From NCBI RefSeq assembly GCF_003334335.1, contig NZ_QOWQ01000011.1: a stretch of 64,000 nt of DNA. The stretch is one strand, 5' to 3'. The stretch is from Escherichia coli. GTDB taxonomy: Bacteria; Pseudomonadota; Gammaproteobacteria; Enterobacterales; Enterobacteriaceae. The notes beneath the pieces are model-generated. The model was given only the letters and a program-made list of their open reading frames with translations. It did not search any database and was not told where the DNA came from. How positions within the stretch are numbered: position 1 is the first letter of the stretch; the number at the start of each line of letters is the position of its first letter. Made by a program: the position numbers and the translations under genes. Positions 1 to 64,000 of this stretch are shown piece by piece.

Positions 1-488
1 GGGCAACCGTCCTCGACCATAGCGGTGCGCCACTGGATGAAAAACAGAAAATGGGCACCGTGGGGGCCGTGGCGTTGGATTTAGACGGCAATTTGGCGGC
101 AGCCACGTCCACAGGCGGAATGACCAATAAATTACCCGGACGAGTTGGCGATAGTCCCTTAGTGGGTGCCGGATGCTACGCCAATAACGCCAGTGTGGCG
201 GTTTCTTGTACCGGCACGGGCGAAGTCTTCATCCGCGCGCTGGCGGCATATGACATCGCCGCGTTAATGGATTACGGCGGATTAAGTCTCGCGGAAGCCT
301 GCGAGCGGGTAGTAATGGAAAAACTCCCTGCGCTTGGCGGTAGCGGTGGCTTAATCGCTATCGACCATGAAGGGAATGTCGCGCTACCGTTTAACACCGA
401 AGGAATGTATCGCGCCTGGGGCTACGCAGGCGATACGCCAACCACCGGTATCTACCGTGAAAAAGGGGACACCGTTGCCACACAGTGA
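1..488 (+). CDS. iaaA: Isoaspartyl dipeptidase / L-asparaginase, C-terminal part (5' end lies outside the window)
   Basis: Open frame from the window edge to TGA at 486..488; translation has the Ntn-hydrolase asparaginase-like stretch ([23 protein letters not shown]); sits immediately upstream of gsiA as in K-12. Confidence 0.85.
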
Positions 489-2346
489 TGAACTTGATGC
501 CGGTAATGTGCTGGCGGTTGAAAATCTGAATATTGCCTTTATGCAGGACCAGCAGAAAATAGCTGCGGTCCGCAATCTCTCTTTTAGTCTGCAACGCGGT
601 GAGACGCTGGCAATTGTTGGCGAATCCGGCTCCGGTAAGTCAGTGACTGCGTTGGCATTGATGCGCCTGTTGGAACAGGCGGGCGGTTTAGTACAGTGCG
701 ATAAAATGCTGTTGCAGCGGCGCAGTCGCGAAGTGATTGAACTTAGCGAGCAGAACGCTGCACAAATGCGCCATGTTCGCGGTGCGGATATGGCGATGAT
801 ATTTCAGGAGCCGATGACATCGCTGAACCCGGTATTTACTGTGGGTGAACAGATTGCCGAATCAATTCGTCTGCATCAGAACGCCAGTCGTGAAGAAGCG
901 ATGGTCGAGGCGAAGCGGATGCTGGATCAGGTACGCATTCCTGAGGCACAAACCATTCTTTCACGTTATCCGCATCAACTCTCTGGCGGGATGCGCCAGC
1001 GAGTGATGATTGCGATGGCGCTGTCATGCCGCCCGGCGGTGCTGATTGCCGATGAGCCAACCACCGCGCTGGATGTCACTATTCAGGCGCAGATCCTGCA
1101 ATTAATCAAAGTATTGCAAAAAGAGATGTCGATGGGCGTTATCTTTATCACTCACGATATGGGCGTGGTGGCAGAGATTGCCGATCGGGTACTGGTGATG
1201 TATCAGGGCGAGGCGGTGGAAACGGGTACCGTCGAACAGATTTTTCATGCACCGCAACATCCTTACACCCGTGCGCTGTTAGCTGCTGTTCCGCAACTTG
1301 GTGCGATGAAAGGGTTAGATTATCCCCGACGTTTCCCGTTGATATCGCTTGAACATCCAGCGAAACAGGCCCCCCCCATCGAGCAGAAAACGGTGGTGGA
1401 TGGCGAACCTGTTTTACGAGTGCGTAATCTTGTCACCCGTTTCCCTTTGCGCAGCGGTTTGTTGAATCGCGTAACGCGGGAAGTGCATGCCGTTGAGAAA
1501 GTCAGTTTTGATCTCTGGCCTGGCGAAACGCTATCGCTGGTGGGCGAGTCTGGCAGCGGTAAATCCACTACCGGGCGGGCGTTGCTGCGCCTGGTCGAAT
1601 CGCAGGGCGGCGAAATTATCTTTAACGGTCAGCGAATCGATACCTTGTCACCCGGCAAACTTCAGGCATTACGCCGGGATATTCAGTTTATTTTTCAGGA
1701 CCCTTACGCTTCGCTGGACCCACGTCAGACCATCGGTGATTCGATTATCGAACCGCTGCGTGTACACGGTTTATTGCCAGGTAAAGACGCGGCTGCACGC
1801 GTTGCGTGGTTGCTGGAGCGCGTGGGCCTGTTACCTGAACATGCCTGGCGTTACCCGCATGAGTTTTCCGGCGGTCAGCGCCAGCGCATCTGCATTGCTC
1901 GCGCGTTGGCATTGAATCCAAAAGTGATCATTGCCGACGAAGCCGTTTCGGCGCTGGATGTTTCTATTCGCGGGCAGATTATCAACTTGTTGCTCGATCT
2001 CCAGCGTGATTTCGGCATTGCGTATCTGTTTATCTCCCACGATATGGCGGTGGTAGAGCGGATTAGTCATCGTGTGGCGGTGATGTATCTCGGGCAAATT
2101 GTTGAAATTGGTCCACGGCGCGCGGTCTTCGAAAACCCGCAGCATCCTTATACGCGTAAATTACTGGCGGCAGTTCCGGTCGCTGAACCGTCCCGACAAC
2201 GACCGCAGCGTGTACTGCTGTCGGACGATCTTCCCAGCAATATTCATCTGCGTGGCGAAGAGGTGGCAGCCGTCTCGTTGCAATGCGTCGGGCCGGGGCA
2301 TTACGTCGCACAACCACAATCAGAATACGCATTCATGCGTAGATAA
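475..2346 (+). CDS. gsiA: Glutathione ABC importer ATP-binding subunit with two tandem ABC domains
   Basis: 623-aa product beginning (M)PHSDELDAG from a TTG at 475; two Walker A motifs (GESGSGKS twice) and two LSGG signatures; overlaps the iaaA 3' end by 14 nt. Confidence 0.9.
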
Positions 2347-2365
2347 CATTCAGGCGGAGAATAAA

Positions 2366-3903
2366 ATGGCAAGAGCTGTACACCGTAGTGGGTTAGTGGC
2401 GCTGGGCATTGCGACAGCGTTGATGGCATCTTGTGCATTCGCTGCCAAAGATGTGGTGGTGGCGGTAGGATCGAATTTCACCACGCTCGATCCGTATGAC
2501 GCAAATGACACGTTATCTCAGCCGTAGCGAAATCGTTTTACCAGGGGCTGTTCGGTCTGGATAAAGAGATGAAACTGAAAAACGTGCTGGCGGAGAGTTA
2601 TACCGTTTCCGATGACGGCATTACTTACACCGTGAAATTGCGGGAAGGCATTAAATTCCAGGATGGCACCGATTTCAACGCCGCGGCGGTGAAAGCGAAT
2701 CTGGACCGGGCCAGCGATCCGGCGAATCATCTTAAACGCTATAACCTGTATAAGAATATTGCTAAAACGGAAGCGATCGATCCGACAACGGTAAAGATTA
2801 CCCTCAAACAGCCGTTCTCAGCGTTTATTAATATTCTTGCCCATCCGGCGACCGCGATGATTTCACCGGCAGCGCTGGAAAAATATGGCAAGGAGATTGG
2901 TTTTTATCCGGTGGGAACCGGACCGTATGAACTGGATACCTGGAATCAGACCGATTTTGTGAAGGTGAAAAAATTCGCGGGTTACTGGCAGCCAGGATTG
3001 CCCAAACTGGACAGCATAACCTGGCGTCCGGTGGCGGATAACAACACCCGCGCGGCAATGCTGCAAACCGGTGAAGCGCAGTTTGCTTTCCCCATTCCTT
3101 ACGAGCAGGCCACACTGCTGGAGAAAAACAAAAATATCGAGTTGATGGCCAGTCCGTCAATTATGCAGCGTTATATCAGTATGAACGTGACGCAAAAGCC
3201 GTTCGATAACCCGAAGGTCCGTGAGGCGCTGAATTACGCCATTAACCGTCCGGCGCTGGTGAAAGTTGCCTTTGCGGGCTATGCAACGCCAGCTACTGGT
3301 GTGGTACCGCCAAGTATCGCCTACGCGCAAAGTTATAAACCGTGGCCTTACGATCCAGTGAAAGCGCGCGAATTACTGAAAGAGGCGGGATATCCCAACG
3401 GTTTCAGTACCACGCTGTGGTCGTCACATAACCACAGCACCGCGCAGAAAGTGCTGCAATTTACCCAGCAGCAGTTAGCGCAGGTCGGGATTAAAGCCCA
3501 GGTGACTGCGATGGATGCCGGACAGCGGGCGGCAGAAGTTGAAGGTAAAGGGCAAAAAGAGAGCGGCGTGCGGATGTTCTACACTGGCTGGTCGGCTTCA
3601 ACCGGCGAAGCGGACTGGGCACTATCGCCGCTGTTTGCCTCGCAGAACTGGCCACCGACGCTGTTTAATACCGCGTTTTACAGCAATAAACAGGTGGATG
3701 ACTTCCTGGCTCAGGCACTGAAAACTAATGATCCGGCGGAAAAGACCCGCTTATATAAGGCGGCGCAGGATATCATCTGGCAAGAATCGCCGTGGATCCC
3801 GCTGGTGGTAGAAAAACTGGTGTCGGCACACAGTAAAAACCTGACCGGTTTTTGGATCATGCCAGACACCGGCTTCAGCTTTGAAGACGCGGATTTGCAA
3901 TAA
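2366..3903 (+). pseudogene. gsiB: Glutathione-binding periplasmic protein gene disrupted by a 1-bp deletion
   Basis: ATG at 2366 with GGAG 8 nt upstream; signal-peptide N-terminus [26 protein letters not shown]; frame ends at TAG 2525..2527 after ...DTLSQP; the rest of the protein continues in the -1 frame (ORF 2569..3903). Restoring one G after 2521 gives continuous [23 protein letters not shown]. Confidence 0.8.
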
Positions 3904-3920
3904 GCAACGCAGGGAGTGGA

Positions 3921-4841
3921 ATGCTTAATTACGTTATCAAACGATTACTGGGGTTGATTCCGACGCTGTTTATCGTCTCGGTGCTGGTGTTTTTATTTGT
4001 CCATATGCTGCCCGGCGATCCGGCGCGATTGATTGCCGGGCCCGAAGCTGATGCGCAGGTTATAGAACTGGTGCGTCAGCAGCTGGGGTTGGATCAGCCG
4101 CTGTATCACCAGTTCTGGCACTATATCAGCAATGCTGTGCAGGGGGATTTTGGCCTGTCGATGGTGTCGCGTCGTCCGGTTGCCGATGAGATTGCCAGCC
4201 GCTTTATGCCAACGCTGTGGCTGACCATAACCAGTATGGTCTGGGCGGTTATATTTGGTATGGCGGCGGGAATTATCGCCGCCGTCTGGCGTAACCGTTG
4301 GCCGGATCGATTGAGTATGACCATTGCGGTGTCGGGGATCTCGTTTCCGGCATTTGCTCTGGGGATGCTTTTAATTCAGGTATTCTCCGTTGAACTGGGC
4401 TGGCTGCCTACCGTGGGAGCAGACAGTTGGCAGCACTACATTTTACCCTCCCTGACGCTCGGCGCGGCAGTGGCCGCCGTGATGGCGCGCTTTACCCGCG
4501 CGTCGTTTGTCGATGTTTTAAGCGAAGATTATATGCGTACCGCGAGGGCGAAAGGGGTGAGCGAAACCTGGGTTGTCCTCAAACACGGGCTACGTAACGC
4601 GATGATCCCGGTAGTGACCATGATGGGCTTACAGTTTGGCTTTTTGCTCGGTGGTTCCATCGTTGTGGAGAAAGTTTTCAACTGGCCGGGACTTGGACGC
4701 TTACTCGTTGACTCCGTAGAAATGCGTGATTACCCGGTGATTCAGGCGGAAATTCTGCTTTTCTCGCTGGAATTTATTCTTATCAACTTAGTGGTGGATG
4801 TGCTTTACGCCGCCATTAACCCGGCTATCAGGTACAAGTAA
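3921..4841 (+). CDS. gsiC: Glutathione ABC importer permease
   Basis: 306-aa ORF, multi-pass membrane protein of the DppB/OppB type, N-terminus [17 protein letters not shown]. Confidence 0.93.
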
Positions 4842-4843
4842 GG

Positions 4844-5755
4844 ATGCGACTATTTAACTGGCGACGTCAGGCGGTGTTAAACGCCATGCCACTGGTCAAA
4901 CCTGACCAGGTACGTACACCGTGGCATGAATTCTGGCGACGATTTCGCCGTCAGCATATGGCGATGACCGCCGCATTATTCGTTATTTTATTGATTGTGG
5001 TGGCCATTTTTGCACGCTGGATCGCTCCCTATGACGCCGAAAATTATTTTGATTATGACAATCTGAATAACGGACCTTCTTTGCAGCACTGGTTTGGCGT
5101 CGATTCACTGGGGCGTGACATTTTCAGCCGTGTCCTGGTTGGTGCGCAAATCTCGCTGGCGGCGGGCGTGTTTGCCGTGTTTATCGGTGCGGCGATCGGG
5201 ACGTTGCTGGGCTTGCTCGCTGGATATTATGAAGGCTGGTGGGATCGGCTGATCATGCGCATTTGCGATGTGCTGTTTGCCTTCCCGGGTATTTTACTGG
5301 CGATCGCTGTTGTTGCGGTGTTGGGAAGCGGCATTGCTAACGTGATTATTGCAGTCGCCATTTTTTCCATCCCCGCGTTTGCCCGCCTGGTGCGCGGCAA
5401 CACGCTGGTGTTGAAACAGCAAACCTTTATTGAGTCAGCACGCAGTATTGGTGCCAGCGATATGACCGTTTTGTTGCGTCATATCCTGCCTGGGACCGTC
5501 TCTTCTATCGTGGTGTTTTTCACCATGCGCATTGGTACCTCGATTATCTCTGCCGCCAGCCTCTCATTTCTCGGCCTCGGTGCGCAGCCGCCGACACCAG
5601 AGTGGGGAGCAATGCTCAATGAGGCTCGAGCGGATATGGTTATCGCGCCGCATGTCGCTGTTTTTCCGGCCCTGGCTATTTTTCTGACCGTACTGGCGTT
5701 CAATTTGTTGGGCGATGGTTTACGCGATGCGCTGGATCCGAAAATTAAAGGATAG
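4844..5755 (+). CDS. gsiD: Glutathione ABC importer permease
   Basis: 303-aa ORF starting 3 nt after the gsiC stop; DppC/OppC-type permease. Confidence 0.93.
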
Positions 5756-5932
5756 TTACGTTTGAATATTGCTTGAAAGGGTAATCACCTCACAGGAAAT
5801 TATTGCCCTAAGCAAGTGTTGTAACTTTCTGCTGATTTTGTAGAATCGGGTAATTTGGTTAAAAAGCCGCAGCAAGGGACAATTTTTGCAGCGGCACAGC
5901 GTTCAGATAGTTATTTTGTTAAATGTATTAAC

Positions 5933-8281
5933 ATGCTGAGTTTATACGAAAAGATAAAGATAAGGCTGATAATTTTATTTTTATTGGCAGCACTGTCATT
6001 TATTGGTCTTTTTTTCATCATTAACTATCAACTGGTATCGGAGCGCGCGGTAAAACGTGCCGATAGCCGCTTTGAACTTATTCAGAAAAACGTTGGCTAT
6101 TTCTTTAAAGATATTGAACGTTCGGCCCTGACATTAAAGGACTCACTGTATTTATTAAAAAATACAGAGGAGATTCAACGCGCCGTGATTCTTAAAATGG
6201 AAATGATGCCATTTTTAGACTCGGTGGGACTGGTACTTGATGATAATAAATATTATCTTTTTTCGCGGAGGGCGAATGATAAAATCGTTGTTTATCATCA
6301 GGAACAAGTAAATGGACCGCTTGTCGACGAGTCAGGGCGGGTTATTTTTGCCGATTTTAACCCATCGAAACGACCGTGGTCGGTGGCTTCAGATGACTCT
6401 AACAACAGCTGGAATCCGGCATACAATTGCTTTGATCGTCCGGGTAAAAAATGTATCTCTTTTACGCTACACATCAACGGCAAAGATCACGATTTGTTAG
6501 CGGTGGATAAAATTCATGTCGATTTAAACTGGCGATATCTGAACGAGTATCTTGATCAAATCAGCGCTAATGATGAAGTTCTATTTTTGAAACAAGGCCA
6601 TGAGATCATTGCCAAGAATCAACTCGCTCGTGAAAAACTGATTATTTATAATAGCGAAGGTAATTATAATATTATTGATTCTGTCGATACTGAATATATC
6701 GAAAAAACATCAGCGGTGCCAAACAACGCATTATTCGAAATCTATTTTTATTATCCTGGCGGTAATTTATTGAACGCATCAGATAAACTTTTTTATCTGC
6801 CGTTTGCGTTCATTATTATCGTATTGCTGGTGGTTTATTTAATGACCACTCGTGTGTTCCGTCGGCAATTTTCTGAAATGACAGAGCTGGTTAATACGCT
6901 GGCGTTTTTGCCTGACTCAACGGATCAAATCGAGGCTCTGAAAATTCGTGAAGGCGATGCGAAAGAGATTATCAGCATCAAAAATTCGATCGCGGAAATG
7001 AAAGATGCCGAAATTGAACGGTCAAATAAATTGCTCTCACTGATCTCTTACGATCAGGAAAGTGGTTTTATTAAAAATATGGCGATTATTGAGTCTAACA
7101 ATAATCAGTATCTGGCTGTGGGGATCATCAAACTGTGTGGTCTGGAAGCCGTGGAAGCGGTGTTTGGTGTTGATGAGCGCAATAAAATCGTCAGGAAATT
7201 GTGTCAGCGAATTGCCGAGAAATATGCGCAATGCTGCGATATCGTGACATTCAATGCCGATCTCTATTTACTTCTGTGTCGGGAAAATGTACAGACATTT
7301 ACCCGTAAAATAGCGATGGTAAACGATTTTGACAGCAGCTTTGGCTACCGCAATCTGCGCATCCATAAGTCTGCCATTTGTGAACCTTTGCAGGGGGAAA
7401 ACGCCTGGAGTTACGCAGAAAAACTGAAACTGGCGATTTCCAGTATCCGTGACCATATGTTCTCAGAGTTTATTTTCTGTGATGACGCGAAACTCAACGA
7501 AATAGAAGAGAATATCTGGATTGCGCGTAATATTCGCCATGCAATGGAAATTGGCGAACTATTCCTCGTCTATCAACCGATCGTTGATATTAACACCCGC
7601 GCCATTCTGGGCGCGGAGGCGTTGTGCCGTTGGGTGTCTGCGGAGCGGGGGATCATTTCACCGCTGAAGTTCATTACCATTGCTGAAGATATCGGGTTTA
7701 TCAATGAGCTGGGTTATCAGATTATTAAAACGGCAATGGGTGAATTCAGACATTTTAGTCAGCGTGCGTCGCTGAAGGATGATTTCTTACTGCATATTAA
7801 TGTTTCGCCCTGGCAGTTAAACGAACCACACTTTCATGAGCGTTTTACCACCATCATGAAAGAAAATGGCCTGAAGGCGAACAGCCTCTGTGTTGAGATC
7901 ACTGAAACCGTGATCGAGCGAATTAATGAACATTTTTATCTCAATATTGAACAACTGCGTAAACAAGGGGTACGGATATCGATTGATGACTTTGGCACCG
8001 GTTTGTCAAACCTGAAACGTTTTTATGAAATTAATCCAGACAGCATAAAGGTGGACTCGCAATTCACCGGCGATATTTTCGGTACTGCGGGAAAAATTGT
8101 GCGCATTATTTTCGACCTGGCACGCTATAACCGGATCCCGGTGATTGCGGAAGGCGTAGAGAGCGAAGACGTTGCGCGCGAATTAATCAAATTAGGATGT
8201 GTTCAGGCTCAGGGGTATCTGTACCAGAAACCCATGCCATTCTCCGCCTGGGATAAAAGTGGAAAATTAGTAAAAGAGTAG
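5933..8281 (+). CDS. pdeI: c-di-GMP phosphodiesterase with periplasmic sensor region and C-terminal EAL domain
   Basis: 782-aa product from ATG 5933 ([10 protein letters not shown]...); the ORF track extends 26 codons further upstream to 5855; EAL-domain signatures (EALCRW, QPIVD) in the C-terminal half. K-12 name yliE. Confidence 0.88.
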
Positions 8282-8288
8282 TTTACGT

Positions 8289-9617
8289 ATGTCCAGAATC
8301 AATAAGTTCGTACTTACAGTCAGTCTGCTGATTTTTATCATGATTTCAGCAGTTGCCTGCGGGATCTACACTCAAATGGTAAAGGAACGGGTGTATAGCC
8401 TGAAACAGTCCGTTATTGATACTGCTTTTGCGGTGGCAAATATTGCTGAATATCGGCGTAGCGTGGCAATTGATCTTATCAACACGCTAAATCCCACGGA
8501 GGAACAGCTGTTGGTTGGTTTGCGCACAGCTTACGCCGACTCGGTTTCCCCCTCTTATTTGTACGATGTCGGTCCTTATCTGATTTCCAGTGACGAATGT
8601 ATTCAGGTAAAGGAGTTCGAGAAAAATTATTGTGCAGATATTATGCAGGTTGTGAAGTATCGACATGTCAAAAATACAGGGTTTATCTCTTTTGACGGTA
8701 AAACCTTCGTCTATTACCTCTATCCGGTAACTCACAATCGTAGTCTGATATTTTTGCTTGGTCTGGAGCGTTTTTCTTTACTGTCAAAATCGCTGGCGAT
8801 GGACAGCGAGAACCTGATGTTCTCTCTATTTAAGAACGGTAAACCGGTGACCGGTGATGAATATAATGCTAAAAACGCCATCTTCACCGTTTCGGAAGCG
8901 ATGGAGCACTTCGCCTATTTGCCGACCGGATTGTATGTATTTGCGTATAAAAAAGATGTTTATTTGCGGGTTTGTACATTGATTATTTTCTTTGCCGCAT
9001 TGGTGGCAGTGATATCGGGTGCCAGTTGCCTCTATCTGGTACGCAGAGTGATTAATCGTGGTATTGTGGAGAAAGAAGCCATCATTAATAACCATTTTGA
9101 ACGCGTACTGGATGGCGGGCTTTTCTTTTCGGCTGCCGATGTCAAAAAACTCTACAGTATGTATAACTCGGCGTTCCTGGACGACCTGACCAAAGCAATG
9201 GGCAGAAAATCCTTTGACGAAGATTTAAAAGCGCTGCCGGAAAAAGGCGGTTATTTGTGCCTGTTTGACGTCGATAAATTCAAAAACATTAACGACACCT
9301 TCGGTCATTTGCTGGGCGATGAAGTGTTGATGAAAGTGGTGAAAATCCTTAAATCACAGATCCCGGTAGATAAAGGTAAAGTCTACCGCTTCGGCGGTGA
9401 CGAATTTGCGGTGATTTATACGGGTGGAACGCTGGAAGAGTTGCTATCGATTCTAAAAGAAATCGTTCATTTCCAGGTGGGAAGCATTAATTTAAGTACC
9501 AGTATCGGTGTAGCACATTCAAATGAATGTCCTACCGTCGAACGCTTGAAAATGCTGGCGGATGAGCGGCTGTATAAGAGTAAGAAAAACGGCAGGGCAC
9601 AGATTAGCTGGCAGTAA
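8289..9617 (+). CDS. dgcI: Membrane-anchored diguanylate cyclase (GGDEF domain)
   Basis: 442-aa ORF 7 nt downstream of pdeI; C-terminal RFGGDEF motif. K-12 name yliF. Confidence 0.9.
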
Positions 9618-9627
9618 TCATTATTCG

Positions 9628-9657
9628 CAGGCCGGACAAATGATTTTGCCCGGCCTG
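9628..9657. terminator. Hairpin between convergent dgcI and rimO, likely bidirectional terminator
   Basis: Inverted repeat caggccgg (9628..9635) / ccggcctg (9650..9657) around a T-rich loop, in the 46-bp gap between two convergent stops. Confidence 0.5.
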
Positions 9658-9663
9658 AATTAA

Positions 9664-10989
9664 TTAAACCCGGCTACCCCACAAATCGTACTCATCGGCG
9701 TGCTCGACTTTCACACGCAGGATATCACCCGGCTTAACGTTGGTTTCACCATTGAGATAAACCGCGCCGTCGATTTCCGGTGCATCTGCCATGCTGCGAC
9801 CAATCGCGCCTTCTTCGTCCACTTCGTCGATAATCACCAGAATTTCACGGCCCACTTTCTCTTGCAGGCGCTCGGCGGAAATCTGCTGCTGCAGCTGCAT
9901 GAAACGGTTCCAGCGTTCTTCTTTAACTTCTTCCGGAACCTGGTCAGGCAGGGCATTGGCGTCTGCACCTTCAACCGGGCTGTATTTAAAGCAGCCAACG
10001 CGATCCAGACGCGCTTCTTTCAGGAAGTCGAGTAGCATCTGGAAATCTTCTTCTGTCTCGCCAGGGAAGCCGACAATAAAGGTTGAGCGTAGGGTCAGTT
10101 CCGGGCAGATTTCGCGCCACTGTTTGATGCGCGCCAGTTGGCGATCTACAGAACCCGGACGCTTCATCAGTTTGAGAATGCGCGGGCTGGCGTGCTGCAA
10201 CGGAATGTCCAGATACGGCAGGATTTTGCCTTCTGCCATCAGTGGGATGACGTCGTCCACATGCGGATAAGGGTAAACGTAGTGCAGACGTGTCCAGATC
10301 CCCAGTTTCGATAACTGTTCGCACAGGCTGACCATGCTGGTTTTTACCGGCTCGCCGTTGTGGAAGCCAGTACGATGTTTAACATCAACGCCATAGGCGG
10401 AAGTATCCTGCGAGATCACCAGAATCTCTTTAACGCCCGCATCTACCAGACGTTTCGCTTCACTTAACACTTCGCCAATCGGACGGCTCACCAGGTCGCC
10501 GCGCATAGACGGAATAATGCAGAAGGTGCAGCGGTGATTACAGCCTTCAGAAATTTTCAGATAGGCATAATGACGCGGCGTCAGTTTCACACCTTGTTCT
10601 GGCACCAGGCTCAGGAATGGGTTGTGTTTCGGTTTTGGCACGTAGTGATGAACGTGCTCCAGAACCTGCTCATAGCTATGAGGCCCGGTGATTTCCAGCA
10701 CTTTCGGGTGGACTTCGCGGATCTGATCTTCTTTTGCCCCCAGACAACCGGTCACAATAACCTTGCCGTTTTCATTCAACGCTTCACCAATGGCTTCCAG
10801 TGATTCTTGTACCGCGCTGTCAATAAAGCCGCAGGTGTTGACGATCACCATGTCCGCATCGTCATAGCTCGGTACCACGTCATAACCTTCAGTGCGGAGT
10901 TCGGTGAGAATACGCTCTGAATCAACAAGGTTTTTCGGACAGCCAAGGGAAACAAAGCCGATTTTCGGCTGGGGAGTTACTTTGCTCAT
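9664..10989 (-). CDS. rimO: Ribosomal protein S12 methylthiotransferase (radical SAM)
   Basis: 441-aa ORF; radical-SAM CxxxCxxC (CNHRCTFC) and N-terminal MTTase cysteines (GCPKN...NTCGF). Confidence 0.95.
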
Positions 10990-11201
10990 AGCTTAAAAAA
11001 TATTCAGTTACAGGAAAGGTCAGGGCAGGGATTCTACAGAGTTCTGGATAAAATTTGTATCGCAATCTCATTCGCTGGCGGAGGCGAAGGAAATGTAAAT
11101 TTTGTTAATTCGGCGTGAAGAATTGATCCTGGACAGCATTTTGCTCAAAAAATAGCCATACTATTTAATTGCAACAAGGCTGGGAAGAGGAGGATCGAAG
11201 T

Positions 11202-11585
11202 ATGTTCGTTGACAGACAGCGAATCGATCTGCTGAACCGGTTGATCGACGCACGCGTTGACCTCGCCGCATACGTGCAACTGAGGAAGGCAAAAGGATAC
11301 ATGTCCGTCAGCGAAAGCAATCATCTACGAGATAACTTTTTTAAACTGAATCGCGAACTGCACGATAAATCGCTGCGGTTGAATCTTCATCTGGATCAGG
11401 AAGAGTGGAGTGCTCTTCATCATGCTGAAGAAGCATTAGCGACAGCCGCAGTATGTTTGATGAGTGGGCACCATGATTGCCCGACTGTTATTACCGTCAA
11501 CGCCGATAAGCTTGAAAATTGTCTGATGAGCTTAACGCTGAGTATCCAGAGCCTGCAGAAGCACGCCATGCTTGAGAAGGCCTGA
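11202..11585 (+). CDS. bssR: Biofilm regulator BssR
   Basis: 127-aa product from ATG 11202 (MFVDRQRIDLLNR...), GAGGAGGA Shine-Dalgarno at 11187..11194; ORF track starts at an upstream TTG. Confidence 0.9.
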   Translation: MFVDRQRIDLLNRLIDARVDLAAYVQLRKAKGYMSVSESNHLRDNFFKLNRELHDKSLRLNLHLDQEEWSALHHAEEALATAAVCLMSGHHDCPTVITVNADKLENCLMSLTLSIQSLQKHAMLEKA

Positions 11586-11590
11586 AAACT

Positions 11591-11630
11591 AAGGGGGAGA
11601 AAGCGTCTCCCCCTTCATGTTTAAGTTTTT
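11591..11630 (+). terminator. Rho-independent terminator after bssR
   Basis: Stem agggggaga / tctccccct followed by a T-rich tract ending tttaagttttt. Confidence 0.6.
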
Positions 11631-11695
11631 GTAAAAATGAATTTGTTATCTCCTCCACTGACTACGCTTTAAGCCAGAGTCAATCCGGAGGCGTT

Positions 11696-12811
11696 ATGCA
11701 TCGACAATCCTTTTTCCTTGTGCCCCTTATTTGTCTTTCTTCCGCTCTCTGGGCGGCTCCTGCAACGGTAAATGTCGAAGTACTGCAAGACAAACTCGAC
11801 CATCCCTGGGCACTGGCCTTTTTACCCGATAATCACGGTATGTTAATCACTCTGCGCGGCGGCGAGTTGCGTCACTGGCAAGCAGGAAAAGGATTATCTG
11901 CGCCGCTTTCCGGAGTTCCGGACGTTTGGGCGCACGGGCAGGGCGGCCTGCTGGACGTGGTTTTAGCGCCTGATTTTGCTCAGTCTCGCCGCATCTGGTT
12001 AAGTTATTCCGAAGTTGGCGATGATGGCAAAGCCGGAACTGCTGTGGGTTATGGCCGCTTAAGTGATGATCTCTCAAAAGTGACCGACTTCCGCACCGTC
12101 TTTCGCCAGATGCCAAAACTGTCTACCGGCAACCATTTTGGCGGGCGGCTGGTATTCGACGGTAAAGGTTATCTTTTTATTGCTCTGGGCGAAAACAATC
12201 AGCGCCCGACGGCGCAGGATCTGGATAAATTACAGGGCAAACTGGTGCGTCTGACCGACCAGGGCGAAATCCCGGATGATAATCCTTTTATAAAGGAATC
12301 CGGTGCGCGCGCCGAGATCTGGTCTTATGGCATTCGTAATCCGCAAGGAATGGCGATGAATCCGTGGAGTAATGCACTGTGGCTGAATGAACATGGCCCG
12401 CGCGGTGGTGATGAAATTAATATCCCGCAAAAAGGCAAAAACTACGGCTGGCCGCTGGCAACCTGGGGAATCAACTATTCAGGCTTTAAGATACCGGAAG
12501 CGAAAGGGGAGATCGTCGCCGGGACCGAGCAACCTGTTTTTTACTGGAAAGATTCGCCCGCTGTGAGCGGCATGGCCTTCTATAACAGCGATAAATTCCC
12601 CCAGTGGCAGCAAAAATTATTTATTGGCGCGCTGAAAGATAAAGATGTCATTGTGATGAGCGTCAACGGCGACAAAGTGACAGAAGATGGCCGTATTTTA
12701 ACGGACAGAGGGCAGCGAATTCGTGATGTTCGCACTGGACCCGACGGTTATTTATACGTTCTCACCGACGAGTCCAGTGGGGAATTACTTAAAGTTAGCC
12801 CACGCAATTAG
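11696..12811 (+). CDS. yliI: Soluble aldose sugar dehydrogenase (PQQ-dependent, periplasmic)
   Basis: 371-aa ORF with N-terminal signal peptide; recognised as K-12 YliI. Confidence 0.92.
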
Positions 12812-13434
12812 CTAACGGGAATCATCACCACTTTGCGCACTGCGGGGCGTTCAGTGAGTTGCTGATACCAGCGTTGCAGATTTGGACGCGGTGTCCAGGT
12901 CAGGCCAACGTTAAACAAATTGTAGATGAACGGTGCGATAGCGATATCGCCCACACCAAACTCGTCGCCAGAGAACCATTTTACTTTTGCCAGTTCCGCA
13001 TCGAGCAGGGCAAACAGGGCGTCGCACTCTTTGCAACTGGCATCAATGGCGGCCTGATCGCGCTCTTCCGGTGGTGTTCTGACTAATCCCATCAGGATCC
13101 CGCGATGAGCATTACTGAGCGTCTGGTTTGCCCAGTCCATCCATTTTTCCGCTTCCGCACGACGTGCCGGTGAGTCGATCCACAGGCGTTTTTGCCCGTA
13201 CTGTGCCGCCAGATAGCGGACAATGGCGTTTGATTCCCAAAGAATGAGATCACTTTCGTCGTCACGCAACAACGGCACCAGCCCGTTAGGGTTCATCGCC
13301 AGAAAATCAGCATCGTGATTTATCCCAAACTCACGGCCCGCGAGAATTTGCTCATAAGGTAGTTCCAGTTCTTCGAGCGTCAGCAATACTTTTTTTACGT
13401 TAGTTGAATTATTCCGACCCCACAGCGTAATCAT
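12808..13434 (-). CDS. gstB: Glutathione S-transferase
   Basis: 208-aa product from ATG 13434 ([15 protein letters not shown]...); stop codon overlaps the yliI stop in a shared TTAG. Confidence 0.9.
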
Positions 13435-13680
13435 ACTCACCCCTTTTCCGACAGGCAGCCACAGGCTGAACAGGACTCCGATGGTGAAGTAAAGTTAACT
13501 TTTAAGCAACAGCTGGCAAAAAAATGACACCAGAAGCAGCGAAGCGGCAGGATATTGCATAAACTTTAAAAACTTTACCAACTTACGGTTTCTTTAAGTT
13601 TGTGTGTGCGTTATTAATCACCAAACTTATCATACGGCGATATAACGTATTTTTTTTGAATGGATACTCGGGTGGCATTT

Positions 13681-14883
13681 ATGACGCAATACTCCTCTCT
13701 CCTTCGTGGTCTTGCAGCGGGTTCTGCATTTTTATTCCTTTTTGCCCCAACGGCATTCGCGGCGGAACAAACCGTTGAAGCGCCGAGCGTGGATGCGCGT
13801 GCATGGATTTTAATGGATTACGCCAGCGGTAAAGTGCTGGCAGAAGGCAATGCGGATGAGAAACTGGATCCCGCGAGCCTGACTAAAATCATGACCAGCT
13901 ATGTGGTTGGGCAGGCGCTTAAGGCCGATAAGATTAAACTCACCGATATGGTGACGGTCGGTAAAGATGCCTGGGCGACGGGAAATCCGGCACTGCGTGG
14001 TTCATCGGTAATGTTCCTCAAACCGGGCGATCAGGTTTCGGTGGCAGACTTGAACAAAGGTGTGATTATCCAGTCCGGTAATGACGCCTGTATTGCGCTG
14101 GCTGATTACGTTGCCGGGAGCCAGGAGTCATTTATTGGTCTGATGAATGGTTATGCCAAAAAACTGGGTCTGACCAACACTACCTTCCAGACGGTGCACG
14201 GCCTGGATGCGCCGGGGCAGTTCAGCACCGCGCGCGATATGGCATTGCTGGGTAAAGCATTGATCCACGATGTGCCGGAAGAGTACGCCATTCATAAAGA
14301 GAAAGAGTTCACCTTCAACAAAATTCGTCAGCCTAACCGTAACCGTCTGCTGTGGAGCAGCAATCTGAATGTTGATGGCATGAAGACAGGAACCACGGCA
14401 GGCGCGGGATATAATCTGGTTGCTTCGGCTACCCAGGGCGATATGCGTTTAATCTCCGTAGTGTTGGGGGCGAAAACCGACCGTATCCGTTTTAATGAGT
14501 CTGAGAAATTATTGACCTGGGGTTTCCGCTTCTTTGAAACCGTGACGCCAATTAAACCTGATGCCACCTTTGTGACTCAGCGCGTCTGGTTTGGTGATAA
14601 GAGCGAAGTGAATCTCGGGGCAGGTGAAGCGGGCTCAGTGACCATACCGCGTGGGCAGCTGAAAAACCTGAAAGCGAGTTATACGTTAACGGAACCGCAG
14701 CTTACCGCACCGCTGAAAAAAGGTCAGGTTGTCGGGACCATTGATTTCCAGCTTAACGGTAAATCCATTGAGCAGCGTCCGCTGATCGTGATGGAAAATG
14801 TGGAAGAGGGCGGATTCTTTGGTCGGGTGTGGGATTTCGTGATGATGAAATTCCATCAGTGGTTCGGCAGCTGGTTCTCTTAA
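13681..14883 (+). CDS. dacC: D-alanyl-D-alanine carboxypeptidase PBP6
   Basis: 400-aa product from ATG 13681 ([14 protein letters not shown]...); SxxK active site (SLTKIMT) and SGN motif. Confidence 0.92.
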
Positions 14884-14890
14884 TCTTCTG

Positions 14891-14923
14891 ATAACCGGAT
14901 GGCGCGAAACGTCATCCGGTTAT
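14891..14923. terminator. Hairpin between convergent dacC and deoR
   Basis: Inverted repeat taaccggatg (14892..14901) / catccggtta (14913..14922) in the 46-bp gap. Confidence 0.55.
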
Positions 14924-14929
14924 ACGTCA

Positions 14930-15688
14930 TTAATACATCAACTTAATGCGCTGCGTCTGCGCGTACTTCACATACTCATCTTCCGGGCAACAATCGCTCA
15001 CCACAATATCAAAGCGTTTCAGGTCACCCATGCGCGCCGGACGCACCTTGCCAAATTTACTGTGGTCGACAACCAGCACATGCTTTTGCGCCATCGACAT
15101 GGCCCAGTGTTTTACCGGCAACTCTTCAAGATTAAAACAGGTAGCGCCTTTACTGACATGCACGCCCGCCGCAGAATAAAAAGCGATATCCGGGCAAAAA
15201 TTATTCAGCGTTTGCTGAAAATCGATGGGTTTGAAAATGGCGTTGCTGGCGTGAAATTCACCACCGCAAAGAAACGCGCGGCAATGGGGTTTCTCTTTCA
15301 GCGCCAGAAAGGTATTTAGCGAATAACAAACGGCGGTAAAAGGGATTTCATTATCAATCGCTTCAATAATCCACGGCGTGGTGGTGCCACAGTCAAAAAA
15401 GAGGGTCTGATCGGGTTCTACCAGCGTCGCAGCCAGTTTTGCCGCCCGGCGTTTTTCTTCCACCAGGCGGGATTTTTGATCGCTTAACAGGTAATGGCTG
15501 GCACTGCGCGGTTCCAGAACAATATAGCCGCCGAGCAAAACGACGGGCGCACTGTGGTTGTTCAGATCGCGACGAATCGTCATCTCCGAAACCCCAAGCA
15601 GGGCGGCGGCGTCTTTAAGATGTAACTTATCGCTGCGTTTTAATTCTTGCAGCAGCTGCCCGATACGCTCTTCGCGACGTGTTTCCAT
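14930..15688 (-). CDS. deoR: Deoxyribose operon repressor (DeoR family, HTH)
   Basis: 252-aa ORF, N-terminus METRREERIGQLLQELKRSDKLHLKDAAALLGVSEMTIRRDL. Confidence 0.93.
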   Translation of the reverse strand: METRREERIGQLLQELKRSDKLHLKDAAALLGVSEMTIRRDLNNHSAPVVLLGGYIVLEPRSASHYLLSDQKSRLVEEKRRAAKLAATLVEPDQTLFFDCGTTTPWIIEAIDNEIPFTAVCYSLNTFLALKEKPHCRAFLCGGEFHASNAIFKPIDFQQTLNNFCPDIAFYSAAGVHVSKGATCFNLEELPVKHWAMSMAQKHVLVVDHSKFGKVRPARMGDLKRFDIVVSDCCPEDEYVKYAQTQRIKLMY

Positions 15689-15745
15689 AATCCCTCTGAA
15701 TAGTTATTGAAGCGAGCCGCTCAATACTACACTTTTTAGCAGAGA

Positions 15746-16342
15746 TCAGTCACGCACCCAGCCTTTGCGGATCGGTAATGCAAAACAGACGCGATACCAC
15801 GATTGCAGACGTTGATAGAGTTTATGCCCCATCGCTTGCCAGATAATCTGGGCACTAAGGCAGCCAATCATACCTGCCAGCAATCCACCGAGCATATCCA
15901 GCGGCCAGTGGACGCCAAGATAAACGCGCGACCAGGCAATGACGACGGCCAGCACCATTAAAAGTGAGCCGGACCACAGGCGATGCCAGCATAAAAATGC
16001 CAGTGCAAAGGTGAAAATCACCGTACCGTGATCGCTTGGGAATGAGTCATCCGCCGCATGATGCAGGAAGTTATAGCCGATATTTTCGACAAAGGGTCGG
16101 TCGTGCGGAAAAAGATGTCCCATCGTCCAGGACACAAACAGGCTGACCGCCAGCGCGATAGCGATTTTTATCACCAGTTGCCGTTGTGCTGTAAGCCCCC
16201 ACAACCAAAGTACCACGGCCAGCAACGGCACCACGGTAATCAAATCTTTAGCAATAAAAATCGCCAACGAGATCATCCACGGAGCCGAGTCTGGCGTCGC
16301 GTTAATAAGAGAGAATAGAGAGAGATTCAAATTTTCCAGCAT
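15746..16342 (-). CDS. ybjG: Undecaprenyl-pyrophosphate phosphatase (PAP2 family)
   Basis: 198-aa product from ATG 16342 (MLENLNLSLFSL...); PAP2 motifs (PSDH, SRVYLGVHWPLD). Confidence 0.9.
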   Translation of the reverse strand: MLENLNLSLFSLINATPDSAPWMISLAIFIAKDLITVVPLLAVVLWLWGLTAQRQLVIKIAIALAVSLFVSWTMGHLFPHDRPFVENIGYNFLHHAADDSFPSDHGTVIFTFALAFLCWHRLWSGSLLMVLAVVIAWSRVYLGVHWPLDMLGGLLAGMIGCLSAQIIWQAMGHKLYQRLQSWYRVCFALPIRKGWVRD

Positions 16343-16626
16343 AACTTCCCGACGCAAAGTGATTAAAAGGGAGCCAATACAGGCAAGTCGTTGAGAATAA
16401 AGTGCAGGTTAAACTGGGTAAAGCGGCATCGTCTTATTTCCCTCAAGCGGCCTGTTTACGGTGGGTGATTGTAACGGGCATAGGTTAAATAAAACTTAAA
16501 GAAAGCGTAGCTATACTCGTAATAATGTAAGAATGTGCTTAACCGTGGTTTCAGCTACAAAATTCGCTTTCTCGTTAGCTGCGCTTTTATTAAACTCTGC
16601 GCGATTATTATTGGCGAAGAAATTGC

Positions 16627-17859
16627 ATGCAAAATAAATTAGCTTCCGGTGCCAGGCTTGGACGTCAGGCGTTACTTTTCCCTCTCTGTCTGGTGCTTTA
16701 CGAATTTTCAACCTATATCGGCAACGATATGATTCAACCCGGTATGTTGGCCGTGGTGGAACAATATCAGGCGGGCATTGATTGGGTTCCTACTTCGATG
16801 ACCGCGTATCTGGCGGGCGGGATGTTTTTACAATGGCTGCTGGGGCCGCTGTCGGATCGTATTGGTCGCCGTCCGGTGATGCTGGCGGGAGTGGTGTGGT
16901 TTATCGTCACCTGTCTGGCAATATTGCTGGCGCAAAACATTGAACAATTCACCCTGTTGCGCTTCTTGCAGGGCATAAGCCTCTGTTTCATTGGCGCTGT
17001 GGGATACGCCGCAATTCAGGAATCCTTCGAAGAGGCGGTTTGTATCAAGATCACCGCGCTGATGGCGAACGTGGCGCTGATTGCTCCGCTACTTGGTCCG
17101 CTGGTGGGCGCGGCGTGGATCCATGTGCTGCCCTGGGAGGGGATGTTTGTTTTGTTTGCCGCATTGGCAGCGATCTCCTTTTTCGGTCTGCAACGAGCCA
17201 TGCCTGAAACCGCCACGCGTATAGGCGAGAAACTGTCACTGAAAGAACTCGGTCGTGACTATAAGCTGGTGCTGAAGAACGGCCGCTTTGTGGCGGGGGC
17301 GCTGGCGCTGGGATTCGTTAGTCTGCCGTTGCTGGCGTGGATCGCCCAGTCGCCGATTATCATCATTACCGGCGAGCAGTTGAGCAGCTATGAATATGGC
17401 TTGCTGCAAGTGCCTATTTTCGGGGCGTTAATTGCGGGTAACTTGCTGTTAGCGCGTCTGACCTCGCGCCGCACCGTACGTTCGCTGATTATTATGGGCG
17501 GCTGGCCGATTATGATTGGTCTATTGGTCGCTGCTGCGGCAACGGTTATCTCATCGCACGCGTATTTATGGATGACTGCCGGGTTAAGTATTTATGCTTT
17601 CGGTATTGGTCTGGCGAATGCGGGACTGGTGCGATTAACCCTGTTTGCCAGCGATATGAGTAAAGGTACGGTTTCTGCCGCGATGGGAATGCTGCAAATG
17701 CTGATCTTTACCGTTGGTATTGAAATCAGCAAACATGCCTGGCTGAACGGGGGCAACGGACTGTTTAATCTCTTCAACCTTGTCAACGGAATTTTGTGGC
17801 TGTCGCTGATGGTTATCTTTTTAAAAGATAAACAGATGGGAAATTCTCACGAAGGGTAA
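16627..17859 (+). CDS. mdfA: Multidrug efflux MFS transporter
   Basis: 410-aa ORF, 12-TM MFS profile, N-terminus [27 protein letters not shown]. Confidence 0.95.
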
Positions 17860-17862
17860 AAA

Positions 17863-17893
17863 AATGCCTGACTGCTTTGTGCGATCAGGCATT
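17863..17893. terminator. Hairpin between convergent mdfA and ybjH
   Basis: Inverted repeat aatgcctga / tcaggcatt flanked by an A-run and T-rich sequence. Confidence 0.55.
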
Positions 17894-17899
17894 CTCGAA

Positions 17900-18184
17900 T
17901 TAATGGTGATGGTCGTCAATCTGGTGTTCGATAACCATCCCTTCACCTACGCTGGCAAGATGGCGAACATAAGGATGCGGGCGGTAAGCCGGAGCTGGCG
18001 AAGGAGCCACATAGACGGTTTGCGGCACAGTCGCGACGCTGACCGCTTGTGGAACGCTGACTGAATCAGGAACCACAACCACTTTGTATCCACTCGGCAC
18101 ATCGACGGTGACACTTTGCGCCATCGCCACACCAGTAAAGCCCATTAAAAGCGCGCCCAACAGTAGACAATTTTTCATAATCAT
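17900..18184 (-). CDS. ybjH: Small secreted protein of unknown function
   Basis: 94-aa ORF with signal peptide (MIMKNCLLLGALLMGFTGVAMA) and C-terminal HHH. Confidence 0.85.
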   Translation of the reverse strand: MIMKNCLLLGALLMGFTGVAMAQSVTVDVPSGYKVVVVPDSVSVPQAVSVATVPQTVYVAPSPAPAYRPHPYVRHLASVGEGMVIEHQIDDHHH

Positions 18185-18269
18185 TTCGCCTGAAATAATG
18201 CAGCGGGTTAATTTCCGCGAATTATGCAGCCTTCATTCAGGCATTGTGTTGCCGGGCGTGCTGCCGGTT

Positions 18270-19085
18270 TTATTGGTCAAATGGCGCTTCGTGTTTAAGA
18301 ACTTTATCGATCACATCCAGTACGCCTTCACGGTTATTGGAGCCTGCGCGGTATTTTGCCGCTGCGACGACCGCGCTACCGGCATTTTCCATTGCAAAAC
18401 TAAAGCCTGCCTGACGCAGCATCTCAATATCGTTACCGCCATCGCCAAAGACCACCACTTCGCTGTCGTCTATTCCCCATAATTTCTGCAGTTGGCGAAG
18501 GCCATTGGCTTTATGTACGCCGGGGATAATCAGATCGATGCTGCCGTTGCCGGTGTGGACCGACACCATAATATCGCCGATGGCCTCATGTAATGCTTTT
18601 TGTACTTGTGGAATCAGTTCATCGGAAAGATTCAGGCCAAACTTAAAGAAGATATCCTCTAAGTTGTCAAAGTTATCGACGTATTCCAGACGGTGATAAT
18701 ACATTTCCGCCACCGTTTTCATGGCATCGTCATATTTTTTGAGTGTATAGGCACTATTTTTTCCGCAGGCAATAATTTCCACTTCCGGGCGCGTCAGCAA
18801 ATGTTCCACGACAGTAGCAAACGCATCCTTCGATAGCTCGCCATTAAAAACATCTTTGCCTTCGCTCACTACCCAGCCGCCGTTTTCAGCCACAAAGGCA
18901 ATTTCATTAGCAATTTCAGGGAAGAAAGAGATCAACTGATAATATTGATTCCCGCTGGCGACTACAAAGCGAATTCCTTGTGCTTTCATTTGCTGATACT
19001 GAGCCATAAACCGCTCACGGTTATAGGTTTTTTGATCGCTTAAGAAAGTACCATCCATGTCTACCGCAATTAATTTAATGCTCAT
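18270..19085 (-). CDS. ybjI: HAD-superfamily sugar/FMN phosphatase (Cof-like)
   Basis: 271-aa product from ATG 19083..19085; HAD motif I DMDGT; start overlaps the ybjJ stop by 1 nt. Confidence 0.9.
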   Translation of the reverse strand: MSIKLIAVDMDGTFLSDQKTYNRERFMAQYQQMKAQGIRFVVASGNQYYQLISFFPEIANEIAFVAENGGWVVSEGKDVFNGELSKDAFATVVEHLLTRPEVEIIACGKNSAYTLKKYDDAMKTVAEMYYHRLEYVDNFDNLEDIFFKFGLNLSDELIPQVQKALHEAIGDIMVSVHTGNGSIDLIIPGVHKANGLRQLQKLWGIDDSEVVVFGDGGNDIEMLRQAGFSFAMENAGSAVVAAAKYRAGSNNREGVLDVIDKVLKHEAPFDQ

Positions 19086-20293
19086 CAACTATTCTCCATC
19101 GCCGTCTGCGTTTTGGTATCGGGTTTGGCGACGGCTTTCGCGACAATAGCCGCGAGAATAACCAGCGCCAGTACAACCAGCATTGCACTACGTAATCCAT
19201 AATGTTCGCCGAGATAGCCCAGCAGCGGCGGCCCGACGAGGAAAGCCAGATAACCGGTCGTTGCTACCACACTGACGCGGGTTGGTGCATCGGGGCCGGT
19301 ATCGCTGGCGGCAGAAATGGTCAGCGGGAAGCCCAGCGAGGCACCCAGTCCCCAGAGTACAACAGACACCCCAGCGACCCAGGCGCTATCGACAAAAATA
19401 ATCAGCCCAATACCCAACGCCCCCATTAGTGCACTGGCCCGAACCACGGCAACGCGACTGTAACGGTCGATGAACCAACCGCCGGTGAAGCGTCCAACGG
19501 TCATCCCCAGGGTAAAACCGGCATAAATCAGCGAGCCGGAAGTAGGGCTAAAACCGTGACCGTCAACCATTAATAAGGGTAACCAGTCGTTGGCAGAACC
19601 TTCGGCAAAGGCCATCGCCAGCACCACAACACCTATCAGCAGCAACTGGATATCGCGATAAAAAGGTACGCCTTTTTCGCCATGCTGGGTGCCATCGGCA
19701 GCATTTTTGCCCGTACCGTCAGGGATTGCCTGAATGGCGATATAAATAGGTGCGATACCTACCAGCGCCGCCAATAAAATGTGCACCGTTGCCGGAACGC
19801 CAAAGGCCGTCAGTGCCATCCCGACACCTGCGCCTGCCAGCGTGCCCAGGCTATAAAAACCGTGCATCATCGGCAAAACCGTCTTATTCATTTCTCGCTC
19901 AACGGCAGCACCTTCAACGTTTATCGCCACTTCCGCAGAACCAAAACTTGCCCCAAAGACGCCGAGACCAACGGCAAAGAGCAGGGGCGATGTCAGCCAG
20001 AGTGCCAGACTTAATATCATCATCCCGATCAATGCGCAGGACATCGTGACCAGGATGACATTACGTGTCCCAAAGCGTTTCACTAACCACGCCGAGCAGA
20101 GAATACCGCTCATCGAACCGATCGACAGACCAAAGAGAACACCGCCCATTTCAGCGATCGAGACAGAGAGAATATCGCGGATAGCAGGCGTACGGGTTGC
20201 CCAGGACGCCATTAACAGGCCTGGCAAAAAGAAGAACATAAACAGCGCCCAGGTTCGGCGTTTCAATGCATTACGTGAAGAATTTACGGTCAT
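19085..20293 (-). CDS. ybjJ: MFS-family inner membrane transporter
   Basis: 402-aa hydrophobic ORF; recognised as K-12 YbjJ. Confidence 0.9.
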
Positions 20294-20376
20294 AGATCAC
20301 GTCAAAATAAGAAGAGGGAAGACAACATTAGCAAGGTTGTGTACATTTGTACACAATTGCAGAGAGAGGAAATGAC

Positions 20377-20913
20377 ATGCGTCGCGCTAACGATCCGCAA
20401 CGGCGAGAAAAAATTATCCAGGCCACGCTGGAGGCGGTGAAACTTTACGGAATACATGCTGTTACGCACCGCAAAATTGCTACCCTTGCCGGGGTACCGT
20501 TGGGATCGATGACCTACTATTTTTCAGGAATTGATGAGTTGTTACTGGAGGCGTTCAGCAGTTTTACTGAGATCATGTCCCGGCAATATCAGGCATTTTT
20601 TAGCGATGTTAGTGATGCTCCGGGCGCATGCCAGGCTATCACCGATATGATCTACAGCTCACAGGTTGCAACGCCGGATAACATGGAGCTGATGTACCAG
20701 CTCTACGCGCTGGCTAGCCGAAAACCGCTATTAAAAACGGTAATGCAAAACTGGATGCAGCGCAGTCAGCAAACGCTCGAACAATGGTTTGAACCCGGAA
20801 CCGCCCGCGCGCTTGATGCGTTTATTGAGGGGATGACGCTGCATTTTGTCACCGACCGTAAGCCGCTATCGCGCGAGGAGATTTTGAGGATGGTTGAGAG
20901 GGTTGCAGGGTAG
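20377..20913 (+). CDS. rcdA: TetR-family transcriptional regulator (regulator of csgD)
   Basis: 178-aa product from ATG 20377 ([21 protein letters not shown]...), GAGAGAGGA Shine-Dalgarno upstream; TetR HTH at the N-terminus. Confidence 0.9.
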
Positions 20914-20932
20914 TAGATAAGTTTTAGATAAC

Positions 20933-21011
20933 AAAAAACCCATCAACCTTGAACCGAAATGGCGGGGTTGATGGGCTCCACAAAATGGGGACATCAAAGA
21001 AAAGCAGTGGC
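20933..21011 (-). ncRNA. rybB: RybB small RNA (sigma-E dependent, represses outer membrane protein mRNAs)
   Basis: The minus strand of 20933..21011 reads GCCACTGCTTTTCTTTGATGTCCCCATTTTGTGGAGCCCATCAACCCCGCCATTTCGGTTCAAGGTTGATGGGTTTTTT, which I recognise as RybB; ends in a GC hairpin plus U-run. Confidence 0.9.
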
Positions 21012-21013
21012 AC

Positions 21014-21046
21014 TAATTAAGACTGATGCCCTGCGGAAAAGTTCTG
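21014..21046 (-). promoter_or_regulatory. Putative sigma-E promoter of rybB
   Basis: On the minus strand GAACTT (-35 like, 21039..21044), about 16 nt spacer, TCTTAA (-10 like, 21017..22), a few nt before the RybB 5' G. Confidence 0.5.
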
Positions 21047-21087
21047 CGGTTGTGCAAAAAAATTTCATTTTCAGGGCAACTTCAGTT

Positions 21088-22773
21088 TTATCCTAATCCT
21101 GGCCATACCATGACGATGATTGTCCCTGCCAGCGTCAGCAGGACGTTGGCGATTGCATAGGTGCCCGCATAGCCCAGCGCCGGGATGTTACTGCGAGCTG
21201 TATCACTGATGATCTCCATTGCCGGCGCGCAGGTACGTGCGCCCATCATTGCGCCGAACAACAGCGCGCGGTTCATTCGCAATACATAAGCACCGAACAA
21301 GAAACAGATAACCACGGGCACCAGACTGACAATCAATCCGGCAATCAACATCTGACCGCCAATCGCGCCCAGGCCGTTATTAATACCGCTACCGGCGCTC
21401 AGACCAACGCCTGCCATAAACACCATCAAGCCGAACTCTTTCACCATGCTTAATGCACCCTGCGGAATGTAACCGAAGGTCGGGTGGTTAGCACGCATAA
21501 AGCCCAGCATAATTCCGGCGAATAACAACCCGGCAGCGTTCCCCATGCCGAAACTGAATGTGCTGAACTGGAAGGTGATCATCCCGATCATCAGCCCAAT
21601 AACAAAGAAGGCGCAGAATGCCAGCAGGTCAGTGACCTGGCTGTGAATCGAGATAAAGCCGATGCGATCGGCGATGGTTTTTACGCGGCGGGCATCGCCG
21701 CTGACTTGTAAAACGTCACCTTTGTTAAGCACGACGTTGTCATCTATCGGCATCTCAATCTGGCTACGAATGACGCGGTTAAGGAAGCAACCGTGATCGG
21801 TCAACTTCAGTTGTGCGAGACGTTTACCTACAGCGTTATGGTTTTTAACGACCACTTCTTCAGTGACGATACGCATGTCGAGAAGGTCACGATCGAAAAC
21901 TTCTTTACCGTTACGGAAGCTGGGATCGAGTCGGGCATGGGCGTCGGGATAGCCTACCAACGCTATTTCATCGCCCATTTGTAGCACGGCATCACCGTCT
22001 GGATTTGCCAGAATCCCGTTACGTCGAATACGTTCAATGTAGCAGCCGGTTTGTCGATAAATACCCAGTTCACGCAGATTTTTGCCGTCGGTCCAGGCCA
22101 CCAGTTCCGGGCCGACGCGATAGGCGCGGATCACCGGTAAATAAACCTTACGGTTGGCATCAGTGTCCAGGCCACGTTCGCGGGCGATTTGCTGGGCGCT
22201 GGTCTGTAAGTCCTGATGCTGCAATTTCGGCAAGTAACGCGCACCAACAATCAAACTCACCAGACCGATTAAATAGGTTAAGGCATACCCGAGGCTCAGA
22301 TTATCCAGTGCCAGTGAGAGCTGCCTGCTTTCCATGCCGGAATGACGCAGTGTATCGCCAGCACCGACCAGAACCGGTGTCGACGTCATAGAGCCTGCTA
22401 ACATACCGGCCGTCAGGCCAATATCCCAGCCAAACAGCTTACCTAACCCTAAGGCGATCACCAGCGCACTGCCAACCATCACCAGTGCTAACATTAGGTA
22501 ATTTTTCCCATCGCGAAAAAAAATGGAAAAAAAGTTCGGTCCGGCTTCGACCCCGACGCAGAAAATAAACAGCATAAAGCCAAGATTAAGCGCATCGGTG
22601 TTAATGCTGAAATGTTGTTGGCCTAATAACAGCGATACGACTAAAACGCCAATGGAATTACCCAGTTGGATCGAACCAAGTCGTAACTTTCCGAGACATA
22701 GCCCAAGCGCGAGGACCACAAATAATAACAGAATGTAATTCCCATTTAACAATTCGGCGACGTTTATATTCAC
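21088..22773 (-). CDS. ybjL: Putative transporter with duplicated membrane domains and central TrkA-C domains
   Basis: 561-aa ORF; recognised as K-12 YbjL. Confidence 0.92.
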
Positions 22774-23042
22774 GGAGGCTAACTTCTTGTTTACTAGTAA
22801 GCTGTTGAAAGAAATGGTAATTTACGATAATGTTTTTTACCAGAATTCAGGGCGCAGATTCATTCAGCGCACCTAAACGATAGTAAAGTAACAATATATT
22901 TTACTAGTGTAATCACATTAGGTATCAACGGCTATATGAATTGCGTTGGCCTATATTAGCATGGAATGCGAAGCGGCTTTATCTTACTGAACGCCACACT
23001 GGCGAAAAATGTGTTCGATAGACGCAGTGTCAGGAGGAACGA

Positions 23043-23420
23043 GTGAAACATAAACAACGTTGGGCGGGGGCAATCTGCTGTTTTGTCCTCTTCATTGTGG
23101 TGTGCCTTTTTCTGGCGACGCACATGAAAGGCGCTTTTCGGGCTGCCGGGCATCCTGAAATCGGCTTGCTATTTTTCATTCTTCCTGGAGCAGTCGCCAG
23201 CTTCTTTTCACAGCGTAGAGAAGTCCTGAAACCTCTGTTTGGCGCAATGCTGGCGGCACCCTGTTCGATGCTCATTATGCGGCTGTTTTTTTCACCGACG
23301 CGCTCATTCTGGCAAGAGCTGGCATGGTTACTAAGCGCGGTGTTCTGGTGTGCGCTGGGGGCACTGTGTTTCTTATTTATCAGTAGTTTGTTTAAACCAC
23401 AGCACAGAAAAAATCAGTAA
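23043..23420 (+). CDS. ybjM: Inner membrane protein of unknown function
   Basis: 125-aa ORF starting at GTG 23043 with GGAGGA upstream. Confidence 0.85.
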   Translation: MKHKQRWAGAICCFVLFIVVCLFLATHMKGAFRAAGHPEIGLLFFILPGAVASFFSQRREVLKPLFGAMLAAPCSMLIMRLFFSPTRSFWQELAWLLSAVFWCALGALCFLFISSLFKPQHRKNQ

Positions 23421-23441
23421 AGCCCTCAACGCGAGGGCTTG
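23421..23441. terminator. Hairpin between convergent ybjM and grxA
   Basis: aagccctc / gagggctt stem with a 5-nt loop in the 29-bp gap. Confidence 0.5.
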
Positions 23442-23449
23442 TCAGACGA

Positions 23450-23707
23450 TCAGGCGTCCAGATTTTCTTTCACCCATGCAGCAAAATCGGTATAGCCGCC
23501 GATATGTTGCTGATCGACAAAAATCTGCGGCACGGTTTCTACGGGTTTACCTGCCTTTTGTTGTAGATCTTCTTTAGTGATCCCTTCCGCACGAATATCT
23601 ACATACTGATACTGAAAATCATCGCGTTCATTGCTCAATTTCTCAGCCAGATCTTTTGCACGCACACAGTAAGGGCAACCCGAACGACCAAAAATAACGG
23701 TTTGCAT
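23450..23707 (-). CDS. grxA: Glutaredoxin 1
   Basis: 85-aa product from ATG 23707 (MQTVIFGRSGCPYCVRAKDLAEKL...) with the CPYC active site; GAGGAGAG Shine-Dalgarno. Confidence 0.93.
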   Translation of the reverse strand: MQTVIFGRSGCPYCVRAKDLAEKLSNERDDFQYQYVDIRAEGITKEDLQQKAGKPVETVPQIFVDQQHIGGYTDFAAWVKENLDA

Positions 23708-23866
23708 TATTTCTCTCCTCATAGATTTATGCCTGTAATGATCACGCTAAAATGTATTCGCTGAAAGTAGGTTTAACCTGTTGCATTAATTGCTAAAAGC
23801 TATAACTGTTAAACACAATACAGTGAAAAGTTTTAGACTGAAGGCTCACTTTGCAGAGGGAAGCGT

Positions 23867-34488: not shown

Positions 34489-35204
34489 TAGCTGGGCCTC
34501 CGCTCAAAACGTGTCGCGCGCAGGTCAATGCGTTTGAGAATGTACTGACTGAGCAGGGTGATCACCAGGTAAATCGCCGCCGCCACAATGTACCAGGTAA
34601 ATGGTTCCTGGGTACGAGTAGCGATGCTTTTTGTTTGCAGCATTAAATCATTCACACTAATCAAACTGACCAGCGCGGTATCTTTCAGCAGCACCAGCCA
34701 CTGGTTACCGAGGCCAGGCAGCGCATGACGCCACATCTGCGGCATCACCAGACGGAAAAAGATAGCCGATTTCGACAGCCCCAGCGCCTGACCAGACTCC
34801 CACTGACCCACCGGCACCGCTTTCAACGCGCCCCGAAGCGTTTGCGAGGCATAGGCGGCATACAGCAGTGACAAAGCGATGACACCACAAAGGAACGGGC
34901 TAACGTCGAAGTTCTCAATGTCCATCTGCACTGGGATCTGCACGAACCCAAGATTGATAGTGAAGCCATCCGAAAGCGTCAGCAGCAGCTGCGAGGAGCC
35001 AAAATAGATAAACAGCACCACCAGAATTTCTGGCAGGCCACGCAGAATGGTTACCAGCGCTGAACCTGCCCACGCGACAGGACGCCATTTTGCCGACTCC
35101 CATACCGCAAAGAACATCGCCAGCGCCAGCCCGACAATCAATGCACAAACGGCAAGGCCGACGGTCATCCCGGCGGCGCTTGCTAAAGGAAAAAATTCAT
35201 TCAT
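34488..35204 (-). CDS. artQ: Arginine ABC transporter permease
   Basis: 238-aa hydrophobic ORF. Confidence 0.93.
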
Positions 35205-35210
35205 CAGGAA

Positions 35211-35942
35211 TTACTTCTGGAACCATTTGTTGTAGATGGTTTCGTAAGTGCCATCTTTCTTCACTTTTTCCAGCGCAGTGTTGAGTTTCTGCTGCAGCTC
35301 AGTGTTGCCCTGACGTACCGCGATGCCGAGGCCAGTGCCGAAGTAATCTTTATCGGTCACTTTGTCGCCCACCGCCGCCAGTTTCGGGTTATCTTTCAGC
35401 CACTCAGTGACCACTGCGGTGTCACCGAAGACGCCGTCGATACGCCCGTTTTGCAGATCCAGTTTTGCGTTCTGGTAGCTGTCATACGGAACGGTAGTGA
35501 TTTCCGGGTGCTTATCCATAATGAATTTCTGGTGTGTCGTCCCGTTCTGTACGCCGACTTTTTTGCCTTTCAGCTGATCAACACTGGTGTATTTGCCTTG
35601 CTGACCCACAAACAGGGCAGAGTTGTCATAGTACGGGGTGGTAAACAGCACCTGCTTTTCACGCTCCGGAGTGATATCCATGCCCGCCATCACGGCTTCT
35701 ACGCGACGGAATTTCAGGCTTGGGATCAGGCTGTCAAACGCCTGGTTAGAGAAAGTGCAGGTTGCATCAATCTCTTTACACAGCGCTTGTGCCAGGTCGA
35801 CGTCAAAACCAACGATCTGGTTGTTTGCATCAATCGATTCAAACGGAGGATAGGAGGCTTCGGTAGCAAAACGAATGGTTTCGGCAGCTGTGGCGGAAAG
35901 ACTAAAACCTGCAATTAACGCGGCAATCAGAACTTTTTTCAT
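35211..35942 (-). CDS. artI: Arginine ABC transporter periplasmic binding protein
   Basis: 243-aa ORF with signal peptide; paralogous to ArtJ (shared motifs SYPPFES, DSYQNA). Confidence 0.93.
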   Translation of the reverse strand: MKKVLIAALIAGFSLSATAAETIRFATEASYPPFESIDANNQIVGFDVDLAQALCKEIDATCTFSNQAFDSLIPSLKFRRVEAVMAGMDITPEREKQVLFTTPYYDNSALFVGQQGKYTSVDQLKGKKVGVQNGTTHQKFIMDKHPEITTVPYDSYQNAKLDLQNGRIDGVFGDTAVVTEWLKDNPKLAAVGDKVTDKDYFGTGLGIAVRQGNTELQQKLNTALEKVKKDGTYETIYNKWFQK

Positions 35943-35959
35943 TGTTGTTATCCCGAATC

Positions 35960-36688
35960 TTAGTGAGAGAGATAGTTTTTAAATGCTTCGGTTTGCGGCT
36001 CGGTAAAGCAGCTCGCGTCGCCTTGTTCTACGATATGACCATTTTCCATATACACCACTCGGCTGGCGGTTTTACGCGCCACTTCAACTTCGTGGGTGAC
36101 GATCACCTGGGTAATATTCGTTTCTGCCAGCTCACGAATGATGCTGACGATTTGTGCCGTAATTTCCGGGTCCAGTGCGGCGGTCGGTTCATCGAACAGC
36201 AGTACCTGCGGTTCCATCATCAACGCACGGGCAATAGCAACACGCTGCTGCTGACCACCAGAAAGATGCAGCGGGTAACGATCGCTATAAGGTTTGAGAC
36301 GCAGACGTTCCAGCAGTTTTTCTGCACGGGCCAGCGCCTGATCTTTACTCAACCCCAGTACACGGCAGGGCGCTTCAATCAGGTTTTGCTGCACGGTCAG
36401 ATGCGGCCACAGGTTGTATTGCTGAAACACCATGCCAACGTTACGACGCAAATCGCGAATCGCTTTGTCAGAGGGTGTTTTGGTGAAATCGAAATGGTTG
36501 CCTGCAATGTTGAGCGTACCGGAGCGCGGCATCTCAAGCAGATTGAGTACACGCAGCAGCGAGCTTTTACCCGCGCCGCTGGGGCCAAGTAACACCAGCG
36601 TTTCGCCCTGTGGGCAATCCAGCGTGATATCGAACAGCGCCTGATGCGCGCCGTAGAAGCAATTAATGCCGTTTAATTGAATACTCAT
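35960..36688 (-). CDS. artP: Arginine ABC transporter ATP-binding subunit
   Basis: 242-aa product from ATG 36688 ([19 protein letters not shown]...); Walker [18 protein letters not shown] signature. Confidence 0.93.
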
Positions 36689-36905
36689 TGACACTCGTAT
36701 ACTGGCAGTCTGATAGCTATTGAGGTCGAAGATAGTACCTTTGACAGAATAATTATGCAATATTTCTGCTTTAAAAGTTAAAAGCAAAGCGCATTATTCA
36801 ATAAACATAGCACAAAATAACGGGGGCGGTGGTCGGCGAGCATAAATGTCGGCATTCCTCACGAAATGCCGGACAATTTACGGGGTTTATTGGTTGATCA
36901 AGGCG

Positions 36906-37421
36906 TTAGCGATTCTCGATGGACTGACGGAGCGTACCCGCCGTGGCATGAACGCTACCGCCTAAGTAACGCACATCGTCGATGACCCAACACTGGCCTT
37001 CCTGAATCATTAACACTTCATCCTGCCAACCCTGGTCACCCTGTTTGAGATCCACGCGCAATGGAATGTTACGGGCATCACGATTAGGGATAGTCGATGC
37101 ACTGGCAACGTGGGCGCTATCTGGCAAGGTGGTTCGACTGGAGAATGGATCGTTGGTCAGTAGTTCCCGATGGTTATTATCCCGGGAGGCATCGCTAAGC
37201 AGTGTCGCCAGTTTGTCGCTCAGATAAGGGCGCAAGGCGGTGATGTCGTTGCTGCGGTGCAAAATGCGGTAGTCATAAAATTGCTGGGCCACGTTATCCG
37301 GGCCTCCTTCAACGCAAGGACCACTGCGTGTGCCGTTATCTTTATAAGCTGGAGTGACTGTGGTGCAGGCACTGAGGAGCAGTGCGCAGGGGATAAGCAT
37401 TGTCAATTTGCTGTAGCGCAT
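36906..37421 (-). CDS. ybjP: Lipoprotein of unknown function
   Basis: 171-aa ORF with lipobox LLSAC at the end of the signal peptide. Confidence 0.88.
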   Translation of the reverse strand: MRYSKLTMLIPCALLLSACTTVTPAYKDNGTRSGPCVEGGPDNVAQQFYDYRILHRSNDITALRPYLSDKLATLLSDASRDNNHRELLTNDPFSSRTTLPDSAHVASASTIPNRDARNIPLRVDLKQGDQGWQDEVLMIQEGQCWVIDDVRYLGGSVHATAGTLRQSIENR

Positions 37422-37546
37422 AATGATTTCCTTATAAGCGATCGCTCTGAAAGCGTTCTACGATAATAATGATATCCTTTCAATAATAGCGTATCAGTCT
37501 GATAATGCTTTTGAGATCGAAGGCTTAGCAAACAAGGAGATCGATC

Positions 37547-37870
37547 ATGCAATTTTCTACAACCCCAACTCTGGAAGGCCAGACCATCGTTGAATATTGC
37601 GGTGTGGTGACCGGCGAAGCGATTTTAGGTGCCAATATTTTCCGTGATTTCTTTGCCGGTATCCGCGATATCGTTGGCGGACGTTCCGGTGCGTATGAAA
37701 AAGAACTGCGTAAAGCACGGGAGATCGCCTTTGAGGAATTAGGCTCCCAGGCGCGGGCGCTGGGGGCCGATGCCGTCGTCGGTATTGATATCGACTACGA
37801 AACGGTCGGGCAAAACGGCAGTATGCTGATGGTTAGCGTCAGCGGTACGGCGGTGAAAACGCGTCGATGA
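37547..37870 (+). CDS. ybjQ: UPF0145 family protein
   Basis: 107-aa ORF ([21 protein letters not shown]...). Confidence 0.88.
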
Positions 37871-38697
37871 GAAGATTCTTCTGGCTGGTCGCTGCCGCTC
37901 TGTTATTGGCAGGGTGTGCAGGCGAAAAAGGCATTGTCGAGAAAGAGGGATATCAGCTTGATACCCGACGCCAGGCGCAGGCGGCGTATCCGCGCATTAA
38001 AGTGCTGGTGATCCACTACACCGCAGATGATTTTGATAGCTCGCTGGCGACACTGACCGATAAGCAGGTCAGCTCGCATTATCTGGTCCCTGCGGTACCA
38101 CCGCGATACAACGGTAAACCGCGCATCTGGCAACTGGTGCCGGAACAAGAACTGGCCTGGCATGCGGGGATTAGCGCCTGGCGCGGGGCAACGCGCCTTA
38201 ACGACACCTCTATTGGCATTGAGCTGGAAAACCGTGGCTGGCAAAAATCGGCCGGAGTGAAATATTTTGCCCCGTTTGAACCGGCACAGATTCAGGCGCT
38301 TATTCCACTGGCGAAAGATATTATTGCCCGTTATCACATCAAGCCGGAAAACGTAGTGGCACATGCGGATATCGCACCGCAGCGCAAAGACGATCCGGGG
38401 CCATTATTTCCCTGGCAGCAACTGGCGCAGCAGGGGATTGGTGCCTGGCCGGATGCGCAGCGGGTTAACTTTTACCTTGCCGGGCGCGCGCCGCACACAC
38501 CGGTAGATACCGCGTCATTGCTGGAGCTTTTGGCGCGCTACGGTTATGACGTTAAACCTGATATGACACCGCGCGAGCAGCGGCGCGTGATTATGGCATT
38601 CCAGATGCATTTCCGCCCGACGTTATATAACGGCGAAGCGGATGCAGAAACTCAGGCGATTGCCGAAGCATTGCTGGAGAAATACGGGCAGGATTAG
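37867..38697 (+). CDS. amiD: N-acetylmuramoyl-L-alanine amidase lipoprotein
   Basis: 276-aa ORF, lipobox LLAGC; ATGA overlap with the ybjQ stop. Confidence 0.92.
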
Positions 38698-39707
38698 CGC
38701 GGCAGTTTTCCGTGGTCGCGTAGCCAGGCGGCAGTTTTCTCGATACCTTCATCCAGGGTGATGACCGGCTGATAACCTAACTCTTCCTGCGCACGCGTAA
38801 TATCTAGCGTAAAGTCAAAATTCAACTTGGAGACGCCGTAGTGGGTCAGCGGCGGCTCTTTTGCTGACTTGCGGCCTAAACGCTCCATGCTGCGGGCGAT
38901 CATATCCAGCATCGGGTAGGGGACGGAACGAATACGACAGTCAATATTCAACTCGTCGATCAGCTTCTGCACGATGCTGCGCAGTGTGCGATGCTCGCCG
39001 TTGGTGATGTTGTACACACGCCCGGAAGGTAGCTTATCGCAGGCTTCCTGGCTTGCCAGCCACATTGCGTGCACGGCATTTTCATAGTAGGTCATATCGA
39101 CCAGCGCACTGCCGCCATGCGGTAACAGAATACTGCCGTAGTGGTGCATCATATGCGCCAGACGGGGAATAAAGACTTTATCGTGCGGTCCGAACAGACT
39201 TTGTGGGCGCAGAATAGTAAAGCGCGTTTGTGGATTCGCCTGCGAAAGCATATTGATCACTTCTTCGCTGGCTGCTTTGCTGCGGGCAAACTCGTTGGCG
39301 AAGCGGTGAGGGCGAAAATCTTCTTTAATATCGCGATGGTGGTGATAATCGAAGTACAGGGAGGGGGAAGAGATATGAATAAAGTTACGCACACCCCAGG
39401 CGACAGCCCATTCACCCAGGCGGCGAGTGGCGCGAACGTTAGCCAGATCGAAAGCCTGTTGTGTCCCCCAGGGTGAGGTAAAGCTGGAGCAGTGCCACAG
39501 CGTATCAATGCCCGCGAGCATCACTTTAGCTTGTGATGAAACCAGCTCGGTCAGATCCGCCGGAACAAACTCTGCGCCCATTTTTTCCAGCAATTTGCCC
39601 ATTGCCTCGTTGCGACCGGTCGCTCGCACGCTGATGCCTTTCTGGCATAAAAACTCTACCGCGTTTCGACCTAAGCCGCTGGTGGCGCCGGTAACCAGTA
39701 CCTTCAT
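38694..39707 (-). CDS. ybjS: NAD(P)-dependent epimerase/dehydratase-family protein
   Basis: 337-aa product from ATG 39707 ([19 protein letters not shown]...), Rossmann GxxGxxG; stop overlaps the amiD stop in a TTAG. Confidence 0.88.
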
Positions 39708-39805
39708 ATCAATCCACTGTTGTTGAGAAAATAACGTGCGCATTCTTCCGTGATTTCCCCCATGATGCAATGGGAAACATGAAAGAATAACGCAGGTTTT
39801 GTCGA

Positions 39806-41236
39806 TTAATCTGTGCTTTGTTCTGCCAGTCTGGCGATTTGTTTTGCCATTCCGCGAAAAATAAACAGATGCGCGGGGATCATCAATAACCAGTAAAACA
39901 GCCCCGGCATACCGTGCGGATGCCAGAAAGCGCGGACATCGATAGTACGATAGTCGCCTTTATCTTCCAGGCTAAAACACAGTCGTCCCAGCCCCGGCGC
40001 TTTCATGCCAAATAACAACGTAAGTTGTTTTTCCGGTTCAACGACAATCACTTTCCAGCTATCCACCGCATCGCCAGTCTGTAAATATTCGCGCTCCGGG
40101 CGGCCTTTCGCCAGCTTATGACCGATCGCGCGGTCCATCAACGCCCGTGTCTGCCACAAAATATTGCCAAAGAAATAACGCTCTTTACCGCCGATTTGGT
40201 TCACTACCTGCCATAAAGCAGCAAGGCTGGCGGACGTTTTAACGGTAAACCCCGCCTGTTTGGCAAAATAACCGTACTCCGGTCGCCAGCGGGCAAAGGC
40301 CTGAGCGTCGTAGCCCCAGTCGCTGGAGTTGACCAGTTTTTCCTCCTCTTTCAACGTGCTACGTACCGCGTCATCGAAAGCGATCAGCCGTTGTGGGATG
40401 AGTGCACGTAGCGCGGTATCATCCGCCAGCAGATCGTGTTTCAGCCCCTGAATCAACGCCCTGGCGGTGGTGGGCGGTACGGAAGTAATCACATTGAGAA
40501 ACCACACCGAAATCCAGCGGGTGGGGAGGGGGATGGGGATCAACCAGCGGCGCTTACCGCTCACCGCCATAAAATGTTCAAACTGTTGCTGATAACTGAG
40601 CACCTCTGGTCCGGCGGCTTCGAAGATGCGGTGTTCGCTGGCCGGATGATCTAACAACGCAACCAGATAGTGCAGCAAGTTTTCCAGCGCAATGGGCGTG
40701 GTGCGTGAACGAACCCAGCGCGGAGGCGTTAAGACTGGCAGGTTGTAGACCATATCGCGCATGACTTCGAACGCCGCGGAACCTGCGCCAACGATAATTC
40801 CGGCCCGCAGTTCGGTCACGGGTACATTCGCTTCACGCAGAATGTCCGCCGTAGCCTGACGAGCACGCAGATGATCCGACTGCTCATGTGGCGGGGCCTG
40901 CAACGAACTAAGAAAGATTAATTGCTTAACTGGTACTTCACGTAGCGCATCGCGGACGTTGAGAGCCACCTGGCGCTCCTGAGCGATAAAATCGCCGCCT
41001 TCGCCCATGCTGTGCACCAGAAAATAGACCGTATCGATATCCTGCAACAGGGCCGGTAGGTTATCCGGCCAGCTGAGATCGACTTTATGGCAACTGACGT
41101 TTGCCAGTTGCAGCTTTGCAAGCCTGTCGACATGACGTGCCGCCGCCAGGATCTGATGCCCTTGCTGGCTGAGTGTGCGCACCAGATGCTGACCAATGTA
41201 GCCACTGGCACCGAGAACTAAAATGCGTTGCGGCAC
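39806..41236 (-). CDS. ybjT: NAD(P)-binding protein with C-terminal DUF2867 domain
   Basis: 476-aa product from GTG 41236 ((M)[17 protein letters not shown]...), Rossmann motif. Confidence 0.85.
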
Positions 41237-41246
41237 GTCTCTCTCC

Positions 41247-42248
41247 TTAACGCGCCAGGAATGCACGCCAGTGGGCGGCGACTTCCGCCAGTTGTTCGCG
41301 CGAGACGTCAAGATGCGTCACCAGGCGGACAATCGGCGAGGCGTTAATCAGCACGTTTCTCGCTTTCATGTATTCGCCTAACGCGGCAGCATTTTCTTCC
41401 CCGACGCGAACAAACAGCATATTGGTGTCCTGACGCATCACATCCGCGCCTGCTTCACGCAGCTGCTCCGCCATCCAGGCAGCGTTGTCGTGGTCTTCCT
41501 GCAAGCGCGCAACGTTATTTTTCAGGGCATATATCCCGGCGGCAGCCAGAATGCCGGACTGGCGCATCCCGCCACCTGTCATTTTCCGCCAGCGAATGGC
41601 ACGTTTAATGTAATCACGATTACCGACGAGTAATGAACCGACTGGCGTCCCAAGACCTTTCGACAGGCAAATGGTGAACGAATCACAATATTGCGTGATC
41701 TCTTTCAGTTCGCAGCCGTAAGCCACCACGGCATTAAAGATGCGCGCACCGTCAACATGCAGCGCCAGATTGCGCTCGCGGGTAAATTCCCATGCTTCTT
41801 TCAGGTATTCCCGCGGCAACACTTTGCCGTTGTGGGTGTTTTCCAGACTGAGTAATTTGGTGCGGGCGAAATGGATATCGTCGGGTTTGATTTTCATCGC
41901 CACTTTATCCAGCGGTAGCGTGCCGTCGGCAGCCGCGTCTATGGGTTGCGGTTGAATACTGCCCAGCACCGCCGCGCCACCGGCTTCAAACAGATAGTTA
42001 TGCGCGGCCTGACCGACAATATACTCTTCGCCGCGTTCGCAGTGACTGAGCAGAGCGACCAGGTTGGCCTGAGTGCCGGTAGGCAGAAAAATGGCGGCTT
42101 CTTTACCGGAAAGCTCTGCTGCGTAGTCCTGCAGAGCATTAACGGTAGGGTCGTCTCCGTAAACGTCGTCCCCAACCGGGGCGGCCATCATCGCTTCGAG
42201 CATGGCGCGGCTTGGTCGGGTAACGGTATCACTGCGTAAATCAATCAT
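41247..42248 (-). CDS. ltaE: Low-specificity L-threonine aldolase
   Basis: 333-aa ORF, N-terminus [21 protein letters not shown]. Confidence 0.93.
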
Positions 42249-42284
42249 GGCATGTCCTTATTATGACGGGAAATGCCACCCTTT

Positions 42285-44003
42285 TTACCTTAGCCAGTTT
42301 GTTTTCGCCAGTTCGATCACTTCATCACCGCGTCCGCTGATGATTGCGCGCAGCATATACAGGCTGAAACCTTTGGCCTGTTCGAGTTTGATCTGCGGTG
42401 GAATGGCTAACTCTTCTTTGGCGACCACCACATCCACCAACACCGGACCGTCGATGGAGAAGGCGCGTTGCAGGGCTTCATCAACTTCAGACGCTTTTTC
42501 TACACGGATACCCGTAATGCCGCACGCTTCGGCAATGCGGGCAAAGTTTGTGTCGTGTAGTTCGGTGCCGTCAGTCAAATAGCCACCAGCTTTCATCTCC
42601 ATCGCCACAAAGCCCAGCACGCTGTTGTTAAAGACGACAATTTTCACTGGCAGTTTCATCTGCACTACTGAGAGGAAATCGCCCATCAACATGCTAAAAC
42701 CGCCATCGCCGCACATGGCGACCACCTGACGTTCTGGCTCTGTCGCCTGCGCACCCAGCGCCTGCGGCATGGCGTTAGCCATCGAACCGTGGTTAAACGA
42801 ACCTAACAGGCGACGCTTGCCGTTCATTTTTAGATAACGTGCCGCCCACACCGTTGGCGTACCAACGTCACAGGTGAAAATAGCGTCATCGGCGGCAAAA
42901 TGACTAATTTGCTGCGCCAGATATTGCGGGTGAATGGCTTTCTCGCTCGGTTTAGCTAAATCGTCCAGCCCTTTGCGGGCGTCGCGGTAATCTTCCAGCG
43001 CTTTATCCAGAAACTTGCGATCGGCTTTTTCTTCCACCAATGGAAGCAATGCACGCAGAGTCGACTTGATATCGCCGACCAGTGCCATATCCACCTTGCT
43101 GTGAGCGCCGATGCTGGCTGGGTTGATATCAATCTGAATGATTTTGGCATCGGTCGGGTAGAAGGCGCGGTAGGGAAATTGCGTGCCGAGTAGCACTAAC
43201 GTGTCGGCGTTCATCATGGTATGGAAACCTGACGAGAAGCCGATTAACCCGGTCATTCCAACATCATACGGATTATCGTATTCGACATGTTCTTTACCGC
43301 GCAGGGCATGAACAATAGGCGCTTTAATTTTCCCGGCAAACTCAACTAACTCTTTATGCGCCCCCGCGCAGCCGCTGCCACACATCAGGGCGATATTGCT
43401 GGAATAACGCAGCAGTTGCGCCAGTTTGCGTAACTCTTCTTCTTCCGGCGTCACGACTGGTTGTGGCGCATGATACCAGTGCATGGTTGCCCCTTCTGGC
43501 GCAGGTTTTAACGCCACGTCGCCTGGTAACACGACAACCGAAACGCCACGGTTAAGCACCGCTTTGCGCATGGCAATCGCCAGTACTTGTGGGATCTGCT
43601 CCGGGCTGGAAACCAGCTCGCAATAGTGACTACATTCGCGGAATAGCTCTTGTGGGTGGGTTTCCTGGAAATAGCCGCTGCCAATTTCGCTGGAGGGAAT
43701 ATGAGCGGCAATCGCCAGTACCGGAACGTGATTGCGGTGGCAATCGAACAGGCCGTTGATTAAGTGCAGGTTGCCGGGGCCGCACGATCCGGCGCAGACC
43801 GCCAGTTCTCCGCTAAGTTGTGCTTCAGCGCCAGCGGCAAAGGCCGCCACTTCTTCGTGGCGGGTGGACATCCACTCGATGGTGCCCATGCGATTAAGAC
43901 TGTCACTAAGACCGTTCAGAGAGTCGCCTGTGACTCCCCAGATGCGTTTCACCCCTGCCGATTCGAGTGTTTTGGCGATATAAGCTGCAACCGTTTGTTT
44001 CAT
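42285..44003 (-). CDS. poxB: Pyruvate oxidase (ubiquinone), TPP/FAD enzyme
   Basis: 572-aa ORF, N-terminus [31 protein letters not shown]. Confidence 0.95.
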
Positions 44004-44135
44004 GGTTCTCCATCTCCTGAATGTGATAACGGTAACAAGTTTAGTTCATCTGACGGAGGGGGAAGGGATGGGAGAGAAAGGAGGCACTAACGGTTAAATA
44101 GCCCGATGAAAGGAATATCATCGGGCATAAGGCGA

Positions 44136-45104
44136 TTATGCGAGAACCAAATCCCCCTGCGGATGGCAGGAGCAGGCCAGTACGTAACCTTCAGCGATTT
44201 CGGCGTCGGTCAGCGTCATTGTGCTGCTCACCGTATATTCACCGGAAACCACTTTTGTCTTACAGCAGCCGCAAACACCCGCACGGCAGGCAGCGACAAC
44301 CGGAACGTTATTGCTTTCCAGCGCCTCCAGTAGCGTGGTGCCAACCGGGGCGTAAAATTCTCGTGCCGGTTGCAGTTTGGTGAATTTCAGACCGCTGGTC
44401 GCCGCTTCTGCTACTGGGGTGAAGAATTTCTCTTTAAAGAAACGCGTCACGCCGAGCGCTTTCACTTCCTGCTCTACCCAATCCATATACGGAGCCGGGC
44501 CGCAGGTCATCACGGTACGTGAAGCTAAGTCAGGTACACCTGCCAGCAGTTCGCGAGTGAGACGACCAGCGATAAAGCCTTCGGTAACGTTATTTTCTGC
44601 CACCAGCGTTACCGGATAGTTACGCCACTCATCGGCGAAAATAACATCCTGCGGCGTACGCACGTTGTAGATCACCCGCACATCGGCCTGTGGACGGTTC
44701 TTCGCAAGCCAGCGACGCATCGACATAATCGGCGTGACGCCGCAGCCTGCCGCCAGCAACAGGAATTTATCTTCTGCTTTATCGTCGCAGGTAAATTCCC
44801 CCATCGCGTCCGAAAGCCAGAGATAATCACCGCGTTTTACATCGCGCGTCAGCCACTGGGAGCCGACACCGTCATCAATCCGCCGCACGGTCAGGGTGAT
44901 ATATTCACTCACGCCTGGCGTGGAGGAAATGGTGTAAGCACGCAGCGTTTCCGCTGAGTTTCGCACGCTGACCAGTGCATATTGCCCGGCGCGATATGGG
45001 TAGTAATCGTGGCAAATCAGGGAAATCGTCCACACATCCGGCGTTTCTTGCGTAATGTGATGAACCTGCATCCGCCACGGGCATTGATTCGTTGGCATCG
45101 TCAT
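44136..45104 (-). CDS. hcr: NADH oxidoreductase for hybrid-cluster protein (FAD/2Fe-2S)
   Basis: 322-aa product from ATG 45104; C-terminal ferredoxin cysteines (CRAGVCGCC). Confidence 0.92.
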   Translation of the reverse strand: MTMPTNQCPWRMQVHHITQETPDVWTISLICHDYYPYRAGQYALVSVRNSAETLRAYTISSTPGVSEYITLTVRRIDDGVGSQWLTRDVKRGDYLWLSDAMGEFTCDDKAEDKFLLLAAGCGVTPIMSMRRWLAKNRPQADVRVIYNVRTPQDVIFADEWRNYPVTLVAENNVTEGFIAGRLTRELLAGVPDLASRTVMTCGPAPYMDWVEQEVKALGVTRFFKEKFFTPVAEAATSGLKFTKLQPAREFYAPVGTTLLEALESNNVPVVAACRAGVCGCCKTKVVSGEYTVSSTMTLTDAEIAEGYVLACSCHPQGDLVLA

Positions 45105-45115
45105 CGACAAACTCC

Positions 45116-46768
45116 TTACGCGCTCAACAGTTGCTTCATGTCTTCTTCAACAGTGGTGATAGAACGCAGGCCGAATTTCTCGTTCAGCACCGCCAGCAGG
45201 TCTGGTGTCAGGAAACCAGGTGCAGTCGGGCCGGTGACGATATTTTTCACGCCCAGAGAAAGCAGCGTCAGCAGAATGACGATCGCTTTCTGTTCAAACC
45301 AGGAGAGCACCAGCGACAGCGGCAGATCGTTGACACCGCAGCCCAGTTTCTCTGCCAGAGTGACAGCCAGAATAATCGCTGAGTAAGCATCGTTACATTG
45401 ACCTGCATCTACCAGACGCGGCAGACCTTCGATATCGCCAAACTCAAGTTTGTTAAAGCGATATTTACCACAGGCGAGGGTCAGGATCAGGCAGTCATCC
45501 GGCACGCTGGTGGCGAAATCGGTGAAGTAGTGGCGCTCGCCGCGTGCGCCGTCACAGCCACCAAGCAGGAAGATATGACGCAGTTTTTCACGGCTCACCA
45601 GATCAATCAGCGTATCAGCAGCGCCAAGCAGCGTCTGGCGACCAAAACCCACGGTGATAAGGTGCGGAATTTCGCTGTACGGGAAGCCTGCCATCTGTTG
45701 CGCCTGGGTGATAACCGCAGAGAAATCATCACCGTCCAGATGACGCACGCCAGGCCAGCCAACAATGCTGCGGGTCCAGATACGATCGTCATAAGCGCCT
45801 ACGGTTGGGTCGATGATGCAGTTCGAGGTCATCACGATGGGGCCAGGGAAACGAGCGAACTCCACTTGCTGATTCTGCCAGCCGCTGCCGTAGTTACCGA
45901 CCAGATGCTTGAATTTACGCAGCTCCGGGTAGCCATGCGCAGGCAGCATTTCGCCGTGGGTGTAGACATTAACGCCCGTGCCTTCGGTCTGTTCCAGCAG
46001 GTTGTAGAGATCTTTGAGATCGTGACCGGAAATCAGAATGCATTTACCCGCCGTCGCTTTGACGTTGACCTGGGTTGGCGTCGGGTGACCGTATTTACCG
46101 GTTTCGCCTGCATCCAGAATGCTCATCACTTTGAAGTTCATCTGGCCGATTTCCATTGAACACTCAAGAAGCGCGTTCATATCGGCAGGCCAGGTCCCCA
46201 GCCACGCCATGATTTTATGGTACTGGGCATAAATATCGTTGTCGTATTGACCGAGAACATGCGCGTGTTCCATATAGGCCGCCGCACCTTTCAGGCCATA
46301 CAGGCACAGCAGACGCAGGCCGAGAATGTTTTCGCCAATCGCCGCTTTATCTTTGTTAGGGGTAAATTCTGCTGCCTGACGTTGCAGCTCGCCGAGATCG
46401 TCGCTCACCAGTTGCAGGTCAGCCATCGGGTTATCGACGCGCGCGTTGGCATCTACAGCCAGGCATTGCGCTTTCAGCGCCTCGCGCAGGGCAATCGCTT
46501 CACGAGCGTAGCCGACAATACGCGGAGAATCGAAGTTAACGTTGGTCAGGGTTGAGAAAAAGGCACGTGGCGCGAAGCTGTCAACATCGTGGTTGATGAT
46601 GCCGTATTCACGCGCTTTTACCGCCCAGGCAGAAAGCCCTTGCAGCGCCGCGATGAGTAAATCCTGAAGGTCAGAAGTTTCCGCCGTTTTACCACACATC
46701 CCCTGCGCGTATGAGCAGCCGTTTCCTGCCGGAGTACGGATAGTTTGTTCACATTGCACACAAAACAT
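45116..46768 (-). CDS. hcp: Hybrid-cluster protein (NO reductase / hydroxylamine reductase)
   Basis: 550-aa product from ATG 46768 ([20 protein letters not shown]...), N-terminal cysteine cluster. Confidence 0.93.
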
Positions 46769-46864
46769 GATCACACCTTTTAAAGTTATATTTAATATAC
46801 ATGTTTAAGGTTAAGACGCTTAACGCGGGGATAAAAGGGATTTTTCATGCAACTTTAAGGGAGA

Positions 46865-46878
46865 TTGATTTAGCGCAA
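46865..46878 (-). promoter_or_regulatory. FNR-like half-palindrome upstream of hcp
   Basis: TTGAT-N4-CGCAA, partial match to FNR consensus TTGAT-N4-ATCAA, about 100 nt upstream of the hcp start codon; hcp is anaerobically induced in K-12. Confidence 0.25.
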
Positions 46879-46911
46879 TTTTGGCGGCAGGGATCTACCG
46901 CCAGAGAGGTA

Positions 46912-47811
46912 TTACGCAGAGAAAAAGGCGATGAGGAGCGGCACTAACAGGCTAAGAATAAAACCGTGAACAATTGCCGCCGGGACCATATCCAGCCCGC
47001 CAGTACGTTGAAGAACGGGCAGGGTGAAATCCATTGATGTGGCACCGCATAAGCCCAGTGCAGTAGAGCGGCTGCGGCGAATCAGCCCAGGGATCAACAT
47101 AATAGCAATCAGTTCACGGGCCAGATCATTAAAAAACGCCGCGCTCCCGATTACCGGACCAAAAGATTCGGTCAATAAAATACCGGAAAGAGAATACCAG
47201 CCGAAACCGGAGGCCATTGCCAGCGCGGTATTGATGGGGAGATCAAGAATAAAGGCGTTAATTAAACCACCAATTAATGAACTGACAACCACCACCACGG
47301 CGACAATCATTCCCCGGCGATTAAGGACAATCTGCTTTAAGGTCATGCCATTATTGCGCAACTGAATACCAACGAGGAAAAGTAGCAAAATTAACGTGTA
47401 TTCACTGGCTTCGGTCGCGTGTTGTAAGAAAGCCAGTCCACTTAGACCAATGGCAAAACCAATCACTACTACGCCGCACAGTTTTAGCGACTCCAGCGCC
47501 ATCGCAATACGCGACGGGAGTTTTTCTTGCTGATGGTGGTTGCGCCACGGCAGGCCTCGCTCCAGCCACATCAGGGCGGCAATATTACACAGTAAAATAA
47601 CGGTAATACTGACGGCAGAATAATGCAGAATCGCCAACAGGTTACTGGCGAGGTTATCGAGAAACGCCAGACTGATACCCATAAAAAAGAGAATAAGGTA
47701 AACCATCCAGCTTAATAGCTGATTAATAACTTTTAACGCAGCTTGTTGGCGAAGCGGAATGAGGTAACCCACAATCAGGGGAACCAGAATGATTAACAGC
47801 CCAGAAAACAT
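46912..47811 (-). CDS. lysO: L-lysine exporter
   Basis: Membrane ORF; I give the 299-aa form from ATG 47811 (MFSGLLIILVPLIVGYL...); the ORF track extends it to 47859 (315 aa), so the start is uncertain. K-12 name ybjE. Confidence 0.85.
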   Translation of the reverse strand: MFSGLLIILVPLIVGYLIPLRQQAALKVINQLLSWMVYLILFFMGISLAFLDNLASNLLAILHYSAVSITVILLCNIAALMWLERGLPWRNHHQQEKLPSRIAMALESLKLCGVVVIGFAIGLSGLAFLQHATEASEYTLILLLFLVGIQLRNNGMTLKQIVLNRRGMIVAVVVVVSSLIGGLINAFILDLPINTALAMASGFGWYSLSGILLTESFGPVIGSAAFFNDLARELIAIMLIPGLIRRSRSTALGLCGATSMDFTLPVLQRTGGLDMVPAAIVHGFILSLLVPLLIAFFSA

Positions 47812-48265
47812 GAAAACCCAGTCCTTGCAAAGATGAAGTCGAAATGCGCGATGACACACTACTGAAAGCGGAAGGACGAGTAAAGTTGCAATTAAAAGGA
47901 AATGTTATGCATAAGGAGCAGTAGAGTATTCGTTTTCATTTAAAGATATTCTTGCGCTTTAATTACAAACTGCACCGATGTTGGTGGCGTCAAAATCGCC
48001 GAGGCGTTCCCTGAAGGCCGGGGCAGCCCACATGGATGTGGGCTGAGGGCGCGTTTTACAGGGATGTTACCTCGCGCCCGACCCGGTAGCCGTAAGGGAT
48101 AAGTCGAGGGCACCGCGCAGCGGCGATTTTGTTCGCCAGAGCCCGGGGGTGCAGGGGGCGGCGGCGATTGGCCGCCCCCTGCGCGCTCCTTGCGCCAGTG
48201 GCAATATGTTGCTTAGCTCATGAAAGGAGCGCAACAAGATGATGAATCAACATATAACAACATCT

Positions 48266-48296
48266 TAAAAAAAGGCCTGACATTACGCCAGGCCTT
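48266..48296 (-). terminator. Rho-independent terminator after aqpZ
   Basis: Stem aggcctg / caggcct followed on the minus strand by a U-run (plus aaaaaaa at 48267..48273). Confidence 0.6.
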
Positions 48297-48305
48297 CTGC
48301 GTTAA

Positions 48306-49001
48306 TTAATCACGCTTTTCCAGCAGGGTCCGGTAAATCAGACCACCGATAATGCCGCCGACAATTGGCACCACCCAGAAGAACCACAGTTGTTCTAATG
48401 CCCAGCCGCCCTGGAAGATAGCAACCGCGGTGCTGCGCGCCGGGTTAACAGAAGTGTTAGTCACCGGAATACTAATTAAGTGAATCAGGGTTAAGGCCAG
48501 ACCAATAGCGATCGGCGCAAAACCTGCCGGCGCGAATTTGTCGGTTGCGCCGTGGATCACCAACAGGAAACCTGCACTCAATACCAGTTCAACTACCAGC
48601 GCGGAAAGCATGGAATAACCGCCTGGTGAATGCTCGCCATAACCGTTAGAAGCAAAACCGCTGGCTGCCGCGTCAAAACCCGTTTTACCACTGGCAATTA
48701 AATACAGCAGCGCCGCTGCAACAATACCGCCGACAACCTGGGCAATTACGTAGCCAACGACTTCTTTTGCCGGAAAACGTCCGCCAGCCCATAAACCAAT
48801 AGTGACCGCCGGGTTAAAATGACCACCAGAAATATGACCAACAGCAAAGGCCATCGTCAGAACGGTCAGACCGAACGCCAACGCCACGCCGGCAAAACCA
48901 ATGCCTAATTCCGGGAAGCCTGCGGCCAGTACAGCACTACCACAGCCACCAAAAACAAGCCAGAAAGTACCAAAACATTCAGCTGCTAATTTTCTGAACA
49001 T
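48306..49001 (-). CDS. aqpZ: Aquaporin Z water channel
   Basis: 231-aa product from ATG 49001 ([17 protein letters not shown]...), two NPA motifs ([14 protein letters not shown]). Confidence 0.93.
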
Positions 49002-49426
49002 ATCCACCTCAATTAAAAATTGACCCTGTGAAAAATATGGTCGTTTTATAGGGTCGTCGTAAAAAAGTGACGACGGAAATAATGCGCGGCTATTTTAAAA
49101 ACGAAGGCGAGTCATTCACCAGATAAATAAATCCAGTAAATTTGATTTAGGGCAACAGCGGGTTGCCCCATATAGTCATTTGTCTGATTGACAGTGTAGT
49201 GCACGCAAAAGATTTAATCCTTTAGGCGTAATAAAAAATAATTTATCATGCTAATTATTTGATTTTGTTGTTTTTGCAGACTTATCAGCAAGAGGGAGTA
49301 TAACGCGATTATTCGCTCATTTTTCAGACATTTGCCATGCTTAAATGTGATGTCATCACGTATTAGCAAGGCCTTTCCCGTTATACTGCCAGCGTAAAGG
49401 ATAAGTCACATATTTCTGGAGGGGAT

Positions 49427-51085
49427 ATGATTCTTGAGCGCGTTGAAATTGTGGGTTTTCGCGGTATCAACCGTTTGTCGTTGATGCTGGAACAAAACAA
49501 CGTCCTGATTGGGGAGAACGCGTGGGGTAAATCCAGCTTGCTGGACGCCTTAACTCTGCTGCTATCGCCAGAATCAGATCTCTACCATTTTGAGCGCGAC
49601 GATTTCTGGTTCCCGCCGGGAGATATCAACGGGCGAGAACATCATCTGCATATTATTTTGACCTTCCGCGAATCGCTGCCAGGCCGACATCGGGTTCGCC
49701 GTTATCGGCCGCTGGAAGCGTGCTGGACGCCATGCACCGATGGCTATCACCGTATTTTTTATCGTCTGGAAGGGGAGAGTGCGGAAGACGGCAGCGTGAT
49801 GACACTGCGCAGTTTTCTCGATAAAGACGGACATCCGATTGATGTCGAGGATATTAACGATCAGGCACGCCATCTGGTGCGTTTAATGCCGGTGCTGCGC
49901 TTGCGTGATGCCCGTTTTATGCGCCGTATTCGTAACGGCACGGTGCCAAATGTCCCTAATGTGGAAGTCACCGCGCGCCAGCTCGATTTCCTCGCCCGTG
50001 AGTTATCCTCACATCCGCAAAATCTCTCTGATGGGCAGATTCGTCAGGGACTTTCCGCAATGGTACAGCTGCTTGAGCATTATTTCTCTGAGCAGGGGGC
50101 CGGACAGGCGCGATATCGTTTAATGCGGCGGCGAGCCAGCAATGAGCAACGAAGCTGGCGCTATCTGGATATCATCAACCGGATGATTGACCGACCTGGT
50201 GGGCGCTCGTATCGGGTTATTTTGCTCGGCCTATTTGCTACTTTGTTGCAGGCAAAAGGCACATTGCGACTGGATAAAGACGCCCGTCCATTGTTGCTGA
50301 TCGAAGATCCAGAAACCCGTTTACACCCCATTATGCTTTCAGTTGCCTGGCATCTGTTGAATCTTCTGCCATTGCAGCGCATTGCCACCACCAACTCGGG
50401 TGAGTTGCTTTCGTTAACGCCGGTAGAGCATGTTTGCCGACTGGTACGTGAGTCCTCGCGCGTTGCCGCCTGGCGTCTGGGGCCGAGTGGCTTGAGTACC
50501 GAAGATAGCCGACGCATATCCTTTCACATTCGTTTTAACCGTCCGTCATCGCTGTTTGCACGCTGCTGGTTGCTGGTGGAAGGGGAAACGGAAACCTGGG
50601 TTATCAATGAACTGGCGCGTCAGTGCGGACATCATTTTGATGCCGAAGGGATCAAGGTCATTGAGTTTGCCCAGTCCGGGCTAAAGCCACTGGTTAAATT
50701 TGCCCGCCGAATGGGGATTGAATGGCATGTACTGGTCGATGGCGATGAAGCAGGGAAGAAATATGCCGCTACGGTACGCAGCCTGTTGAATAACGATCGG
50801 GAAGCCGAACGAGAACATTTAACGGCGTTACCGGCGCTGGATATGGAACATTTTATGTATCGCCAGGGATTTTCCGATGTGTTCCACCGCATGGCGCAAA
50901 TCCCGGAAAATGTACCGATGAATCTACGCAAAATTATCTCGAAAGCGATCCATCGCTCTTCCAAACCCGATCTTGCCATTGAAGTGGCAATGGAGGCAGG
51001 ACGTCGTGGTGTGGACTCCGTACCGACGCTGCTGAAAAAAATGTTCTCACGCGTGCTGTGGCTGGCGCGCGGTCGCGCGGATTAA
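49427..51085 (+). CDS. ybjD: OLD-family protein: N-terminal ABC-like ATPase fused to C-terminal TOPRIM nuclease domain
   Basis: 552-aa ORF; Walker A GENAWGKSS (aa 29-37, nt 49511..49537), Walker-B-like LLLIEDPE, TOPRIM glutamate in LLVEGETE (nt 50576..50593) and DxD in VLVDGDEAG (nt 50738..50746). Confidence 0.9.
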   Translation: MILERVEIVGFRGINRLSLMLEQNNVLIGENAWGKSSLLDALTLLLSPESDLYHFERDDFWFPPGDINGREHHLHIILTFRESLPGRHRVRRYRPLEACWTPCTDGYHRIFYRLEGESAEDGSVMTLRSFLDKDGHPIDVEDINDQARHLVRLMPVLRLRDARFMRRIRNGTVPNVPNVEVTARQLDFLARELSSHPQNLSDGQIRQGLSAMVQLLEHYFSEQGAGQARYRLMRRRASNEQRSWRYLDIINRMIDRPGGRSYRVILLGLFATLLQAKGTLRLDKDARPLLLIEDPETRLHPIMLSVAWHLLNLLPLQRIATTNSGELLSLTPVEHVCRLVRESSRVAAWRLGPSGLSTEDSRRISFHIRFNRPSSLFARCWLLVEGETETWVINELARQCGHHFDAEGIKVIEFAQSGLKPLVKFARRMGIEWHVLVDGDEAGKKYAATVRSLLNNDREAEREHLTALPALDMEHFMYRQGFSDVFHRMAQIPENVPMNLRKIISKAIHRSSKPDLAIEVAMEAGRRGVDSVPTLLKKMFSRVLWLARGRAD

Positions 51086-52074
51086 CCGCGAAACATCGTG
51101 GCCATTTGTGGCTGAATAGCGTCGAGCATCTCATAGCGCCGACGGTATTCAGCCCGTTTTTTACTGGCGATTTCGGCAATCTCTTTTCGTGCTATCTGTG
51201 CTGGAAGGCGGTAATGGCGTTCAGCATCACATACGCCGCCAACCGATTCCCAGAAAGCGTTGTAATCAGCGTGGATCTTGCCTTCTTTATCGCGATAACG
51301 CAGGCTGCGGTAAATATGCGTTTCATTGCTGACGGCAATAATCTGCTCTACCTGCAAACGTTGGGCAAACAGACAGGCCGCTTCCATCACGAGGCGTTTG
51401 GGAAATAGCCCGTGGCAGGCTTTCGTCGCATTCTGGATTTCCTGATGTGGAATTTCCCATTTTGCGCCTTGCAGTCCGCCAATAAACATCGTTCTTTTCC
51501 CCTGATATTCACACAGGGTAAACGTGATCTCTGCCAGAGGAATACCTTCGCTGTTGCGGAACAGGATTGTGCTGTCACCTTCTTTATCCATTGAGATCAT
51601 CATGGTCAGCTCAAGCGTGAACTGCTCGCCGTTTTTGCCTTCCAGCTTCGCCAGTTGCAGCCCGGGGGTATTCAAATATAAGCTGAATTCTTCCGCCGAC
51701 ATACATTCGCGGAGTAACGCATAATGGTAACGTAACGCCTCCAGCAATTGCTTACGGCTAAGATTCGCCGCAAGGTAAGGGCGATGCAGACGCACAGGCA
51801 GTCGCGGCTGGCGCGTTAACAATACATTGAGATTAGGCCAGTGGGAAAGTTCGTTCATCCACTCAACGCTTAAACGCGGCATAATCAACGAGCGCAGCAA
51901 AAATTTCTGGCGAAAACTACGGCGATGCCAGAATTTACCCGGCCGACACTGTCCACGTGCCAGACTAAGAAAAAGTGACAGGCTGCTGAGAGATTCAGAT
52001 GGCGTAAAGGTCCGTTCAGTTAGCTGCGACATATTCATGAAATCAATGGTTATACATGGCGTCGATTTCACCAT
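51082..52074 (-). CDS. ybjX: VirK-like protein (DUF535)
   Basis: 330-aa ORF from ATG 52074; stop overlaps the ybjD stop in a shared TTAA; an internal Met (MSQLTERT...) is an alternative start. Confidence 0.8.
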   Translation of the reverse strand: MVKSTPCITIDFMNMSQLTERTFTPSESLSSLSLFLSLARGQCRPGKFWHRRSFRQKFLLRSLIMPRLSVEWMNELSHWPNLNVLLTRQPRLPVRLHRPYLAANLSRKQLLEALRYHYALLRECMSAEEFSLYLNTPGLQLAKLEGKNGEQFTLELTMMISMDKEGDSTILFRNSEGIPLAEITFTLCEYQGKRTMFIGGLQGAKWEIPHQEIQNATKACHGLFPKRLVMEAACLFAQRLQVEQIIAVSNETHIYRSLRYRDKEGKIHADYNAFWESVGGVCDAERHYRLPAQIARKEIAEIASKKRAEYRRRYEMLDAIQPQMATMFRG

Positions 52075-52188
52075 TGCGTATCTTAACCAAACATCAATAG
52101 TGTGATTACTAACGTAAATTTTAGGGTTTTGTTGATATTTCGTTGAAGTTAATGACCCGGATTGGCATATGGAGTATTCAGAAAATTT

Positions 52189-53304
52189 ATGAAAAAGCGG
52201 AAAACCGTGAAGAAGCGTTACGTTATTGCGCTGGTGATAGTCATCGCCGGACTGATTACGTTATGGAGAATTCTTAACGCACCCGTGCCGACTTATCAGA
52301 CGCTGATTGTGCGCCCCGGTGATTTACAGCAAAGCGTGCTGGCGACCGGAAAGCTGGACGCGCTGCGTAAGGTTGATGTGGGCGCGCAGGTCAGCGGTCA
52401 GTTGAAAACTCTGTCGGTGGCGATTGGCGATAAAGTAAAAAAAGACCAGCTTTTAGGGGTTATTGATCCTGAACAGGCTGAAAACCAGATTAAGGAGGTC
52501 GAAGCAACGCTGATGGAGCTACGTGCGCAGCGGCAGCAGGCGGAAGCGGAGCTGAAACTGGCGCGGGTGACGTATTCCCGTCAGCAACGTCTGGCACAAA
52601 CGAAGGCTGTTTCACAGCAGGATCTCGACACCGCCGCGACGGAGATGGCTGTGAAACAGGCGCAAATTGGCACCATTGACGCGCAAATCAAGCGCAATCA
52701 GGCTTCTCTCGATACGGCTAAAACCAATCTCGATTACACTCGCATCGTTGCCCCGATGGCCGGGGAAGTCACGCAAATCACCACTCTGCAAGGCCAGACG
52801 GTGATTGCCGCACAACAAGCACCGAACATTCTGACGCTGGCAGATATGAGCACCATGCTGGTAAAAGCGCAGGTTTCTGAAGCGGATGTAATCCACCTGA
52901 AGCCGGGGCAAAAAGCCTGGTTTACGGTGCTTGGCGATCCACTGACGCGCTACGAGGGGCAAATCAAGGATGTACTACCGACGCCGGAAAAGGTTAACGA
53001 CGCTATTTTCTATTACGCCCGTTTTGAAGTCCCCAACCCCAATGGTTTGCTGCGGCTGGATATGACTGCGCAAGTGCATATTCAGCTCACCGATGTGAAA
53101 AATGTGCTGACGATCCCTCTGTCGGCGTTAGGCGATCCGGTTGGCGATAATCGTTATAAAGTCAAATTGTTGCGTAATGGTGAAACACGCGAGCGTGAAG
53201 TGACGATTGGCGCACGTAACGATACCGATGTTGAGATTGTCAAAGGGCTTGAAGCGGGCGATGAAGTGGTGATTGGTGAGGCCAAACCAGGAGCTGCACA
53301 ATGA
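52189..53304 (+). CDS. macA: Macrolide efflux periplasmic adaptor (membrane fusion protein)
   Basis: 371-aa product from ATG 52189 ([18 protein letters not shown]...); coiled-coil/HlyD-type profile. Confidence 0.93.
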
Positions 53305-55247
53305 CGCCTTTGCTCGAATTAAAGGATATTCGTCGCAGCTATCCTGCCGGTGATGAGCAGGTTGAGGTGCTGAAGGGCATCAGCCTCGATATTTATGCGG
53401 GTGAGATGGTCGCGATTGTTGGCGCTTCGGGTTCCGGTAAATCGACCCTGATGAATATTCTCGGCTGTCTGGATAAGGCCACCAGCGGCACCTATCGCGT
53501 CGCCGGTCAGGATGTTGCCACGCTGGACGCCGATGCGCTGGCGCAACTGCGCCGCGAGCATTTCGGCTTTATTTTCCAGCGTTACCATTTGCTTTCGCAT
53601 TTAACCGCCGAGCAGAACGTTGAAGTACCCGCCGTCTATGCTGGTCTTGAGCGGAAACAGCGACTGCTTCGTGCCCAGGAGTTGCTGCAACGGCTGGGGC
53701 TGGAAGACCGTACAGAGTATTATCCGGCACAGCTTTCGGGTGGTCAGCAACAGCGCGTCAGCATCGCGCGGGCATTGATGAACGGTGGTCAGGTAATTCT
53801 TGCCGATGAACCAACCGGCGCACTGGACAGCCATTCTGGCGAAGAGGTGATGGCGATCCTGCATCAGCTGCGCGATCGTGGGCATACGGTGATTATCGTC
53901 ACCCACGATCCGCAGGTCGCTGCTCAGGCCGAGCGGGTGATCGAAATTCGCGACGGCGAAATTGTGCGCAATCCTCCCGCCATTGAAAAAGTGAATGTTA
54001 CTGGCGGGACGGAACCTGTTGTCAACACGGTGTCTGGCTGGCGGCAGTTTGTCAGCGGTTTTAACGAGGCGCTGACGATGGCATGGCGGGCGCTGGCAGC
54101 GAATAAAATGCGTACTTTACTGACCATGCTGGGGATTATTATCGGTATTGCGTCGGTGGTTTCCATTGTCGTGGTGGGTGACGCCGCCAAACAAATGGTG
54201 CTGGCGGATATTCGTTCTATTGGTACGAATACTATTGATGTCTATCCCGGGAAAGATTTTGGCGATGACGATCCGCAATATCAGCAGGCGCTGAAGTACG
54301 ACGACTTAATCGCCATCCAAAAACAACCGTGGGTCGCCTCAGCCACACCTGCCGTCTCGCAAAACCTGCGCCTGCGTTATAACAATGTTGATGTTGCTGC
54401 CAGTGCCAATGGCGTGAGCGGCGATTATTTTAATGTCTATGGCATGACCTTCAGTGAAGGAAACACCTTTAATCAGGAGCAGCTGAACGGTCGTGCGCAG
54501 GTCGTGGTTCTCGACAGTAATACTCGCCGCCAGCTTTTCCCCCATAAAGCAGATGTGGTTGGCGAGGTGATTCTGGTCGGCAATATGCCCGCCAGAGTCA
54601 TTGGTGTGGCGGAAGAAAAACAGTCGATGTTTGGTAGCAGTAAAGTGCTGCGTGTCTGGCTACCTTACAGCACGATGTCCGGGCGAGTTATGGGCCAGTC
54701 GTGGCTTAACTCCATTACTGTCAGGGTGAAAGAAGGATTTGACAGCGCCGAGGCGGAACAGCAACTCACGCGTTTACTTTCACTGCGCCACGGAAAGAAG
54801 GATTTCTTTACCTGGAACATGGACGGCGTCTTGAAAACTGTTGAAAAGACCACACGTACTTTACAACTGTTTCTGACGCTGGTGGCGGTGATTTCGCTGG
54901 TGGTGGGCGGTATTGGTGTAATGAATATTATGCTGGTGTCAGTGACCGAGCGGACGCGGGAAATTGGCATTCGCATGGCTGTAGGTGCGCGAGCAAGCGA
55001 TGTTTTGCAACAGTTCCTGATCGAAGCCGTACTGGTTTGCCTGGTCGGTGGCGCGTTGGGAATAACACTGTCACTGTTAATTGCTTTCACCTTGCAGCTT
55101 TTCTTACCCGGCTGGGAGATTGGTTTTTCACCGTTGGCGCTGCTGCTGGCGTTTCTCTGCTCGACGGTCACCGGGATTTTATTTGGCTGGTTACCCGCAC
55201 GAAATGCGGCACGACTGGATCCAGTAGATGCTCTGGCACGAGAGTAA
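53301..55247 (+). CDS. macB: Macrolide efflux ABC transporter (fused ATPase and permease)
   Basis: 648-aa ORF, Walker [19 protein letters not shown]-terminal FtsX-like membrane domain; ATGA overlap with macA. Confidence 0.95.
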
Positions 55248-55257
55248 TTTTTGAGAT

Positions 55258-55287
55258 AAAAATGCCAGCCGATCGGGCTGGCATTTT
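55258..55287. terminator. Hairpin between convergent macB and cspD
   Basis: aaaatgccagcc / ggctggcatttt stem flanked by A- and T-runs. Confidence 0.55.
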
Positions 55288-55319
55288 GCCTTTAGGATGT
55301 ACACAATGAGACAGAAGAG

Positions 55320-55544
55320 CTATGCGACTGCCGCTTCTACTTCGACGGGCACAATAACACTGGCGTGATTGCCTTTTGGCCCCTGGTGGACATCAAACTG
55401 AACGGATTGTCCAGCTTTTAGCGTTCTGTAACCATCCATCTGAATGGTGGAATAATGAGCGAAAATATCTTCGCCGCCGCCTTCAGGGCAGATGAAACCA
55501 AACCCTTTGGCATTGTTGAACCACTTAACAGTACCCTTTTCCAT
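55320..55544 (-). CDS. cspD: Cold-shock-domain protein CspD (stationary phase, replication inhibitor)
   Basis: 74-aa product from ATG 55544 (MEKGTVKWFNNAKGFGFI...), RNP1/RNP2 cold-shock motifs. Confidence 0.93.
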   Translation of the reverse strand: MEKGTVKWFNNAKGFGFICPEGGGEDIFAHYSTIQMDGYRTLKAGQSVQFDVHQGPKGNHASVIVPVEVEAAVA

Positions 55545-55866
55545 GCTTCGACATCCTTCGCAAATCTTATACAAGTAAGATGGAATAAACCGGGGTCAGA
55601 GAGGGGGCTGTTCAAAACCTCGCCAACTCTAGAAATACAATTTAGAGAATTAGGGCGAGCCGTCAAGCATTTGACAGGGGACAAGGGGCAGGTATGAATC
55701 AAAAATTTGAAGCAGTTAACGCTATTGACAGGAATGTGACAGATGTCGCTGATGCCAACGATAGATGATAGTTATCTATCATGTGGAGTAGATTGGTCAG
55801 GCAAATAAGCTCTTGTCAGCGGCAGGGCGTTCTGCCGATAACCGTAACCGAAGATGATAACTGACA

Positions 55867-56187
55867 ATGGGTAAAACGAACGACTGGCTGGACTTTGATC
55901 AACTGGCGGAAGAAAAAGTTCGCGACGCGCTAAAACCGCCATCTATGTATAAAGTGATATTAGTCAATGATGATTACACTCCGATGGAGTTTGTTATTGA
56001 CGTGTTACAAAAATTCTTTTCTTATGATGTAGAACGTGCAACGCAATTGATGCTCGCTGTTCACTACCAGGGGAAGGCCATTTGCGGAGTCTTTACCGCC
56101 GAGGTTGCAGAAACCAAAGTGGCGATGGTGAACAAGTACGCGAGGGAGAATGAGCATCCATTGCTGTGTACGCTAGAAAAAGCCTGA
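55867..56187 (+). CDS. clpS: ClpA adaptor protein ClpS (N-end rule)
   Basis: 106-aa ORF ([18 protein letters not shown]...). Confidence 0.93.
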
Positions 56188-56217
56188 ATGCAGGCATAAA
56201 AATTGGGGGAGGTGCCT

Positions 56218-58494
56218 ATGCTCAATCAAGAACTGGAACTCAGTTTAAATATGGCTTTCGCCAGAGCGCGCGAGCACCGTCATGAGTTTATGACCGTCGA
56301 GCACTTGTTACTGGCGCTGCTCAGTAACCCATCTGCCCGGGAGGCGCTGGAAGCGTGTTCTGTGGATTTGGTTGCGCTCCGTCAGGAACTGGAAGCCTTT
56401 ATTGAACAAACCACACCCGTTCTGCCTGCCAGTGAAGAGGAGCGCGACACACAGCCGACGCTGAGTTTTCAGCGTGTACTGCAACGTGCGGTCTTCCATG
56501 TCCAGTCCTCCGGTCGCAATGAGGTTACCGGTGCAAACGTTCTGGTCGCTATCTTTAGCGAACAGGAGTCGCAGGCGGCATATCTGTTGCGTAAACATGA
56601 AGTCAGCCGTCTCGATGTGGTGAACTTTATCTCTCATGGCACGCGTAAAGACGAGCCGACACAGTCTTCTGATCCTGGCAGCCAGCCAAACAGCGAAGAA
56701 CAAGCTGGTGGGGAGGAACGTATGGAGAATTTCACGACGAACCTGAATCAGCTTGCGCGCGTGGGCGGAATCGACCCACTGATTGGTCGTGAGAAGGAGC
56801 TGGAGCGTGCTATTCAGGTTCTCTGCCGTCGCCGTAAAAACAACCCGCTGCTGGTGGGGGAATCTGGTGTCGGTAAAACCGCGATTGCGGAAGGTCTTGC
56901 CTGGCGAATTGTTCAGGGCGATGTGCCGGAAGTGATGGCTGACTGTACGATTTACTCTCTCGATATCGGTTCTCTGTTAGCGGGCACAAAATATCGCGGC
57001 GACTTTGAAAAACGTTTTAAAGCGTTGCTCAAGCAGCTGGAGCAGGACACTAACAGCATCCTGTTTATTGATGAGATCCACACCATTATCGGTGCGGGTG
57101 CAGCGTCTGGTGGTCAGGTCGATGCGGCTAACCTAATCAAACCGTTGCTCTCCAGCGGTAAAATTCGTGTAATTGGTTCGACAACCTATCAGGAGTTCAG
57201 CAACATTTTCGAGAAAGACCGTGCTCTGGCGCGTCGCTTCCAGAAAATTGATATTACTGAACCGTCGATCGAAGAAACTGTTCAAATCATCAATGGCCTG
57301 AAACCGAAGTATGAAGCGCACCACGACGTGCGTTATACCGCAAAAGCGGTGCGTGCGGCGGTAGAGCTGGCGGTGAAATACATTAACGATCGTCATCTGC
57401 CGGATAAAGCCATTGATGTTATCGACGAAGCGGGCGCTCGCGCACGCCTGATGCCGGTAAGCAAACGCAAGAAAACCGTTAATGTGGCGGATATTGAGTC
57501 CGTGGTGGCCCGTATTGCACGCATTCCAGAGAAGAGTGTTTCTCAGAGTGATCGTGATACCCTGAAAAACCTCGGCGATCGCTTGAAAATGCTGGTCTTC
57601 GGTCAGGATAAAGCCATTGAGGCGCTGACTGAAGCCATTAAGATGGCGCGTGCAGGTTTAGGTCACGAACATAAACCGGTTGGTTCGTTCCTGTTTGCCG
57701 GCCCTACCGGGGTCGGGAAAACAGAGGTGACGGTACAGCTTTCGAAAGCTTTGGGCATTGAGCTTCTGCGCTTTGATATGTCCGAGTATATGGAACGCCA
57801 TACCGTCAGCCGTCTTATTGGTGCGCCTCCGGGATACGTTGGTTTTGATCAGGGCGGTTTGCTGACTGATGCGGTCATCAAGCATCCACATGCGGTGCTG
57901 CTGCTGGACGAAATCGAGAAAGCGCACCCGGACGTGTTCAATATTCTGTTGCAGGTGATGGATAACGGTACGCTGACCGATAACAACGGACGCAAAGCAG
58001 ACTTCCGTAACGTGGTGCTGGTGATGACCACCAACGCCGGGGTACGGGAAACTGAGCGCAAATCCATTGGTCTTATCCACCAGGATAACAGCACCGATGC
58101 GATGGAAGAGATCAAGAAGATCTTTACACCGGAATTCCGTAACCGTCTCGACAACATTATCTGGTTTGATCATCTGTCAACCGACGTGATCCATCAGGTG
58201 GTGGATAAATTCATCGTCGAGTTGCAGGTTCAGCTGGATCAGAAAGGTGTTTCTCTGGAAGTGAGCCAGGAAGCGCGTAACTGGCTGGCCGAGAAAGGTT
58301 ACGACCGGGCAATGGGCGCTCGTCCGATGGCGCGTGTCATCCAGGACAACCTGAAAAAACCGCTCGCCAACGAACTGCTGTTTGGTTCGCTGGTGGACGG
58401 CGGTCAGGTCACCGTCGCGCTGGATAAAGAGAAAAATGAGCTGACTTACGGATTCCAGAGTGCACAAAAGCACAAGGCGGAAGCAGCGCATTAA
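56218..58494 (+). CDS. clpA: ATP-dependent Clp protease ATPase / chaperone ClpA
   Basis: 758-aa product from ATG 56218 ([24 protein letters not shown]...); two AAA+ modules ([16 protein letters not shown]). Confidence 0.95.
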
Positions 58495-58518
58495 TCTGAT
58501 TGTTAGGTAGGTTGGTCA

Positions 58519-58555
58519 AGTCCGTAATCTCGAAAGAGGTTACGGACTTTTTGTT
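58519..58555 (+). terminator. Rho-independent terminator of clpA
   Basis: Stem agtccgtaa / ttacggact followed by tttttgttt. Confidence 0.65.
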
Positions 58556-58706
58556 TATGGGGTGGAGGAGGTTCAGACCCTTTTTTTAATGATGATGGTA
58601 AGTTGTTGATAATTAGTGCTGCGGGAAGGTAAGGATAAAAAAGGGTGCTGCAGGAGAATGGGATGGTTTTGCTTTATTAACAACGGGCTAAACGTGTAGT
58701 ATTTGA

Positions 58707-58794
58707 GTTCACTGCCGTACAGGCAGCTTAGAAATTCACAGGTAACATACTCCACCCGCCCACCATGTTCACTGCCGTACAGACAGATAAAATG
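58707..58794 (+). CRISPR. Minimal orphan CRISPR array (type I-F repeat family): two repeats, one 32-bp spacer
   Basis: Repeat 1 gttcactgccgtacaggcagcttagaaa (58707..58734) with the internal palindrome ctgcc-gtaca-ggcag; spacer ttcacaggtaacatactccacccgcccaccat (58735..58766); repeat 2 gttcactgccgtacagacagataaaatg (58767..58794), identical for 16 nt then degenerate. No cas genes in the window. Confidence 0.75.
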
Positions 58795-58795
58795 C

Positions 58796-58830
58796 GAAAA
58801 AAAAGCTCGCACTTTCGTACGAGCTCTTCT
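58796..58830 (-). terminator. Putative terminator downstream of serW
   Basis: Imperfect hairpin agctcgcac / gtacgagct followed on the minus strand by a U-run (plus aaaaaaaa at 58796..58803). Confidence 0.5.
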
Positions 58831-58836
58831 TTAAAT

Positions 58837-58924
58837 ATGGCGGTGAGGGGGGGATTCGAACCCCCGATACGTTGCCGTATACACACTTTCCAGGCGTGCT
58901 CCTTCAGCCACTCGGACACCTCAC
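58837..58924 (-). tRNA. serW: tRNA-Ser (anticodon GGA)
   Basis: The minus strand reads GGTGAGGTGTCCGAGTGGCTGAAGGAGCACGCCTGGAAAGTGTGTATACGGCAACGTATCGGGGGTTCGAATCCCCCCCTCACCGCCA: 88 nt with long variable arm, GGA anticodon in the CTGGAAA loop, TPsiC-loop GGTTCGAATCC and 3' CCA. Confidence 0.9.
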
Positions 58925-59110
58925 CAAATTGTTTTGCTACCAAACCTCATGGGTGGCAACGGGGCGCTACTATAGGGAGTTGGAGTAAAACGGTCAAGAA
59001 GAATTTTAATGATAATTATTGTTTGCTCATACTGTAAACAAGTTGTGCAGTATATCTACATCGAGACAAGTTACGGACTTATACTTCCAAAGTACTTCAT
59101 ACATATCACA

Positions 59111-59140
59111 AAATAAAAAGGCCGGTTAAACCGACCTTTT
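59111..59140 (-). terminator. Rho-independent terminator of infA
   Basis: Minus strand aaaggtcggtttaaccggccttt hairpin (one G.U) followed by ttatttt. Confidence 0.55.
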
Positions 59141-59178
59141 ACTCGTTCTTTCTCTTCGCCCATCAGGCGGTAAAACAA

Positions 59179-59400
<222 letters not shown>

Positions 59401-59681
59401 ATCCTCTGGGGTATCACTACCGTAATTTGAACCGGCAAGATAATGCCGAAGTTCTGTAAATAAGTAAAGATTTGCGCGCTAAATCGCAACAAACAGGTTC
59501 GGCACATTACTCCGAAAACACACGGCTAAGCCGCACCAAAAGCGCAACGTATAAGGGAGCGGTGAGATAAACGATGGGCGTTACCTGACGCGAAAAATTC
59601 CTTATCGGCAGCGGGGTAATGAGCGTAACCAACTCTGCGACCGCAATTATAACACTCTGGGGAGAAATGTGCCGAAAACAT

Positions 59682-60386
59682 TCATTCTTGTGGTGAAAAC
59701 AAGCATCGTGGTACCCAGAAATTATTCGGCAATCGTCCGAGGCGCATTTGATTGAGATAATTAAGGTAATCCCGGCGGGGAATTTCGCAGGCACCAAGCG
59801 ATGCTGTGTGATCGTTAAGGACCTGGCAGTCGATAAGCTTACCGCCATGACCGATAAATTCCTCACAGAATACCAGAAGCGCCGTTTTAGACGCATTTTC
59901 CATCCGGCTGAACATGGACTCGCCACAAAATAGCGTTCCCTGGGCCACGCCGTACATACCGCCGACAAGCTCATCTTCACGCCAGACTTCAATGGAGTGG
60001 GCATGGCCGAGTTCGTGAAGGCGATGGTAGGCTTCGACCACGCCACGCGTGATCCAGGTTCCTTCTTCGCGATCGCTGGCACAGCCTTCAATGACCTGAC
60101 CAAAAGCGTAATTCATCGTGACACGATAGGGCGAGCGTTTATGAAATCGCTTCATACTACGGCTGATATGCAGTGATTCTGGCCATAGCACCGCGCGGGG
60201 ATCGGGCGACCACCAGAGGATGGGGTCGCCTGGAGAAAACCACGGAAAAATACCACGCTGGTAAGCCATTAACAGGCGCGCAGGGCTAAGATCGCCCCCA
60301 AGTGCCAGCAGGCCGTTAGGCTCACGTAATGCGCCTTCCGGGGAAGGGAAGGCTATTGAATGGCGAGAAAGCTGAACCAGGCGCAT
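59682..60386 (-). CDS. aat: Leucyl/phenylalanyl-tRNA-protein transferase
   Basis: 234-aa ORF ([33 protein letters not shown]...). Confidence 0.93.
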
Positions 60387-60427
60387 GACCGCAAAACTCC
60401 ACGCAAGTCGGATCGTTCAATAATAGC

Positions 60428-62149
60428 TTACAAACCCTGCTTGAACTGGTAATAACGCCCCTGTCTGGCAAGCAGTTCTGCGTGAGTACCTTGCTCAATA
60501 ATTTGCCCGTTGTCCATCACTATTATTTGTTGGAAACGAGAGAGTCCGCGAAGTCGATGGGTGACCATTAACACCGTTTTCTCACGCATCATTTCTGCAA
60601 GCAATTCAAGGATCTGGCTTTCGGTTGTGGCATCTAAGCCTTCGGTAGGTTCATCCAGCAACACCAGTGGCGCATCATGTAACAGCGCACGGGCGATAGC
60701 CAGACGGCGCAGTTCACCACCGGAGAGCTGGCGTCCGCCTTCACCTAACCAACTGTTGAGACCTGCATCCTCGAGCAGCTTTTCCAGGCCAACGCGACGC
60801 AAGATCTCCGACAGAGCCTCATCACTACTGCCAGGCGAGGCGAGTAAAAGATTATCACGCAGCGTGGCGCTAAACAGATGCACTCGCTGAGGAACAACGC
60901 TGATGGTCTGTCGTAGAGCCGCTTCATTCAGGCTGGCTATGGGGCTATCGTTAAGCAAAATCTCGCCCTGTTGCGGGTCCCATGCGCGGGTCAGCAGTTG
61001 TAACAGTGTTGATTTGCCGCATCCGGTTCGCCCGAGAATCGCTATATGTTCCCCGGCGTTTACCTGAAGAGAAATCCCTTTAAGTGCCTGTTGAGATTGC
61101 TCCGGATAAGTGAACTGAACATCCCGTAACGTCAGCGAAACGCGATCGGCAACACGAGTTTGGGTATCAGGAAAGGTGACCTCCGGTTTTTGATCCGTTA
61201 AGTCAGAGATACGTACGGCAGAGGCAATGACTTGCCCCAGATGCTGAAATGCACCCGTTACTGGTGCCAGTGCTTCAAACGCGGCTAACGCGCAGAAGAC
61301 AAACAGGGCAATTAACGCGCCGGGTTGAGCATTGCCGCCAACGCCGCCAGACGCCATCCACAGCATCAGGATCACCGCTAACGCGCCAATGAGCAGCATT
61401 ATCGCTTGCGACAATGCGGTCAGTTCAGATTGACGGCGTTGCGCTTCCAGCCATTGAATTTCTGTATTCTCTAGTTGCGTGCGATAACGATCGCTGGCAC
61501 CAAAAATGGTCAGCTCAGCTTGCCCTTGCAGCCAGGCCGTCAGTTGTTGGCGATACTGTCCGCGAAGATGAGTCAGATTTTGCCCGGTGCTTTTTCCCGC
61601 ACGATAAAACAGCGGTGGCATCAGGAAAAGCGTCAGTAACATAATGCCGCCCAGCGTAAAGGCGAGGGTGAAATCAAGGAAACTTAACCCGATTGTCACC
61701 ACCATAATCACCACAAAAGCGCCCACCAGCGGCGAGATAACGCGCAGGTAAAGATGATCGAGCGTATCAACATCCGCCACCACGCGATTGAGCAATTCGC
61801 CCTGACGATAGCGCGCCAGTCCGGCAGGGGAGAGGGGCAGCAATTTGCTGAAGGTGTAAATGCGCAGATGCTGCAACACGCGGAAAGTCGCGTCGTGACT
61901 TACCAGACGTTCAAAATAGCGCCCGGCAGTACGGGTGATTGCTGCGCCACGCACGCCCGCAGCGGGTAGCATATAGTTGAAGCTGTACAGTCCGGCAACC
62001 CCCGCAACCGCTGAGGCCGAGAGGAACCAGCCGGAAAGTGTCAACAGACCGATACTGGCGAGCAGCGTCACAATTGCCAGCACAATACCAAGACTTAACA
62101 TCCATTTATGACGTTTATACAGTGCCAGATAGGGTAGCAAAGCGTGCAT
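60428..62149 (-). CDS. cydC: Cysteine/glutathione ABC exporter subunit required for cytochrome bd assembly
   Basis: 573-aa ORF, N-terminal 6-TM domain plus C-terminal ABC ATPase (GRTGCGKST, LSGGELRR). Confidence 0.95.
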   Translation of the reverse strand: MHALLPYLALYKRHKWMLSLGIVLAIVTLLASIGLLTLSGWFLSASAVAGVAGLYSFNYMLPAAGVRGAAITRTAGRYFERLVSHDATFRVLQHLRIYTFSKLLPLSPAGLARYRQGELLNRVVADVDTLDHLYLRVISPLVGAFVVIMVVTIGLSFLDFTLAFTLGGIMLLTLFLMPPLFYRAGKSTGQNLTHLRGQYRQQLTAWLQGQAELTIFGASDRYRTQLENTEIQWLEAQRRQSELTALSQAIMLLIGALAVILMLWMASGGVGGNAQPGALIALFVFCALAAFEALAPVTGAFQHLGQVIASAVRISDLTDQKPEVTFPDTQTRVADRVSLTLRDVQFTYPEQSQQALKGISLQVNAGEHIAILGRTGCGKSTLLQLLTRAWDPQQGEILLNDSPIASLNEAALRQTISVVPQRVHLFSATLRDNLLLASPGSSDEALSEILRRVGLEKLLEDAGLNSWLGEGGRQLSGGELRRLAIARALLHDAPLVLLDEPTEGLDATTESQILELLAEMMREKTVLMVTHRLRGLSRFQQIIVMDNGQIIEQGTHAELLARQGRYYQFKQGL

Positions 62150-63916
62150 TTAAATCTCCTCCTGACGATGGGCCAGTAATGTGGCGAATGGGCCACCAGC
62201 CACACTTAATTCCGCGTAACGTCCTTGCTCAATAATCCGGCCATCCTGCATAACCCAAATGACATCCCAGTCAGCAAGATCTTCTAACTGGTGGGTGACC
62301 ATTAACGTTGTCTGGCGCAGAGAGGCGGCATTCAGCGCCTCCATTACGCGCTGTTCACTGTGAGCATCAAGGCTGGCAGCGGGTTCATCCAACAGTAATA
62401 GCGAACAGGGATTTAGTAACGCACGGGCCACCGCCACGCGCTGCGCCTGCCCCACGGAAAGGCGGGCAGCCTGGTCGCCAACAGGCGTATCAACGCCTTG
62501 TGGGAGGAGCGGTAGAAACTCGCTGACCCAGGCGTTATCCAGCGCTGCTTGTAATTCTTGTTCGCTGGCATCAGGTCGCGCCAGTAGTACGTTATCCCGC
62601 AATGTTGCTGCCGGTAATTGTGGGTTTTGCCCAACCCAGGAGAGATGTTTACGCCATGATTCTGGTGATAAATCGCGTAATTCTATCCCGTTGATTCGTA
62701 GCGATCCCTGATATGAGAGAAAACCAGAAAGCGCGTTCAGCAGTGAGCTTTTACCTGAACCGCTGCGACCAACCAACACCGCACGTTGGCCTGCTGGCAA
62801 AGTAAAGTTCAGCGGTCCGGCCAGCGTTTTACCTTCCGGCGACGTGATAAACAGCTCCTCGGCCTCAATGGTCACCGGATCGGTCGATGCTAATTCCGCC
62901 TCACCACGTTGCGGATGGGCGAGCGGGGTTTCCATAAACGTTTTCAGACTGTCAGCTGCGCCAACAGCCTGGGCTTTAGCATGATAAAACGTACCGAGAT
63001 CGCGTAATGGCTGGAAAAACTCTGGCGCAAGGATCAGGGCCAGAAAACCCGCAGCCAGCGTCACACCGGTATCGTAGTGACCAAAATCCAGCTCGCCGAG
63101 ATAGGAAAAACCAAAGTAGACCGCCACCAGAGCAATTGACAGCGAGGTAAAAAATTCGAGAATGCCGGAGGATAAAAACGCCAGCCGTAGCACTTCCATT
63201 GTCCGTTGGCGGAAATCTTCCGAAGCAGAACGAATACTTTCAATTTCAGCTTCACCACGACCAAAAATACGCAATGTTTCCATGCCGCGCAGGCGATCGA
63301 GGAAATGCCCACTTAAGCGAGCAAGAGCGAGAAAGTTACGTCGGTTAGCATCGGCAGCCCCCATTCCAACCAGCGCCATAAACAACGGAATTAACGGTGC
63401 AGTGCCCAGCAGAATGAGCGCCGCAGCCCAGTTAGAGGGGAAGATTGCCACCACAATCAGCAACGGCACCGACACTGCCAGCGCCATTTGCGGCAGATAG
63501 CGTGCATAGTAATCATGCATATCGTCAATTTGCTCGAGTACCAGCGTCGCCCAGCTCCCCGCAGGTTTACCCTGAATCCACGCTGGCCCTGCTTGTTGCA
63601 GACGGTCGAGAACCTGACGGCGGATGGCAAAGCGGATATGCTGCCCGGCGTGATAACCCACCCGTTCGCGTAACCAGACCACCCATGCGCGCAGTACAAA
63701 GGTCAGAACCAGTAACGTAAAGGGAAGCAGCAGGGCTTCACGGGGAATATTCTCCATAATCATATGTTGCAGAATTCGCGCCATGAACCAGGCCTGGGCA
63801 ATGATCAATATGCCGCTCACAAAGCCCAGCAGACGAGAAATATTCAGCCAACGTTGGGAGATGACGCTTTGCTGTTTTAACCAGCGGGTTAACTCTTTTT
63901 GACGAGATTTATTCAT
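62150..63916 (-). CDS. cydD: Cysteine/glutathione ABC exporter subunit required for cytochrome bd assembly
   Basis: 588-aa ORF, TM domain plus ABC ATPase (GRSGSGKSS, LSVGQAQR); its stop abuts the cydC start. Confidence 0.95.
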   Translation of the reverse strand: MNKSRQKELTRWLKQQSVISQRWLNISRLLGFVSGILIIAQAWFMARILQHMIMENIPREALLLPFTLLVLTFVLRAWVVWLRERVGYHAGQHIRFAIRRQVLDRLQQAGPAWIQGKPAGSWATLVLEQIDDMHDYYARYLPQMALAVSVPLLIVVAIFPSNWAAALILLGTAPLIPLFMALVGMGAADANRRNFLALARLSGHFLDRLRGMETLRIFGRGEAEIESIRSASEDFRQRTMEVLRLAFLSSGILEFFTSLSIALVAVYFGFSYLGELDFGHYDTGVTLAAGFLALILAPEFFQPLRDLGTFYHAKAQAVGAADSLKTFMETPLAHPQRGEAELASTDPVTIEAEELFITSPEGKTLAGPLNFTLPAGQRAVLVGRSGSGKSSLLNALSGFLSYQGSLRINGIELRDLSPESWRKHLSWVGQNPQLPAATLRDNVLLARPDASEQELQAALDNAWVSEFLPLLPQGVDTPVGDQAARLSVGQAQRVAVARALLNPCSLLLLDEPAASLDAHSEQRVMEALNAASLRQTTLMVTHQLEDLADWDVIWVMQDGRIIEQGRYAELSVAGGPFATLLAHRQEEI

Positions 63917-64000
63917 TGCACGCTTAGCAGGTGAGTTATCAGAATTATTTGCAGAGCAATGTTACAACGGGGAAAAAATAAAGGCGACCCATAGTCGCAT

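What the first reader, a model, noticed from the sequence alone, without database searches (positions are those of the whole stretch)
51082..51085. Three convergent gene pairs end in overlapping stop codons (TTAR tetramers)
yliI/gstB (12808..12811, TTAG), amiD/ybjS (38694..38697, TTAG) and ybjD/ybjX (51082..51085, TTAA) each share stop-codon nucleotides across strands, leaving no intergenic space for a terminator. Transcription of each gene must therefore run into the partner's coding region, which may give antisense interference or coupled regulation. ybjD/ybjX is the most intriguing pair because both partners are functionally obscure.
Basis: seen in the sequence. Interest (0 to 1): 0.2.

Follow-up and report, generated by a model that had tools for sequence, protein, structure and literature searches.

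The report
Ordinary stop-on-stop convergent gene overlaps
Three tail-to-tail gene pairs in this E. coli K-12 segment really do share a four-base TTAA/TTAG stop-codon overlap, but this is the commonest, long-described kind of convergent gene overlap, and published maps already show each pair's transcripts running into the partner gene until the Rho factor stops them.

Summary
yliI/gstB (12808-12811, TTAG), amiD/ybjS (38694-38697, TTAG) and ybjD/ybjX (51082-51085, TTAA) overlap by exactly four bases, both in the ORF list and in the MG1655 RefSeq annotation.

This is the known YTAR stop-on-stop class, the modal convergent overlap in prokaryotes. E. coli has 58 convergent overlaps, so three in 64 kb is only mildly unusual (P about 0.01-0.05 per window).

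None of the three junctions has a hairpin terminator. All five short-spacer convergent junctions in the same window do.

Published bicyclomycin data place Rho termination regions 375-882 nt inside the partner gene for four of the six read-through directions. A 2025 "excludon" catalogue lists all three pairs.

The same read-through is reported for spacer-bearing pairs here and for 75% of E. coli convergent operons. Mutual repression has not been shown for any of these pairs.

New here: the ybjD/ybjX overlap is ancient. It is -4 in 61 of 62 Enterobacteriaceae species that have the pair, and all four YTAR variants occur. The other two junctions drift among genera (-4, 0, +4, +18, +39).

Both ybjD (an OLD-family nuclease) and ybjX (a PhoP-regulated VirK-family protein) are no longer obscure.

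Verdict: real, ordinary, already known.

The parts
12808..12811 (.). TTAG stop-on-stop tetramer shared by yliI (TAG, +) and gstB (TAA, -)
11696..12811 (+). yliI CDS (aldose sugar dehydrogenase)
12808..13434 (-). gstB CDS (glutathione S-transferase), RefSeq start
12360..12807 (-). gstB read-through RNA antisense to yliI, up to the published Rho termination region at NC_000913.3 879406(-) (Rho score 3.76, p 1.4e-6; resolution about 800 nt)
   Evidence: Adams et al. 2021 Supp. file 2
38694..38697 (.). TTAG stop-on-stop tetramer shared by amiD (TAG, +) and ybjS (TAA, -)
37867..38697 (+). amiD CDS; its start also overlaps the ybjQ stop by 4 nt (37867-37870)
38694..39707 (-). ybjS CDS (putative NAD-dependent epimerase), RefSeq start
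38043..38693 (-). ybjS read-through RNA antisense to amiD, up to the Rho termination region at 905089(-) (score 3.90, p 2.6e-10)
38698..39072 (+). amiD read-through RNA antisense to ybjS, up to the Rho termination region at 906118(+) (score 4.27, p 4.9e-6)
51082..51085 (.). TTAA stop-on-stop tetramer shared by ybjD (TAA, +) and ybjX (TAA, -); present as TTAA/TTAG/CTAA/CTAG in 61 of 62 Enterobacteriaceae species that have the pair
49427..51085 (+). ybjD CDS, OLD-family ATPase-Toprim protein (proposed name oldB)
51082..52074 (-). ybjX CDS as annotated (VirK/YbjX family). Experiments in Shigella place the TSS 18 bp downstream of this ATG and the real starts at Met13/Met15 (window 52038/52032)
50200..51081 (-). 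ybjX read-through RNA antisense to the 3' half of ybjD, up to the strong Rho termination region at 917246(-) (reads 299 upstream/18 downstream without BCM, 568/545 with BCM; score 15.9, p 6.9e-53)
52083..52099 (-). PhoP box TATTGA-N5-GGTTAA of the ybjX promoter, the regulated source of the antisense read-through into ybjD
   Evidence: PMC12562796

Best explanation
These are three ordinary members of the YTAR stop-on-stop class of convergent gene overlap.

Origin and stability (inferred). The complement of a TAA or TAG stop is TTA or CTA. One base further on, this reads TA+R, which is again a stop. A gene squeezed against a convergent neighbour, by loss of spacer DNA or by loss of its own stop, therefore most often ends exactly 4 nt into the neighbour. 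No sense codon is shared. The four variants TTAA, TTAG, CTAA and CTAG interconvert by synonymous transitions. The state costs the proteins nothing and can persist.

Transcription (shown by published data for four of the six directions, inferred for the other two). With no spacer there is no intrinsic terminator. RNA polymerase reads past each stop into the partner gene and makes an untranslated, mostly C-over-G antisense RNA. Rho terminates this RNA a few hundred nucleotides in (375-882 nt).

Consequence. The resulting sense/antisense overlap is the same kind seen at most E. coli convergent operons. Any regulatory effect on the partner is possible but undemonstrated.
For: - Geometry and annotation.
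- The class and its four tetramers are described, with 58 convergent overlaps in E. coli and 4 bp as the modal overlap length: Lillo & Krakauer 2007.
- Code-based expectation: 21 of 171 simulated run-ons end at exactly 4 nt, by far the modal outcome.
- All four YTAR variants occur at the ybjD/ybjX junction across 61 species (TTAA 32, TTAG 21, CTAA 5, CTAG 3). The ybjD last codon is GAT or GAC, both Asp.
- No structure at the three junctions (z -0.95 to +1.30). All five short-spacer convergent junctions in the window carry 8-14 bp GC hairpins (z -1.5 to -5.1).
- No curated Term-seq 3' end lies near the junctions.
- Bicyclomycin-sensitive Rho termination regions lie inside the partner CDS for gstB, ybjS, amiD and ybjX read-through.
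- The minus-strand read-through RNAs have C/G of 1.17-1.23.
- Relatives show the junctions moving among minimal spacings: -4, 0, +4, +18, and +39 with a terminator.
- Read-through at convergent operons is the rule: 276 of 370.
Against: - The near-perfect conservation of -4 at ybjD/ybjX is stronger than simple drift would suggest. It holds in 61 of 62 species, even though YbjX is only about 52% identical and its C-terminal tail varies from 10 to 16 residues. This leaves room for selection on the architecture.
- No Rho region or 3' end is reported for yliI or ybjD read-through, so those two directions are inferred only.
- The Rho positions have about 800-nt resolution. The antisense reads could in part come from internal antisense promoters rather than from the upstream gene.
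- C/G enrichment is modest. It is absent for the amiD read-through (0.94), which nevertheless has a Rho region.
Confidence: 0.8

Rival explanations
1. Selected excludon. The overlap is kept because read-through antisense transcription, through transcriptional interference and/or RNase III cleavage of the duplex, makes the two partners mutually exclusive. The main candidate is PhoP-induced ybjX silencing the potentially toxic OLD nuclease gene ybjD.
For: - All three pairs are in the ExcludonFinder core excludome, and as a class excludon pairs are less often co-expressed in single cells and more syntenic.
- A strong Rho-limited antisense RNA covers about 880 nt of ybjD.
- ybjX is PhoPQ-activated.
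- YbjD is cytotoxic when over-expressed.
- The -4 architecture is conserved in 61 of 62 species despite about 50% YbjX divergence.
Against: - No pair-specific expression anticorrelation or reporter data exist.
- A pair whose CDSs overlap is called an excludon almost automatically by a coverage-based tool once both genes are expressed, so the listing is weak evidence (inference from the method).
- ybjD persists without ybjX in 18 of 80 species.
- amiD/ybjS has a canonical bidirectional terminator in Cronobacter, and yliI/gstB spacing varies.
- Read-through with Rho termination is equally seen at non-overlapping pairs.
- dsRNA validation failed for convergent excludons in general.
Confidence: 0.13
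2. The junction is a collision-type or hairpin bidirectional terminator of the kind described by Ju et al. 2019 and Wang et al. 2022. A stem-loop spanning the shared stops pauses both polymerases and defines the 3' ends at the gene boundary.
For: - K-12 has a perfect 5-bp inverted repeat, CGCGG-ATTAA-CCGCG, centred on the ybjD/ybjX tetramer.
- A 6-bp repeat GTTAGC...GCTAAC lies at yliI/gstB.
- Bidirectional terminators between convergent genes are reported as widespread.
Against: - Folding energies of all three junctions on both strands are within shuffle expectation.
- The ybjD/ybjX stem is not conserved even in other Escherichia. One example is GGGCAGATTAACCGCG in E. coli E69 (L004); the other Escherichia species also differ (L003, L006-L008).
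- No U-tract is present.
- No curated Term-seq 3' ends lie at the junctions.
- Rho-dependent signal lies hundreds of nucleotides further in.
Confidence: 0.05
3. Annotation artefact: one gene of a pair is not real or ends elsewhere, so there is no true overlap.
For: The annotated start codons are uncertain. The ORF list and RefSeq differ for gstB and ybjS, and the ybjX start is probably 12-14 codons too long.
Against: - Stop codons are unambiguous, and all six ORFs are long and conserved.
- YbjS and GstB have hundreds of full-length homologues ending at the same residue.
- YbjD and YbjX orthologues end at the tetramer in 61 species.
- yliI, gstB and amiD are annotated with specific enzyme functions; ybjD and ybjX have been studied experimentally.
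Confidence: 0.01

Closest known systems
4-nt convergent stop-stop overlaps (tetramers CTAA, TTAA, CTAG, TTAG) described in surveys of prokaryotic overlapping genes (Lillo & Krakauer 2007, PMC2174442; PairWise Neighbours database, PMC2716372)
   Same: The geometry, the tetramers and the organism are identical. That survey already counted 58 convergent overlaps in E. coli, noted that any terminator must lie inside the partner CDS, and found predicted intrinsic terminators for only 20% of such genes.
   Different: Nothing essential. This report adds the per-pair evolutionary history: ybjD/ybjX is ancient and the other two are labile.
Convergent excludons (ExcludonFinder catalogue of E. coli MG1655, Sanmartin et al. 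NAR 2025, PMC12288877)
   Same: yliI-gstB, amiD-ybjS and ybjD-ybjX are all listed by name among the 165 convergent excludons.
   Different: The defining functional property, mutually exclusive expression, has not been shown for these pairs. Here the transcript overlap follows trivially from the CDS overlap.
Rho-dependent termination of untranslated or antisense read-through RNA (Adams et al. eLife 2021, PMC7815308, which cites earlier bicyclomycin-based termination maps)
   Same: Four of the six read-through directions have bicyclomycin-sensitive termination regions antisense to the partner gene. Antisense is the largest class (51.5%) of Rho regions in that data set.
   Different: None in kind. 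For yliI and ybjD read-through no region is reported, possibly because expression in LB is low.
Bidirectional terminators and RNAP-collision termination between convergent genes (Ju et al. 2019, as described in Wang et al. bioRxiv 10.1101/2022.10.23.513370)
   Same: A convergent gene pair that needs termination in both directions within a very short space.
   Different: Those elements need a stem-loop between the genes that positions the collisions. No significant or conserved stem-loop exists at these three junctions, whereas the five spacer-bearing junctions in the window do have one.

Membership tests
YTAR 4-nt convergent stop-stop overlap | Two real protein-coding genes on opposite strands, tail to tail | tested here: met
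   RefSeq annotation. Full-length homologues of YbjS and GstB. YbjD and YbjX orthologues in 80 and 62 species. PADLOC GajA/Old hits for YbjD.
YTAR 4-nt convergent stop-stop overlap | Overlap of exactly 4 nt, with the tetramer one of TTAA, TTAG, CTAA or CTAG | tested here: met
   TTAG, TTAG and TTAA at 12808, 38694 and 51082.
YTAR 4-nt convergent stop-stop overlap | No sense codon shared beyond the third positions of the two last codons | tested here: met
   Last codons are AAT/AGC, GAT/CGC and GAT/GGT. Across species the variants change only synonymous positions, GAT/GAC.
Convergent excludon | Transcripts of the two neighbouring genes overlap | tested here: met
   Looked up in published data: ExcludonFinder Table 1 and Rho termination regions 375-882 nt inside the partner CDS. 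No raw reads were analysed here.
Convergent excludon | Expression of one gene represses the other (mutually exclusive expression) | not testable with these tools
   No pair-specific expression data were found; only a class-level single-cell statistic.
Convergent excludon | The overlap duplex is processed by RNase III or detectable as dsRNA | not testable with these tools
   The authors could not validate convergent excludons with p19 capture.
Bidirectional intrinsic or collision-type terminator | Stable stem-loop located between or at the ends of the two genes | tested here: not met
   z-scores are -0.95 to +1.30 at the three junctions, against -1.5 to -5.1 at five control junctions. The K-12 5-bp stem is not conserved in Escherichia.
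Bidirectional intrinsic or collision-type terminator | Defined overlapping 3' ends at the gene boundary | tested here: inconclusive
   No curated Term-seq 3' ends lie near 879857, 905743 or 918131, but expression is low, so power is limited. SEnd-seq tables are not held.
Rho-dependent terminator | Read-through increases when Rho is inhibited by bicyclomycin | tested here: met
   Rho scores are 3.76, 3.90, 4.27 and 15.9 with p from 1e-6 to 7e-53 for four directions. None is listed for yliI or ybjD read-through.
Rho-dependent terminator | Untranslated, C-rich and G-poor RNA upstream of the termination zone | tested here: inconclusive
   C/G is 1.17-1.23 overall, with 100-nt windows up to 1.6-1.9, on the three minus-strand read-through RNAs. 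It is 0.94-1.11 on the plus-strand ones.

The most novel reading that the evidence does not exclude
The ybjD/ybjX stop-on-stop junction may be a selected regulatory device. It is kept in 61 of 62 Enterobacteriaceae species even though YbjX itself has diverged to about 50% identity. When PhoPQ induces ybjX (low Mg2+, antimicrobial peptides, intracellular life), its terminator-less read-through would lay a roughly 0.9-kb Rho-limited antisense RNA over the 3' half of ybjD, including the whole Toprim-encoding part. This would shut down the cytotoxic OLD-family anti-phage nuclease and so link envelope-stress signalling to phage defence.
Probability: 0.1. Interest if true: 0.45.

Novelty: already known. 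Interest (0 to 1): 0.12.

Why it matters
It matters little beyond bookkeeping. The finding shows a textbook consequence of the genetic code, that stop codons are near-complementary to each other, and of compact bacterial genomes. It also confirms that genes without room for a hairpin terminator rely on Rho acting inside the neighbour.

The one point worth keeping is the ybjD/ybjX pair. A PhoP-regulated gene reads antisense into a potentially toxic anti-phage OLD nuclease gene through a junction that has stayed fixed across the family. If that antisense RNA controls ybjD, it would be a simple natural example of a convergent excludon tying stress signalling to defence. Nothing yet shows that it does.

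Tried and rejected
- Hairpin at the ybjD/ybjX junction (CGCGG-ATTAA-CCGCG) as a bidirectional terminator. Rejected: folding is not better than shuffles and the stem is not conserved even within Escherichia.
- Consensus intrinsic-terminator scans within 600 nt of each junction. The numbers found equal shuffle expectation. Only weak 5-bp candidates appear at 51141-51158(+) and 38715-38732(+), inside the partner CDS, and no Term-seq 3' end supports them.
- Pair-level transcript-end data in other resources. The ExcludonFinder, Dar & Sorek 2018 and Conway 2014 supplements are not held. The SMRT-Cappable-seq supplements have no entry for these genes. Ju et al. 2019 is not held.
- Significance of the clustering of three overlaps in one window. 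It is marginal (P 0.009-0.047), and 0.6-3.4 such windows are expected per genome.
- Whether overlapping pairs show more Rho-terminated read-through than spacer-bearing pairs. They do not: 4/6 against 6/16, p = 0.35.
- Annotation artefact. Rejected, because the stops are unambiguous and the orthologues end at the same place.
- NCBIfam gave no informative family for YbjX and only N-terminal P-loop matches below cutoff for YbjD.
- An exact genome-wide count of -4 convergent junctions in MG1655 could not be made.
Full report
**Identity of the window and check of the observation**

A 2.9-kb query around the third site matches 5425 of 5426 complete E. coli genomes. The MG1655 record NC_000913.3 aligns to the window with an offset of 867046 from gsiB onward. 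One 1-nt difference lies further upstream.

The mechanical ORF list has plus- and minus-strand ORFs ending 4 nt into each other at 12808-12811, 38694-38697 and 51082-51085. RefSeq annotates the same overlaps:
- yliI 878742-879857 / gstB 879854-880480
- amiD 904913-905743 / ybjS 905740-906753
- ybjD 916473-918131 / ybjX 918128-919120

In each pair the minus gene ends in TAA, and the plus gene's TAG or TAA begins one base later. The only shared coding information is the third base of each last sense codon.

**Is it more than chance?**

The window holds 11 convergent junctions. Three are -4 and eight have spacers of 19-343 nt.

Lillo & Krakauer (2007) counted 58 convergent overlaps in E. coli. 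They named exactly these four possible tetramers (CTAA, TTAA, CTAG, TTAG) and reported 4 bp as the modal overlap length. With at most 58 events per 4.64 Mb, three in 64 kb has P = 0.047. If only 30-40 of them are 4-nt overlaps, P is 0.009-0.019. One to three such windows are therefore expected somewhere in the genome.

The tetramer itself follows from the genetic code. I let a hypothetical convergent ORF read the reverse complement of each of the 57 CDS ends in the window, in all three frames. Of the 171 cases, 21 stop at exactly 4 nt of overlap, and no other length occurs more than 4 times. So -4 is simply the most probable end point when two convergent genes are pushed together.

**Structure at the junctions**

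I folded 120 nt centred on each junction, on both strands.

| Junctions | z-score range | Structure |
|---|---|---|
| Three overlap junctions | -0.95 to +1.30 | Indistinguishable from shuffles |
| Five short-spacer convergent junctions (dgcI/rimO, dacC/deoR, mdfA/ybjH, ybjM/grxA, macB/cspD) | -1.5 to -5.1 | Each has an 8-14 bp GC-rich hairpin in the spacer |

Consensus terminator scans within 600 nt of the overlaps find no more sites than shuffles do.

The neat 5-bp inverted repeat CGCGG-ATTAA-CCGCG around the ybjD/ybjX tetramer in K-12 is lost in other Escherichia, so it is a coincidence.

**Where the transcripts end**

Adams et al. (eLife 2021) mapped Rho termination regions by DirectRNA-seq with and without bicyclomycin. 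Their Supplementary file 2 lists four regions relevant here.

| Position (strand) | Antisense to | Rho score | p | Distance past the stop |
|---|---|---|---|---|
| 879406 (-) | yliI | 3.76 | 1.4e-6 | 448 nt past gstB |
| 905089 (-) | amiD | 3.90 | 2.6e-10 | 651 nt past ybjS |
| 906118 (+) | ybjS | 4.27 | 4.9e-6 | 375 nt past amiD |
| 917246 (-) | ybjD | 15.9 | 6.9e-53 | 882 nt past ybjX |

For 917246(-), the read counts are 299 upstream and 18 downstream without drug, and 568 and 545 with drug. Nothing is listed for yliI or ybjD read-through. No curated Term-seq 3' end lies at the junctions.

The three minus-strand read-through RNAs are C-over-G (1.17-1.23), with windows up to 1.6-1.9. The plus-strand ones are not (0.94-1.11).

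So four of the six directions are documented to run several hundred nucleotides into the partner and to be stopped by Rho. The other two are inferred. The positional resolution is about 800 nt, and I cannot exclude a contribution from internal antisense promoters.

**Is this special to the overlapping pairs?**

No. The same table lists Rho regions inside the partners of spacer-and-hairpin pairs in this window: 882572(+) in deoR, 881569(-) in dacC, 884860(-) in mdfA and 920915(-) in macB. The comparison is 4 of 6 directions against 6 of 16, p = 0.35. Conway et al. (2014) found 3' transcript overlap, averaging 286 nt, at 276 of 370 convergent operons.

ExcludonFinder (NAR 2025) lists yliI-gstB, amiD-ybjS and ybjD-ybjX, and also mdfA-ybjH, among the 165 convergent excludons of MG1655. 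For pairs whose CDSs overlap, a coverage-based call is close to automatic. The authors could not validate convergent excludons by dsRNA capture. Mutual repression is shown only as a class-level single-cell tendency.

**Evolutionary history**

*ybjD/ybjX.* One scan of species-representative genomes with YbjD returned 80 Enterobacteriaceae loci.
- In 62 of them a YbjX-like gene is the convergent neighbour. In 61 of these the junction is -4. Buttiauxella is the exception, at +12.
- All four tetramers occur: TTAA 32, TTAG 21, CTAA 5, CTAG 3.
- The ybjD last codon is GAT or GAC, so the variants interconvert by synonymous transitions.
- This holds although YbjX is a striking divergence outlier. Its median identity to E. 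coli is 52%, between YbjD at 85% and MacA at 86%.
- The YbjX tail after a conserved LD motif varies from 10 to 16 residues.
- Losing the ybjX stop would add 149 codons in E. coli, against 9-24 codons for the other five genes. The YTA triplet is therefore under strong purifying selection.
- In 18 species ybjX is absent while ybjD and macA remain.

*amiD/ybjS.* The junction is -4 in Klebsiella and Enterobacter and 0 in Serratia. In Cronobacter it is +39, with a perfect 8-bp hairpin flanked by A and T runs. amiD is absent from Yersinia.

*yliI/gstB.* The junction is -4 in Salmonella, +4 in E. fergusonii, 0 in Cronobacter and Enterobacter, and +18 in Superficieibacter.

These two junctions wander among minimal spacings, which argues against a required overlap.

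**Function of the partners**

YbjD matches PADLOC GajA (6.8e-80) and Old profiles. A 2026 report shows that it is an OLD-family protein that gives anti-phage phenotypes and cytotoxicity on induction, and proposes the name oldB.

YbjX is a cytoplasmic VirK/YbjX-family protein activated by PhoPQ and affecting outer-membrane permeability. Its PhoP box is at window 52083-52099. The pair is no longer functionally obscure.

**Explanation and verdict**

The best-supported account (confidence 0.8) is neutral compaction to the code-favoured stop-on-stop state, followed by Rho-dependent termination of the untranslated read-through RNA inside the partner gene.

The rivals are:
- A selected excludon, most plausibly ybjX silencing ybjD (0.13). 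It is kept alive by the exceptional conservation and by the strong antisense signal.
- A hairpin or collision bidirectional terminator (0.05). Folding and conservation contradict it.
- An annotation artefact (0.01).

The phenomenon, its tetramers, the terminator problem it poses, and the membership of these very pairs in a catalogue of transcriptional overlaps are all published. The finding is real, ordinary and already known. The only modestly new item is the family-wide fixity of the ybjD/ybjX junction.

Noticed in passing
window 51082-52074 and loci L009-L082: YbjX is a divergence outlier between two conserved neighbours. In 55 non-Escherichia species its median identity to E. coli is 52%, against 85% for YbjD and 86% for MacA. 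Citrobacter species carry alleles of 54-74% identity. The gene is absent in 18 of 80 species that keep ybjD and macA. This suggests fast evolution or repeated allele replacement of a PhoP-regulated envelope gene.
   Followed up: partly
L068, L072, L073, L074, L081 (Kluyvera and one unnamed Enterobacteriaceae isolate): Two tandem ybjX-like genes lie downstream of ybjD. The proximal copy keeps the -4 stop-on-stop junction.
   Followed up: partly
window 52030-52099: The RefSeq ybjX start (ATG at 52074) lies upstream of the transcription start mapped in Shigella, which is 18 bp downstream of that ATG with a -10 of TGAAAT. Mutagenesis there supports starts at Met13/Met15, i.e. window 52038 and 52032 (MVKSTPCITIDFMNMSQ...). 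The PhoP box is at 52083-52099(-). The annotated N-terminus is probably 12-14 codons too long.
   Followed up: partly
window 50632-51081, minus strand: There is a 149-codon stop-free stretch antisense to ybjD, in the same frame as ybjX. It contains the listed ORF 50632..50979(-). A single mutation of the ybjX stop would extend YbjX by 149 residues.
   Followed up: partly
window 49427-51085 (hit H1, strain NCM3722): In the K-12 relative NCM3722 the ybjD region is annotated as two DUF2813 fragments with an IS1A transposase between them, so ybjD is disrupted by IS1 in that laboratory strain.
   Followed up: no
window 37867-37870; also potH/potI and macA/macB junctions: amiD is overlapped at both ends. 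Its start overlaps the ybjQ stop by 4 nt and its stop overlaps ybjS. Two other co-directional -4 overlaps are in the window (potH/potI, macA/macB), plus -1, -14 and -17 overlaps.
   Followed up: no
window 14523, 15526, 17814, 53869 (NC_000913.3 881569-, 882572+, 884860-, 920915-): Published Rho termination regions also lie inside the partner genes of convergent pairs that do have spacer hairpins: dacC/deoR in both directions, ybjH into mdfA, and cspD into macB. Hairpins between convergent genes do not prevent antisense read-through here.
   Followed up: partly
L085:2518-2556 (Cronobacter dublinensis): A 39-nt spacer between ybjS and amiD holds a perfect 8-bp hairpin, AACGCCGC/GCGGCGTT, flanked by an A run and a T run. 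This is a textbook bidirectional intrinsic terminator, at a position where E. coli, Klebsiella and Enterobacter have a -4 overlap.
   Followed up: partly
L088:2124-2811 (Salmonella enterica): yliI is called as three short fragments of 57, 52 and 51 residues; the first two have GSDH-domain hits and the third has none. This suggests a pseudogene in this Salmonella, yet its 3' end still overlaps gstB by 4 nt.
   Followed up: no
L041 and L017: A contig labelled Chryseobacterium sp. 18061 carries an Enterobacteriaceae ybjD-ybjX-macA locus (86% YbjD identity). A MAG labelled Raoultella carries a Citrobacter-like locus (91%). Both are probably contamination or mis-binning in the public records.
   Followed up: no
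window about 1-2365: The window differs from NC_000913.3 by a 1-nt indel somewhere upstream of gsiB. The gsiA coordinates are shifted by one relative to the rest, so the window is not byte-identical to the MG1655 reference there.
   Followed up: no

Follow-up and report, generated by a model that had tools for sequence, protein, structure and literature searches.

A dyad between cspD and clpS of Escherichia coli that is very probably the unoccupied attachment site of a PICI

The window analysed here is a stretch of 64,000 nucleotides of Escherichia coli DNA (contig NZ_QOWQ01000011.1), in which macB (+ strand, ending at 55247), cspD (−), clpS (+) and clpA (+) follow one another in the E. coli K-12 arrangement. 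The cspD–clpS spacer (321–322 bp) is 100% identical to that of MG1655 (Table 1). A preliminary description of this spacer had singled out, about 90 bp 5' of clpS, two direct GATAG copies followed by an inverted CTATC, with an inner palindrome tgatag-ttat-ctatca at 55766–55781. Direct reading of the window together with an inverted-repeat search bears this out: positions 55760–55782 read GATAGATGATAGTTATCTATCAT, the direct GATAG copies begin at 55760 and 55767, and the dyad lies upstream of the clpS ATG (55867), with its start 107 bp and its end 85 bp away from it. The inner palindrome is real and extends by one further base pair per arm, comprising ATGATAG (55765–71) and CTATCAT (55776–82), perfectly complementary and separated by a 4-nt gap. 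Overlapping with it is a second perfect inverted repeat, GATAGAT (55760–66) and ATCTATC (55774–80), with a 7-nt gap. The exact pattern TGATAGNNNNCTATCA occurs only once in the window.

Table 1. Features of the cspD–clpS spacer and its borders, in window coordinates.
Feature	Position	Strand	Basis or remark
cspD, divergent, left of att site	55320..55544	−	annotation
cspD promoter TTGACG / TAAATT	55666-61 / 55644-39	−	promoter scan; TSS 55630
yljB, 24-aa small protein	55694..55768	+	RefSeq annotation, MG1655 and all genomes inspected
Putative left core-type site B, GATAGAT (ATAGAT conserved)	55760..55766	no strand	inverted repeat with 55774-80
17-bp block ATAGATGATAGTTATCT	55761..55777	no strand	conserved 8-11/11 per column, Enterobacteriaceae
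Identity/crossover block ATGATAGTTAT, published PICI att core	55765..55775	no strand	identical in attB, attL, attR, attP
Inner palindrome, extended, ATGATAG-TTAT-CTATCAT	55765..55782	no strand	inverted-repeat search
Putative 7-bp overlap, GATAGTT	55767..55773	no strand	inside 11-bp block, inverted repeats either side
Putative right core-type site B', ATCTATC	55774..55780	no strand	attL has ATTTATC (attP version), attR ATCTATC
Candidate clpS -10 TAGATT, with -35 ATGATA (55765-70), 18 bp	55789..55794	+	8/12, hypothetical; conserved GTAGATT
clpS, ClpA adaptor, right of att site	55867..56187	+	annotation

The preliminary description had overlooked that a small gene, yljB, ends inside the dyad, where the first GATAGATGA is its terminus. 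The codons that close yljB, GAT AGA TGA, supply the first GATAG copy and the start of the palindrome, and the TGA (55766–68) is followed by an in-frame TAG, which places tandem stops within the dyad. Only E. coli, E. albertii and Enterobacter sp. BIGb0383 possess an intact ORF with a start codon; in other genera the corresponding region is conserved DNA read in another frame. Within this region lies a 26-bp block, AAAATTTGAAGCAGTTAACGCTATTG (55702–55727), that is near-invariant across Enterobacterales and out to Photorhabdus, while the remainder of the spacer is far less conserved. Relative to the cspD TSS, the block spans about −72 to −97; it presumably overlaps CRP site I of cspD, and its level of conservation suggests that a further constraint may act on the DNA itself.

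For cspD, the TSS was mapped to 921,899 in NC_000913.2, which is window position 55630 (Kim 2012), and to −86 (Mendoza-Vargas 2009); the start at 55630 in both papers agrees with the predicted TTGACG/TAAATT promoter. The Rfam model of the cspA thermoregulator gives a sub-threshold match over the cspD mRNA (55256–55649, −; 41.6 bits, gathering score 78, E = 4.6e-9), which is explained by the paralogy of cspA and cspD. Close to clpS, 26 bp upstream of its ATG, the octamer GCCGATAA (55834–55841, +) is a perfect match to the sigma28 (FliA) −10 consensus. It lacks a matching −35 and is not conserved in other genera, and the resemblance is probably due to chance.

Taken alone, the dyad is real, yet statistically unexceptional. 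Counting only perfect inverted repeats with arms of at least 7 and gaps of 0–10, the window holds 83, compared with 52.5 ± 9.3 expected from first-order Markov simulations. A nested pair of inverted repeats is found once, namely the dyad itself, and the simulations average 1.4. Inverted repeats of such a size are thus too common for statistics alone to be informative on the dyad.

We searched 5,426 complete E. coli genomes with the cspD–clpS spacer as query. It was found in 5,425 of these, contiguous in 5,057 and interrupted in about 369, so that in ~7% of the 5,426 genomes the site is occupied, between yljB/cspD and clpS. The interrupted spacers break at query position 236/237 (window 55781/2) and the second piece restarts at 55765, or at 55761 when a 75-bp query is used. 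Eight interrupted genomes were inspected (09-00049, Ecol_224, E6474, O157:H7 M1300706002, IHE3034, 90-3040, SCU-172 (attR side) and STEC2018-607), and in all eight the island opens with a tyrosine integrase directly after the dyad and co-oriented with clpS. An integrase at least 80% identical to it is present in about 380 genomes, which is consistent with the ~369 interrupted sites. The yljB ORF is intact at attL in the occupied genomes. In the PICI-bearing reference strain IHE3034 (L090), clpA, which lies directly downstream of the island, carries a frameshift in the annotation; this may be a coincidence or a sequencing error.

In 09-00049 the insertion measures 10,631 bp, and all its genes are co-oriented with clpS: a tyrosine integrase, an HTH regulator, an Icd-like protein, a DUF4222 protein, a primase and SSB, together with a major capsid protein, a head decoration protein and a small terminase. 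The inserted element fits the description of a PICI, as judged from the RefSeq annotation of three islands (L083, L084 and L090) and from PF05930 AlpA in relatives. A PICI is ~8–15 kb long, carries int at its left end, an AlpA-type regulator and a primase/replication module, is transcribed unidirectionally and contains no tail or lysis module; the islands agree with this, and one variant, L084, carries a tail-assembly gene fragment. The three islands share the same integrase and att site and differ in their morphogenesis modules: in some cspD–clpS islands these comprise a major capsid protein, a head decoration protein and a small terminase, and in another a prohead-protease/capsid fusion together with a tail-assembly protein and a DUF1441 protein. 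For the cspD–clpS islands, modular exchange behind a constant int–att module is indicated.

In 09-00049, attL reads ...CGATAG ATGATAGTTATtTATCAg ttagtgttcg... and attR reads ...gctataa ATGATAGTTATCTATCAT GTGGAG..., where attB is ...CGATAG ATGATAGTTATCTATCAT GTGGAG...; the IHE3034 junctions follow the same pattern, and the core common to attL and attR is ATGATAGTTAT(C/T)TATCA. The corresponding attP, ...GCTATAA ATGATAGTTATTTATCAT CTAGTG..., is found in a circular record of 10,790 bp, whose sequence opens precisely at the core, and is also contiguous in the metagenomic viral contig L099. The circular record (NZ_CP148328.1, L084) had been deposited as plasmid pZ1323HEC0475-3 and is a PICI circle mislabelled as a plasmid. 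The chromosome of the same strain (NZ_CP148326.1) ends at the att core, and the circle is either the captured excised form or an assembly artefact.

Two polymorphisms flank the identity block ATGATAGTTAT, G/A at 55764 and C/T at 55776, and they segregate between the junctions as B-O-P' and P-O-B' would require. In every junction examined, attL keeps G55764, which is A in attP, and attR keeps C55776, which is T in attP; the crossover must therefore fall within ATGATAGTTAT. From 55761 to 55782, attP matches attB at 20 of the 22 positions.

Comparison of attB (ATAGAT-GATAGTT-ATCTAT) with attP (ATAAAT-GATAGTT-ATTTAT) reveals a perfect 6-bp inverted repeat in each, with the half-sites distinguished at a single symmetric position pair, G..C in attB and A..T in attP. 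The inner palindrome, by contrast, is degraded in attP (ATGATAG with TTATCAT or TTATCAG, 6/7 or 5/7 complementary), and hence is probably not the architecture that the integrase reads. Judged from these sequences, the architecture is most likely ATA(G/A)AT – GATAGTT – AT(C/T)TAT, that is, the outer dyad rather than the inner one. In lambda-family systems, inverted core-type half-sites flank a 7-bp overlap, and arm-type sites in attP are bound by the N-terminal domain of the integrase. Based on the one symmetric difference between attB and attP, we infer a lambda-type core of half-sites around the overlap GATAGTT, with the length of 7 bp following the lambda-family precedent.

In the integrase encoded by the island, a domain search finds N-terminal arm-binding, central and catalytic domains (PF13356 Arm-DNA-bind_3, E = 5e-16; PF00589, E = 7e-17; and a weaker PF22022), and the motifs GCRTTE, HDIRHT and TAH..VYNH, which hold the R, H-x-x-R, H and Y residues, are seen in the translation. 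The attP looks typical of the arm type: its arms contain seven co-oriented KTGTTCG repeats with 10-bp phasing, located at −128, −118, −108, +21, +31, +94 and +104 relative to the core in L084, where ~0.1 would be expected by chance. Likewise, tandem GGTGTAGTYAAT pairs are found on both attP arms (L084, region −128 to +149). Altogether, the site resembles lambda-family att sites in its inverted 6–7-bp half-sites around 7 bp identical in attB and attP, in the arm-DNA-binding domain of its integrase and in the phased direct repeats on both attP arms. It differs in that its sequence is unrelated to lambda att, its integrase belongs to the P4/genomic-island type (PF13356) and is not a lambda Int, and the half-sites are deduced from sequence. 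Furthermore, the target is an intergenic regulatory region, whereas many PF13356-type integrases use a tRNA gene. Table S1 of Fillol-Salom 2018 (PMC6092414) assigns the sequence GGTGTAGTYAAT to EcCIDI14 as its 'att core', located in an IS110 transposase; this entry may represent an arm repeat and not the true core.

We thus propose that the integrase would pair the attP of the island (GCTATAAAT GATAGTT ATTTATCA) with the chromosomal site (CGATAGAT GATAGTT ATCTATCA), and that the two-fold symmetry would reflect two integrase protomers bound to the core-type half-sites that flank the overlap in inverted orientation. Strand exchange within the common ATGATAGTTAT would then place the ~10–11 kb island between yljB/cspD and clpS, leaving a near-identical copy of the site at each junction. 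Given the similarity of attP to attB, integration rebuilds nearly the whole block beside clpS (attR) and keeps yljB intact (attL), while it cuts clpS off from all sequence upstream of 55761.

The choice of site tracks the integrase lineage, and specificity shifts between roughly 80% and 90% identity. Integrases at least 90% identical are always located at cspD–clpS; relatives ~79% identical are found at roxA/pepT (EcCICFT073-type site) or at tqsA (EcCI042), variants 78–82% identical at pntB–tqsA, and a Citrobacter group 52% identical at a different locus. The variants at pntB–tqsA, both from E. coli (L137 and L138; P0003 and P0006), may be chimeras of two integrase lineages, and if so would be useful for mapping the determinants of specificity. 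The elements EcCICFT073 (ycfD–phoQ, GGACATATTT) and EcCI042 (tqsA, ATAACAGCA) have related integrases (74–79%) and the same layout int-alpA-...-pri, but their core sequences and chromosomal positions differ from those of the cspD–clpS site. Integrases at least 78% identical to the cspD–clpS type were found only in E. coli. In phage records no integrase exceeds 46% identity to this type, which fits an att site unused by prophages.

That the dyad is a PICI attachment site is already known, having been published in 2018. Fillol-Salom et al. 2018 (ISME J, PMC6092414) classed EcCIIHE3034 as a PICI, and Table S1 of that paper lists EcCIIHE3034 (NC_017628.1:920272-930825, 10.5 kb) and EcCI18098 with the att core ATGATAGTTAT and the att gene cspD–clpS. 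The 11-bp identity block that we derived independently (window 55765–55775) is this published core. Sequence, location and element family are the same, and our re-derived IHE3034 junctions match Table S1; the window differs in that its site is empty, and the paper gives the 11-bp core only. The function of int and att was assayed there for another PICI only (Fillol-Salom 2018, PMC6092414). The same study reports that E. coli PICIs use eight attC sites, as attB is called in the PICI literature, that are never used by prophages, and that PICIs carry virulence regulators (rdgR, Table S1); several PICI attC sites are common to capsid-forming PICIs (cf-PICI preprint). The present analysis adds the ~7% occupancy, the attP arm repeats, the 20/22 similarity of attB and attP, the model of a dyad around a 7-bp overlap and the conserved host block described below. 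With this in mind, we regard the dyad as very probably the attB of a PICI, unoccupied in the genome from which the window derives. The proposal that the dyad is the binding site of a dimeric regulator therefore holds as far as a two-fold-symmetric protein-recognition site is concerned; the evidence points to the attB of a mobile-element tyrosine integrase rather than to a regulator of clpS or cspD.

An attachment site may at the same time serve the host, and conservation is a reason to consider this. We aligned 18 Enterobacterales spacers and computed a column profile over 11 Enterobacteriaceae sequences. Conservation across enterobacterial clpS upstream regions had been proposed as a check on the dyad, and it yields a divided answer: the 17-bp block ATAGATGATAGTTATCT is kept across Enterobacteriaceae, but T55779, the base that makes the palindrome perfect, occurs in only 2 of the 11 aligned sequences, those of E. 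coli and E. albertii. The block takes in the left arm and centre of the dyad and the initial bases of the right arm, an arm that is only partly conserved; it is preceded by a conserved GATGnCA (55751–57) and followed by CAT, TG and GTAGATT (55788–94). The aligned spacers of Serratia, Yersinia, Rahnella and Photorhabdus show no conservation of the block. Use by satellites was rejected as the cause of conservation elsewhere, at least for this integrase clade, whose members with at least 78% identity were found only in E. coli. A coding constraint from yljB was rejected as well, as the ORF is not conserved and the block runs past its stop codon. The attB role thus leaves unexplained the conservation in genera where the integrase clade was not found, so that a host role in addition is possible, and a cis function of the block at 55761–77 in the host appears plausible from the alignment.

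Such a host cis-regulatory element could be the operator of a dimeric transcription factor, the −35 or upstream part of a clpS(A) promoter, or both, and it would be compatible with the attB role. We consider it a serious possibility, albeit one with the balance of probability against it. ATAGATGATAGTTATCT, which the conserved GTAGATT follows, is about as well conserved as the CRP-like TGTGA..TCGC site nearby, and the integrase clade that uses the cspD–clpS site was found only in E. coli. Moreover, ATGATA–18 bp–TAGATT is the only sigma70-like pair upstream of clpS, although as a promoter match it is weak (8/12, under the scan threshold of 9/12). Enterobacter asburiae (L006) lacks ~60 bp between GTAGATT and the clpS ATG (aligned ~55810–55860) and retains the block, as expected if the sequence downstream of GTAGATT is only leader. 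In Salmonella, sigma-factor binding is seen at clpS/clpA, with none by RpoH or RpoS, which implies sigma70.

Against a promoter in this place, neither the map of Kim 2012 nor that of Mendoza-Vargas 2009 contains a clpS TSS near the block. The latter lists a clpS RACE primer and reports no clpS TSS, and the portion of the Kim 2012 data available to us holds no Klebsiella clpS TSS entry. The sole + strand TSS that Kim 2012 assigned upstream of clpS corresponds to window 55314, far upstream, the others being internal clpA starts. This start (NC_000913.2 921,583; 368 reads), assigned to clpS with a 553-nt leader, lies just past the macB terminator and antisense to the whole of cspD (Kim 2012). Its transcript may act as an antisense RNA against the cspD toxin gene, or it may be a long leader of clpS/yljB.

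An operator fares no better by comparison with known motifs. The dyad resembles the operators of dimeric regulators (FNR TTGAT-N4-ATCAA, CRP, Fur box) in being AT-rich and located in a divergent promoter region. However, it scores 8/10 for FNR, for which 49 equal or better sites exist in the window, and 6/10 for CRP, 11/19 for Fur, 7/8 for an OxyR half-site and 6/6 for ATA-N9-TAT (LysR-type), each again with many equal or better sites in the window. These matches do not rise above the window background, that is, they are at chance level, and a site for any of these known regulators was rejected; nor does any TSS set the dyad at an activating or repressing position. Resemblances to sigma-E, sigma-32 and sigma-28 promoters and to a DnaA box, judged by eye, lack the second element or are not conserved. 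The centre of the dyad lies ~30 bp beyond the distal CRP-like site of cspD, whose CRP sites are said to lie at −83.5 and −112.5, and a third CRP site for cspD was rejected, since the dyad (6/10) lacks the critical G/C of TGTGA/TCACA. Finally, the poor conservation of T55779 speaks against a host operator with perfect symmetry, and a poorly targeted literature search found no ChIP or SELEX record on the cspD–clpS spacer.

Altogether, one specific form of a host role, in which ATAGATGATAGTTATCT with its flanking GATGnCA and GTAGATT would be an undescribed clpS–clpA control element (a −35/upstream promoter region or a regulator's operator) that a PICI integrase adopted as its target, remains tentative and, in our estimate, rather unlikely. 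If true, the integrase would have evolved to target ATAGATGATAGTTATCT because it is invariant, and the attP, by mimicking it at 20 of 22 positions, would regenerate the element beside clpS upon integration.

Far less probable is an RNA element, in which the palindrome would fold as a hairpin in the yljB/clpS leader and terminate or stabilise the transcript. The predicted MFE structure does include a 7-bp hairpin and yljB ends inside it; yet at −12.8 kcal/mol it is hardly distinguished from shuffled sequences (z = −1.74, with 15 of 200 shuffles folding as well), it lacks a U-tract, and neither a terminator call nor an Rfam family match was obtained at the dyad. In addition, the stem pairing is lost in other genera, where A55768 stands opposite an A at the position of 55779. 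Least credible of all is a chance palindrome without function, which could appeal to the 83 perfect 7-bp inverted repeats in the window, a number close to random expectation, but is already contradicted by the occupancy data, with hundreds of independent genomes carrying an island exactly here with a duplicated core, and also by the publication of the site as an att site and its conservation across genera.

In summary, by its very probable role as the attB of a PICI, a motif that looks like an orphan operator gains a concrete and documented function as the place where phage satellites in competition with helper phages insert. This implies for annotation work that pan-genome occupancy should be consulted before a small intergenic dyad is labelled as a regulator site. 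For the host, insertion of the island moves ~220 bp of upstream sequence away from clpS, among it yljB and the CRP-like sites.

Follow-up and report, generated by a model that had tools for sequence, protein, structure and literature searches.

An orphan type I-F mini-CRISPR array of Escherichia coli K-12 between clpA and serW, with a spacer derived from cas1f

A short CRISPR array without cas genes raises the question of whether it is the passive scar of a lost system or an element with a role of its own. We addressed this question for the interval between clpA and serW in a 64,000-nt stretch of E. coli DNA (contig NZ_QOWQ01000011.1 of assembly GCF_003334335.1; hereafter "the window"). The array is, in all likelihood, the known cas-less (orphan) type I-F mini-CRISPR of E. 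coli K-12, carrying a cas1f-derived spacer and to be read as an anti-cas element. Such elements, including the one in the K-12 genome itself, have been described since 2010.

The array comprises, in order, a leader, one canonical repeat, one spacer and a degenerate terminal repeat. Repeat 1 (GTTCACTGCCGTACAGGCAGCTTAGAAA; 58707-58734, + strand) is a canonical I-F repeat of the CRISPR-4 type, 28 nt long, with a 5-bp stem and a 5-nt loop. It matches the Rfam model CRISPR-DR4 over its full length (50.1 bits for a gathering score of 35, E = 1e-10), with a single departure from the consensus, i.e., a GTACA loop vs GcACA in the model. Its predicted fold, .....(((((.....)))))........ at -8.6 kcal/mol, is a Cas6f-type hairpin. 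No further copy with ≤3 mismatches was found elsewhere in the window, and shuffled sequences gave an expectation of 0. Repeat 2 (GTTCACTGCCGTACAGACAGATAAAATG; 58767-58794, + strand) matches repeat 1 at 22 of 28 positions, including all of the initial 16 nt; its 20 bits against CRISPR-DR4 fall under the gathering score, as is usual for a terminal repeat. The two repeats start exactly 60 nt apart, corresponding to the I-F unit of 28 + 32 nt, and enclose a 32-nt spacer (TTCACAGGTAACATACTCCACCCGCCCACCAT; 58735-58766, + strand). The orientation of the array is clear: the repeat has its canonical I-F sense on the + strand, the AT-rich leader precedes it, and the degenerate copy closes the distal end.

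On the left, the locus is flanked by clpA (56218-58494, + strand), located from the open reading frame list and the RefSeq annotation of the identical stretch in E. coli DH1, and its outer boundary on the right is infA (59179-59397, - strand). Repeat 1 starts 212 nt past the clpA stop at 58494, and this interval (58495-58706) has a G+C content of 41% vs 51% for the whole window. It includes a hairpin resembling an intrinsic terminator of clpA (58518-58549, + strand; 14 pairs followed by a T run), which is conserved in all aligned strains, and then the AT-rich leader (58550-58706, + strand), a presumed promoter region that can be aligned to the leader preceding the clpA-proximal I-F array in cas-positive strains. 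A simple scan of the leader + strand yielded no consensus sigma-70 promoter. Downstream, the array is directly abutted by the serW terminator hairpin (58797-58832, - strand) and then by serW itself, a tRNA-Ser(GGA) gene (58838-58925, - strand) identified by ARAGORN, by Rfam (tRNA, 53.8 bits) and in RefSeq. Overall, the intergenic DNA between clpA and infA shows 100% identity to that of E. coli K-12 DH1, and the exact spacer is also found in K-12 MG1655 genomes.

Most of this layout had been anticipated. The original prediction, made from the letters alone, proposed a 28-nt I-F-type repeat in two copies 32 nt apart, about 210 bp after the clpA stop and preceded by an AT-rich leader-like stretch, the second copy matching for 16 nt and then diverging as a degenerate terminal repeat. 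Its coordinates and counts were correct, the leader-like stretch proved colinear with the leaders of genuine I-F arrays, and the degenerate copy exists in two forms that are both conserved among orphan arrays.

We then asked whether any part of a I-F system accompanies the array. Searches of the 64-kb window with all six I-F Cas proteins (tblastn) returned no significant match, and the sole non-random one, over Cas1f residues 33-43, was to the spacer itself. Since the window holds no I-F cas gene, the array is an orphan, in agreement with the original prediction; the RefSeq annotation of K-12 likewise has no cas genes between clpA and infA. The clpA-infA interval had been named as the site of the I-F locus in strains that carry one, and this was borne out by the I-F-positive strains DLL557 (L001) and 503440 (L003), both of which hold the full operon there, in the order clpA, leader, array, cas1f, cas3f, csy1, csy2, csy3, cas6f, serW, leader, second array and infA. 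Besides the site, these strains share the repeat and the leader with the window: all 14 repeats found in L001 are identical to repeat 1, and the 212-nt interval upstream of repeat 1 is colinear with its counterpart in both strains and, in the alignment, identical to that of 503440. Homology resumes at the serW terminator, so that the cas operon is missing exactly between the array and the terminator. Also absent from the window is the second I-F array, present in the serW-infA gap of cas-positive strains.

Complete I-F loci of E. coli (LF82, UTI89, ATCC 11775, DLL557 and 503440) and those of Yersinia and Pseudomonas thus resemble the window array in the 28-nt repeat, the Cas6f hairpin, the 32-nt spacer, the leader, the chromosomal site and the CC protospacer-adjacent motif (PAM), while the window lacks their cas operon and their second array between serW and infA. 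They also differ in the number of spacers per array (7 to 36, vs one in the window) and in what the spacers target, i.e., plasmids for the complete loci and the system's own adaptation gene for the window array. The cas-positive loci have their own irregularities: csy2 of DLL557 (L001 11430-12353) is a pseudogene with an internal stop, and in 503440 the second array is separated from serW by an IS100 insertion (istA/istB; L003 20784-22585). Compared to L001 14129-14971, the K-12 serW-infA gap (58926-59178) contains about 115 nt of unrelated sequence (roughly 58985-59100), and the same gap in cas-positive strains is occupied by the second leader and array, about 700 nt in all. The word GTTACGGACTT, one half of the hairpin of the clpA terminator, is also present at 59070-59080, a weak and non-colinear similarity. 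A leader duplicated between the clpA-array gap and the serW-infA gap was considered on account of short direct repeats and rejected, as BLAST gives only words of 9-11 nt that are non-colinear and weak or due to chance.

The spacer itself is a copy of a PAM-flanked segment of the I-F gene cas1f, as judged from sequence identity and motif. It corresponds to the antisense strand of cas1f at about codons 33-43, and it matches this strand in L001 (5680-5711) with 2 mismatches where none of this quality would be expected by chance (0 expected). Across I-F loci the match is 30/32 in L001 and L004, 29/32 in L003, and 31/32 in 'E. coli' E69 (L014). In L001, L003, L004 and L014, i.e., every I-F locus examined, the dinucleotide CC lies directly 5' of the protospacer, and the I-F PAM of E. 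coli is GG on the target strand, or CC on the spacer strand (Almendros 2012, PMC3506596). Mobile elements offered no credible alternative: the only match among plasmids in PLSDB was a 25-nt stretch at 88% identity, which lies within a further cas1f gene, carried by a Vitreoscilla plasmid; among phages in INPHARED only a 17-nt chance match was obtained (E = 3). The earlier view of the spacer as the record of a past target therefore holds in that a target exists, but this target is neither a phage nor a plasmid. With cas1f as the target, what had been described as a passive scar becomes a published anti-cas element; the original prediction recognized a genuine orphan array and placed it correctly, but missed both the cas1f target and the literature available since 2010.

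Next, we evaluated whether cas targeting extends to orphan arrays generally. Eight other orphan arrays hold six distinct spacers, all of which map to cas1f, cas3f or csy3 of the L001 and L003 references with 0-6 mismatches. For each of the six, the PAM is CC in one or both of these reference loci, the CFT073-type cas3f spacer being preceded by TC in L001. From strain to strain the spacer slot is variable and the repeats are constant. All sampled orphan arrays have in common the terminal-repeat tail ATAAAATG, which is unlike the terminal repeats of either array in cas-positive strains. The same csy3 and cas3f spacers are found with both forms of the terminal repeat (L007 vs L012 for one, L008 vs L009 for the other), which suggests recombination or recurrent mutation. 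Some orphan strains additionally have one or two copies of an 'RtT sRNA' element between the array and serW (L005 632-767; L007 632-768 and 811-947; L012 631-765), of which the K-12 window has zero.

Among 5,426 complete E. coli genomes, the array was matched in some form in 5,196 and cas1f in 241, the latter as two allele groups (≥99% and about 96% identical). The cas1f-derived terminal spacer occurs in about 2,320 genomes, as three linked haplotypes represented by window positions 58735-58794, L005 501-588 and L006 380-584. For the first, the exact K-12 spacer was found in 1,433 of the 5,426 genomes, and the spacer together with its terminal repeat (A at spacer position 6, G17A in the repeat) in 1,430. 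A two-mismatch haplotype with T at position 6 and an intact GGCAG hairpin, which includes the listed O157/O55 strains, accounts for 563 genomes, and a four-mismatch class, which fits the 28-nt spacer with a 4-nt deletion seen in L006, for 328; the 563 and 328 genomes were grouped by identity band (95-99% and 90-95%, respectively), with sequences checked in L005 and L006 only.

These observations fit an established picture. Touchon & Rocha (2010, PMC2886076) found that in cas-less E. coli the short I-F array, their CRISPR3, has no spacers other than ones that match Cas1, Cas3 and Csy2 of the array's subtype, and proposed an 'anti-CRISPR' role for it; in the naming of the Mojica group the locus is CRISPR-III and the array CRISPR4.1-2 (PMC3903273). 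Native orphan arrays are reported, in the work of Almendros et al. (2016, Nat Microbiol 1:16081) as summarized in two reviews (PMC8616872, PMC5972030), to be constitutively expressed, to interfere with plasmids bearing the full I-F cas set, and to trigger primed spacer acquisition. All features of the window array match the orphan CRISPR4 anti-cas arrays of these studies (Díez-Villaseñor 2010; Touchon & Rocha 2010; Almendros et al. 2016), namely the clpA-serW-infA locus, the repeat, the leader, the terminal-repeat tail, the lack of I-F cas genes and a cas1f spacer with an I-F PAM, and K-12, identical to the window here, was among the genomes they analyzed. There is thus no difference in kind from the published element, only in details of the allele: a seed mismatch at spacer position 4 and a change at position 6 linked to G17A. 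Mini-CRISPR arrays of phages and plasmids, associated with competition between elements, are alike in having one spacer between one full and one degenerate repeat and in depending on Cas proteins supplied in trans. The window array differs from them in being chromosomal and vertically inherited, and in targeting the very cas operon that would supply the proteins.

By analogy with the published arrays, the K-12 array would be transcribed from its leader, and the transcript would lie idle as long as I-F Cas proteins are absent. Should a mobile element import a I-F cas operon, the incoming Cas6f would cut the resident transcript, and a Csy complex loaded with the resulting anti-cas1f crRNA would recognize the incoming cas1f gene. 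Cas2-3 would then degrade the DNA bearing cas1f, aided by primed acquisition of further spacers, and the I-F system would fail to establish. A cas-less array that is retained and vaccinates against the CRISPR-Cas type to which it belongs is a curiosity of textbook level, not a discovery, and orphan anti-cas arrays would help explain why I-F cas genes occur in only about 4% of complete E. coli genomes.

How well the K-12 allele in particular would perform can be considered from its mismatches to cas1f. Relative to representatives of both RefSeq E. coli cas1f allele groups, the K-12 spacer is mismatched at positions 4 and 6, plus position 10 in one group. The mismatch at position 4 is common to the K-12 and O157-type spacers and corresponds to a synonymous serine codon (AGT/AGC) in cas1f. 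When one genome per species was scanned, the AGT allele was recovered in 'E. coli' E69 (CP089930.1), whose protospacer (L014 924-955) is identical to the O157-type spacer at 32/32 positions, is preceded by a CC PAM, and differs from the K-12 spacer at position 6 only. E69 carries its I-F system at the same locus with 37 repeats (L014 1227-3410); over its clpA end and leader, identity to K-12 is only 88%, indicating a divergent Escherichia lineage, and its cas1f allele was found in none of the 241 RefSeq I-F-positive E. coli genomes. In type I surveillance complexes, every sixth spacer base, position 6 included, is flipped out and goes unread, and the seed consists of positions 1-5 and 7-8. Following this base-reading pattern, the K-12 crRNA would fully recognize the E69-type allele and would have a seed mismatch, at position 4, to both sampled RefSeq cas1f groups. 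In type I systems, a seed mismatch usually favors priming over direct interference.

The position 6 change specific to the K-12 lineage is linked to G17A in the terminal repeat, which breaks one stem pair (GACAG vs GGCAG), and the predicted fold of the terminal repeat is accordingly -1.4 kcal/mol in K-12 vs -8.6 kcal/mol for the GGCAG form of other orphan arrays. In the sole crRNA, this hairpin would form the 3' end, the part bound by Cas6f. On such sequence comparison and fold prediction, a barrier that is leaky or specialized in the K-12 haplotype is conceivable, but we consider it improbable, and the K-12 allele would by inference still be competent. Were the barrier leaky or specialized, protection in about a quarter of E. 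coli would depend on priming instead of direct interference, or would be gone entirely, and the three spacer haplotypes would provide a ready-made series in which to gauge the level of anti-cas activity kept up by selection.

The least probable rival to the anti-cas reading is that the element is not a CRISPR at all, i.e., that the direct repeat arose by chance, or belongs to a small open reading frame or to some longer non-coding structured element. There are only two repeat copies, and mechanically called open reading frames overlap the array (58573-58812 on the - strand and 58703-58834 on the + strand), but neither frame is annotated in RefSeq K-12, which has no coding sequence here. The full-length CRISPR-DR4 match, the identity of repeat 1 to the repeats of cas-linked arrays at the same locus, and the variation of the spacer between constant repeats together exclude such an origin, to which we attach a negligible probability. 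A more serious rival is that the array is an inert relic, the non-functional scar of an ancient I-F system that in the K-12 lineage is decaying and poses no barrier to re-acquisition. It would account for the mismatch in the seed to either of the cas1f groups sampled among the 241 RefSeq genomes positive for I-F, the hairpin weakened by G17A and the lack of a consensus promoter in the simple leader scan, and the 4-nt-deletion variant of the same spacer in about 328 genomes indicates that this spacer can decay. Against this, seed mismatches in type I systems typically still permit priming, some form of the array persists in 5,196 of 5,426 genomes, and all orphan spacers sampled are directed at cas genes with the correct PAM, which is not expected from random retention. 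The K-12-specific substitution also falls on an unread base, a weak point given a chance of 5/32 per substitution. Finally, native orphan arrays are expressed, interfere and prime, according to the reviews of the published experiments (PMC8616872, PMC5972030). We regard an inert relic as unlikely.

A different question is how the orphan state arose, i.e., whether it is the scar of a loss or predates cas acquisition, which is disputed between Touchon & Rocha 2010 (PMC2886076) and the Mojica group (PMC5972030, PMC8616872). One explanation, the Díez-Villaseñor 2010 hypothesis as relayed in later papers (PMC2886076, PMC8616872), is that a complete I-F system acquired the cas1f spacer and that the ensuing self-targeting selected for deletion of the cas operon, leaving the array as a trace. 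Besides being stated in the literature, this idea is consistent with a spacer that has the correct PAM and the 32-nt length of genuine I-F adaptation, with a leader that is the same as in cas-positive strains, and with the precise absence of the cas operon between the array and the serW terminator. It is less parsimonious according to Touchon & Rocha 2010 (PMC2886076), since cas-less arrays extend across most lineages and cas-positive ones are clustered. The one tail common to all orphan arrays, and distinct from that of cas-positive arrays, speaks for one ancient event and against losses that recurred. Overall, we view this history as possible but somewhat doubtful; it is compatible with a later anti-cas role.

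Outside the array, Rfam matches to sX4, MicC, Thr_leader, sraA and sroD over the region were discarded, as all score far under their gathering thresholds; the only alignments shown, those of sX4 and Plastid-psbl-rps4, rest largely on the tRNA. At the gathering threshold, the whole-window Rfam search recovered the RybB sRNA (20930-21008, - strand), naRNA4 (CssrE; 33706-33786, + strand) and ES036 (CssrF; 32684-32726, + strand), which are ordinary features of this E. coli chromosomal region. A metagenome-assembled contig labeled 'Proteobacteria bacterium' (L013; JADFJT010000085.1) is identical to K-12 through the clpA end, the leader, the array and most of serW, and diverges at about position 1338, within the 5' part of the tRNA. 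This break may mark the integration of an island at serW, or the assembly may be chimeric or contaminated.
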